Shown here: positions 1 through 64,000 of the stretch, piece after piece | Layout: each line of letters opens with the position of its first letter | Position numbering within the stretch: position 1 is the first letter of the stretch | Assembly: GCA_964016885.1 (NCBI GenBank) | Contig: OZ024748.1 | Span: 14,446,001-14,510,000, forward strand | Direction: 5' to 3' | Length of the DNA: 64,000 nt | Source of the DNA: Eledone cirrhosa | Lineage: Eukaryota | Made by a program: the position numbers and the translations under genes | Notes under the pieces: generated by a model | Database searches by the model: none | What the model was told of the DNA's origin: nothing | What the model saw: the letters and a program-made list of their open reading frames with translations, nothing else

Positions 1-109
1 AGTGTCCACCAACAAAAAGGCATTAGCTCAGCCATCAGGCACAAACTATTTACAATATACACATATATATATATATAAAGCTGAAGCATATAGATTATAT
101 GCCCTCACC

Positions 110-395
110 CCCTCTCACTGCAAAGAGGTCGTGGAGGTGCCATGGCAAAAAAGCACCCAGCCCAAACTGTAAAATGTTTGTGTAGGTTCGACAGAAAAAA
201 AGCACCCAGCACTCACTGTAAATGAGGTTGGTCTTAGGAAGGGCATCCAGCTGTAGAAATCAAGCCAAAATCAAGCCCAAACCGTATGAGCAAGACAAGG
301 TCGACCGACCGGACACTGCCCACAACAGGACAACCCGTCTACCCCATGCTAGCGTGGAAGAATGGACATAAAACGGTGATGATGATGATGATGAT
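110..395 (+). mobile_element. RTE-type LINE/SINE 3' tail ending in (GAT)n
   Basis: ggttggtcttaggaagggcatccagctgtagaaa...cccatgctagcgtggaagaatggacataaaacggtgatgatg; same tail at 11990-12195, 32115-32292 and, inverted, at 29525-29670. Confidence 0.75.
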
Positions 396-558
396 ATATA
401 TATAAAATACTCAAGAAAACTGTTGAAATGCAACCATGTAAGAGACTAGCTAAACCTGCATAGGAGTAAGCTGTTAATTATATTTTCTATGGGATGTATT
501 ATTAAAAAAGGGAATACAGACTTATAAAAGAACCACAGATTTCAAGATCTTAATACTG

Positions 559-715
<157 letters not shown>

Positions 716-1536
716 TTAATTGCATAATAGCAATGTTAAGTAACATATTATTATGTAATTAATAAATATATAGCATATTTTGCTTTTTATAGAATTCTCT
801 CATCACTTGTTAATTATTATGCTATGTATACACACACAGACACAAACGTGTATGTATATAGAGATAGATAGATATATATATATATAATAATATATATCTT
901 TATATATATATATATAAATATATTCTATGAGGTATTTTAATCAAGTATATTTGATAGAATATTTAAGGGATAACTTTCACACTCTCATAAATACTTCTAA
1001 CTCTTTTAGCAGAAACATAATTTCAGAAAAGAAAAAAAAAGACCCCAAAGCAGTAATGTACAAATGAGCATAATTGTGAAGTGATTTCAGCAAAATATAG
1101 ATGACTGCACTCACTTGTTGCAAGATATTGCATAAAACTCTGATATTAGAGTTTGCTTTACTTCAAAGTAAAAACACCTGATGTTTACATATCCCAAATA
1201 TATTGATTAATTTGCATAAAATTGAGGCTTTATGCATCATTAACTTATTTTATGCTTATGGCTGTTAAACTTTATGTTTACCTTTAAGAACATATAAGTG
1301 GATATGTTGTGGATATATGAGATATACGGGTGAGTACAGATTATATAGATATGTAGATGATGGGTAATAGTGCTAGGATGGTATACATTAAATAATACTG
1401 TTGTGCAATATGTATATGTGTGTATACACACTCACACACACACATATATATATACATGCACACATATATGTTTGCATGTGTGTGCATCTGTACGTGGTAT
1501 GTAATAAAATATATAGTACGCATGCATATATGTGGC

Positions 1537-1578
<42 letters not shown>

Positions 1579-1917
1579 AACATCATGCACACACTTGCAT
1601 ATATGCATGCATATATGTGCATGATGTGTACTATATATTGTGTTATATACCATGTAGAAATACATACCTCACCAATAACTAAGTTTCTCTGATCTTTTTT
1701 AAGTAGAATGGTAATACAGCTATGAACATCTCTGTTATCTCTCAAGTTAATATAATTAAATATATATATATGCATATATATACCGACACATTCACTCACA
1801 CACACATATATATATATATATTATAAATTCTGGCATTATTATTACAATATGACCCTCCCCAAGTATAACAATATTTGTTTCGACACACGATTTCATATCA
1901 CAAACCTCGCAAAACAA

Positions 1918-1948
<31 letters not shown>

Positions 1949-2024
1949 GCACAAAGACACACACATCCACATATATATATATTCATGGAATTAGATAGAC
2001 TGAAACTGCAGAAAATTTTGGTGC

Positions 2025-2059
<35 letters not shown>

Positions 2060-2530
2060 GAAAAAGGATGAAGTTTTGTACATGTATTTAGTATTTTATT
2101 GTATATCAACCTGTTATTTGCATTTCACAGAGGTTTGGGTCAGGGTCACCCACAGAAGTTATGGACCCAACTCCATTTTCTCTCTCTCTCTCTCTCTTTC
2201 TCATATATATAAATCTATATGTGTGCGTGAGAGAGAGAGAGCCTGTAAATTAGCTGTTTGACAAAAAAGATGTTGGTAAAATAATAATCAGTCTTGCAAA
2301 AGTAAGTAATACGATGAATATGATCAACTAAATCTCTTCAAGATAATGTTCCATTATGACCATATTCTAATGACTGAAGCAGTAACAGCATAAAAGTGTG
2401 TGTGTGAATTTTGGAGAAACAAAAAAGTTTCTAAATGAGATACTGTCAAAATATTGTTCTGTATGTAAAAATTTACATTAATATGCCATGAATTGAATAA
2501 ACATTAGCCAATGTTGGTTTACAAACAATT

Positions 2531-3318
2531 TAACCCCTTTTGCTACCAAACATGCCCTAAACTCACCCTAGTTCTATGAAAGAAAACCACTCGTTTTCAT
2601 AGATTCCTATTAATATTTAAATCTTCCAGTATAATTTTACATACAAACATTTTATCAATTTATGTTACCAATGCCATCTTGATAATGAAATAATAATTTT
2701 AGTAAATCTTATGAAATTCTTCATTAATTATTTCAAATGCTGTGTATTTAATTAGAAATCTACCAAGGAAAGGGTGAACAAAACAGGAACATTAATATTT
2801 TCAGCTTTGGTTTAATCCTTTCCTTACCATATATCAAATGAAAAACATGGCCTATGATTTACAAATAATTTTGAAAATAATCACAAATTTGGAGTGATTT
2901 AGTAGTATAACTAACTTTCTCATTACTAATCTTCTGTTTATAACATAACTTCACAACATTTATGAAAAATTATGATGGAATGTTTTGAACTAAACATTAC
3001 CTGTTTAATCTTTTGTTACTATGTTTCTAATGAAAAACACTCTCCTACCATTTACAAATAATTTTGAAAAAAAAGCAAGAATTTGGAGAGGTTTAGTAAT
3101 CATATTATATATCTAACTTTCTCATTATTAAGTTGGTGTTTGGAAGTTTTTAGTTGACCTAGAGGTAGGTATTAGATGTGGTGGAGATCCTAGTCTGGGG
3201 TTCAATCCTAGGTGGGAGCTACACATAGGGGTCTTAGTTAAATATAAATGTTTTAAAATAAATAGCTTTGTATTACAGAACCAAGAGTGGTTTCAGGTAG
3301 ATTGTTATCTAAAGGTTA
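2531..3318. mobile_element. Cluster of degenerate TTAA-flanked MITE copies (piggyBac-like family 1)
   Basis: TTAACCC(C)TTTT starts and AAAGG(G)TTAA-like ends with a shared core (catatttctaatgaaa...tttggagggatttagtaatataactaactttctcattattaag); related copies at about 9251-9513, 26231-26480, 35670-35880, 49079-49220, 57230-57490, 58266-58400, 62819-62900. Confidence 0.65.
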
Positions 3319-3376
3319 AATAAATAGGTGGGATGAAAAGGAAGACACAAATAACAAAATAAGAAAAGCTTCGCAC

Positions 3377-3706
3377 CTGCATGTGAACACTGGGAAGATC
3401 CTTTCAAAATGTTATTACTGTTGAGACATAGCAATGCTTTGTAAGCTTTTCCCTCTCCACAAATTTTCTGTTCCAAAGATTCTTCATCTGTTGGTGATTG
3501 CATCTCTGGGCCATGAGGTTTAAATGGGGAAAAAAAGCGTGATGTGTCAATTTTATCTGCCCGAGTGGCTTTGTTTGGTCCTTCAATGATGCACTCTGAG
3601 ATATTACCGATAACTATTGGTTTAAAGGGGTCACATCGGCAGAGCTTTTTCTCGAAGAGAAGATATTTCAAACGGTCCTTACACTTTGAATTATACTTGC
3701 TTTTAC
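3377..3706 (-). CDS. THSD7A: THSD7A/B-like exon (330 nt, phase 1-1), last visible exon
   Basis: ctcctAG acceptor, GTgcga donor; GKSKYNSKCKDRLKYLLFEKKLCRCDPFKPIVIGNISECII...CGEGKAYKALLCLNSNNILKGSSQCSHAG; aligns with recalled human GKSKKKEKCKNSHLYPLIETQYCPCDKYNAQPVGNWSDC...CGQGYRYQAMACYDQNGRLVETSRCNSHG. Confidence 0.92.
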
Positions 3707-3789
3707 CTAGGAGGAAAACAAATATATACAAATAAATACAAATCAAGAGAATGTTTAAACAACAAAAATATGTTGGTGCCACTTTAGCG

Positions 3790-4450
3790 TGCAGTCTATC
3801 TGGTATTTACAGTTCAGTGTGTGGTCTACCTGGTTGTTTACAGTTTAATGTGTGGTCTACCTGGTCGTTTGTAGTTCAGTGTGTGGTCTACTTGGTATTT
3901 ACAGGTCAGTATGTGGTCTACCTGGTAATTTGTAGTTCAGTGTGTGGGCTACCTGCTCATTTACAGTTCAGTATGTGGCCTACCTGGTATTTACAGTTCA
4001 GTGTGTAGGCTACCTGGTTGTTTACAGTTTAATGTGTGAGGTCTACCTGGTTATTTACAGTTCAGTATGTGGCCTAGCTGGTTATTTACAGTTCACTATG
4101 TGGTCTACCTAGTTATTTACAGTTCAGTATGTGGCCTATCTGGTCATTTACAGTTCAGTATGTGGCCTATCTGGTCATTTACAGTTTAATGTGTGTGGTC
4201 TACCTGGTCATTTACAGTTCAGTATGTGGTCTACCTGGTCATTTACAGTTTAATGTGTGTGGTCTACCTGGTCATTTACAGTTCACTATGTGGTCTATCT
4301 GGTTATTTATAGTTCAGTATGTGGTCTATCTGGTCATTTACAATTTAGTGTGTGGTCTACCTGGCCATTTATAATTCTGCATGTGTTCTAAGTGGCATTT
4401 TACAATTTATCATGTGGTCTACCAGCACATTTACAGTTCAGTGTGCAGTC
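3790..4450. repeat. Minisatellite, about 31-bp unit (atgtggtctacctggtcatttacagttcagt), about 21 copies
   Basis: Head-to-tail degenerate repeats with no unique spacers. Confidence 0.9.
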
Positions 4451-5850
4451 TGCATCAAATATGAAAACTAATCTTAACCTGGTAGCAAAGGTCAGATTAT
4501 TACACATCATAAGACTATGTATACTGTAGTAGACTACATAGTAAAGCAGCACTGATACTTTACAGAGAGAAATTTAAATGAAACATGTAACTCAAACTTA
4601 AAAAACACAAATTTCCTTATTAATTTTGATATCAAGATATATATAGTGTGTGTGTGTGAGTGAATATGGTCATAATAGTTGTAGTGTTTTATCTCATTAC
4701 CATATGTTTTAGTTTTACACCTGTTGTAGAGTTTTGTCATTTTTATACAAATAATAATAATGACAACCTCCCTAATAAGGTCCTTTCAAATTAGATTGTC
4801 TACACAGATGACATCATGTTACTTAATGTTACTTCACACAATAAAGTGGACATTTTCTTTTACAACATCCCTTGGAATTTTGAAGATAAATCAAATTACA
4901 TCTTATATAGAAAATCTTGTTATGATGCTTGCTTGAAAATACTTTATTCTTTTCTAAATAATGGTTTCTAAATTTAGGCACAGGGTCAGCAAATCAGGAG
5001 AATGAATAATATGTTTAAGCCGAAGTTTTAGACAATTTCAAGAACGAAAGAAGTGAAAAAAAAAAAAAAAAATACAAACACATGAAAAATTTCTGTAGCA
5101 GATCTTTCACCTGAATTATCAACAATATAAGACTGATTTCATTTATTTCATCTTGAAGATATAATTGACCATCATAGAGAGATACCGTATTTTCTTGTGT
5201 ATAACATGAGAAAATACATACTAAAATTAAAATAAAATGATGGAGGGTGGCTGGGAATGTTATTATACATGAGTATAGAAAGTTTCCCTGCATTTAAAAA
5301 TAGTAATTTCTAATAGCAAGATTACAAATACATGTTGATAACATTTATTTACAAAGAGCCTTTGATATATCAACAATATTTGTTATTTGGAAATCAGTGT
5401 AGTTGAATGTTGTTTGTCTCAAAGATAGGAGGAAACTGATGAAATATATAAATGAAATAAATATAAGCTCTGATATGTTTTGATAACATGAAAAACTGAA
5501 TATCATGCGATATATATATATATATATATATACATATATATCGACAGTCAATCAACAAGATTCCAGAGCTCATTCACTTAATGTCAGATCTGACCAAGGA
5601 AACAATGTTTCCATTGGTCTTTCCAATTGATAATACTATCTGTCGGTCACAAATCCAGGCGAAAGGAGCAACCTGAAATAAAGTGTCTTGCTCAAGGACA
5701 TAACGCATCACCAGGTAAGGAATCAAAATCACAACCACACGATTGTAAATCCAATTCTCTAACAGCTCAGCCTTCATAATTATGTGTATGTGTCTATGTG
5801 TGAAATCAAGATTTTGGTGGGTAACATAGTAAAATATGCCAGCCTTAACA

Positions 5851-6036
5851 ATAATAATTGTTTCTACTTTAGGCACAAGGCCAGCAATTACCCAGTACAT
5901 TACTGGTACTTTATTTTATCAACCCTGTAAGGATGAAAGGCAAAGTTAACCTCAGCGAGATTGGAACTCAGACCATAAAGGGCTGTAACTCTATGCTGCA
6001 AAGCATGGTATCAGACTCTTTATCAATACTGCCAAC
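5851..6036 (-). mobile_element. tRNA-derived SINE family A copy
   Basis: Reverse complement of the family A consensus (ttggcagtat.g.tagag...gagttcaaatc...gttaactttgcctttcatccttac...gtaccagtaatgtactgggtaattgctggccttgtgcc...gtagaaacaattatt). Confidence 0.8.
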
Positions 6037-6146
6037 TTTTCACAAAGGTCTGTCCACCACTAAAAACACTATAAACGTTTGCATTAACAAACTTGTTTTT
6101 AGATATTGTTCAAGCAGACTATTATAGGATGCAACAGTTAACTTAC

Positions 6147-6341
6147 CAGTTAGCTCACGAGTTCTGAAACTAAAACTGTTGCAACCACCAGTACATGGGC
6201 TAAAATGAGACCATTCAGTTAGGAAACACTTTTCATTACATGGTACAAAACATGGTTCTGCTACACTAGGCATGGGTCCGACTTGTTCCAAACAGTCATC
6301 AGGGGGGTAACTGTTGTTATGCCGATCTTTGCAAGTAACAT
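6147..6341 (-). CDS. THSD7A: THSD7A/B-like exon (195 nt, phase 1-1)
   Basis: tttttcAG acceptor, GTaagt donor; NVTCKDRHNNSYPPDDCLEQVGPMPSVAEPCFVPCNEKCFLTEWSHFSPCTGGCNSFSFRTRELT (compare recalled human ECLQYAGPVPALTQACQIPCQDDCQLTSWSKFSSC). Confidence 0.93.
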
Positions 6342-6724
6342 CTGAAAAATATATAACAACATTTTAATAAAAAAAATATTATTGCTGCAATTTACGTCAT
6401 TATTGAAGTTTTTTGTTATATTATGGTACTATTCTTGGGTCCCTAATAATAGGGTGGGGTGGGTGGGGTGGAATAAGCAGAAGATGGGGTGGAAAATCAG
6501 TAATTTTTTTAGGTTGTCTCCATTGAGCCTTTTAAAAAAACAGAATTAGTCATTTAATTTACATATTGAGACCACAATCCATCCTATTTATCTTATAACT
6601 TATGGGATTTCTAAAAATGTACTTTTTTTGTCATGTATAATGTTTTTTGTACGGTCATATCAAAAGATCAACACATGGTGTGAATAAGTTATTCCTAGAA
6701 GAAAAGTAGTGTTATTGTTTTCAT

Positions 6725-6890
6725 TGGTGACGGTGTTGTTGGTGTTGTTGCTATTGTTGGTGGTGGTGTTGTCATTATTGGTGGTGTTATTGTTGTTAGT
6801 GTTGGTGTTGTTGGATGTCTTGTTGTCATTAGTGTTGGTGTTGTTGTTGGTGGTGTTGTTGTTATTGTGATTACTAGTGTTGTTGTTGCT
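6725..6890. repeat. (GTT/GGT)n degenerate trinucleotide repeat
   Basis: Visible directly. Confidence 0.85.
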
Positions 6891-7683
6891 CTGTAAGCAA
6901 CATTATAATGACTGCAAATAACTCAAGACTTTTCTCACTCACAATTAATTGATATAATTGTGTGCTTTCTTATTTTACATCTGGAAATAATAGAACTAAA
7001 ACTGAAAATGTCACATCTAATTTGTCCAGAAACAGCTTGATAGCCACTGATTCTGTTTTTAATAGCTAATAACTAGTAATGCCACTAGGTTACAACACTT
7101 AAATATATATTGTTGCTTATTTAAGTATGGTTCGCACCTAAAGTTCTCTAGGCCTAGATATCACCCCCATCTTGATATCAACCCTACCAGATATCACTGA
7201 TGAACTTTTAAGCATAATTGCATATAAATATGAAAGAAAGAATGGCAAAAAAAAAAAGAAAAAATCCCCAAAAGTCTAATTTGATCTTTAGGATTCTAAG
7301 TATTGTTTCTGTAATTCTAACAACTGAAGAATATATTCGGTGAAGCATAACTAGTGAGATGTATCAGATAAAGCTAGTTACTTAGTTACCTCTAACTAAC
7401 CATGGTCTGGTAGTAGTGAGGAAGAATGGTTTAGGGTGGCATGTTAAACATTTTGGATATATTAAGGTGTCTGCAATCATGCAAAGCTCCAAGTGTCGTA
7501 AAATGAATATGAAAACAATTAGTGTGATTATTGGTTGCTAGAGGTTATAAGCACCAGAACGTCTGTAGTGGAAGTACCATTACACACACATATATATATA
7601 TATCTGTGTGTGTGTGTAATGGTATACATATATGTATATATATACATATATATATATACATACATATATATATATACATACAT

Positions 7684-8293
7684 ATGGTGGCTGCCAACTC
7701 GTTTTCGAGTACGGCCACTACTTTATATCCATGTAGGAGAACCCCTACCGATGCGCTGAACAAGTGTGACTTTTTAGTCCAGCCAGTGACTTGAAAACTC
7801 TGGTACAAACACTACACTTGTGACAATTATTGACACATAGTGCTGGGCCCATGGTACCATGTGACGACAAGTGCAGAGAGATCTCCAGATATAAAGCAAT
7901 GCCTGTGCCGTGAAGCTTTTATAGTGAGTAAAGGCACTGCACAAAGCCAGTCCCACTCTCTTAACCAAGATGATATTTACCAAAAAGAAGAACAAGTCAA
8001 CATCATTGGATACCATCAGAGTTGCAGGTGTTATATCAGAGTTTTCCTTCTCCTAGAATTCTGCCTTGACAAAGGCTAAGGGGTCATCTCTCCCGGTGAT
8101 TTTGGATGGCCATTGACTCTTAAGAGCTCCTTTGCCCTTTGACAGGTTTTGTTTTTAGTCCCGCAGGATGTCCAAAGTCACCCTCCTCACCAAGAAACCT
8201 TGGTGGGGTTGCCAGTTTAGTCGCCAACGACCCGACCATGAGACAGGTTGTACTGGGATACATGTTACCAGTAGCACCAACTGGTGACCTGAC
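7684..8293 (-). mobile_element. Probable 5' region of an RTE-like LINE, flanked by TA arrays, with an HDV-like ribozyme remnant at its 5' end
   Basis: GC-richer island between (TA)n arrays; minus strand begins gtcaggtcaccagttggtgctactggtaacatg...ctaaactggcaacccc. Class assignment is inference. Confidence 0.45.
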
Positions 8294-8387
8294 ATACATA
8301 CATATATACATACATATATATATATATATATACATACATACATATATACATACATACATATATATATATATATCCATACATACATAT

Positions 8388-8420
<33 letters not shown>

Positions 8421-8690
8421 CATACACATATATGTATACATAAATACATACATATATATATATATACATACATACATACATACACATATATATATATACA
8501 TACACACATACACATATATGCATATACATACATACACACATATATATATATATATACACATACACATATATGTATATACATACATACACATATATATATA
8601 TACATACACATATATATATATACATACACATATATATATACATACACATATATATACATACACATACACACATACATACATACATACACA
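8294..8690. repeat. Compound (TA)n/(CATA)n microsatellite
   Basis: Visible directly. Confidence 0.95.
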
Positions 8691-9041
8691 CTTGATGTAA
8701 ACGTTGTCAGAAAAATACAGGAGAAGGAGGGTATCTAAGCACCATTGATGAGGAGTTTACAAATCCAGTATCCAAGATACACCTTTAGCTTCATACCCAT
8801 CATTATTGGAGCTATGGGTTATATACCAACCCGCTTGGACCAAAGTTTGACTGAACTTGGATTTGCGGACAAAGAGCACAGCTCCCTAATTCATAGTCTA
8901 CAAATGGCTGCGATAGCTGGCACCTTCAAAATTTGCAAAACATTCTTGCGATTGCAAAACATTCTTGCAATTCAAAACAACCTTGCCACCAGGAAGGTGG
9001 CCGGTCAAAAAATATACTCAAAATTAAGAGAAAGAGATAAC
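8691..9041 (+). mobile_element. 3' fragment of an R4/Dong-clade (restriction-like endonuclease) non-LTR retrotransposon
   Basis: [23 protein letters not shown]...FIPIIIGAMGYIPTRLDQSLTELG...LQMAAIAGTFKICKTFL resembles the R4/Dong C-terminus (PIVIGALG...QKAALLGT..I.R.FL). In-frame stop; flanked by TA arrays. Confidence 0.75.
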
Positions 9042-9111
<70 letters not shown>

Positions 9112-10735
9112 CACTCATGTTTGCAATGACAGACTATCTAAAGAGAAATAAAGAGTTGTGGATGAGGAATAATGAGAGGAATTATATTTCAGAGAACTAT
9201 GCTAACAGCTGGCTTTTAGAAGGAATGACAGATATATAGAGTTAAGGGGTTTTACCCTTTCATTACCATAACATTACCATATATCTAATGAAGACACTTC
9301 CTATGAGTTTCAAATAACTAAGAATCTGAAGGGATTTAGTAATATAACTAACTTTCTGATTATTATGCTGGTTTGGCGGAACATACCTTAACAAAGGATC
9401 TTACATAAAATTATAATGGGAGCATTTTAGATAAATATAAACACTTTAAAAGAAACAGTTTTCTATCATACAACCAGGGATTGTTTCAGGCGGCTTAGTA
9501 TGAAAATGGTTTAATCTATGATTCACAGTATCACTGTAGGGTAGCCATTAGGGACGATTTGTAATGGTCTGTGATCAAAGAATCTTTTATAGTCGATGTC
9601 ATAATTCAGTGAATATGAGAACATTCTTTGATCTTTGCACCAGTTAACAGATTGAACTGTTAGGCATGTGATATATGTTTGCATTCAATGACTTTAATTA
9701 CAACAAACTATTATGGGACAGAAATTCTTTTTATTTTCCAATGAATGTATGCTAGATAGCATTATTATAGTCTAACTCTCTAGACATGGAAATATTATTG
9801 ATATATTTGTAAATAAAATTAAATTCTTTGACTGAATTCTGTGTAGTTTTGCCTGTTTGCCAACAAAGGAAACATCCCCCAATATCGTCCATATGGGAAT
9901 AACATTTGACTGTATTACAAGTTATCTCTACTTCTGGGATGGTTTATTGCTACAGTTGCCTGTAATTGTGTGGTTAAGAAATTTACTTTGCAACTATGTG
10001 TTATCAAGTTTGATCTTAATGTTTAGCACCACCTAGGCCAAGTCTCTTCTACCACAGCCTCAGATCAACAAAACCCACGAGAGTAAAATTTGGCTGATAG
10101 AAACTGTAAGAATGTCGATTCATAGTTGATAAACTTAATCCTTTCATCATCATATCTCTAATAAAATACACTTTATTTCAATTAATTAATGATGCATTTT
10201 GAAGGATTGACTAAACTCATTAATCATTTCATTACTAAGATATTAACTTAACATATGGTTCTGACATAAACCTATGTTGGAAAATTAAAATAGGAACCCT
10301 TTAAAACGGTAGTTTTGTTTCAGACTGTCTTGGCTGGGTGAGTATCAAAATGGGTAATCTCATGCACAGTTTGATACTAGCTCCTAGGTTTTTGGCATCA
10401 TTAGTCGGGATACTCAGTTGCAAGCATTTGGGTCAGATATCCAGCCTGAGGGTAACTTCTTCCTTCTATATCAACAGTTTCAGAGAATCTGAAAGGGGCT
10501 ATGGGCTGGTTGCTGTTCTTCCTCTGCTAAATAAGTACAACAACACTGTCTTACATCGACAACATGGAATGAGATGGCTGGGTGATACGAGGATGGAAAA
10601 AAGTGATGTGACAGAAATAAATATGGAAAGAAGTAAAGGAAAGGGAGAAGGCCATGAAAGACATAGCTAAAAATGATGGGGGAGGAAATGAAAGTCTAAA
10701 TATTGGTGAGATAGGGAAAAATAAAGAAGTTTGTC

Positions 10736-11077
10736 ATGAAGCCCTGCATGTCTAATCCCTGCAAAGCTAACCCCTCCAAGGATAACTCCTGCAAGGCTAC
10801 TTCCTGTAAGGCTAACCCCTCCATAAGGCTAACACCTGCAAAGCAAGCCCTTGCAAGATTAATCCCTGTAAGGCTAACACCTGCAAAGCTAACCCCTGCC
10901 AGGCTAACCCTGGCAAGGCTAACCCCTGCCAGGCTAACCCCTCCAAAGCTAACCCCTCCAAGGCTAACCCCTCCAAAGCAAATCTCTGCAAAGCAAAGCC
11001 CTGCAAAACTAATCCCTGAAAGGGTAACCCCTGCAAAGCAAACCACTGAAAAGTTAAATCCTGCAAGGCTAAACCCT
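10736..11077. repeat. Minisatellite, 15-bp unit (gcaaggctaacccct), about 22 copies
   Basis: Visible directly; explains the PARLT-repeat and LAGVS-repeat ORFs in the track. Confidence 0.9.
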
Positions 11078-12904
11078 TATTTAGTTGAGAAAATGACCTT
11101 AAAATGCTTGCTGGTGATTTATGTATTTCTCCTTATTAATACAGTAAGAAGAGAGAAAGAAAAAAAGATTTTAATAAAGTATGATGTTTATAAAAATATA
11201 TTAAAGTATTTATTCGAGAATATAACATATGTAGATGGATGTTACTATTCAAAATGACTGAATCAACATAGAAATTGGTGTTATTTCAAATTCTAACATA
11301 ATGGTATATTAATGTCACTCCATTAATTCTTACTAGAAAAAGCCTCTGATTTTATTTCTGAAAAGAAAACTTAATTTACACCACCGACATCTCCATTTCC
11401 TCCCTCACTCCTTGCCACCTTCTCCTCTCGTATTGTTTGTTGAACAACTGTACTTTTCCATTTACATTCAATGTCATCTTATCAATCTGATAGAGTACTG
11501 CAGAGTTTGTCTTCCCAACCAAGTATGTATTGATTCCAGCAGTAAAGAATCTGAAAGCTTTGTTTTATGATGGCTTGGTGGCAGGCCAAATATATTTAGT
11601 CACTGGTTTGGAAATAAAACCACACGCGCACACAACTGACCAAGTGATTTGTCCATTGTAAACAGTACGGAAGGATATCAGGACAAACTAAGATATGGAA
11701 GAGGTACCAATGGGTTTGGCAGCAAACCAAACCATAAAACAAAGTTCCAATTTCCAGTCATGTTCAACTAATGTACTTTTATCTATTGTTGTTTGTTTAA
11801 TATATATATATCATCATCATTATCATCATATGTATATATGGATATATATGTATGTATATCTATGTGTGTGCCATTGGATCGAGATCTTTGGTGCTATGCA
11901 GTTATACAGAAGACCCACCTTCCCTTGCATACACACTTAACCTAATATACACCCCCTGTCCACATCCCCTACTCCATTCTCCCACTTTCAGTGGTCATGT
12001 AGGTGACAAGACAAAAAGCACCAAGTCCACACTGTAAATGTGGTTGGTGTTAGGAAGGGCATCCAGCTGTAGAAAACCTGCCAGAAACAATTCTGTATGA
12101 GTGAGATATGGTCTCCCGACCAATCTTGCCTCAAGTGGGACAAAACCTTCCAACCCATGCTAGCGTGGAAGATGGATGTTAAACAATGATGATGATAATA
12201 TATATATATGTATATAGGTAAAATAGAGTAAAATGATGATGATATATATATATGTATATATATATGTACATTTACACATATATATGTGTGTAAGTGTATA
12301 AAGTTATATCTCTATAAAGACTTAGGGGGTAATTGAGACTGCAACAATGTGTATATAAATATACAGATTTTTAATATATAGACATGTAAATATGCCAGAA
12401 AATAAGAATTTCTCTGAAAATTGAAAAAAAAGGAGAAACACTCTAATCAATTTTCGGACCTAGTTGGGTCCTAGTCAAAAGGTTTGGATATCATTTAAAC
12501 AAAGAAAAAAGTAAATGTTCAATTTCCTCTTGATACATTTTAACCAACATAGTGGCATTATCATTCCTCTGCAGTCCAAAATGAGACATCTCATCTCTGT
12601 GAAAGCTCTCACCCATCACTAAAATCTACATTTAACATTGCCCTGCTTTTACTATCTAGCATGACCATCTTACAGGGTAGACTGGGTAAAAAATATATAA
12701 ATATAAATAAATATAAATAAATACAAATAAATATATTTTTGCTTAAGATTTTAGCTTTTATTTTCTTTTTCTTTTTTTGATTACTTGAATCACTAGCTCT
12801 TTTTTATTAACTGTAAAGAGTACTCAATACTTCCTCTAGTCTACCATAGCTTACTAGCTCTATACTGACGTTTAAAACATTGAATAAATACAAAAATACA
12901 GCTC

Positions 12905-13182
12905 TCTCAAGCCTGGTGGCTCATCAGGCTGGTAGATGTCCTGGTTTCCATGTTGTGAAGTGACAAAGTAAAAGACTCCCCTCTGGACAGGATACCAGTC
13001 CATTGCATGGTTACCCCCTCCCCCAGCTAATGCTGGTATTTATTTTCAGCAGAGTATAATTGAAAAGTGAAATGAAGTGTTTTTCTCAAGAACATGACAC
13101 AGAACACAGTACAGGAATTGAACTGTTGACATTATGATCATAAATCCAACACCATTACACCCATTAGGCCATGAACCTCCAC
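12905..13182 (-). mobile_element. tRNA-derived SINE family C (tail gggtaacc.tgc.atggactggt.tcctgtccag)
   Basis: Homologous copies at 38618-38875 and 59886-60145; partial copies at 56350-56485 and 61178-61250. Confidence 0.7.
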
Positions 13183-13217
13183 ATATACATCATTATAGCT
13201 AGTATTATATATAAATA

Positions 13218-13396
13218 GGGCGGTGGATTGGCAGTATCAGTAGAGAGTCGGACGCCATGCTTTCCAGCATAGTTACGTCCCTTTACGGTCTGTGTTCAAA
13301 TCCCGCCGAGGTTAACTTTGCCTTTCATCGATAAAATAAAGTACCAGTAATGTACTGGGTAATTGCTGGCCTTGTGCCAATAGTAGAAACAATTAT
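13218..13396 (+). mobile_element. tRNA-derived SINE family A copy
   Basis: gggcggtggattggcagtatcagtagagagtcggacgcc (A-box-like) ... gtgttcaaatcccgcc (B box) ... gtagaaacaattat. Further copies at 17894-18078, 18175-18466, 47000-47148, 51250-51683, 52728-52948, 56530-56736, 58930-59090. Confidence 0.85.
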
Positions 13397-13465
13397 ATAT
13401 AAATATATCCAATACACGGCCTTCTCACTCCTGTTTGAACACCCTCCATAATTGACCTCAATAAT

Positions 13466-13936
13466 TTCTCTTTGGTTTTGGTCATGTCAGGGGTGTAGAC
13501 ATACTCACCAGACTTGGCCAATTACAGATTGGCAATTGTGTATACACACACATGTACACATACACACACACACAAACATATATATATATATATATATACA
13601 CACACAGGTACAAATAAAATCCAAACAATCTTTTACCATGCACTTTTTTATAAAGATTTGTTACAGCTTTGAATTAAAGAAATATTTTGGCATTGCCACT
13701 AGCACTTTCTGTTTGGTTTTGGTCATGTCAGGGGTTTAGACATACTCTCCACACTTGTCCAATTACGGATTGGCAATTGTGTATATACACACACGCACAC
13801 ACACATATATATATATATATACACACACATACATACATATACAAATAAAATCCAAACATTCTTTTACCATGCACTTTTTATAAAGAATTGTTACAGCTTT
13901 GAATTAAAGAAGTGTTTTGGCATTTTCACTAGCACC
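13466..13936. repeat. Tandem duplication of an about 235-bp intronic segment
   Basis: Both units begin ttct.tttggttttggtcatgtcagggg and end ttttggcatt..cactagcac (13466-13706, 13707-13936). Confidence 0.9.
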
Positions 13937-14060
13937 TCCACTGCTTTCTCTCTCTATCGCTTACATATACTTTATTCTTATACCCTTTCCAGTGTTATAT
14001 ATGTTTTACACAACATATACAGCAGCTTTAATATAAAAGATGGGTTGTTTGTCCACTTAC

Positions 14061-14270
14061 TTCTTCCTCGTAATCCCTTTCCACAATAAGGCACTCGTGG
14101 TGGCAACACACAGGCACTCCACGGAGTGGCCTTCCAAAGATACTCATCGCACCAGGGTAAATCGGTGCAATGTCTTGTATCGACCAGCTTTAATGGACAA
14201 ATTTTTCCTCCTTCATCCGCTGGCTGTAGAATATATTTCTTTCGAGACTGAGTTGGAGTTGCTTGTATTG
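14061..14270 (-). CDS. THSD7A: THSD7A/B-like exon (210 nt, phase 1-1)
   Basis: ttcttcAG acceptor, GTaagt donor; AIQATPTQSRKKYILQPADEGGKICPLKLVDTRHCTDLPWCDEYLWKATPWSACVLPPRVPYCGKGLRGR. Confidence 0.93.
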
Positions 14271-14549
14271 CTGAAGAACAAATGAAAACAATACTGAAAT
14301 TCATGAAAACTGAGAGACATGAAAACCTAAAAAAATATAAGAATATGGACATCTTTCATGTGAAACTATTCATAAATATCTACTTACATCTATACTATTG
14401 ATAGAAAAAAAATAAACGATATAATATACAGGTTTAATCTGCTGAACAATATAATACATTTGTCTATCTCATTTCATGAAGAAAATATCTCACCTTATAC
14501 ATGTGTATGTATGTATGAATATTTGTATGTATACATGTGTGTCTGTGTA

Positions 14550-14938
<389 letters not shown>

Positions 14939-16669
14939 TCATCAGCATCATTTAATATCTGTTTTTCCTGTTTTCCTAGCAAGAGATGGACAAGCACTTA
15001 ACTTGAGCTACTGACCTCTCAGACATGTGTGGGCCAAATATTTATATATTATTATTATTATAATTATTACTATCATTATCATCACAAAATATTATTAAGG
15101 AAAGAAATCAGGTTGCTATAAGAAAGGGAATATGTGAATATAAAACTTTAGATCTTTAGATTTACATGAAAAATATACTAAGTTGGTATGCTGAAAAACT
15201 AACTGGTGAATGATGAAAGAAGATATTTGTCTGTTGTGCTCAGAATTGTTGGCATTAATATACTGGTTGGATGCCCTTCCTATTACCACCAGCACCACTT
15301 TACAGTATGGACTGGGTGCTTTTATGTGTGCCACTAGCACTAGAGGGGTTGTCTTACTAGATTCAGGGGCCCTCTCCACCCCGTATTTTGGCATGGTTTT
15401 TAACGGCTGAATGTTATTACCATTACCTCCATTTTACAGCATGGGACTGGGTGCTTCGGAGTGGTAGCTCTCCTAGACGGGTTGCCCACACTATGGGTTA
15501 CAGAGCCACCGTCCGCTTCGTATATACTATGAAAATTACTTACACAAAGTGAAGGCAACATCTTATATATATATATATATGTGTGTGTGTAATATATCAT
15601 TACCATCACCATTTAAGATCAATTTTCCCCAACTAGAAAAGTATGATATATATATATATGTGTGTGTGTGTGTATGTATGTGTGTGTGTGTGTATGTATG
15701 AATGCATGTAATGCCATCATCACCAACTTTTAATGTCTTTTAATGCATTTCCAAGTAAGTACTTTATTGGAGTTACTGTCCTTGCAGACGGGCTGGGAGC
15801 CACATCTTAGATACATTCCAGTATTAGCTTCCATTCTATGGTAAGGACAACATTTCTAACACCAAGAATTTTACAGAGTGTACTGGCTGCATTTCAATGT
15901 GGCACCAGCACTAAGGAGTTTGTCATGTCTTTCTCACAACCGACATGTCCTCCTTTGTTTAGTTTTAAGTAACTTTGTTTAGCAAGGTTTCTACAGTTGT
16001 GTGCCTTTCATATCCCCAATCAAATTACAGAGTGTACTGGCTGCATTTCATTGTGGCACCAGCACAAAGGATATGTCGTGCCCTTGATACAACCGAAGTG
16101 TCCTTTCAAACTTTTGTCTAGCATGCTTATCTACAGCTGCAGAGCCTTTTTATTTATCAACAACCAATTTAAAGTCTACTGACAGCAATTTATTATGGCA
16201 CCAGCACTAGGGAAGTTTATTGAGTCCTTGCCATGACAAAAACATCCTCTCAACCCATTTTTGGCATGGTTTTTATGATTCGATGACTTTCTTATACATA
16301 CAAACAGCTTTTATGAAATAGACCCACCACTCCATCCTTCATGAAATATCAGTCCTTCATGACTTCTACAACTAAGTATAAATGAAATAATGGCTTAAAG
16401 TGACTGTCTACCACTATATCACTGTTAGGAAACAGGTTATAGACATTCGAGAAAGATGTAATCTTTGTGTGAAATAACTTTAAGTAAAGCAATAAAATAT
16501 ATTCTGAATTTTTGAGACAAAATATTAGAAAATATTTATATTTCTAAACAGGAAGCTTTTCTGGGGATTTGTATATCTTTGCTTGTTTGAAATTCGATTT
16601 CAATCTTCAGCAAAATTCTCTCCATATGTTTTGCCTTAACATAAAATAATAACTCAATATGTACAAACA

Positions 16670-16700
<31 letters not shown>

Positions 16701-16749
16701 TGAAAAAAAGATATAACCATATATAATATTTTATTATATATAAAACAAA

Positions 16750-16787
<38 letters not shown>

Positions 16788-18610
16788 TATATATTTGTAT
16801 GTACATATGTATTGCCTTGCATTGCATTACAGTATGAAATGAAACAGAAAATAAAACAAAACAGTAAAACTATCAGATAAGTATGCTATTTAAAAGTAAA
16901 TAAATGCTTTTGAGGTTTCTTAAAGGCAGAAATTTTTCTGTTGAATAATGTGTTAGTAAAAAAATAATGTTCTACTTTAAATATCAAAGACTGGAAAAAC
17001 AACAAAACCACCAGTTTTCAGACTGGGTTACTATAAAAACAAATACTGAAACCCCATCAAAATCTTCCTTAAGATGTTAGTTGTCAAAAATCAGTGAATA
17101 TCAAGATTTGCCATTAAAAATTGTTTCTCTTCTTTTGGAAATATAAAAGTATTTCGAAAACCTGCTGTATTGTAAGGCTATATATCATATTGTGGGCTGT
17201 CAACTATATTTTATATATATATGTATATATTATACGTATGTATGTTTGAATATACACAGACACACTATATATATGTGTGTGTATGTGTGTGTGTAAACAA
17301 ATGATGATGATGATGTTATAAATATATAAATATATATATATATATACACACACTAAAGATATGTATGGGTAATGTATTTATGTATTGCTACATTATGTAT
17401 GATAAATGACAGCTCTGTGTCTTGTCAAGATAGACTTAAGCTTTTAACCCTTCCCCACAAAAATTAAGATCATTATTATAGTGTGGGTGGGGGAATTAGT
17501 CTGGAGATCAGCATCACCATCTTCTGAAACTCCTTCCCACTAACACCATTGCCTCTCCCTAACCAACTTTGAAATCAAGATAACCTTGAATATTGTTTTA
17601 ATTAAACCATCTTAATTTAATTGTACATTATAGAGCTGATCGACTATTTCTTTACAATATTTCTAATGAAAGTCACCGCTTGCAATTATTAATCAATTTG
17701 AAAATAATCTAGAAATTATAGGGCTACAGTAATATCATTTTTTCATTATATAACAAAATTTCTTATATAAAATTATGATGGAAGGTTTTTAGATGAATAT
17801 AAATACTTTAAATTTAACTGTTTTGTATCATAGATTTGACTTCATCCTACCCTACAAAATTTATGGTCTTGTGCATATAGTAGAAATCATTATTGGCAGT
17901 ATCGGTAGAGAGTCGGATGCCATGCTTTCCAGCAAAGAGTTACATCCCTTTACGAACTGATTTCAAATCTCACCGAGGTTAACTTTGCCTTTCATCCTTA
18001 CAGAGTCGATAAAATAAAGTACCAGTAATGTAATGGGTATTTGCTGACCTTGTGCCAAATGTAGAAACAATTATTATTAATACTATTATTTCCACATTTT
18101 CAAGTGAGTTTCTGCTGCACCATATGGTACACCTCTATGCTCCTGAGATGTGTGCTTTATCTATTATTATTATCTCGCCAAGGTTAGCTTTGCCTTTCAT
18201 CCTTACGGGGTTAATAAAATAAAGCACCAATAACGTACTCAGCTTGATTTAATCGACTTTCCCCCCTCTCCCCAAATTGCTGGCCTTGCACATTAAGTAG
18301 AAATCATTATCATTATTATATGGGCGGTGGATTGGCAGTATTGGTAGAGCATCAAACAACCTGCTTCACAGCATAGAGTTATGACCCTTTATGTTCTGAG
18401 TTCAAATACAGCTGGGGTTAGTTTTGCATTTCATCCTAACGAGGTTGATAAAATAAAGTATCAGTCAATCAACATATCTAACAACATCAGTTACAATATA
18501 CTGTATCGTAAAAGAAATATGAAAATAAATTTAAGCAGAACTCAACTCAAGGAAAAAATATTTAAAGCTGTATGTTTGTTTTATTTGATAAATAAATCAG
18601 TTTTGTTTAC

Positions 18611-18726
18611 CTTTTGTGCAAGTAGCACTGCAAGGTGACCAGTGTGAATAATCTGTAACTTCACAGTCTCGAGGGCATGGTAACTGGCAAGGCTGCATGT
18701 CTGCAGGCTTTAAATTTCGAACACAC
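18611..18726 (-). CDS. THSD7A: THSD7A/B-like exon (116 nt, phase 2-1); absent from the ORF track
   Basis: ttatttAG acceptor, GTaaac donor; (W)CVRNLKPADMQPCQLPCPRDCEVTDYSHWSPCSATCTK; completes the TG+G codon from the previous exon (compare recalled human RPCLLPCKKDCIVTPYSDWTSC). Confidence 0.92.
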
Positions 18727-18932
18727 CTAAATAAGAAACATAAATACATATATATATCTATCTAGTCCTGTAGAAGTCATTTCAGTATATACATATACAC
18801 ACACACATATCTATATACATATATACACACACATATATATATGTGTAAAAGGCAAAAAGAAATAACAAAGCAAACAACACACTACAATGAAGAAATATAT
18901 TATTAGTTTTATGCTTGATATAGTAGGAAAAG

Positions 18933-18968
18933 AGTCAATGTTTCAGGTCTTAATCCTTCATCAGAAAA
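18933..18968 (-). ncRNA. Degenerate minimal hammerhead ribozyme motif (PLE-type)
   Basis: Minus strand: CTGATGA AGG-ATTAAGA-CCT GAAAC ATT GACTC, followed by the same tail as the 22019 and 29868 copies (ttcctactat.tcaagcat). Confidence 0.55.
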
Positions 18969-19134
18969 TATAAAAGAAAATTAAAGAATAAATAGAGACT
19001 CAAGGAAAAAAAATATTTTTCATTTTAGATTACTTTAAACTCCATTTATTGTATATTTTCTATAATGCCGGGGTTGTTTTTATATTTGAACTCAGAGCGA
19101 GTTATATAATTCTTCTTGTCAAGAAAGAATCACT

Positions 19135-19400
19135 GGACAGATTTTATGGGGAAAACCAACCGATGAGAGACCCAGGTATGCTGGGGAAAAACCAACCGAT
19201 GAGAGACCCAGCAAGATGGTTAAAATAATATCTATGAGCTCAGGTGGTGTCACTTGTGAATCCAGCCAGATGAATTGGAGATGGTTGCTTCTGACAGGAC
19301 CCACTGGAAGGAGTGTTTGTAAACTCTGCTCCCACAACCGTCCCAGGAATGAGGAGCAGGAGGAGGGGGGAGAGGAAGAAGGAGAAGAAGAAAACAACGA
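19135..19400 (+). mobile_element. Degenerate RTE-like LINE 3' fragment with an internal 35-bp duplication
   Basis: ggggaaaaccaaccgatgagagaccca occurs twice; GRP-like region, then an (AGG/AAG) tail. Confidence 0.45.
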
Positions 19401-20392
19401 ATCATACACTAGGGGTTTAGTCTTATTGACTGTGATGCTGTACCAAAGTTAGTTAAATAAGGTGAATGTAGAATGTAGTGATGTAACAATATGTTTTAGA
19501 GAAGTGTAGTCACGTTGATAATACACACAGTGTGCTATATTGAGTAAATCAATATACTTAGTTCAATAATTCAATTTCAGTTTATGTTCAGTAAAATATG
19601 TCTATAGACAAAGGATATTATCTGGCTCCTATGAGAGTTTTCATGTGTAAAAAATCCCTCATCATAGTTATAGCTCAGAGTAATACACTGTGTATTTCAG
19701 GCAATAATCTTTACAGAAGGATAAATTTCATGGTTATAAATATTTGTCTTGTGTTCCTGGACTCACTAAAATCAATTTTCCCTTCATTTGACTATTAAAT
19801 GATGACCATTTTTAACTGACCGACTGGTTTTTGAAGTTTCACTGTCAACTCATCCATGCATGATTACACACATTTTATAAAACACAATTTTTCACATTGT
19901 AATCATTAGTTTTACATCCATTTTTCTATCCATGTTGGCAATGTCTGAATGGATAAATAAACATGGATCTTGTACATTGTATTTTATGAGGTTTTAGCAA
20001 CTTCATAACACCAGTTAATATGATAACATAGTCTGGCTCTATTTATTGGAATTAGAAGTAGACTGCATTTTAAAACAAAGCCGTGCATCCAAGCAATACT
20101 GATGAACTGACTAACAGATGACTGAAGCCAGATCTGTTTTCACATCGCATCAAAGGTGGCACTGACATACAGACTCCTGACTACTGGGGACCAGATGTAT
20201 CTTTTCATTGCTCAGCTAAGGTGACACTGACTTACTTATTGCTGAGTGACAGAGGGTGTTTTCATTGCTCAGCTAAGGTGTCTCTGACTTACAGATCCCT
20301 GAAGGCCAGAGACATGTTTTCAGTTTAGCCCTTTTCTGATAATTTCCATTGAATGAAACAGTTCTAGCTCTTTAAAAGCCCTTTCAATATTA

Positions 20393-20399
<7 letters not shown>

Positions 20400-20485
<86 letters not shown>
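20400..20485. repeat. (TA)n microsatellite
   Basis: Visible directly. Confidence 0.95.
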
Positions 20486-20488
<3 letters not shown>

Positions 20489-20503
20489 TCACACACACAA
20501 GAA

Positions 20504-20692
20504 ATCCCAGTAGAAGGAAGACCACGGAAAACATAGGTGGATGTGGTGAAAGCAGCCTCAGATTGCTGAAGCTCATGGAGGAGATGACGATGGACCGTAA
20601 CAAGTGGAGAGATGCTGTGCTGGATAGGAGCCATCCCACCCTGGCAAGCAGGGAAAAGCGGACGTAAAATGATGATGGTGATGATGATGATA
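20504..20692 (+). mobile_element. RTE LINE 3' end (ORF2 C-terminus plus short 3' UTR and (GAT)n)
   Basis: RRGRPRKT*VDVVK...MTMDRNKWRDAVL, then cccaccctggcaagcagggaaaagcggacgtaaaatgatgatg. Confidence 0.8.
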
Positions 20693-21085
20693 TATATACA
20701 CATATATATATATATACATATTTATGTAGTCCTCTCAAATTTGAATTGTGCAAAGCTACATGAGAGCTGAAGAAGTTAGATGATGTTTGTGTGATCTTAT
20801 CTTGTTAATTTTCCCCATTTTCTTCTTTTGCTCCGCTTAAACTTCTGTCTGCTGATTTCTGTTCATCTGAGGTAAGATTTTACCCAACACCATCATTGGT
20901 GGCATTTTGCTGTCTTAACAGCTATTCTTGTGTTGAAATTTTCCCATTATTCTACGAATTCTAATCCAGTCATGCCTCTACTTGATCTTCAAGAGAACTT
21001 TATATATATATATATATATATATAATACAAGTGGAAGCTTACTAAAATCGAAGCTTTGGCTGTGGGCAAGCTAAGTCGACCTACA

Positions 21086-21126
<41 letters not shown>

Positions 21127-22018
21127 AGTCTGTGTATAATACACACAAACCTTTATTCCCCACAATCTCCGACTATATTTTTTCACAATATGTATTTGTC
21201 TTCTCCCCTGCTGCCAATATGTTCTGTAGTTTCTTCAACAGTTTCTAACCAATAGAAAGCAGATCAACAAGAACAACAAGAAAGCTATCTTCACTTATGT
21301 TATGTGATAATGATTGAATTCCTGCATAGCTTTTCATAGATCACTTAAGGACACTTGTGTATAGAGAAATAAGAAAACCGTTATTTTCATGCCCTGGAAG
21401 ATAACATCGTACAAGTTTTCCTGTAGAAATATTCTGTTCATCATTTGATTTATGTATTCATAACATTTTAATTCTCTCTCTTCTCCTGGCTTTTGGGCAG
21501 GAGATGGAGTGGGTTTCAGCAATAAAATACACACAGAAGACAACAGTATTTGAGAAAAGCACAAAAAGTACAATATAAATGAAAGGGTTAATATTTAAGA
21601 TTTTCACAATGGGTTCTGTTACTAAGGTATTATGTGCAGAAACAAGGCATTGCAAGTGCTGGTTTAACTTGTTTTAATCTATTTTATTTTACTTTATTGG
21701 TCTCAAGCATTATTTTATTTTATTGGTTTAAGACTAAGGCTATGCAGGAGTACTGCCTTTGTTTATTCAATCATATCAACCCCAGTACTTCTTTTTTCAA
21801 GCTGGTGCCTATTTTACAGATCTCTATTTTGTCTAACCCCTAATTTACATGACATAAACATAGACACACATATAAATACAGATAGACACTCATGCACACA
21901 CAACACACACACATATGTATACATATATATTGGCTGACTGAATACATACGTGTTTTTTTTTGTTTTGTTTTTTTTGTTCTTCCTCTTCTCACTCTCTATC
22001 TTTGTATTTTTTTTTATT

Positions 22019-22060
22019 GAATCTTCTAATGAAAGACTAGTGCCTGAAACATTAAGACTC
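22019..22060 (+). ncRNA. Degenerate minimal hammerhead ribozyme motif
   Basis: GAATCTT CTAATGA AAGACTAGTGCCT GAAAC ATT AAGACTC; stem I GAATCTT/AAGACTC pairs at 6 of 7 positions; core mutated. Confidence 0.5.
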
Positions 22061-22332
22061 TGTTCCTACTATTTCAAGCATTATACTAATATATTCCTTC
22101 ATTGTTCAGTGTCGTTTGTATTGTTATTTCTGCTTAATTTTTACATACATACATGCATATATATATATATACACATATATTTTGAGTATATGTTGGTTGT
22201 TTACCGACACCTCAGTATGCAGATTGGAGCACTCGACGAAGTACGCAGGTTGGTTTGTTTACTCCGGAGCAATGTAAAATAATTAAGTCAAATAGGTAAA
22301 ATTTGGCTTCGTTTATTATCAATTATAGATAT

Positions 22333-22387
22333 ACTGCTATATATATTTCGGTGACAGCCATCATTGGCTGTGACGTCTTCAGGCAGT
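22333..22387 (-). ncRNA. Type I hammerhead ribozyme candidate
   Basis: Minus strand: ACTGC CTGAAGA C-GTCACAGCCA-ATGA-TGGCTGTCAC-C GAAA T-ATAT-ATA GCAGT. Both core motifs, 5-bp stem I, stem II with 9 of 11 pairs, minimal stem III, AUA triplet. Confidence 0.75.
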
Positions 22388-22789
22388 CCAAATTGGTGTG
22401 GTAGAGACAGGTACACACGTTGTTTAAGTGTGTTTTACTCCGTCAATACTCAAATATGTCCAGCTCCCGGTTACGTTGTTATTTCTCTGAGGAACTGGAA
22501 TCATCCAAAGCCAAATTTTACCTATTTGACTTAATTATTTTATATATATATATATATATGTGCATACATACATGACGGGCTTCGGCAGAATTCCACTCAT
22601 AAGGCATTGTTCAAGCCAAGGTTATAGTAGAAGTCACTTGCCCAATGTGTTGCACAGATGAACTGAACTCAAAACCACATGGTAGTGAAACAAACTCCAT
22701 AATCACATGGCCATGCCGACACCTGGAGATTTTTAATTTAGAATTTAACAAAATATTTTGTCACTTTTTTAAAACTCTTTTATACTAAG

Positions 22790-23266
22790 CCACATGAAGC
22801 CACTCCTGGTTCTATGATTCAAAGCTATTTATTTGAATCTGTTTATATTTATCTAAAATTCTTCCATTTTGATTTAAAATATAAACCAAATTTAACCCTT
22901 TAGCATTTAAACGAGTCATATCCGGCCAGAATTCTCTCACCTCTCTCTGTTTAAACTGGCTGTAACCAGCCACTTATAGTTATGTTAAAGTATTCTTCTG
23001 AAAACAAATAATATCAAAATCTCATAGAGTCAATATTATGCGAGATAAATATGTGAAATAAAGTGTTTACCATGAAAATACAATAGTAAATATAGAGTAA
23101 TGTAAATGCTAAAGTGTTAAGTTATGCTCTAAATACCAACCTAATAATAAGAAATTTAGTTAAATTACCAAATCCCTCTAAATTCTTATTTTCAAAATTA
23201 ATTGAAAAAATAGTCAATGTTAAGAAATACAGAATGAAAGGGTTAACACTAAAAATTTGTCCTGGT
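22790..23266 (-). mobile_element. piggyBac-like MITE family 1 copy interrupted by a family 2 MITE
   Basis: Family 1 sequence continues across the insertion at a duplicated TTAA and ends aaagggTTAA. Confidence 0.7.
22892..23120. mobile_element. piggyBac-like MITE family 2 (TIR CCCTTTAGCATTTA, TTAA target-site duplication)
   Basis: TTAA ccctttagcattta ... taaatgctaaagtg TTAA; homologues at 38281-38508 and, inverted, at about 60992-61160. Confidence 0.8.
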
Positions 23267-23394
23267 TTTAATGTCTTATAATTCCTTGCCAATGTTTATG
23301 GAAGCAAAAAGTGTGATAAGACGAGGGATAGTGTTTTATAGGGTAAATGGCGCATGACTGCATTTACGCATTTATGAAAGATAGAAAAATGAGA

Positions 23395-23690
23395 GAGGGT
23401 GAGTTGTGTGTATGGAATGTGTAGTGTGTGTGTCTGTGTATTGTGTGTGTATATGAGAATTGTATTGTGTGTTGTGTTGTATGTAAGTGTTGTGTTGTGT
23501 GTGTTGCGTTGCATTGTGTGTGTTGTGTTGGGTTTGTGAATTGTGTACGAGAGGGAGACACATAAAGACAGACAAAAACTGTTTTGAGAGATAGGATGTG
23601 GGAATTTGGTGAGAGACAAGAAAAGATTTGCGTATGAGAGAGAAAGACACACACACACAACTATACACAGGTACACACATACACAAAATA
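23395..23690. repeat. GT-rich low-complexity repeat
   Basis: (TTGTG)n-like and GAGA-rich units. Confidence 0.75.
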
Positions 23691-24164
23691 TGGTTATAGA
23701 ACTTGGAATAATTTTATCGATTATATTTGTTTGTCCCATGTATGGTTTCGTTGAGATAGCCATTTCTCTATTGTCAACACAAAACCCCAAATTTAGCTGT
23801 TTAATTCTATTGAGGTTGTCAGGTCTGACTGAAAGATAGGAGTGATTGAAGACAAATAGCAAATATTTACAAACAGACAAATAATCAAAATTACAATTAT
23901 TTCATGAAATAACACTGTATATATAAATATATATATATGTGTGTGTGTGTGTGTCTGAGTGTGTGTGTCTGTGTGCATGTATAGTGGGATTCCCAATTTA
24001 TATAGGGAGGTGAGCACAGTAACAGTTGAAAAAGGTATTTAATATGTTAGTAGAATATAGACATATTTATTTTATTATAGAAATAAGTTCTACAGGACTA
24101 GAACTTTTCATTCTTACAAATGAATTCTAGTTTTGTAGAAGTCATTTCTATAATATATATATAT

Positions 24165-24470
24165 TGTGAAGGCATGTGGATTTGTGGTTGGGAATTTGGC
24201 TCATGATCATAATATCATGAGTTCGATTCTTGGTGATACACTGTGTCCTTGAGCAAGACATTTTCTTTCACGTTACTCCAGTTCACTCAGCTGGTAAAAA
24301 TGAATTGTACTTGTAATTCGAAGAGCCAGTCATGTCACATTCTGTGTCAGGCAGAATTTTCCTGAGAACTACGTTAAGGGTATGCGTGTTTGTGGTATGC
24401 TCAGCCACTTGCACGTTCATTTCACGAGCAGGCTGTTCTATTGATTGGATCAACAGGATATCATTGTCAT
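24165..24470 (+). mobile_element. tRNA-derived SINE family D (Meta/CORE-like centre)
   Basis: Head gaaggcatgtgg...gagttcgattc, centre tgtgtccttgagcaagaca...ctccagttcactcagctg, tail gctcagccacttgcacgtt shared with 57500-57620 and 62900-63010. Confidence 0.65.
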
Positions 24471-27445
24471 GTAGCAGCATAGTGGGAATATGCAAAGCCA
24501 TGGAGATTGTATGATGTTAATGACCTGTTATATGTTTTGTCAAAGAAATGTGTGGACTGTGTAGTGAGAAATTCAGCCTTAGGAATTTTCTTTGTGTAGT
24601 TTGAGCAAAACTATTTAGGAGAAGATGATGCATAACTTAGTGAAGTGGATGAATAGCTTGTGAAGGGGATGTATATTGTGAGATCTGTGTTGAGGGCTCT
24701 ATATACCCAGACAGTGGCTCTGACTTCATACAGAATTATAACTTTATATATTATATACCATACTCTGTAGTATTCTAAGTTCTTGTCATTTCCACAAGAG
24801 TGTCAGTTACAAAGCTTGGCTAGATGTTGTTCTGCCACAGCTGAACACATTGCTGTCCTTTTTCATTAAACTCTGCCAAGCCCAATCCTGTGCAGGGGTG
24901 TTCCAGTAGGGGGCATACCAGAAGGTACTGCGTAGTGGTTCGATGCTGCAGTTACACACAATGTCCCCATCCTTTAAATATCCCCCATTTGCAAGAGTGA
25001 CCTTTGCATGGCCAACACCAGATCTTAGTCTGTTTAGGCATTTTCACACTACATAGTTTGTATCTGCTCCAGAGAAGTGAGATAAGACATATTTTTCTGA
25101 TGGCTTCTGTCTGGCTGATAAACATATAAGAGTGGTTCAAATACTGTGTGCCTCGACAAACAGCTCTGAGATATAATTAGGGTGCAGCAAAAGAGACAGA
25201 TGCTATTTCAAAATGTGAAAAAAATCAATTTGAAATTCATAATATAATTATTATGTGAATATGGAAAACCGCTAAACTAAAAATAAAATCATTGCCAAAG
25301 AAAAAAAAAAAACGATGCATGTTTGTCATTAAAATCTTTTCTCCATTTATTAAGTAAAGAAGGAGGGTCAAATAATTTTTTAATATTTTTCCTTATCCAT
25401 ATTTCGTCTTTACAAATAATTCTTTAAATAAATTTTTTTAATTTAGGTACAAAATGCACCTATATATTTTTATAAAGCCAACAGAAAAAGCCTTCTGTTG
25501 TCTTTCGAGTTGGAGAAAAGAGATAAGCTGGAAGCCAGGAGGTGAAGATGGGCAGTAATTTGGCCACCATCAGCAAGAGGGTGGTATAGCTGAAGGTTGA
25601 AATACCCAATGAATATTTGACACCACCTGAAGTTATCAATGCCTCCTGGCCAAGTCTATGTTCACAGAAGGGGAATAAATGTGTGACATATTCTAGAAGA
25701 TGTAATTATTCTTACGTGTTCTGTGCACCACTTACATAACATATTCTTGGACTCCCTAGATAACTTATATATTATTGATCTCAATATAATATATTCTAAA
25801 ATGGGAACTACTGGCATAAAATATTCCAGTTTCATGTAACATGTAAGTAGATGCTAGTGCAAAATTCAAGCATCTGGAAATGAAAAATATTTTTCCAGGA
25901 AAATGTCCGAATTTGCAACTATAGCAAAAATATATTGATAAAATAAGCTAAAAAAAAATGAAAACATTTGAAGACATCAACTGTAGAAGTGGGAAATTTA
26001 ATTAGCATTTAGTAATTAGTTTAATTGGTAATTAGAGGTTACCAGCATCTTAGCTAAGACCATATTCTAGCAGTAATATTTCTAAATTGTAGGAATATAT
26101 AGTAGTAGCGAGATTAAACTGAATATTCAAATTTGCATTAATTCAGTCAATCTTAAATATTTTTTAAATTCATTTTACATTACTTCTTATCTCAATACCA
26201 TGACCAATCATAATGAAATCTTCAGCTAATTTAACCCTTTCAATGACCGTATTTCTAATGAAATACAATCTATTTTAATTAAATAATGAAGAATTTTTAG
26301 GGATTTAGTAAAATTATTAATTCATTAGTAAGATTGTAATTTAATATATTGTTCTTTTATAAAATTATATTGGAAGATTTTTATTTCATTTTAAATAAGA
26401 ACCCATTAGAATGGGCAGTTTTGTTTCATAGAATCAGAGCCATGTTGGTCTGGGCTGTCGGTATCAAAACAGCTAATAGAGAACAACTAATCAAAGCCAG
26501 CCCTACTAGAGATAGCGAGTACAACTATCATATTTATTTAATGTAACCTACACTACAGGAACAAACTAATCACACATATTCTCAAGTATGTCAATGTTTA
26601 AGTACTTTGTCAAGATCAATAATAGATAGGAGACTAATCAAAAGTGATGTCCATACACTTCATCAGTTATTACAATTAAATCATTGTCATCATCAACATC
26701 ATCTTCATCATCCTCTGTGTAAATAATTCTGGAAAAAATATGTCAGGATATTTATAAGGCTAGCATGTTCTTTTTGTGTTTTACACTTTCATTTAATTAC
26801 TATTTTCAGCCACTAGTCTATGGCCATGCTCAAGAGACATCAGGATTTAGTTGATCATATCGACTCCAGCTCTTATTTTCTTCAAGTCTTATACTTATTT
26901 TATTGATCTCGTTTTTTATCAAACAGCTAAGTTACTGGATACAAACGCATGTATATAAATGAACACACACATTCACAGATACATAAAACCGTTAATGTTT
27001 CAATCTGTCCACAAAATACTGAGAAAACACCCTTAACCAGCACGGACTGCAACAGCCATTAAATGACAAAGACGGATGTGATCAAGCTACAGCTGTCATA
27101 TTACATAGTTTCTTCAATCTCTCTCTCTCATATATATATATAACATGTCCTCACTTACTTTATATATGTGCGCCAGTTGCCTATAGGTTTGAGTAGGGAG
27201 CAGTAAGTGATTATTGTTGCAAAACGCAGTGACCTCACTTTAGACTATAAATATTTTACCCTTTCTGAAGAAGCGCAATATTTTTACGTAATGCTTGCGA
27301 TTGAGCATGGGACTATGCAATCAGTGCTAGTAGACTAATATTGCACAGAAACATATGTTAAGGAACGAACTCTAAATCAAAATTTCTCCTTCTAACCACT
27401 TCTTCTTTCCTAGTCTTTCGTTTTCCCAGGTACTATACCTATAAC

Positions 27446-27513
<68 letters not shown>

Positions 27514-28279
27514 TGCTATTGCAGTTTCTGCCAACCAAATTACAACATCAAGGCACTAATCAATCAGAAGCTATGGTAGAAGACACATTCTTAAGGTCCT
27601 AATCAATTGGACAGAACCCAGAATCATATGGTTGTGAAACAAACTCTTTAAGCACACAGTCATGCCTGTGCATGTATTACTAGCAATAATCACAGAAACT
27701 ACAGATGAACTACAGCATTTGGAATTAAAATTACAGAAAGGTGGCCCATTGGCAGTGTCATTAAGGGATTATTTGAATAAATGCCTCAGTATTTGTTCTG
27801 ACTCACTGCACTCAAATCTAGTAAAATTCCTCTTTGCTTTCTATCCTCTTGCAGTCAATAAATAAAGTACCAGTCAAGTACTAGGGGTTGGTGCTTCATT
27901 AACAGGCACTTACTTTGTCAAGTTTAAAATGTCCAAGACATGCCATATATAAGGAGAGTCCCTATGACTCCATCACAAATTAAGGAGTCTTCCCTTCTTT
28001 TCCCTCAGTTACTGAGTTATGTCCTAATGTCCTTCCCCCACATCCTTATGCTGGTTGGTTGACAACAGATATCATCAGTTGGCAATAAACACTACTACCA
28101 TGGTTGCTTAGCAACAGGAAGAGATAATAATCTGGAGAAAAAAAAATACATTTGCTCCAATGTTAACAAAAATACTCAAGAGTTATGATTGACTGAAGCT
28201 AATCTCCACACCAAGATGGCAAAAATGAGAGGGGGAGAAGAAGAAGATGGACAAGACAGAAGTGAAAGGGGAGAGGGAG

Positions 28280-28687
<408 letters not shown>

Positions 28688-29675
28688 GGCAGAGGGAAAG
28701 CGAAATTGTGTCTCTGTTCATAACTATGGAGATATTTTGAGAATCTTTCGAAATGTACTTAGAATATGCAATCCATAAATGTTATTAATAAATTATCTGC
28801 TGCACCGAAGAAATACTTTGCAACTTAATATTTTGAATGTTAGCAAAAGATGCGTTTAATATCGAAATATATTTATTTCAGAAAGATATCATGTTGACAG
28901 AATTGTTACAAGATGGAAATTTGATCAAAAGCATGACATGTAGTCCTGACTATGAAAAATAATTGTTTTCTATCTGTGGAGAAAGAGAAAGATGTTTTTT
29001 TTTGCAGTGAAAATGTTCAAAGAATGTTGTCTTATCATTTAGCAAATGAGGAATTTTAATAACTATAAATAATGTGCTACAGCCAACATATAATAAATCT
29101 TATTCAGAAGATATCTACCTCCATTTGAAGAAAAGCAGATAATAAATGATATGGAATTGGCTACTAATTAGTGTGCTATGACTTAATGCTGAAGATCATT
29201 AAAATTTTTATGTACTAAGGACATACTTATAAATCATATCTTCCAGAATGTTGGTATTTTCACTAATTAATGAACAAAAAGGAAAAGAAATAAGCTGATC
29301 ATCAGATCAGACCAAGTAACCCATGTTACCATTGGTCTTTCCATTGTTGATACAATCTGATGGTCGCAATTTCTGGAATATATCTCCTTTGTGATCCTGT
29401 CTCTAATGTTGTACTCCTGAAGAAGGGCGAAAACCCAACACATCAAACTTTTTTTCTACTTTTTTCATACAAAGCATGAAACTATTAAGACTTTTGAATT
29501 TCTGTTTATTGTATCTTTGAACTCATCATCATCATCGTTTAACGTCTATCTTCCACACTAGCATAGGTTTAGACGGGAATTGTCCCATGTGAGGCAAGAT
29601 TGGTTGTCTTGCTCGTATAGGACTGTCTGGTGGGTTTTCTACGGCTGGATGCCCTTCCTAACACCAACCATGTTT

Positions 29676-29731
<56 letters not shown>

Positions 29732-29769
29732 TATATATATAGTATATATATATATAGTATATATATATA

Positions 29770-29810
<41 letters not shown>

Positions 29811-29867
29811 ATATATATATATGCTATATATATATATATATATATATAAATATATATATACATTCTT

Positions 29868-29903
29868 TCTTCTGATGAAGGACTAGCTTCCGAAACGTTA
29901 GGA
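29868..29903 (+). ncRNA. Minimal type I hammerhead ribozyme motif (PLE-type, probably dimeric)
   Basis: TCTT CTGATGA AGGA-CTAGC-TTCC GAAAC GTT AGGA; palindromic ACGT stem III, GUU triplet, stem I UCUU/AGGA; starts a few bases after a TA array. Confidence 0.65.
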
Positions 29904-30182
29904 CCCTCTTCCTGTTATTTCAAGCATTAACCCAAACTATTCCTTCCATATACTGAACCAATTGTGTCGTTATTTCTGTTGACCTTTCACATATATACAT
30001 ATATATATAAAAAGGAGAGAATAGTTACATTGGATTAAAGAATGAATGTCTCCACAGTAGAAACTATCTGCTGGTCACAACTTCTGGCAGAAGGAGATGC
30101 GACTTGAACTCAATGCAAACAGCATGACCAGATAAGACACTGGTAAGAAAAGGGTCATTGACACAAGATTATTATTTCTTTT

Positions 30183-30368
30183 TGGGTTGGCAGTAGCGGT
30201 AGAGGGTCGGACGCCATGCTATCATGCGTAGAGTTACGGCCCTTGCCATTCTGAGTTTAAATCCCGCCAAGGTTAACTTTGCCTTTCATCCTTACGGGGT
30301 CGATAAAATAGAGTACCAGTAATGCACTGGCGTAATTTCTGGCCTTGTGCCAAAAGTAGAAACAATTA
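30183..30368 (+). mobile_element. SINE family A copy
   Basis: Matches family A; inverted partner at 30905-31096. Confidence 0.85.
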
Positions 30369-30515
30369 TTTCTTTTACATTGTATACAGTTGTAATAATT
30401 CCTCCTTTAAATCAGGTTTAGCAGTTACCAGACATTAAGGCTTCAAATACAGTTTAGATTCTATGAAATAGAAATATCCAACAGATTCAAATATTCGGTT
30501 TATATATATATTTAT

Positions 30516-30842
30516 GAAGGCACATGGCTTAGTGGTTAGAGCATTGGCCTTGCAATCGAAAGGTTGTGAGTTCAATTCTCAGACCGGGTGATGTGTTGTT
30601 TCCTTGAGCAAGAGACTTTATTTCACATTGCTCCAGTTTACTCAGCTGTAGAAATGAGATGATAGGACTGGGGTCCCTATCATTCCACTGCAAAGTGGAT
30701 GTGTAGGTGCCATGGAAAAAGCACCCAGCACTCACTGTAAATGAGGTTGGTGTTAGGAAGGGCATCCAGCTGTAGAAATCAAGCCAGAATCAGTTCCAAG
30801 CAGGGAAAAGCAGACGTAAAATGATGATGATGATGATGATGA
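30516..30842 (+). mobile_element. SINE family B (tRNA head, Meta/CORE-like centre, RTE-derived tail, (GAT)n)
   Basis: ggcacatggcttagtggttagagc (A box), gagttcaattc (B box), ttccttgagcaag...ctccagtttactcagctg, tail gcagggaaaagcagacgtaaaatgatg. Confidence 0.88.
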
Positions 30843-30904
30843 ACATAAATAATATAATATATATTATATATATATGTGTTTATGTTTATGTATGAACATA
30901 AACA

Positions 30905-31096
30905 AATAATTGTTTCTACTTTTGGCACAAGGCCAGCAATTACCCAGTACATTACTGGTACTTTATTTTATCAACTTCGTAAGGATGAAAGGCAAAGTTA
31001 ACCTCGGTGGGATTTGAACTCAATTCGTAAAGGGACGTAACTATGCTGGGAAGCATGGCGTTCGACCCTCTACCGATACTGCCAATTCACCGCCCT
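30905..31096 (-). mobile_element. SINE family A copy
   Basis: Reverse complement of the family A consensus. Confidence 0.85.
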
Positions 31097-31112
31097 TAAA
31101 CATAAACAAATA

Positions 31113-31256
<144 letters not shown>

Positions 31257-31607
31257 ATTGTTTTTAAAAGGTTTTTAAAATCCAACGTCAATAAATACAC
31301 CAGGATTTTTTCATTCTGATGATTGAAAGCAACATTTTTTTGCTTTTAAGAAACCACTGGTAAATGAAATTATTGCCTTATGTTGTTTATTACATAACTA
31401 TATTTATATATATATAAATTAGATGAGATTAACTTAGTAGAGAATTGCCAAGGCAAGAAGATTTAAAGCTCAAGGTGTATGTATGATATTATTTTATCAT
31501 TTTAGTATGACGTGAGTATATGGAAATTGAATCCATATACAAATTTCACAAGCATGAAAACGAAGGTGAAAGGTGACAATGAATGTGTGTGTGTATATAT
31601 ATATATA

Positions 31608-32292
31608 TGGATGTGTAACAGTAATATACGTGAACGGCAAAGCATAAACGAACTAAGGAAAAAATTAGAGATAAGAGGGATCAGATGTTGTTTACTCGAG
31701 AGAAGGCTGCGTTGGTATGGACACGTGATGCGCATGAAAGTCGATAGCTGTATTACAAAGTGCAGGGCAATAAAGATAGACGGTAGCCACGGAATAGGCA
31801 GACCTAGAAAAACATGGGATGAGCTGATAAACTCCGACCTCACACACTTACACCTCTCCAAGACAATGTCACTGGACCGTGACCTTTGGCGGTACTCAGT
31901 AACAGAGAAGACCCGCCTTGCCAGTAGGCATCTCTAACAAACTACACCCCGTCCCGCCACCACCCCCACCCCATCCACACCACCCCGTTCCATGTAAAGT
32001 TATGTTGGTGCCGCGCCATCCAGGCCGAAACAAACGAGATCGTGTAGGTGTCACGACAAAAAAACACACAGTCCACGCTGTAATGTGGCCGTTTAGGCAA
32101 CACGGTAAAAACCTCCCAGACCCACACTGTAAATGTGGTTGGTGTTAGGAAGGGCATCCAACTGTAGAAAACCTGCCAGACAGTCCTATGCGAGCAAGAC
32201 AATCACTCTTGCCTCAAGTGGGACTACCCCCGTCCAAACCCATGCAAGCGTGGAACACGGACGTTAAACGTTGATGATGATGATGATGATGA
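31608..32292 (+). mobile_element. RTE-clade LINE 3' fragment (ORF2 C-terminus, 3' UTR, (GAT)n tail)
   Basis: WMCNSNIRERQSINELRKKLEIRGIRCCLLERRLRWYGHVMRM...GIGRPRKTWDELINSDL...DRDLWR; LRWYGHV and GRPRKTW are typical of the RTE C-terminus. 5'-truncated at a TA array. Confidence 0.9.
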
Positions 32293-32482
32293 TATATATA
32301 TATATATATACACACACACACCCTTGACTGTATGCATGTTGGTAGAGTGTAATGTCACTAATGTTTATTTATGATGTGTTCAGGAAATAAATTTCTTTGT
32401 TCAATGATTTGAGAATGAGTCACTCACACAAAGAGAAAAAGAGAGAAAATGAACGAGAAAGGAAAGTAATAATATATATATA

Positions 32483-32830
32483 TCATCATTCATCATCATC
32501 ATTTCATTTAACGTCCACTTTTTCCCTGCTTGCAAGGGTGGGACGGGAACTGATTCTGGCTTGATTTCTACAGCTGGATGCCCTTCCTAACACCAACCTC
32601 ATTTACAGTGAGTGCTGGGTGCTTTTTTGCCGTGGCACCTCCACGACCACTTTGCAGTGGAATGATAGGGACCCCAGTCCCTATCATCTCATTTCTACAG
32701 TTGAGTAAACTGGAGCAATGTGAAATAAAGTGTCTTGCTCAAGGAAACAACACATCACCTGGTCTGAGAATTGAACTCACAACCTTTTGATTGCAAGGCC
32801 AATGCTCTAACCACTAAGCCATGTGCCTCC
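32483..32830 (-). mobile_element. SINE family B copy
   Basis: Near-identical to 37512-37850 and 63524-63862, and inverted relative to 44221-44566. Confidence 0.9.
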
Positions 32831-33020
32831 ATATAAATATATATATACATCTATATATAATTATAAATAAGGAAGGAAATGTGGTAAGGAACCATAACAC
32901 ACCAAACTACTCAATACTTAGGGTAGTAGAATGGGTAAGAGGAACAAGAATTAGCTGTCGAAACGGCTTGAGCGCTGCCGTCGCGGTCATACTTGTTCCT
33001 ATAATTATAAATATATATAT

Positions 33021-33107
<87 letters not shown>

Positions 33108-33386
33108 AATATATATGTATAGATATATATACATATATATATATATTTAAATATAAATTTATATGTATATACATATATACATATATATACAAATATAAAT
33201 TCATATGTATATACATATATATATATATTCATATATATATATATAAACTTATATGTATATACATATATATAAATATAAATTTATATGTATATACATATAT
33301 ATATAAATATAAATTTATATATATATACATATGTATATATACATATATATATATATACATACATATATATATATGTATATATATAC

Positions 33387-33417
<31 letters not shown>

Positions 33418-33895
33418 TTTTGATGTACAGTTATAAATATATATATATGTATGTGTGTGTGTATATATATGTGAGTGTGTTCTTGTATATAGATACATAT
33501 ATGTATGTAATGTATGTATGTGTCATGTCTTTCTCACGGAGATGTTCTTAACACATTTGAATTATTTGAACTTAATGACTACTTAGTGAAAATGACACAA
33601 GATAGCAATGGAGTAATGAAATATAGCAAATACAGTCGACTTTGCTGAAATTTATGCTTCTGCTTAATAATAAAAATCACTAATCATTGAGACTTGTGAG
33701 AGTGAATAAATCAAACTTTGTCATACAGACATATACTGAAACACTATATACAATATACACAAATGTACAGTATATACATCATGTACAATATATTTTATTG
33801 GCGAGTAAAATCAATACTGAAATATTGTTGGAGAATAAGTGTCATAGCTTACATCCTCTTTATTTCTCTTGTATATTTACTATTTACATTCCAAC

Positions 33896-34710
33896 TATAA
33901 TAATAATAATAATGAAATTATTGAGTACAGTGTTCAGGTGCACTACAACTCATCAAAGGTGCATGTATAGTACATAGAATAAGGTACAAATGTCAGGAAA
34001 GTGAACAGTTTATGAGTCATGATATACACACAGATATATGCGTGCTTTTGTATGGAGGCGGAATATCAGGTGTAGTGTTGGCGAATTTCAGGAAGCATGG
34101 AGGCTTTGAAGGACACAGTGTCCTGACAGCTAACAACCAATGCAGGTAGTTTGTTCGATGCTTCAGCAACTCTTAGCATGAAAGTATGTTTCTGAAAGTC
34201 ATGGAAGCTGTGCTGTTTTCTGACTTTGTAGGCATGCCCATGGGTGTTAGACACATGGAATTGAAAAAGGTGCTCAAAGTTTTTGTTGGCAAGGTGGTTA
34301 ATAATTTTGTGAGTATTTACCAAATCAGTTGCCAGACATCGGAGTTTCAATATATCCATGCCCAGAGAAGCAAGGCTTTCAGAGTATGATAGTACCATGC
34401 CTTGTAGAGAGTATTCGCTTGGTTTCACATCTCTGAACAGTTTCCAGGAGGTCAATATTCTGTGCAAGTTATGGGTTCAAGATTGGTGGTGCAAATTCTA
34501 AGTGTGGCCACAACATAGCTATATACAGCTTTAAATAGATAACTAGAGAGTGGCTGACAAAGGTCTTACTGAGTGATGCCAAGACACCCTCAGCCTTCTT
34601 GATAATTTTAGAGATGTGCCTTGTCCAATGAAAATCACTGCTGACAGTAATGCCTAGGTCACATTCACAAGAAGACTTCTTGATATTAGTGTTATGGAAG
34701 GAGTATGTGG
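33896..34710 (-). mobile_element. CR1-clade LINE 3' fragment, degenerate
   Basis: CECDLGITVSSDFHWTRHISKIIKKA...LKLYIAMLWPHLEFAPPILNP and SYSESLASLG...DLVNTHKII...THGHAYKV...RVAEASNKLP...SFK resemble the CR1 ORF2 C-terminus; (ATT)n tail near 33896. Confidence 0.88.
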
Positions 34711-34837
34711 ACACGGGTTATTTTTATTGTAGCATATATACCAGATATACATATCTATTTATCTATATCTATCTATCTATCTTTCTAAATCTATTTCTCA
34801 CTGTCTCCCTCTATCCCTCTCAAGGTACATGTACATA

Positions 34838-34869
<32 letters not shown>

Positions 34870-34978
34870 GTAAATTTGTATTCCAATGTTACTAAGTAGT
34901 TGTATTGGATGGAGTCAACCGACATCGGAGATTGCTCAACGTATAATAAAGTGTGTTTTAAAATCCGGAGAAAATATG

Positions 34979-35056
34979 GAGAAGAAGTTTATGAAATAGA
35001 AATGCGGGTATAAAGAATTCTTTATACCCGCATTTCCATTTCATAAACTTCTTCTC
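34979..35056. repeat. 78-bp palindrome, 1 mismatch, centred on GAATTC
   Basis: gagaagaagtttatgaaatagaaatgcgggtataaagaa|ttctttatacccgcatttccatttcataaacttcttctc. Confidence 0.95.
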
Positions 35057-36069
35057 TCTCTCTATATATATATATATCAGGATTAAACCAGTATTAAACT
35101 AATCAGACCATTATTCAACAGAGTACTCGATAGTAGAGTGTAACTATATTAGAAAGAGATGGGGCCCGATAGGATTAGCTATCGAAACATCAAGATCTGA
35201 GGTGTCATCAGTATTAATAATGTGTGTATGTGTGTGAGAGAGAGAGACCACTAAAGCCCCTATCTTTAAAACACCTGAAAAACCTCTTATGAGAAACTCC
35301 CTTGTAAGAAATATTGCATAATAGTGAACTCTAAATTTCAATTCATTTCTCTTCTTTTTTTCAATGACTTTTCTAATGATTTAATTAATTTGCTGAGTAA
35401 AATGTAGAAACAATAATTGAGAAAAGATTAAATATCTGAGTAATTGATTGATTGGTAATTCAGGGTCATATCAATAATCTCTATTGATCTACTAATATTA
35501 GATAAAACATTTCATTTCTCTCTCCCTTTGGTGGCTTCTTCTACAATAGACAGAAGATGAAATAAGCTTCTGTCTAAGTAATAGTGTTGAATTTCATTGA
35601 TCTCTCAATGTCAATCTATGTAGGAATATGTGTATGGTATAGTTGTCTTATCTTTTCTTCCTCTCATAATGTTTTAACTCTTTCATAAACTCATTTCTAA
35701 TGAAATACACTATACTTCAATTAATTAATTAAGAATTTGAAGGATTTACTAAAATTATTGATTATTTTATTACTAAATTAGTAAAAATAATGTAAGGTTC
35801 GTATATAAAATTATGTTGGAAGCTTTTAATTTAAATTGGAAAACTTTAAAATGGGTGACTTTATTTCATAGAATAAGAATGGAAACATCTTTCTCCTCCT
35901 CCTCCACTCTGTCTTTCTTTTGCTTGTACATATAGACATATATTTCTCTTGCTTATGTACATAGTTAATGAATGATCTCTGTCACCACCAAAGTCCTGAA
36001 TAAATGTGTTTTATTACTCTAGCACTTACTGTCACTCTTCGTCTCCCTTTCTCCCTCCTCTCTTCGTTC

Positions 36070-36265
36070 CTATATCCTCTCTCTCTGCTATCTCACCCTC
36101 TCTCTATCCTATCTCACCCTCTCTCTTTCCTATATTCTCTCTCTTTCCTATCTCACCCTCTCTCTTTCCTATCTCACCCTCTCTCTTTCCTATCCGACCC
36201 TCTTTCTTTCCTATCTCTTCTCTTTCTTTCCTATCGCTCCCTCTCTCTTTCCTATCTCACCATCT
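36070..36265. repeat. Pyrimidine-rich minisatellite, 21-bp unit (cctatctcaccctctctcttt)
   Basis: Visible directly. Confidence 0.85.
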
Positions 36266-36534
36266 TTCCTACCTCCTCTCTGCCCCTCTATCATTTTACC
36301 TGTAGTATATTTTTTCAGATACCAGACTGCTATAATTTTTTTGTGAAAAGAGTGTTTTTCTTACATGCAAGACAAATTCTCAAGAGAAATCCAATGGTCT
36401 TCTATTAAATCAAATATACAGTTATTAAGAACAAGTCCAGTATTTCTATATCTGTTTTACAACAACCTGGACAATACCAAGTCAATGTCAGGTAATCTGT
36501 TTGTAGAAAAATGACTGGTTGCTGTTACACTTAC

Positions 36535-36730
36535 CAGCTATCATCAACTTCACGCCCTTCACTCTGGCACTTGATTTTCCGATGTTGCTGTCCTGTTCCA
36601 CAAGTGACACTTGGTCCAAGTATACACGGGCCCCAATCCATTGCTACCCAGGAAAATGTTCTACACTCAAGCCTTGATGGACATGGGCTACTTTCTGTCA
36701 AAGATGAAGCATGTGGACAAGCTGGACCGG
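36535..36730 (-). CDS. THSD7A: THSD7A/B-like exon (196 nt, phase 1-2)
   Basis: tcttgcAG acceptor, GTaagt donor; SGPACPHASSLTESSPCPSRLECRTFSWVAMDWGPCILGPSVTCGTGQQHRKIKCQSEGREVDDS(W). Confidence 0.93.
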
Positions 36731-37154
36731 CTGCAAGATGACAAAAATATATAATGATAGAATGTAAATACAATTAACAAAGACATGTTATGATTATTTT
36801 GAAGATAGCTGGTGTAGTGCAAATTAGAAACTATTGAGTGAAAAGTAGAGTAAAGTTAGACAAACAAAACAAGTCTTCACACTTTTACTTTATATTTCAT
36901 GATATTGTAGGGTTAGAAAACCCCTTTCATTCAAAATAATTGCAGGTTGGCATCTGGTTTAGGGTGTTTGCACACCTGATTTGTGGACAGATTGGGGCAA
37001 TAACTGTATTATGTACACACACACACATATATATATGTATGTATGCAAAAAGCAAACAGAAATAACAAAGCAAATGACACAGTACTTGTCCCACCCTTGC
37101 AAGCAGGGAAAAAGCGGACGTAAAATGAAATGATGATGATGAAAAATATATATA

Positions 37155-37264
37155 TATAATAACTAGAAATTGATTAACATATATATAAACATGAATAATC
37201 ACAGGAGATATCTTCTGTGATTATTCATGTTTATATATATGTTAATCAATTTCTAGTTATTATA
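37155..37264. repeat. 110-bp palindrome, 1 mismatch, centred on GATATC
   Basis: tataataactagaaattgattaacatatatataaacatgaataatcacaggagat|atcttctgtgattattcatgtttatatatatgttaatcaatttctagttattata. Confidence 0.95.
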
Positions 37265-37511
37265 AAATGCTCGGACCTACTCGTTAGAATCTTGGAGCTT
37301 ATTTTCCGGGTGATATGGCGCATGTCCTTCTGGCATGACACCCATAATTTTGATTTAGATTAAATTCATTTAATTTATCTTAATTTTGTATATATATATA
37401 TATACACACACACACTAGTAACACATACGTAAATCCTATGAAACAGACGTGAATTAGGTAGCATAAAGCATGTTGTTAAAGGCTTTAATGTTTCTGCCAG
37501 TCCAGCTTGCT

Positions 37512-37850
37512 CATTTTCATTCATTTCATTTTACGTCCACTTTTCCCTGCTTGCAAGGGTGGGACGGGAACTGATACTGTCTTGATTTCTACAGCTGGAT
37601 GCCCTTCCTAACACCAACCTCATTTACAGTGAGTACTGGGTGCTTTTTTGCCGTGTCACCTCCACAACCACTTTGCAGTGGAATGATAGGGACCCCAGTC
37701 CCTATCATCTCATTTCTACAGCTGAGTAAACTGGAGCAATGTGAAATAAAGTGTCTTGCTCAAGGAAACAACACATCACCCGGTCTGAGAATTGAACTCA
37801 CAACTTTCGATTGCAAGACCAATGCTCTAACCACTAAGCCATGTGCCTCC
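37512..37850 (-). mobile_element. SINE family B copy
   Basis: Full-length reverse copy ending aagccatgtgcctcc. Confidence 0.9.
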
Positions 37851-38280
37851 ACTGGTATTATATATCAACCCCAAAAGGATGAAAAGCAAAGTTGGCCCAG
37901 CAGGATATGAACCTAGAGCACAGAGAGCCAGAAAAAATGCTGAAACATTTAATCCAAAACTCTAATGACTGCTAATCAAATTATCATTAAAAATAAATTC
38001 ACTTTTGAATCTAGTTGGAAAAACAATTGCAATGTCACGTAGAATGCAAATATTATTGCCTGTGTATCAAATGATTGCAAGATTTCAGTTGAGAATATTT
38101 AATAAAGTGTTGGATAATTCCAACTGTAAAGAGGGAGTTAAAGAAATCTTAGTCAAATTTGACAAAGAATACAGCGAGATATTTCCTCTAAATACAATCA
38201 CACAATATCATAGAATTTCAGAGATATTAACTATGCATAAACGAATGCATCACATGTCCTAAGCAGGGTTACTGCTACCA

Positions 38281-38508
38281 TTAAACATTTAGCATTTAAA
38301 CTGGTTGTATCTGGCCAGAACTCTCTCACCCCTTTCTGTTCAAACTGGCTCTAACTGGCTGCTCATACCTACATTAAGGTATTATTCTCAAAATAAATAA
38401 CATCAAAATCTTATAGATTCTATATTATGTGAAAAGATTATGTTAGATAAAGCCTTTACTGTAAAAATACAATAGAAAATATAGAATAATGTAAATGCTA
38501 AAGGGTTA
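38281..38508. mobile_element. piggyBac-like MITE family 2 copy
   Basis: ttaaacatttagcattta ... taaatgctaaagggtta; internal homology to 22892-23120. Confidence 0.75.
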
Positions 38509-40664
38509 TGGCAAACTAGGCAACCTTTTATAATACAAACTTGAGAAAGGTGGATTATTGAACCTTGAAGGATAATAGTTTTAAAAAGGATAACTAATTT
38601 AAAAAAAGTATGCTTTGAGCCCTGAAGCTCACCAGGCTGGTGCTTATCCTGGTTTCCATGGTGCTAAATGACTGAGAGTACATGACTCCCCACTAGAAAG
38701 GATGCAATCCATCGCAGGGTTAAATCCCCAGCTATTGCTGGTACTCACATTCAGCTAAGTATACTGAATGTGAAATGACGTGTTTTGCTTAGGAACACAA
38801 CACACAGCCCAGTCCACATTTTGAGAGCACAACATTATGATATCAAGCCCAATACCATTAGGACATGCGACTCCACTTATACAAATTAACATAAAAATAT
38901 AATCATTTCCTATTATCAGTTAATACATCACGAAACACCTTTACTGTGTAGAAGCATTGTGGAAATATCCAAACAGAAGACACTTGCCAAAGATACTACA
39001 CAGTGAGACTGAACCCAGAACCAAGTAGATGCAAAGAAAACACCTTAACCACACAGCAATATCCTTGCCTACTTGTGTATTGTATATTGTGAAGGTTGGT
39101 GCTCATTTCTGTGGAAGAACCTGATATGTCTGCAGTTTTGGATCTATAGACTGAACTATTCATTTGACCAAATACCTCCACAGTACCACAAACTGATTGA
39201 TCAGGGTTGACCTGGCACTGCATTATAACAAGCTATTCTATGGAATCAAAGAGTCATCTGTCTGTTATGACAATCAAATTCTTTGTTAGAAACTCCTGCT
39301 AACTACTGGCTTACATTTGAACTGTATAAACTCGTGTAATATTGATTGTTAATATTGGCATGGAGCCATTGAATTTTGGTGGTGGTGAGGTGTGTAGTTA
39401 GTTTGAACAAGTGCAATAATTGACTGGAATGATGGAAAGCAAAGTCATTTTGGCAAGATAATACTAGAATATAGTGATACATAATTAAATGCTGCAATAC
39501 ATTTAATCCAGAGCTCTGCTGTTTGTGCAATTCCACCACACTTAATGCAATTTTCCCTGGTTCCTCTTCATAACCACCATCACCACCACCATCATCATCA
39601 TCATCATCATAATTCAACATCTATTTTCCACGCTTTCAGTGGTTAGAGTAGTCAGAAGACCATGTCTTGTTGATGTATTCTGTTTTTGGCTTGGCTTCTA
39701 CATATGGATACCATTCCTAATACTAACCACTTTATAGCATGTAGTTGGAACATTGTACTGTGAAACCAGCACAAGGTGGGCTGGCTGTTTCCTTATTATA
39801 GCACAAGCATTATAATCACTAATATCATTGTAATATAATTATAATCTCTATATCACATTCAAGATGTTATATATACTAAATACTTGAACAAACCAAATCT
39901 ATGGGCGGCCTAAAACTGTTTTCATATTTCAAACTCATGTGTTCATTCAAAGCAATATACAGTTGACAGGAAAATGGTGTCATGTTAGGACAGAGGCTTT
40001 TACTAAAATAGAAAAACTTCCTTGCAGATGCAACAGTAAAATCTATGTAGTTGTGAAAAGTAACAGCAATAAAAATAACATAACCATATATTTCCTTTAT
40101 ATAGGGTAGAGAGTACACTTTGTACAATGGTAGTTGTGGTGCCATGTTTAAATTATCCAATAAAATACGTAAAGTGATCATGGGAGTGCCATGATAAAAT
40201 ATGCCTAATAATCTCTAAAAAGCTGGATAAACCATGCCCAAATATGGAATTTATGATCAAGATGTGATTATCTAACAACCTACGTAACCCATGGCAAGAT
40301 AGAAAAGCAGATGTAAAATGATGATAATCATGATATATACAGATAGTTAATTTTTGACACTGAAATCCTGATGGAGTCATAGGATTGTCCTGGGCTTTTG
40401 TAACCTGGTAGAGCCCGTCACTCTACAGGTCACTACAGGCAGAGAAAGAGAAAAAGATGGAAAAAGAGGAAGGACTGCCACCAGTAGCAGACTGTACTTT
40501 ACATATTGACTCCAAAAGTATGAAAGGCAAAGCTGACCTCATGAGAATGTTAACTCAGATTGCAGAAAATCCACAAATGAAAATGCAAAGCATTATATCT
40601 GACATTCTTATGACTCTGCCAATTCCCTGCTTATACAAATATACATATATATATAAAAATACAT

Positions 40665-40880
40665 AAATACACACACAAATATATATATATATATATATAC
40701 ATGCATACACAAATTTATATATACATACACAAATATATATATATATATGCATACACAAATTTATATATACATACACAAATATATATGCATACACAAATTT
40801 ATATATACATACACAAATATATATATATATATGCATACACAAATTTATATATACATTCACAAATATATATATATATACAC
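40665..40880. repeat. TA-derived minisatellite (atgcatacacaaatttatatatacatacacaaat(at)n)
   Basis: About four higher-order units visible. Confidence 0.8.
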
Positions 40881-41254
40881 ACACAGAGAGAGAAAGAGAG
40901 AGAGATACAGATATAGAAATAAAGTATAGAATGCAGTGACGTTAAAGAAATATTTGCATAACTGTATATAGAGAGTGAAATGATTGTATAAATAATTATG
41001 TAGGAGGAATTTGATTGAGAAAACTGTAAGTTGTGAGGGTTGTGTTGTCTTAGATAGTGTGATGATATTCCAGAATAAACACACTTCAGTTTTGACATTT
41101 ATAACTCAATTCATCCAATCAAATGTGCTCTCTCTCTCTCTCTCTGTCCCCCTCTCTCTGGACATTGCAATGTTATTTGATTGAGAAAACACTACAACTT
41201 GAAGGAGCAGTCATTTTTGTCATCAATAAACTATCAGAGTGGAAATAAATATAG

Positions 41255-41595
41255 TAATAATAATTGTTTCTACTTTAGGCACAAGGCCAGCAATGTTGGG
41301 GGGAGTGGAAAGTCGATTAAATCGACGCCAGTGCATTACTGGTGCTTTATTTTATTGACCCCGTAAGGATGAAAGGCAAAGCTAACTACAGTGGGATTTG
41401 AACTCAGAACGTCAAGGGCCATAACTAAGCTGCAAAGATTGGTGTCTGACGCTCTACCAATACTGCCAAACCACCATTGATAATAATAATAAGGGTGGTG
41501 GTTTGGCAGTATTGGTAGAGCGTCAGACACCAATCCTTGCAGCTTAGTTATGGCCCTTGACGTTCTGAGTTCAAATCCCACTGTAATTAGCTTTG
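41255..41595. mobile_element. SINE family A copy (minus) with an inverted duplicate of its 5' 100 bp
   Basis: Arms 41377-41476 and 41496-41595, 2 mismatches. Confidence 0.9.
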
Positions 41596-41614
41596 ATAGT
41601 AATAATAATAATTG

Positions 41615-41648
<34 letters not shown>

Positions 41649-41947
41649 TTTCTTTATTAACCACAAGGGTTTACATAAAGTAGACATTAAGGACAGTGCA
41701 GGACAATACAGTACGGTACAAATGGTAATAGTAATAAATTGATAAAAATCACCTAAATTTCATCAAATAAACAAATTTATTCCCCAACAATCCACCTCAA
41801 CAAATGTGTAATCACTACACATTAGAATTAATAGAGGTAAAATACTACAGCTATGGTCGTGATGATGTTAGAAATAGCAATTATAGTTGTAGCTCTATCC
41901 TGCATATATTAGTGTCACACTTGATTAACTAACACAAAATACACCAA

Positions 41948-42003
<56 letters not shown>

Positions 42004-42004
<1 letters not shown>

Positions 42005-42203
42005 AGTGCCAAGGAATGCCATTGGAAGGAAGTCACGGTAGAGTTAGACCAAGTAAGACCTGGACAGAGATTGTGAGAGCTGACGGCAAATCACTGACAC
42101 TGAAAGAAGCAATGACAAAGGATCGCAACGTTGGAGAGATGCCATGCTGAGAAGGACCCATCAAACCAATGCAAGTGTGGTAAAGTGGACATAAGAATGA
42201 CAA

Positions 42204-42208
<5 letters not shown>
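42004..42208 (+). mobile_element. RTE LINE 3' fragment between TA arrays
   Basis: KCQGMPLEGSHGRVRPSKTWTEIVRADGKSLTLKEAMTKDR; related rearranged piece at 43185-43335. Confidence 0.75.
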
Positions 42209-42247
<39 letters not shown>

Positions 42248-42635
42248 TTGGTATATTTTGTGTCAATCAACCTTGAGAAAATGTCTGGCTCAATGACATA
42301 AGGCATTGCCTGGTCCTGAAATCAAACTTGCAACCTCATGATTGTGAATCCAATTCTCTAACCACTAAGCCATGTGCCTTCACTATCTTAATAACAAACT
42401 AATAATTTTACTAAATTCCTTCAATATATTCATTAGCCGATTAAACTAGAGTGTCTTTCATTAGATGTATGGTCAGAAAAGGGTTAAAAATAACCCTCCA
42501 TTCCATCAGCCAACCTTAATATCGATCCTGTTTACAGTGAATTTCATTAGAAATACAGTCATGAAACAGTTAAATAAACTTTACTGAATACAAGATTTAG
42601 AAAAAAAAAGAAAAAAAATAGGAGGTGAGACTTAC

Positions 42636-42828
42636 ATGCACCTGGAAAGGCCAGGATCATCCGTCTTCGAACTCTGTTTGTTGATTGAGCTTTCTTGTCA
42701 CATTCATCAGGGCATTCAGTCCAGGAGCTCCATTCAGATACAACACAATCCATTGGACATGGAATCCGACAACTTTCTTTATCACTTGGCTGACTATAAC
42801 TGTCACAAAGGCTTTCATCCTTCGGGAC
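42636..42828 (-). CDS. THSD7A: THSD7A/B-like exon (193 nt, phase 0-1)
   Basis: gttgtAG acceptor, GTaagt donor; VPKDESLCDSYSQPSDKESCRIPCPMDCVVSEWSSWTECPDECDKKAQSTNRVRRRMILAFPGA (compare recalled human CDAPCPKDCVLSTWSTWSSC...RARSILAYAG). Confidence 0.93.
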
Positions 42829-44145
42829 CTACAACAGCAGTTGACATCAATTAATTAATTATTGAAATCATTAAATTAATTTATTAAAAAATATAAATAA
42901 ATAAAAGCAAAAATAAAATTTCTAAAATTAAAGTTTATTTTAATTATCAAGTGGATAGTATGGGCATGTAGTTGGATTGTCTCAGAAAAAAAAAAATTGT
43001 TGGCCAAACTATAGCTAAAGAAAATATTGATGGGCCACCTAACTCACTGTCTGGCTACCAGGCTTTAGCCTAGTCAGCATCATGCATATGTAATACATGC
43101 AGGTGTGTATACATGCATACATTCACACATACATTCACACATACATTCACACATACATTCACACATACATATGAGCTTAGAAAAAGAAACACAGCGAAAG
43201 CTATAGGCAGATTGGTGAGAGCTGATGTCAAAAAGCTATACCTCACAAAGGGGACACCATTGGAAGGAAGCAAGTCTATACTGCAGGGGAACTATTTAAT
43301 GCATGCAAGCAAGGAAAATAGAGTTTGGTGATGTTGACAAAGGGTATTAAAGTTTTTGAAAACTTAATGTCCTAGTCTCCCTGCACCAAACCCATGGGAG
43401 TATATTAAGAAAAAAAACTATTTCATTTAGTGAGGCGTATGAGTAAATATTCATTTAAATTATTCTGGAGAGAAATATGAGAGAAAAATGTCAAAATACT
43501 GTTTAAATGATTGATTGTAGTGAGAACTATTGATTATATATATTAATAAAGAGAAGATATTGAATATATGTATGTATATGTTTAGATGTAGACATACACA
43601 CATATATATACATATATACATACATACAATACATATATGTATATATATATATGTTATATATATGTGTATATATAGGAAAATGTTTAACCCTGACGGCACA
43701 GTTCGAGACGTTTCGACGGCTAATTCTGAACTATGTATATATATAGAGATAGATATATAGATAGATATACATATGATGATACAGAGAGAGAGATAGAGAG
43801 CGATACCAAATTGGCAGGGCTATTATAATGTCAGTTAGAATGGTTTCTGGTCTACAAATGGCTGACTTTAAATATGGCCAAGGACAACATTGCCTTTCAT
43901 AGTTTCAAGGTCAATATATAAAATACCAGTATGATACTGGGTTCAGTTCTCTCTCTCTCTCTCTTTCATTATTTTGTTCTATATCTCTTTCTAACTTCCT
44001 CTCTCTCTTCCTCTCATTCTCTGGAAGAAAGTGAATGTCTTCAGAAATGGGAGGAGATGAGCTCCACCAGGTTTAAAGTATGTCCAAGAAATGGTGTATG
44101 GCACTATGACACTTCTACAACTTCATCAAGAGTTACAGGTTGAAG

Positions 44146-44176
<31 letters not shown>

Positions 44177-44220
44177 CACACATGTATGTATATAGATTAA
44201 TAAATAATTTACATATTATG

Positions 44221-44566
44221 GAGGCACATGGCTTAATCGTTAGAGCATTGGCCTTGCAATCGAAAGGTTGTGAGTTCAATTCTCAGACCGGGTGATGTGT
44301 TGTTTCCTTGAGCAAAACACTTTATTTCACATTGCTCCAGTTTACTCAGCTGTAGAAATGAGATAATAGGGACTGGGGTCCATATCATTCCACTGCAAAG
44401 TGGTCGTAGAGGTGCCACAGCAAAAAATCACCCAGCACTCACTGTAAATGAGGTTGGTGTTAGGAAGGGCATCCAGCTGTAGAAATCAAGCCAGCATCAG
44501 TTCCCGTCCCACCCTTGCAAGCAGGGAAAAAGCGGACGTAAAATGAAATGATGATGATGATGATGA
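44221..44566 (+). mobile_element. SINE family B copy
   Basis: Full-length forward copy with (GAT)n tail. Confidence 0.9.
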
Positions 44567-44758
44567 TATATATATATATAAATTAATAAACAATTTTTAA
44601 AACACAAATTTCATTCAAAAATATAAAACTTGACGATATTGAATTGATAGTAACAATTTATCACAGCTTGACAGAAGTCTCATGAGGATACAACATGATA
44701 CACACTATTGTCATAACAGTTTTATATGTATATATATGTATATATATGTATATATATG

Positions 44759-44790
<32 letters not shown>

Positions 44791-45380
44791 TATAAATGGA
44801 AAAAAAAAAAAAAAATGATATATGTGTGTGTATATGTGTGTATATATATATTTGTGTGTGTGTATATATATGTGTTTGTGTATGTATGTATGTATGTATG
44901 TATATATGTATGTATATATATATATATATAAAGACATATATATATATATAAAGACATCACTTAATCTATTTTGACACTTTGGCTTATACAGACCCATTCA
45001 ATAGTAATAAAGATACACTGAGCTAATGTAATCTACACCAAAAGATTGTAAATTGTTTGTGTATCCGTGTGTGCAGTGTGGTATATGTATGTGTGTATGC
45101 AGCATGGTGTCTGTGTCTATGTGTGCAGTGTGGTGTGTGTGTGTTTGCAGTGTGGTGTCTCTCTGTGTACATTGTGGTATGTGTGTCTGTGCAGTGTGGT
45201 GTGTATGTAATGTCTATTTATATTTATTTTTCCTTGTACTCCTTTGAGATTTATTTTATAGTATGTTTCTGATGAATTACAATTTCAATATTATGGAAGA
45301 AAAATAGAAAAATAAACTAGTAAAAAATATATATATATTAAAAAATCCTAAATATTATTATTATTATTATTATTATTATT

Positions 45381-45608
45381 GTCCGACCCTCTACCGATAC
45401 TGCCAATCCAAGGGTGGTGGATTGGCAGTATCGGTAGAGGGTCGGACGCCATGCTTTCCAGCATAGTTACGTCCCTTTACGATCTGAGTTCAAATCCTGC
45501 CGAGGTTGACTTTGCCTTTCATCCTTACGGGGTCGATAAAATAAAGTACCAGTAATGAACTGGGTAATTGCTGGCCTTGTGCCTAAAGTAGAAACAATTA
45601 TTATTATT
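45381..45608 (+). mobile_element. SINE family A copy preceded by a 30-bp inverted duplicate of its head
   Basis: gtccgaccctctaccgatactgccaatcca-agggtgg-tggattggcagtatcggtagagggtcggac. Confidence 0.9.
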
Positions 45609-45764
45609 GTTATGTTACTGTTAGAATTAGGCCTCTGTAAAATCTGGAGATGTAGAGCTATGTCGAGTTATGATATATGGCAAATGTGCAGCAACAGCGT
45701 ACATTTGCCAGGCATATAGCAAGAGCTCTAGTATTGACTCCACAATGAAACAGTCCCAGTAAAG

Positions 45765-46107
45765 CAGAGGTTCTCAAACCTTTTGGGCCACCACCCCTCC
45801 CTCACAGCCATGTAATACCTTCAGTGCCCCCCCCCCCCAACCCTATATCCAGAGAGACCTGCCTACATGCAAATTTTAAACAATATATAACAAATAAAAT
45901 TGTTAATTTATATTAAATAAATATTATAATATATACTATGTATAAAATAAATATTATATATTATTTTATTTTACTAGTATTTATATATGACATGTATCAT
46001 TTGATATTTAATATACTATTATATCATCTCTACTGCCCCTTCTCAGCACCTGCTGGACTTTTTCAATGCCCGCTGTAGCGCAGTTGTATCCAATTTGATA
46101 ACCTCTG
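45765..46107. mobile_element. hAT-like non-autonomous DNA transposon
   Basis: TIRs CAGAGGTTCTCAAA ... TTTGATAACCTCTG; flanks cagtaaag/cagtatgt may be a decayed 8-bp TSD. Confidence 0.65.
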
Positions 46108-46188
46108 CAGTATGTAAAGTGGTCAGCAAAAGTGCAGAGACACTGCAATATTGCCCTTTAATCTTAGTGAGAAGAAGGCAACATCTCT

Positions 46189-46383
46189 AATAATGATTGT
46201 TTCTACTTTAGGCACAAGGCCAGCAATTAGCCAGTTCATTACTGGTACTTTATTTTATCGACCCCGTAAGGATGAAAGGCAAAGTCAACCTCGGCGGGAT
46301 TTGAACTCAGATCGTAAAGGGACGCAACTATGCTGGAAAGCATGGCGTCCGACCCTCTACCGATACTGCCAATCCACTGCCCT
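46189..46383 (-). mobile_element. SINE family A copy, inverted relative to 45412-45608
   Basis: Near-identical reverse complement, including the shared gaactgg variant. Confidence 0.88.
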
Positions 46384-48049
46384 TACATCTCTAGTAATGA
46401 TGCCACAATGAAATGCATCCATGTGCACCCAGTAAAGTGGTTGACATTAGGAAGAGAATTCAGCCATAGAGACCATGATAGAAATGGAACATATGAGTGA
46501 GATATCCCTAAACCATCTCAAAGGGAAATAACTCCAAATATGAACTGATCTTGACGGTGACATCTGATCTGGACTGTCCAACCCATGCTATCATGGAAAG
46601 CAGATGTAAGGTGATGGTCATAATGATGATGGTGATGATGTTTTGTGAGACGTTTTCCATTAATTAAATGATTTATGTATTCATTCATTACTAATTATTC
46701 ATTCTCTGTTAGAATCTCTGAGCGTTACTCAATAATCTACTTATAAACCTTTTAATTTCCTTTTCACATTCTGCCTCCCATTTATTTAGAAACAAAGCCA
46801 AAAGTAAAAACAAATAATAATAAATAAATAAAAATAGAAATTGGTCTTTTTACCAATTACTTAGCTAATCACCTTCACAGTTTGACATTAATTCCATTTT
46901 GTTCAGGCAGAAATTACATTTAATAAAAATTTATAAGAAATTTATTTTCTTGAAATGCTTCTAATTTACAATGATGGTAATCTTTTTATTATAAGCCCCT
47001 ATACTTCAAATCCTACTGATGTCAACTTTATCTTTCATCCTTTCCGGGTTCAATAAAATAAAGTACCAGTTAAGTACAAGGGTCGGTGTAATTCATTTTG
47101 CTTTCCCATAAAGATTGCTGGCCTTGTGCCTAAATTAGAAATTATTATAGGTCTGGACTGTAATGGTTTTTTTTTTTGGTGTGTGTATTCGTGTGTGGAG
47201 GCAGAGGGGGATAGGTAAAACGAATTTTATAGCTCAGCACTTTAGAGATATGACTAAGAGTAACAGCTTTCCATATATTTTACATCTATGATTTATGAGA
47301 ATTGGTGAAAACATTTTTAATATTCACACCTTTTACAGCGGATGAAACATTGAGCAATTATCATCACAGAAACTAATTTTATTACAAGACATAAGACTTG
47401 TAATACAATACGTTTTCAGACTATTAACCTCATTTTTACTGATGGAAAATATTTTAATATTTATATTTATGTTGTTATCTCTGATCTTTTACTATGATCT
47501 CTGATCATTCACTATGATCTCTAATAAGTAATCTGATTGGAGATCAAATCATGCCAAGGTCAATTTTTCAGTTCGTTCTCTTTTGGATTTGATAAAATAA
47601 AGTACGAGTTCAGTGCAGTGGATCAGTGGAATTGTTAGAGAGTCAGACAAGATGTCTTTCAGTCTTTGTTCTGGCCCTTTGCATTTTGTGTTCAAATCCT
47701 ACTGTAGCCTACTGAAGTAGTAGATTTAATCCATTCTCTGGTTTAACACAGCTATCTGACTCTTGGGTGCCCTTAGCAGAGCCCAATCTGTTGCAAGTGA
47801 TCAGGTCATGTTTGTGGTATTAGGATACCTTCCTTACTTTCCCATCAGATTTGGAGGCCCTGAAAAGGGTCACTGGCACTTCCTTTCACCCCATCCCTCC
47901 CTCTTATCTAAAAGGAAAACTGTGGAATTCTATTTTTAAACTAACAGTAGTAATGCTCCTTATATCTTCTTCCAATCATCATTTCCACAGAGCGTAGTAT
48001 AAAACATCATATATTTCAATTGGTATTGGACAATGTTCATGATCCTCTT

Positions 48050-48300
48050 TTTTATGCCAATTACTTCACATGAGAGAAGAGCCCTGCTGGAGAAAACATA
48101 CTATTTGTCAGTCTTTTAGGCCAATAATTTCCATGAAAGGGCAGTTTGCTGGAGAAGGTGTATACTAATTTTCAGTCATTTGGGCCAATTATATCCCATG
48201 GGAGGCCATCTTGTTGGGAATGAGGTAGACTATTAGCCAGTCTCTTGAACCAATTATTTCCCATGAAAGGGCAGCTTGTTACAGAATGTTTATACCATCT
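48050..48300. repeat. Degenerate tandem repeat, about 65-bp unit, 3-4 copies
   Basis: Recurrent ccaatta(t)ttcccatgaaagggcag...gctggagaa...tacta...cagtc. Confidence 0.65.
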
Positions 48301-50249
48301 GATGATCATAACTCCACTTTTCTAGTGATAGAAAACAAGATTTGAACTCAGAATTAACAAAAGAGCCAAACTATATACCACAAAGCATTTCTATCCAAAT
48401 TTCCGCAATTCCACTAATCCCCCCCCCCCTCCTTGCTGGACTGGTACTTTGTTATTCATTGACCTCCTAACGGTCACTAATGCATCTGAAGTCACTTTCT
48501 TTAAAATAAAAATGAAATAAAAATGTTAAATTTTGTATTCATTATTTTGAAGTTATTCTGTTAATGTGCAAAAAAATCGCACAGAAAAGATAAGATAAAA
48601 TACATTTCAACCCCAATGTCTTGTGTAATTTATTTAAAATTTTAAAGTAAACAAATTTATTTTTATTCAACAAAGATAGATATAGAAATTTTAAAAAATT
48701 GACAAAAATAAATATATTTTCCTTCTGAAACATCGATAAAAATGTAAATGAAATAAATCTATTTTCTATAAAGTGCCACTTAAGAAAGCAGGACGTAAAT
48801 CACCAAGGAAGAACAATCTTGATAATTTTCCTTAGCTATTATGGTAAAGTGTAGTGTTGGAAGAATTCTTAATAAAATACTTCAGTGAATTTATCAAAGT
48901 CAGATGGCTATTATAATGGTAAAACTAAATGGATTTATATCATCTCAGCATTATTCAGTTAAAATCATATTTAAATTGTTTACATTTATTTCAATATATT
49001 GCATTAAAGGTGAGTCTATTTTGTCAATTCAATGTAGCTATTTATATGAACTCCTATATAAGATCTTTTAGAGTTTCTTAACCTATTTGATACCAAATTT
49101 ATTGAAACTAACCCTAGTTATATGATAAAACCCTATTTATTTTAAAGTATTTATATTTGTATAGAAAAAATGTCCATTATTCCTTCATAATTTTATGTAA
49201 GAACATTTGTTACATTTAACTAATGTATCAAACACTAGCTTAATAATGACAGAGTTGGTTGCTTTATGCATGAAAATTTGATAAATGGAAACTGTAAAAG
49301 CATGTTATAATGTGTGTGTGGTATGTGTATACATATATATATAATTACACACACACACATACATATATATACTTGGCATGGCAATAAAGTCTTTAGAATA
49401 ATAGGCTGTGTGCCATATATAGCAGTAAATGTAGTTAATATTAGTTGAAATTTGAACTGTGTTGTACACATGTGATATTCTGTATGAATGCTGTATTTTG
49501 TCACAGGCCTATACATAATTATTTTGCTGTCATTCTTGTGAGTTTATAATACATGCATTGAACTGCTCAATCCATAAAAGATATTTTCCAGCGGAGAAGA
49601 GTGACAATGATCAAACAATCAGCCTATAATCTTGACTTAAATTTGGGCAATTGTTGGGTGTTCAAGTTATTAAAGCAACATCTTTGAAAATTTGTTTTCA
49701 CTTCATTAGAAGAGGTGGCAGAAGAATCGTTGCATTGATTTTGACAATTGGTGAAGGAATGGTTCCAGAAAGAGTTAATTGCTTTGCATAAACACTAATG
49801 ATGCTATTGTCTTCAATGGAGATAATGCTTTAGAAAATAAATAAGTTTTAGTTTCAATATGTTGTGCATTCTAAAGACTTTATTGTCATGCCAAGTATAT
49901 ATATATTCTACCGTTTTATATATATAACGGTAGAACTAGTTTAAAATTAGTAAGACCATTACTCAACAGAGTACTCGATACTTGGGATAGTAGTGTTTGG
50001 CTATATTATATTTAATTTGTCAATGGGTGACTGAGCTACTCTTTGATCAGTAAGATCTAACCTCTTGTGGGATCAATTCTCTGGCTACATTTTCTGCAAA
50101 TTGCAAAAAACATGCCTGCTGGTAGACATATATACACATACACTCCCATAAATCAACGATAAATATAATTCTTCCTCCACTTCATCCATCTCACCCATCT
50201 CTACACAAGTAAGTTAGCATAAAAATATACACAGATGCACACATAAACA

Positions 50250-50447
50250 CCACTTTCCTGTGTGGACTGGGTGCTTTTTGCGGTGATCCCTATATGACCA
50301 GTTTACAGTGTGGACTGGGTGTTTATTTTTGCAATGCCTACATGACCACTTTCTAGTGTAGACTGGGTGCTTTTTGTCATGATGCCCACACAACCACTTT
50401 ACAGTGTGGACTGGGTGCTTTTTGCTGTGACACCAACATGACCACTT
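50250..50447. repeat. Tandem repeat, about 48-bp unit, derived from the RTE/SINE tail segment
   Basis: accactttacagtgtggactgggtgctttttg occurs four times. Confidence 0.75.
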
Positions 50448-50812
50448 TATATATATATATAATAAAAGAAACTATTGGTTGCCTGTGAAATTCCTTTTGT
50501 CACAACAGAAATATAAACAGACAAGTTTTACCAATGTCTACTTTAGGTATCATTCTATTAGATTACATTTTAATGCACATTTTTCCCCTAATTATCTTCA
50601 GTTGTAATTATTTACATTTCCATATGTTATTAAATTTCCTTAGTTTATTTAATCTATCAACATTTATACTCACACACACACACACATATATATACATATA
50701 TATATACATGCGAAAATTAATTGGAGAAAACATGAGAGATGATGAAGTACAAGAATATATATATACAGATATATATACACATATATAAAAATACATATAT
50801 ATATATATACAT

Positions 50813-50861
<49 letters not shown>

Positions 50862-51694
50862 CACACATATATATACATACACACATACACACACATATAT
50901 ATATATAATGTTTAAGTGGAGGAGGGGAGCAATTTTCAATTATTAACTTATGAGAAGTCTGGCACAACAACTTGATGTCTTCATAATGATTCAATAGTTC
51001 TTAATTTCTAATTATTCAAACTGTGGCAGAGACTTAACGAGAAACAATTTAGTTTTACTTATTACTGTGGTGAAGTATTTTTCTAATAGACTTACACACA
51101 TACACGCACACTGATATTCATATCTTATCTAGTTATAATTTATTTAGACATAATTAATTTGAATATACTGTTCAATGGATTAATTACTTTCTTCTTCTAT
51201 CAGAACATGATTTACACTATGTATAGATTAATTATAATAATACTAATAACAATAATAATTGTTTCTGATTTAGGCATAAGGCCAGCAATTTGGTGGGAGG
51301 GGAAATCTGATTAAATCGACCCTAGTGCATTACTGGTACTTTATTTTATCGACCCCGTAAGGATGAAAGGCAAAGCTAACCTTGGCAGGATTTGAACACA
51401 GAATATAAAGGGACATAATTATATGCTGCTAAGCATATTTTCCAATGCTCTACTGCCCTAGAGTAATTATAATAATAATAATAATGATTTCTACTATAGG
51501 AACAAGGCCAGCAATTTGGAGTGAGGGGAAAGTCAATTAAATTGACCCATGTGTTATTGACGCCTTAAGGATGAAAGGCAAAGCTAAACTCAGTGGGATT
51601 TGAACTCATGCTTAAAGGGACGTAACTATATGCCACAAATCATGGTGTCTGATGCCCTACTGATACTGCCAATCCTCCACCCTAAAGTAATAAC

Positions 51695-51729
<35 letters not shown>

Positions 51730-51941
51730 TAATAGTAATGATCATGATCTGAATCAACAAGATCCCAGACCTCATTTGCTTGCAGAGTGAAGTGGAACTC
51801 ATCGGATTAGATCAAGGAAACAATGCTTAGTCGAACTGCTTAAATTATGGGTCAAAACCACAGACAAGTACATACACATGGGTTGGACAATGTTTTACAG
51901 TTCAATACCCTTCCTAACTAAAATTAGTAAAAGAATAAGAG

Positions 51942-52146
51942 TACAGGGTGAGCATAAAGTCTTTCCACACTGAGATTTTCTTTCATAGATACCATTTTGT
52001 TATTGAAATTACAACTACTTACTGTAGAAGAGAAAATATAAAACATCTTCAGAAAAATTTGAAATTTATAAATTAAAACAATTAAAAAATAAAATCTCAA
52101 AAGGTGGTATTTGATAAGCAGGGAAACGTTTTATGCCCACTTTGTA
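51942..52146. mobile_element. Tc1/Mariner-type MITE
   Basis: TA CAGGGTGAGCATAAA ... TTTATGCCCACTTTG TA; ends 27 nt from the exon donor at 52174. Confidence 0.65.
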
Positions 52147-52173
52147 TACGCCAACGTTTTTAGTAATACTTAC

Positions 52174-52382
52174 GCCATGTACATCAGTACACAATAGTTT
52201 ATTGTGTCTTGTTCCCTGTCCACACAGTCTTTCTGAACTGTCGAGGGAACATATAGTAGATGAGGTAAGATTCCAAGAATAACAGGGGCCAGGATCACAA
52301 GGTTGAGTTTCTGTAATTGGGAGGCAGTTGCTATTTCCTCCATTTGGTGCTGATATACTTTTAAGTGTTCTTGATCTATAAC
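52174..52382 (-). CDS. THSD7A: THSD7A/B-like exon (209 nt, phase 1-0); absent from the ORF track
   Basis: atttctAG acceptor, GTaagt donor; translated by hand GYRSRTLKSISAPNGGNSNCLPITETQPCDPGPCYSWNLTSSTICSLDSSERLCGQGTRHNKLLCTDVHG; phase-compatible with both neighbours. Confidence 0.92.
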
Positions 52383-53132
52383 CTAGAAATGTTGAAAAGA
52401 TTAAACATATAATTGATTTAAAAGATTCACATTTAATTGGTCTTCAACATTAATTGATTTATATAAAACTAGAAAATATTGCAAAAATATTTGACTCATA
52501 ATGTCCTACACCATTAGCACAATATTCTTAAAAAGTACACAACATTTCAACTGTCTCGCATGAAAAATTCAAGTCTTTATTCTAATGCTGCAAATTTTCA
52601 CAATGATCTGTCTAGTAGTAAAAATACTGTTATCTTTTGAATTAACAAACATTTTTCTTCTGAAATACTACAGTATGTTAAGAGTTAAAGTGTTATCATT
52701 TAATTGGCATTCAAAATAAACTGATTAATATAATAATTGTTCCTACTTTTGGCACAAGGCCAGCAATTTGAAGGGAAGGGAAAAATCGATTAAATTGACC
52801 CCAGTACATTACCAATTTTAATATTCCCGTAAGAATAAAAGGCAACACATAGCCTTGGCAAGATTTGAACTAAAAAAATAAAGGGACATAACTATCTGCC
52901 ACAAAGCATGTTGTTTGATGCCCTACCAATACTGCCATTCCACCGCCCTTTGATTAATATAATAATAAAAAGTTCATCGAAGCCATACAAACTGATTTAA
53001 CTGTTAACAGCATTTAGCAAGTGGATTTTATATTTTGATTTCTCTGTTCAATATATGAGGCACCGTCTACAGCAATGTATAACTGGTACTTATTTTATAG
53101 GAGGATGAAAGAAAATGCAACAAAAATACTAA

Positions 53133-53425
53133 CTGATGTGTAACCAATTCTATCAGATGTGTAACCAATTCTACATGATGTGTAAGACATTCTATCTGAT
53201 CCGTAATCAATTCTACCTGATGTGTATCATATACTACCTGATGTGTAACACATTCTATCAGATGTATAACATGTTCTATCTGATGTGTAACATGTTCTAT
53301 CTGATGTGAAACCAATTTTATACAATGTAACCAATTCTACCTGATGCATTACAAATCTACACAATGTCTAACACATTCTACATGATGTGTTACACATCCT
53401 ATCTGATGTGCTACAAATTCTACCA
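53133..53425. repeat. Minisatellite, 21-bp unit (ctgatgtgtaaccaattctat), about 14 copies
   Basis: Visible directly. Confidence 0.9.
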
Positions 53426-53805
53426 ATCCACAACCCTTTTTTATTGTACAGATATCAAAGTGACTTTTATCTGAACATCTCTAGAATATAATCTGCAATC
53501 TACTGTTTTAATCTAGAAGAACTAAAAGAATTGATTTTTGAAAAAAGAAAAAGAAATTTCTTTTTAAGAATTCATAGATAAAAACTGTTTCACAGAGAGA
53601 CAACTTCTTCAAAGAAATATTTGATTAAAAGAATAATTATAAAAACTAAGTTATATTGATATTCTAAGGAAACATTACTTACACTACACTATCAAAGATA
53701 TTTAAAATAAGATACTTTCCTGACAGTAGGAATAGTAGAAATATAGGAATGAGATTTATTTTGATATTAAAGTTATACAGATACATATCTATGCCCCTCA
53801 AACAC

Positions 53806-53851
<46 letters not shown>

Positions 53852-54052
53852 AACCATTTATGTGTGTTGTATTGAGGCAAATAACTTTGTATCTACTCTG
53901 GGATTTATATATAACCTTACCTATTGAGTACGCTGAGACGCAACCAGTACTAGCAGAGAAACCACATGCTAGTCCCGTTAAGTCTGCTTTGAGAAAATGG
54001 TATTGGTTGGGCTCCCTCATATCTATGTCTATACTCATGTATAAATATATAT

Positions 54053-54109
<57 letters not shown>

Positions 54110-54748
54110 TAAACAGAATAGAAAATGCTGACAAATTGTTCACAGTTGAAAAATGGTTTAATTAGGAATAAAAGAGTATTAGTGATTGTATGGGTTAGTA
54201 TTCAGTTGTGGTTTTAAGTTTTTAAGTTTTTACCGGTTGTGCATTTCTAAATGCTTTTCAAAAATAATTTTGAGATAGAGTGTCCGTGCTGTTTGCTCTG
54301 ATCTGATATATATATATATGGAATACAGGAGCAAACAATTGTCCAACCCATGCCAACATGGACAGCAAACAAAACAAGGAAACCAGACAAGACATGGTCA
54401 TCTGTCCAGTCTGTTCCAGGTCATGGCAACTTGTCCAAATGATGCCTGCATGGAAAGCAGACAAAACAAAGGAAGCAAAGAAGATATGATCATCTGACTT
54501 GTCTGGTTCCAGATCATGAAAAGTTGTCCAACACATGCCTGCATAGAAAGCATACATAAAACAAAGATGATAAATGATTATTCCTTGTCACATAAAGTGA
54601 ATATAAACCTAGGTCTAATTCATAACCAGCCCATTGGGTATTCTGTCACTTATTAACACTAAGGAATTCATTTGGTTTATGAATGAATACAGAAAATGTG
54701 TGACTTGCACTATATATATAACATCATAGATGCTTCACTCTTTGGCCG

Positions 54749-54793
<45 letters not shown>

Positions 54794-54986
54794 CACACAT
54801 ACACATATATATTTATATACACATATATATATATATACACATATATATATATACACATACATATATAAATACATATATATATACAAACATATATACACAT
54901 ATACACACACATATATATATATACATACACATACATATATAAATACATATATATATATATATATATACAAACATATATACACATAT

Positions 54987-55017
<31 letters not shown>

Positions 55018-55073
55018 CACATAGATATATAAATACATATATATATATATACAAACATATATACACATATACA

Positions 55074-55117
<44 letters not shown>

Positions 55118-55667
55118 ATATATATTGTTTTTTAAATAGGTTGTCTGCAAAAATGTGTATGTTCTTCTCATCATGATGCCTAAGCATTTGCATAAACATC
55201 CATCGTTAATACATTGAAAAATAATGTAAAACGAAACACAAACCAACTTCTTCACATGATACAAACCAAATACATTAATCTAATTGAGCTGTGTATGTAT
55301 CAATAATTTATATAGGGGAAACTTGTAGCTTAATTAAATTTGCTTTTAATTATTCAGTTTCACAATGTAAGACTTTTTTTTAAATATTCCCTCCTTCTCT
55401 TGAAATGGCAATATGAAATAATTGCATAGAAATTAGAAAATTTTAAATTACAATTTCATTGAAATTTTATTATTGATAACACGAAATTGTGATAAAGAAA
55501 GAAAAATAAATACATAAAATTACTGATTATATTTTCAATTTGCAAAGAATTCTCAATTGGGGTTCAATTTCTTTGAATGAAAAATAATAATAGCATTACT
55601 AACACTGTAGCCATATAACAAGCCTCTGCCTCCTCCTCTCTACATGTGTGCATGTGTATATATAAGC

Positions 55668-55754
<87 letters not shown>

Positions 55755-55858
55755 TGTATATAACGAAGGAAATGTAGTAAGGAACCAGGTGGACCATAAC
55801 GCACCAAAGTACTCAATACTTGAGGTAGTAGAGTGGGTAATAGGAACCAGTAAGATAC

Positions 55859-55891
<33 letters not shown>

Positions 55892-56763
55892 TATAGGTGT
55901 GTGTATACATGCAAACACATACATACATACAGACATAACTTATATTGAAAGATGTTTTACAAAACATGAATATTCCAAAATATATGTTTTATTTGCAATC
56001 AAAGACAACTAAAGGGGTTGGCACGATGAAGGGCATCTGGCCATAAAAGATTCAGAAAGAAACCCACAATATATCTGTTGCAGGGCCTGCACAACTAACT
56101 CCTTAAAATAGCCTTAAAGCACATGCTACTGTTGCTAAAAAAAGGCAGAAATTTACAGTTTCCCTCCCATGGAATTGTATCACAAATAATATTTCTCAGG
56201 TATGTTAATGATAGGGGCCCAAGTTACACACACACACAAACATATATGTATATGATGTATATGTTGTTGTTACACCTTACACTTATGAAAGTTTAGCTGG
56301 AATCCTATGAGGTAGCATCCCACGGGTGGTTTCTTGGGTGTTTTGTGTGAAATGTCCTATCATGAAAAGCAACATGAAATGAAGTTTCTTGTTGAAGACC
56401 ACAATGTGCTGCCCAGTCCAGGATTTGAACCCTTGATGTTATAATTATAAGTTCAAGACCCTAACTACTAGGCCAAGTGCCTTCATGCAGTGGCTGATAC
56501 TTGCATGTTTAATGATAATTTTTCCTGGAAATAATGGTTTTCTATTTAGGCACAAAAACCACAATTTTGGGGGAATGGAAAGTTAATTAAATCAACCCCT
56601 GTATATTACTGGTACTTTATTTTATCATCTCCATAAAAATAAAAGGTGGGAATTCAAATTAGAACATAAAGAAGCATAACCATATGCAGCAAAGCATGTT
56701 GTCTGATGCTCTACCAAAAGTGCCAATCCACCACCCTTTTTGAAAATAATAAAAATGTATTAC

Positions 56764-56949
56764 CTGTGTATGGTTGTCTCTTTTTGCGGTGAAGCTGATC
56801 GCCAATGCAAGAAATAGATTTACATTTGCTCCAAGCACTCCATTCAGAGGCGAGGCAGCTTGCTCGACATTCAATATGACAGACTTTTGATAAAGATGGC
56901 TTTGATTCTTTGCAATTACTTTCTGCTACCGGAACTTGTTTATTATCAT
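56764..56949 (-). CDS. THSD7A: THSD7A/B-like gene, first visible internal exon (186 nt, phase 1-1)
   Basis: ttttacAG acceptor, GTaata donor; reads DDNKQVPVAESNCKESKPSLSKVCHIECRASCLASEWSAWSKCKSISCIGDQLHRKKRQPYT. TSR motif WSxWSxC; matches recalled human THSD7A CHIPCPTECEVSPWSAWGPC. Likely co-ortholog of vertebrate THSD7A/7B. Confidence 0.92.
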
Positions 56950-56999
56950 CTGTAAAAGAAGCCAAACAGAAACAATATAGTAACATCAATATAAAGAGT

Positions 57000-57123
57000 G
57001 ATGCTATAAAATAGTTTATAAAGAAGGGTGAAAACCCTTAGATGGAAAAAAGTTGCCATGAGCTGCTATTAGGAATTGAACCTAAGGCTCTTCACCCTGT
57101 TTTATAAGCTATTTTATAGCATC
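57000..57123. repeat. Imperfect inverted repeat with about 42-bp arms
   Basis: gatgctataaaatagtttataaagaagggtgaaaacccttag ... ctaaggctcttcaccctgttttataagctattttatagcatc. Confidence 0.85.
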
Positions 57124-57781
57124 TCTGTACAAGCATACATAATTTTTGTAGCAACTTTATCCTCTCATCACTTCATAAAAGTCTGAAAGATCAGTTAAAT
57201 ATAGTAGCATTTATAAAATGTTTTTCCTATTTCATTACCATATTTCTAATGAAAGATAGCACTGATAATTTCAAAATAATTTTGAAAATATTCAAGAAAA
57301 ATTGGAGCATTTTAGAAATACAACTAACTTTGTCATTATTAAGCTGGTGTTTGTAGCATAACTTAACAACGCTTCTTACATAAACTCATAATGGAAGGTT
57401 TTGAGATAAATATAAACATTTTAATTCTTTTTTTACCATATTTCTAATGAAAGATGCTGCCTATAATATTTAAATAATTTTGCAAATTAATTAATTTAAT
57501 GTCAGCTTGCATGTTGAATCTCCTTCAGAACTACTTTAAGCATAGAAATGTTTGTGGAATGCTCAGCCACTTGCATGTTGAATTCACATTTCACAAACAA
57601 CTGGAATATGCATTGTCAGAACTGACAGATGTCCAACAATATATGAAACACAGAATTATATATTTTTTTAAAGAGATTATTTTTGTATAGAACTGTATCA
57701 CTTTATCAGATAAGATGTTTTGTTTTATTCTCCATCTCTTGCTGAATTCACACCATTTATTGATTGGTTATTGATCAGTTT

Positions 57782-57875
<94 letters not shown>

Positions 57876-60605
57876 CATATATGTATACATATATATATAC
57901 ATATATATATATATATGGGTATATTTCCAATTAGAGTTGACTAAGCTTCGGCTTTCTACTTTCCAGTTAGTTGGTAGCGATTCTGGTAAGGGATTATATT
58001 CCACAAGTAACAATTGACGTAATTAGCAACAAAAATAGGAAAGTTATCAACCAATTTGATCAAGAACTGATAGAATATAATGAAAATGGTGTTAAATATT
58101 CAAAGAAAAAAGAAATTTTCAACTAGAATTATAATTCCTGCGTTGGAAGGAATTATATGTTGATAACACTTCCCACTTCATTCAGCATACAGCACATTGC
58201 ATTGAATGTCCAATTATGCAGTTCAAGAAGACTTTATTGTAGTTGAACTCTCATTTCAGACCTGGTTAACCCTTTTGTTGCCAAACTACTGGAAAGAAGC
58301 CCAGCTTCTATGATACAAAATTGTACCAACGTTTCTATATTTATTTAAAGACAATCAATATAATCTTATGTAAGAACCTTTGTTAATTTATGTTTCAAAC
58401 ACAAGCTTAACAATGGGTCTCCCTTGCCATCCTCTGGGGAAATGCCTTCTCCATTCTGTCCACCAGGGTGTGGGGCAGCCAGCACGTGGGACCCCATTTG
58501 CTCATAATACAGAGAGATGGGGAGGGTGAGAGAGATGGAGGCAATGACAGTGGGAGTTCGGCTCTTCCGTGTTTGGACACATTGAGGAATTATTTCAGAA
58601 AAACCCAATGAAAGTTTATTTTTGGTTGATAAAAATTTATTTATTTATATCTTTTTCTCTCTCTCTTTATAATGGGAAAGTTCTGAAGCCTTCTAATTTT
58701 AAAAACTATCTACTAAATTATTTAAAAATCGTAGACAATATCTTTCATTAAAAATGAATGCATGCATGGTGCCGTAGCCCACGAAGGAGTCATTGGTGTG
58801 CCATATCGATTTACAGTATTTCTAGAGCACTTTTAAACCTGGCAGAGCCTATCTCCTCTCCAGGTCTAAATACAACAGATTTCTTCCAGAGAAGGATAAA
58901 GAGTGAGAGAATAGAATTGAGAAGTAGGTGTACAGGGAGAATCGACTCCAGTATTTGACTGGTACATATTTTTATCAACCACGAATGGATGAAAGGAAAA
59001 GTTGACCTTGGCAGTGTTTGAGAGCAGAGAGCCAAAGTTAATACCTCAAAGCATTCTATCTGAAGTTCTAATGACTCTGCCAAATTGCTGCCTTACTTTA
59101 TTAAGAATACAGAGAAAATAATTAAACTTGAGTGAATAACCCATTACATTTTTAGTTGAAGAAATCATTTTGTTGGTTAAAAGAAATCTTGAAATTACAG
59201 AAATTAAAGAGGAAATGAGTGAGCTGAAAATCTTTAACAAAAGATTGCCATATAATAAGATCAGTTACTGTTGAAAATAACACAAGGTTAGAAAGTTATG
59301 GTAAGTTGTTCAGTGGTTTATATTTTTGTAGAAAGTCTGTTCTAGAAAGATAATATCTGAGTCAGTGATGTTGATATTCAGTATGGAACATAAGCTAGGA
59401 ATAACAAAAACAAAACAACAAAAACAAAGTAGAGTTAATCATTAACTGTCAATAAATTTGATGTAGCATCTACCAAACTAGATATTTTTAAGATAATATA
59501 TTCTGTACATCACAGTATGTTAGTAATGTTTCTGTATTAATGAATTTTGAATAATATCATCAAAGATAATATATGTCCTAGCAGAACATTCTATATCTTT
59601 ATTATTATTATTGTTATTCACAACTACAGAACCATCAATGCATTGAATTAATTTCATACATATTCATATTCACAGACATAGTTGTGTGCTGTGTGGTTAA
59701 TATCTGTCTTACATAGTTACAGGGTTAGGTTAAATGTCTATTGGTATATGTTTCATATATAGTTACAAGGTTGTATTAAATATATGCTGTTATGTCATAT
59801 ATACAGCTACGTTGATGAGTTAAATGTGTATTGGCATCTGTCTTATCCAGCTACATGTGTCTGAGAGTATATCTAAAGTCTGTTTCAAGCCTGCAGGCTC
59901 ATCAGACCAGAGCTTATCTCAGTTTCAGTGGGGTTAAATAACTGAGAGAACAAAACATCCCCTTGGGCAGGACACCAGTCCATCGCAGGTTTATACCCCC
60001 CAGCTATTGCTGGTATTCCTTTTCAGTTGTGTAAACAGGAGCAATGGGAAATGAAGTGTTTTACTCAAGAACACAACACACAATCCAGTCCAGGAAGTGA
60101 ACCCATGACATTATAATCATAAGTCCAACACTCTTAGTAGGCCACACACACACATATATATATGTATATGTGTATGCATATATATATATATATATATATA
60201 TAAAGAGGCAAAGTAGTTTATGGATGAATTAAACATCCATAATTTTATAAATAAGATGAATCGGAATATAAAACTATTTACCATGAATAATTGTTGAATC
60301 TAAAACTAAGTTTCGGTGCTATACACAAACCAAACATACCCATTGATTTTTTTGTTTTTTGAATTTATAAGAATGTTCTAGTATTTCTAGTTCTAGAATT
60401 CCTCATTTCTTTTGAATGTGAAATCCAGAGAGTCAGTATTTATCTCTTGGCCAAACATTTACCATAATGGCACAATTAGGCTCTTATTAAGTCATTAAAT
60501 GGTCTTTGATATTGTTCAACAGATTGTTGGGGTAGATATGGGGAGTAAGTTATTTTCCGGTCAAAGTAGTTCTTTACAAGTTTAGCCTGTGTGTGTATTT
60601 AAATA

Positions 60606-60698
<93 letters not shown>

Positions 60699-61689
60699 AC
60701 ACACACATATATATATATATATGTATACACACACACAAATATATATATATATGTATGTATACATGTATATCTATGTGTTATACGTTTGATATTTTGATGC
60801 TTGTGTTTTCAAATGTATTCTAATCCTTGTGGTAATTCATACAACTTCAACATAGTGATTTAAATACAAGCATAAAAAAAAGAGAGAAGCTTATAAGTAA
60901 ACAGACACACAATTCAACACATTCACATAAGTATAAATTTATTTTTAATTGTGTGTGTGTGTCTTTTGAGATGAAGTTTAGTTATAAATATTTAACCCTT
61001 TATCATTTACATTACTATTGTAGTTTCACAGTAAAGGCTTTATCTCACCTAATTATCTCACATATTGAATCTTTGAAATTTTGATATTTATTTTGTGAAT
61101 GTAAGTCTGAGTTGCCGGTCACAGCTGGTTTGAGCAGAAAGAGCTTTAAATGCTAGATTTTTAAGTCTAAATCTGTCTTGAGCCTGGAGGCTCATGAGAC
61201 TGATGCTTATCCCAGTTTCCATGGCGTTAATCAACTTAGAGTACATGATCCCTCTTTTATAATGAAACACCTTATATATTTGAATATAAGCTGATCCAAA
61301 TAGAAGCCAAAACCACTATTTTATGCCTGAGAAATGGGCAAAAATCTAAACCCCATTTATAAGCTGAGACAGCTAATCAACACATTGTTTAGATATAAGC
61401 TGACTGTCTGATTCCCCTCCATTTTAGCATCGATTGTTTGGTCACATATTCCTCGATTTACATTTGAGTATGTATGGTAATTAATAATTTTAGTAATTGT
61501 CTCAAAATTCTACATTAATTAATTGAAATGGAATGTGTTTCATTGGGAATATGGTAACGAAAGATGAAGAAGGAAGAAATAAATCTAAAAACATGAGTAA
61601 AGAAAATATAATTAAAAGGTGGAAATAAAATTTTAGTGGGGGGGGGGGGGGCAAAGATGACTAGATATAGAAATGTAAACAAATAATTA

Positions 61690-62465
61690 TAATTATGAGG
61701 ATGATGATGATAATGGTAATAATGAAGATGGTAATGAGGATGATGATGGTGATGGTATTAACGATGATGATGGTAATAAGGATAGTGATGGTAATAATGA
61801 TGATGATGATAATGGCAATGATACCAATAGTTGAAAAACTATTTCAAAAATGTTAGAAAAATGTTTTAATGATTCTCAAATCATTTAAAAATAATTTTAA
61901 GCTAAAAGAATTCCTAAGGAACAAAAAGCCATTTCAAAGAAAAAAATGTGTTCATGACGAGTTTTTCTTTTAAATATCTTAAACATATTTAAAAATAAAA
62001 TAAGGTTTTTTTAAAAATAATTTTGAAAATGTTTCTTAGATAAAAGATGGGAAATGGAAACTAGAAGGATCTTAAGAGTGCAGGGAGTTCATAAACTGAA
62101 GTGGGGTGATGATGATAGGTGGGTGGGTTGATGGTGATGGCAAGGGTGTTGATGGTTGTGGCGTGGTGGCGATGGGAGGGTTTCTTGATGATGGGGGTGG
62201 GTGATGCTGGCAGTGATAGGAAGTGATGATGATGGGAAGTGACTCTGGTGAGAGGCGATGCTGATGTTTAAGGGAAATGATGCTGTTGGTTGAGGGAGGT
62301 GCTGGTGATGATTGAGGGAGGTGCTGCTGACAGGAGGTGATGATGATGATTATGGGAAGGGATGCTGATCGTTATGGGAAGGGATGCTGATCGTTATGGT
62401 AAGTGATGCTGATGGTTAAGGGAAGTGATGCTGCTGGTTGCTGATGATGGTGGTGGTGGTGAGAC
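61690..62465. repeat. (GAT/GGT)-rich low-complexity tracts (61690-61830, 62100-62465)
   Basis: Visible directly. Confidence 0.8.
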
Positions 62466-63523
62466 AATAATGAAAATAGAGGGACCATAAGAATGAAGTG
62501 AGTTCATACACTGGGAGTAGTTAATGTGATGGTGATGTGGGGGATGCAATAATGAAAATAGAGTGTATAAATTTGGATTGAAATGACAAAAAAGCCAGCA
62601 GTGATAGCAAGAATAATGATATTAGTGAAGTAAGGATAATGCTGACAGCAGAGTTTTTTTAAAATATAGTGAAGAAGTGAAAATGCTGACTGTTTAGATG
62701 TTAAAAACAGACAGTGGTATGTTCTGAACATGTGTATACACACACATTATATATATATATATATATATAGATATACATACATATGCATACATGCATACAT
62801 ACAGGCATACAAGAGCGGTAACCTTTTTGATGCCAACCTGCTTGAAACCAGCATTGGTTCTATGATACAAAGCTGTTTATTTTGAAGTATTTATATTTAT
62901 TGTAGCTGCAATTCAAAAGATTGGCCTTGATACATGACTGGGAAATGCTTGGCCACAGGTATGTTAATTTCATATACAGGCTGTTGCACTGTTTGAACAA
63001 CTGGAACCACCAGAATTCTAACATACATAGGACTGGATTTTCTCTTGTTGAGGCCCTAAGCTATATGAAATTTGAGCCCCCTCTCTAAAAAATGTTAAGG
63101 TTAATGAGAAAGACGAAATTATATATATATGTGTGTGTGTGTTTTGGCATTAGGAAGGACATCTAGCCATAGACACGAAGCCAAAATCAGTTCTGTGTGA
63201 GAGAAACACAATCCTCTGATCTGATCTCTCACAAAAGGACAGCCCGTCCAACCCATGCTAGAATGGAAAATGGATGTTAAACCATGATGATATACATATA
63301 TATATATTGCACCTCTCAACGTGATGACACATGACCGTGACCTCTGGCATCACGCAGTAATACAGAAGACCTAACTTCCTACAGGGACAAGCCAAAGCCG
63401 AAGCATATAGACAATATGCCCCCATCCCCTCCCACTGAAAAGTGGTCGTGGAGGTGTCATGACAAAAAAGCACCTAACCCATGCTAGTGTGGAAGAATGG
63501 ATGTGTGATGATGATGATGATAT

Positions 63524-63862
63524 CATCATCATCATCATTTTACGTCCGCTTTTCCCTGCTTGCAAGGGTGGGATGGGAACTGATTCTGGCTTGATTTCTA
63601 CGGCTGGATGCCCTTCCTAACACCAACCTCATTTACAGTGAGTGCTGGGTGCTTTTTTTTACCGTGGCACCTCCACGACCACTTTGCAGTGGAATGATAT
63701 CGACCCCAGTCCCTATCATCTCATTTCTACAGCTGAGTAAACTGGAGCAATGTGAAATAAAGTGTCTTGCTCAAGGAAACAACACATGACCCGGTCTGAG
63801 AATTGAACTCACAACCTTTCGATTGCAAGGCCAATGCTCTAACCACTAAGCCATGTGCCTCC
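63524..63862 (-). mobile_element. SINE family B copy, tail-to-tail with an RTE-tail fragment (63305-63520)
   Basis: gatgatgatgat|atcatcatcatc junction; head followed by direct and inverted duplicates at 63863-63900. Confidence 0.9.
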
Positions 63863-64000
63863 ATCTAAGCCATGTGTCTCCATATATATATGGAGGCACA
63901 TATATATATATGTTTGAAAACTAATGATAAAATAAAAATATATTTTTAAAATGAGACTCTAATGGGGGTGTGGTTGTAAGCTATAGTTTATTTAGTTTAA

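What the first reader, a model, noticed from the sequence alone, without database searches (positions are those of the whole stretch)
22177..22542. Hammerhead ribozyme cassette enclosed by perfect 35-bp inverted repeats inside a TA microsatellite
Seen: a 365-bp island between TA arrays. It has perfect inverted arms (22275-22309 taaaataattaagtcaaataggtaaaatttggctt; 22508-22542). Between them the minus strand carries a complete type I hammerhead fold at 22333-22387: CUGAAGA and GAAA cores, stem I ACUGC/GCAGU, long stem II, 2-bp stem III with self-complementary AUAU loop, and an AUA cleavage triplet. A second core-like CTGAGGA plus a TGGA-ATCA-TCCA hairpin on the plus strand is cut off at the right arm. 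Known: minimal, often dimeric hammerheads mark Penelope-like elements and retrozymes, and PLE insertions often have inverted terminal segments. Inference: remnant or mini-element of a TA-targeting ribozyme retroelement. The ribozyme is in sense with the THSD7 pre-mRNA, so it could cleave the 17.8-kb intron. The 10.1-11.1 pair is C-C, which may reduce activity.
Basis: partly seen in the sequence, partly recalled or inferred. Interest (0 to 1): 0.78.

Follow-up and report, generated by a model that had tools for sequence, protein, structure and literature searches.

The report
Truncated octopus Penelope-like retroelement with hammerhead
This is the short, broken-off 3' end of a very common jumping gene (a Hydra-type Penelope-like retroelement) in an intron of a likely octopus gene; the hammerhead ribozyme motif is a normal part of the element and likely does little to the host gene, though the thousands of copies hint at how such elements copy themselves.

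Summary
The arms and the hammerhead are real, but the island is not a ribozyme cassette with terminal repeats. Bases 22179-22504 (minus strand) are the last 326 nt of a high-copy Penelope-like element. Longer copies run into an ORF with the Hydra-clade motifs, and a younger sister subfamily has intact 892-aa RT/GIY-YIG ORFs. The 35-bp arm is a second, inverted 3' end lacking a 96-nt tail, as in 35 of 47 old and 45 of 52 young inverted copies sampled. The hammerhead is conserved between subfamilies. Its C10.1-C11.1 mismatch is a minor sub-lineage variant. The 'second core' is a junction by-product. Hydra-clade elements with hammerheads and (TA)n preference are published, including one octopus family, so this is a new member of a known kind. 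Family features I did not find in print: a 96-nt tail (published 30-40); about 30% of arms stop about 330 nt from the end, with no excess at the ribozyme cut; and (CT)n stutters at one end that follow the template. Cleavage of the THSD7A pre-mRNA is untested and unlikely to matter.

The parts
22179..22504 (-). 3'-terminal 326 nt (pLTR / 3'UTR end) of an older subfamily of a Hydra-clade Penelope-like element; 5'-truncated at the family's hot spot (TCATATGA site)
   Evidence: 93-96% identical to dozens of genomic copies. Longer copies continue into a 3'UTR and a GIY-YIG ORF. Coordinates.
22179..22274 (-). 96-nt 'tail' between the short and the long 3' end; likely the stretch between two RT start sites; predicted 3' hairpin
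   Evidence: Inverted arms stop 95-98 nt short of the full end in both subfamilies. 8 of 95 positions differ between subfamilies. Fold z about -2.
22275..22309 (-).
22333..22387 (-). Minimal type I hammerhead motif; predicted cut 22338/22337; C10.1-C11.1 variant
   Evidence: Sequence and fold; conservation; no Rfam hit
22505..22507 (.). 3-nt filler at the junction of the two arms; it creates the apparent TGGA/TCCA hairpin
   Evidence: Other copies continue differently at this point
22508..22542 (+). Inverted 35-nt second 3' end of the element, ending at the family's short end and followed by (TA)n
22157..22178 (.). Short TA-rich target flank
22543..22559 (.). Short (TA)n target flank
18727..36534 (-). 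17.8-kb intron of the host THSD7A-like gene; the element is in sense with it
   Evidence: tblastn of Octopus sinensis THSD7A (P0002): exons 36737-36534 and 18725-18603, about 80% identical. Splice sites.

Best explanation
The island is the 5'-truncated 3' end of a high-copy Hydra-clade Penelope-like retroelement plus a short inverted second 3' end, likely made when the element's endonuclease nicked both strands of a TA run and its reverse transcriptase primed two cDNAs at two start sites 96 nt apart. Shown: family membership, copy numbers, two fixed 3' ends, TA flanks, a fixed 5' stop about 330 nt from the end, conservation of the hammerhead. Inferred: the long cDNA ran from the tail through the uncut hammerhead to the likely 5' end of a short RNA at TCATATGA; the other cDNA stopped after 35 nt; the two were joined with a 3-nt filler. 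The hammerhead belongs to the element's pLTR and would need a partner copy or protein help to cleave. This copy is a dead passenger in the THSD7A intron.
For: Exact 27-mers of the tail occur 701 times (old) and 2081 times (young), controls 0. Nine of the 30 loci continue upstream into shared sequence, and the longest reach a CxCX5C / GIY-YIG / CxxC / CxH ORF. Young copies have intact 892-aa ORFs with RWK, DKT and YRDD, and their 3' end is about 80% identical to the island. These are the Hydra-clade features in PMC8557442 section 11. Inverted partner arms occur in 47 of 85 old and 52 of 68 young terminal copies and end at the short site in 35 of 47 and 45 of 52. A TA-type run follows the long end in 75 of 85. 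In vitro, a Poseidon PLE cuts both strands at AT-rich DNA, starts RT at two internal sites that bound the tail, and does not need hammerhead cleavage (PMC11167929). Arm 5' ends near the hammerhead cut: 0 of 132 old and 3 of 120 young. At the TCATATGA site: 39 of 132 and 37 of 120. The hammerhead differs at 2 of 54 positions between subfamilies against 26 of 117 upstream, p=0.0016.
Against: No Rfam hammerhead hit. Two-sided compensatory changes are almost absent (one copy), so the fold rests on motif match and conservation. No tree with published Hydra proteins was built. The 4.1-kb unit is longer than the '<3 kb' given for the clade. One young copy (L311) has both arms starting exactly at the cut, and five ends in the BLAST-picked set lie 2-7 nt downstream of it, so cleaved RNA may sometimes be a template. 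Upstream pLTRs of long copies show no stop at TCATATGA (0 of 30), so that site is not simply the start of the mRNA that makes long copies.
Confidence: 0.93

Rival explanations
1. The 330-nt unit is a non-autonomous mini-element (SINE-like) with its own masters, and the fixed 5' edge is inherited from such masters, not made anew each time.
For: Most copies are short. About 30% of arms stop at one site. The C10.1 sub-lineage shares linked variants (22425: 18 of 28 vs 3 of 50; 22295: 26 of 31 vs 9 of 57), so distinct masters existed.
Against: The same edge recurs in two subfamilies whose ends are about 80% identical, and in young copies 97-100% identical to ORF-bearing copies. C10.1 copies include long ORF-bearing ones (L002/L098, L004). 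Arms are mostly joined to each other with no flanking master sequence between them. This rival is compatible with the best explanation and differs only in the source of the short RNA.
Confidence: 0.2
2. A metazoan non-LTR retrozyme, or a MITE-like cassette with terminal inverted repeats that carries a ribozyme.
For: Size about 330-365 nt, type I hammerhead, inverted arms. Retrozymes of 150-450 bp exist in molluscs (PMC7229834 passages).
Against: No tandem hammerhead-to-hammerhead repeats among the loci parsed. Arm length varies from tens of nt to kilobases between copies and one arm is internal, unlike TIRs. The unit is the 3' end of an ORF-bearing PLE.
Confidence: 0.02
3. A host-useful ribozyme that cuts the THSD7A pre-mRNA inside the 17.8-kb intron.
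For: Sense orientation in the intron. Core intact. Stem I and distal stem II are predicted to form inside the loop closed by the 35-bp arms.
Against: One of thousands of neutral copies, with about 8 private changes in 326 nt. The monomer's 2-bp stem III costs +1.9 kcal/mol. C-C at 10.1-11.1. No second copy in the 64-kb window. The lone minimal S. mansoni hammerhead was inactive and the PAc hammerhead needed its protein.
Confidence: 0.03

Closest known systems
Hydra clade of Penelope-like elements (Craig et al. 2021, PMC8557442), including Hydra-1_Obim of Octopus bimaculoides
   Same: Single ORF with C-terminal GIY-YIG; RWK, DKT, CxCX5C linker, CxxC and CxH; no CCHH; sense hammerhead near the 3' end; (TA)n insertions; 5' inverted copies. 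Mismatched 10.1-11.1 positions (often U-U) and A at the cut site are common in its File S2.
   Different: A different family: hammerhead stems and RT motifs differ from Hydra-1_Obim as printed. ORF 892 aa with two low-complexity insertions against about 700 aa in most homologues. Unit 4.1 kb with a 1.4-kb 3'UTR. Tail 96 nt against the 30-40 nt given for PLEs.
PAc, Poseidon element of Anolis carolinensis (Frangieh et al. 2024, PMC11167929)
   Same: Two fixed 3' ends bounding a tail, AT-rich targets, hammerhead apparently uncut in the templates that integrate.
   Different: Other clade. There the hammerhead overlaps the ORF start and the tail lies in the ORF; here both lie upstream of a 56-nt 5'UTR. 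No fixed 5' stop or end stutter was described in the parts I read.
Minimal PLE hammerheads (Cervera and de la Pena 2014, PMC4209133)
   Same: Short stem I (5 bp), long stem II, palindromic stem III region suited to a dimer, mostly found as single motifs in truncated copies.
   Different: That paper reports a highly conserved G10.1-C11.1 pair. The family has it (71 of 91 old; G-U in 35 of 38 young), but this copy carries the C-C variant (3 of 91).
Metazoan non-LTR retrozymes (PMC7229834)
   Same: Type I hammerhead in a repeat of about 300 nt.
   Different: Retrozymes are tandem, non-coding units; this is the end of a coding PLE, in single or inverted copies.

Membership tests
EN+ Penelope-like element | Single ORF with RT and GIY-YIG endonuclease | tested here: met
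   892-aa ORF in the young subfamily and broken ORF upstream of old-subfamily ends. Pfam GIY-YIG E=5e-4, just under cut-off, on the EN piece; no RT or EN Pfam hit on the whole ORF.
EN+ Penelope-like element | Partial tandems (pLTR) and 5' inverted copies | tested here: met
   28 of 30 copies with the 5'UTR have the tail directly upstream; inverted partners in 47 of 85 and 52 of 68
EN+ Penelope-like element | Tail extension at one end (published 30-40 bp) | tested here: met
   Present but 96 nt long
Hydra clade | RWK, DKT, CxCX5C linker, CxxC and CxH around E and N, no CCHH | tested here: met
   Read directly in the ORF and in its alignment with 12 of the 43 homologues, against PMC8557442 section 11
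Hydra clade | (TA)n insertion preference and 3' hammerhead | tested here: met
   75 of 85 old long ends; 54 of 62 young opposite flanks; hammerhead core intact in 67 of 91 and 30 of 38
Hydra clade | Phylogenetic placement with published members | not tested
   Published proteins were seen only as cut supplement text; no tree built
Hydra clade | Generally under 3 kb (descriptive, not diagnostic) | tested here: not met
   4128-nt unit
Type I hammerhead ribozyme | Core CUGAnGA / GAAA / UH with stems I-III | tested here: met
   stem III only 2 bp as a monomer
Type I hammerhead ribozyme | Rfam covariance-model match | tested here: not met
Type I hammerhead ribozyme | Compensatory changes in stems | tested here: inconclusive
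   Stems nearly invariant; one-sided G-C to G-U at 10.1-11.1; one two-sided change in one copy
Type I hammerhead ribozyme | Self-cleavage | not testable with these tools
   Needs an in vitro assay
Non-LTR retrozyme | Tandem non-coding units bounded by hammerheads | tested here: not met

The most novel reading that the evidence does not exclude
This young, ORF-intact Hydra family records PLE replication in its copies. There are two template classes: a short RNA starting at TCATATGA that floods the genome with ~330-nt hammerhead-bearing stubs, and an endless template (a ribozyme-made circle or a read-through RNA) that gives long tandem copies with no 5' stop. Its telomerase-related RT also stutters on a 2-3 nt template at the start of synthesis, adding (CT)n and by extension (TA)n, so the element builds microsatellites as well as targeting them.
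Probability: 0.25. Interest if true: 0.7.

Novelty: new member of a known kind. Interest (0 to 1): 0.33.

Why it matters
The single insertion is ordinary. The family is useful. How PLEs form tandem and inverted structures, why they prefer microsatellites and what their hammerheads do are stated as open in PMC8557442. Here thousands of near-identical copies with intact ORFs give exact, testable predictions: two RT start sites 96 nt apart, a short RNA with a defined 5' end, mostly uncut hammerheads in templates, and template-dependent (CT)n addition. If the stutter is made by the RT, it links a PLE RT to telomerase-like repeat addition and to the TA-rich make-up of this genome.

Tried and rejected
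Rfam scans: no hammerhead. My own strict descriptor missed the motif, because two of the first four stem II positions are C-C, and gave two chance hits elsewhere. The plus-strand second ribozyme was rejected. The TIR/MITE and retrozyme readings were rejected (arm lengths vary, one arm is internal). 'TCATATGA is the start of the full mRNA' was rejected: 0 of 30 upstream pLTRs stop there and 12 are longer than 340 nt. 'It is an intrinsic RT stop' was rejected for the same reason (17 of 50 vs 0 of 30, p=1.3e-4). 'ATAT microhomology alone' is unlikely, since the longer AT run in the hammerhead holds only about 5 of 132 ends. No RNA holder listed; this says nothing on expression. Laying three contig sets of one sample showed very high summed depth on the island and loose TA ends at 22275, but no contig spanned the insertion, so presence or absence of the empty site was not resolved. 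A DNA search with the young tail returned nothing, probably because very common words are skipped; a pattern count replaced it. One search translated the wrong side of a locus and gave nothing. Earlier scan notes: none found.

Full report
1. Observation. The arms at 22275-22309 and 22508-22542 are identical over 35 nt. Constrained energies show the 2-bp stem III is unfavourable (+1.9 kcal/mol), while the AUAUAUAU palindrome can pair between two copies (-3.2 kcal/mol). Rfam finds no hammerhead at gathering score or at E<=10. The flanking TA runs are short and not called by TRF. The host gene is THSD7A-like on the minus strand, with exons 65-97% identical to the Octopus sinensis protein, so the genome is inferred to be an octopod's. 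The intron runs 36534 to 18727.

2. What it is. The first 328 nt of the island are a high-copy repeat: of 3000 candidates 40 were scored, and the best matches were 90-96% identical over 307-366 nt. An exact 27-mer of its end occurs 701 times, control 0. Nine of the 30 loci fetched continue beyond 22504 into shared sequence. The longest reach a broken ORF with RT and GIY-YIG motifs. An RT fragment found 21778 candidates, 150 scored, with open frames up to 896 aa. Of 12 stretches fetched, two hold complete 892- and 891-aa ORFs from a Met start, and ends matching the island at about 73-80% lie in 11 of the 12. This young subfamily's end 27-mer occurs 2081 times. The ORF shows RWK, DKT, YRDD, CxCX5C, CxxC and CxH and lacks CCHH. 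These are the features given for the Hydra clade of Penelope-like elements (PMC8557442 section 11). That paper's supplement lists an octopus family, Hydra-1_Obim, with a different hammerhead. A protein search gave 43 homologues, nearly all unnamed, 31-55% identical.

3. The inverted arm. Distances d are counted from the element's 3' end. Copies have two fixed 3' ends, at d about 1-3 and d about 96-99, in both subfamilies. I took 90 of the 701 old matches in order along one contig, selected only by the end 27-mer: 85 were terminal and 5 internal (one more is probably internal, and two pairs look like duplicates). Of the 85, 47 had an inverted partner, which ended at d96-102 in 35 cases. In 70 of the 2081 young matches, 68 were terminal, 52 had a partner, and 45 of those ended at d98-103. 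A few 'partners' are fold-back pieces or split alignments and were left in the counts. The window copy is one such pair: a 326-nt arm with the tail, a 3-nt filler, and a 35-nt arm without it. PLE papers describe this layout with a 30-40 bp tail. In vitro work on PAc shows nicking and extension of both strands and two internal RT starts bounding the tail (PMC11167929). Applying this here is inference.

4. The hammerhead. Between subfamilies it differs at 3 of 55 columns (one an alignment gap artefact), against 26 of 117 upstream, 22 of 58 downstream and 8 of 95 in the tail (p=0.0016). So it is under constraint in the element lineage. Two-sided compensation is nearly absent. Position 10.1-11.1 is G-C in 71 of 91 old copies, G-U in 35 of 38 young copies, and C-C in 3 of 91. 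C10.1 travels with two other variants, so a master carrying it did spread. Mismatches at this position are common in published Hydra hammerheads. Arm 5' ends are not enriched at the cut: 0 of 132 old and 3 of 120 young, the latter about what an even spread would give by my rough estimate. Against this, young copy L311 starts both arms exactly at the cut, and five ends in a BLAST-picked set of 30 loci lie 2-7 nt downstream of it. The plus-strand 'second core' is not a ribozyme.

5. A fixed 5' stop. Arm 5' ends pile up in a 12-13 nt window at TCATATGA: 39 of 132 old and 37 of 120 young. The window copy ends there. Upstream pLTRs of long copies do not: 0 of 30, with 12 longer than 340 nt (p=1.3e-4). 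Of 30 copies with the 5'UTR, 28 have the tail directly upstream at a fixed junction. My reading (inferred) is a short RNA that begins at this site, beside a long template without a fixed 5' end, either read-through or circular. Drosophila Penelope has a promoter inside its pLTR (PMC2377424 passages), and circles were proposed in PMC4209133. No RNA data were available.

6. End stutter. In 18 of 68 young terminal copies, (CT)2-20 lies between the long end and the TA run, and none of the 17 with a readable opposite flank has CT there. The young template reads UCU at this start site; the old one mostly reads UUU, and only 2 of 85 old copies show the tract (p=1e-5). Host slippage of an imperfect TA array is the rival. 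Among other TA arrays preceded by a CT unit, 35 of 216 have two or more units, against 18 of 38 here (p=6e-5). That favours, but does not prove, stuttering by the RT.

7. Literature seen. PMC8557442: abstract, passages, sections 11 and 15, supplement search hits and part 2 of 59. PMC11167929 and PMC4209133: parts 1-2 of 4 (main text and part of methods). PMC2377424, PMC7229834 and PMC13282606: passages only; the last has no mention of hammerhead, ribozyme or Hydra in its main text. Searches listed nothing that, by title or abstract start, describes this family, a 96-nt tail, a fixed 5' stop or PLE end stutter. The library lacks most subscription papers and Repbase, and unread supplements could bear on this.

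8. Verdict. A real feature and an ordinary dead insertion: a new family of the known Hydra clade (confidence 0.93). A role for the host gene is unlikely (0.03). Interest 0.33, carried by the family-level signatures and not by this copy.

Noticed in passing
Young-subfamily loci, e.g. L222, L312, L342 (long 3' end): (CT)2-20 tracts between the element end and the TA run in 18 of 68 copies, matching a UCU in the template; possible telomerase-like stutter of the RT.
   Followed up: partly
L245, L326, L336, L239 flanks: 11-14 nt target-site-duplication-like repeats are visible where the TA target has a marker, suggesting staggered nicks (read by eye).
   Followed up: no
L056:2419-5097; L057 (minus strand ORF 2382-5060): Intact ~892-aa Hydra-clade ORFs with two low-complexity insertions missing in most homologues; inverted arms 99.6-99.7% identical, so very recent activity.
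   Followed up: partly
L083:989-1629: Several head-to-tail copies of a ~94-nt piece starting at the TCATATGA hot spot; looks like repeated template re-entry at an RNA 5' end.
   Followed up: no
window 22889-23123: 21-nt inverted repeats that begin and end at TTAA, 193 nt apart; likely a piggyBac-type MITE (label recalled).
   Followed up: no
window 37785-37841 (-): Weak tRNA match (29.3 bits), probably the head of a tRNA-derived SINE; similar sequence at about 30529-30789 and 32554-32790.
   Followed up: no
window 10742-11077: 22 copies of a 15-bp unit inside a 180-codon open frame on the plus strand, within a THSD7A intron.
   Followed up: no
window 31500-31937 and 34066-34717: Open frames that look like fragments of LINE reverse transcriptases (read by eye).
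   Followed up: no
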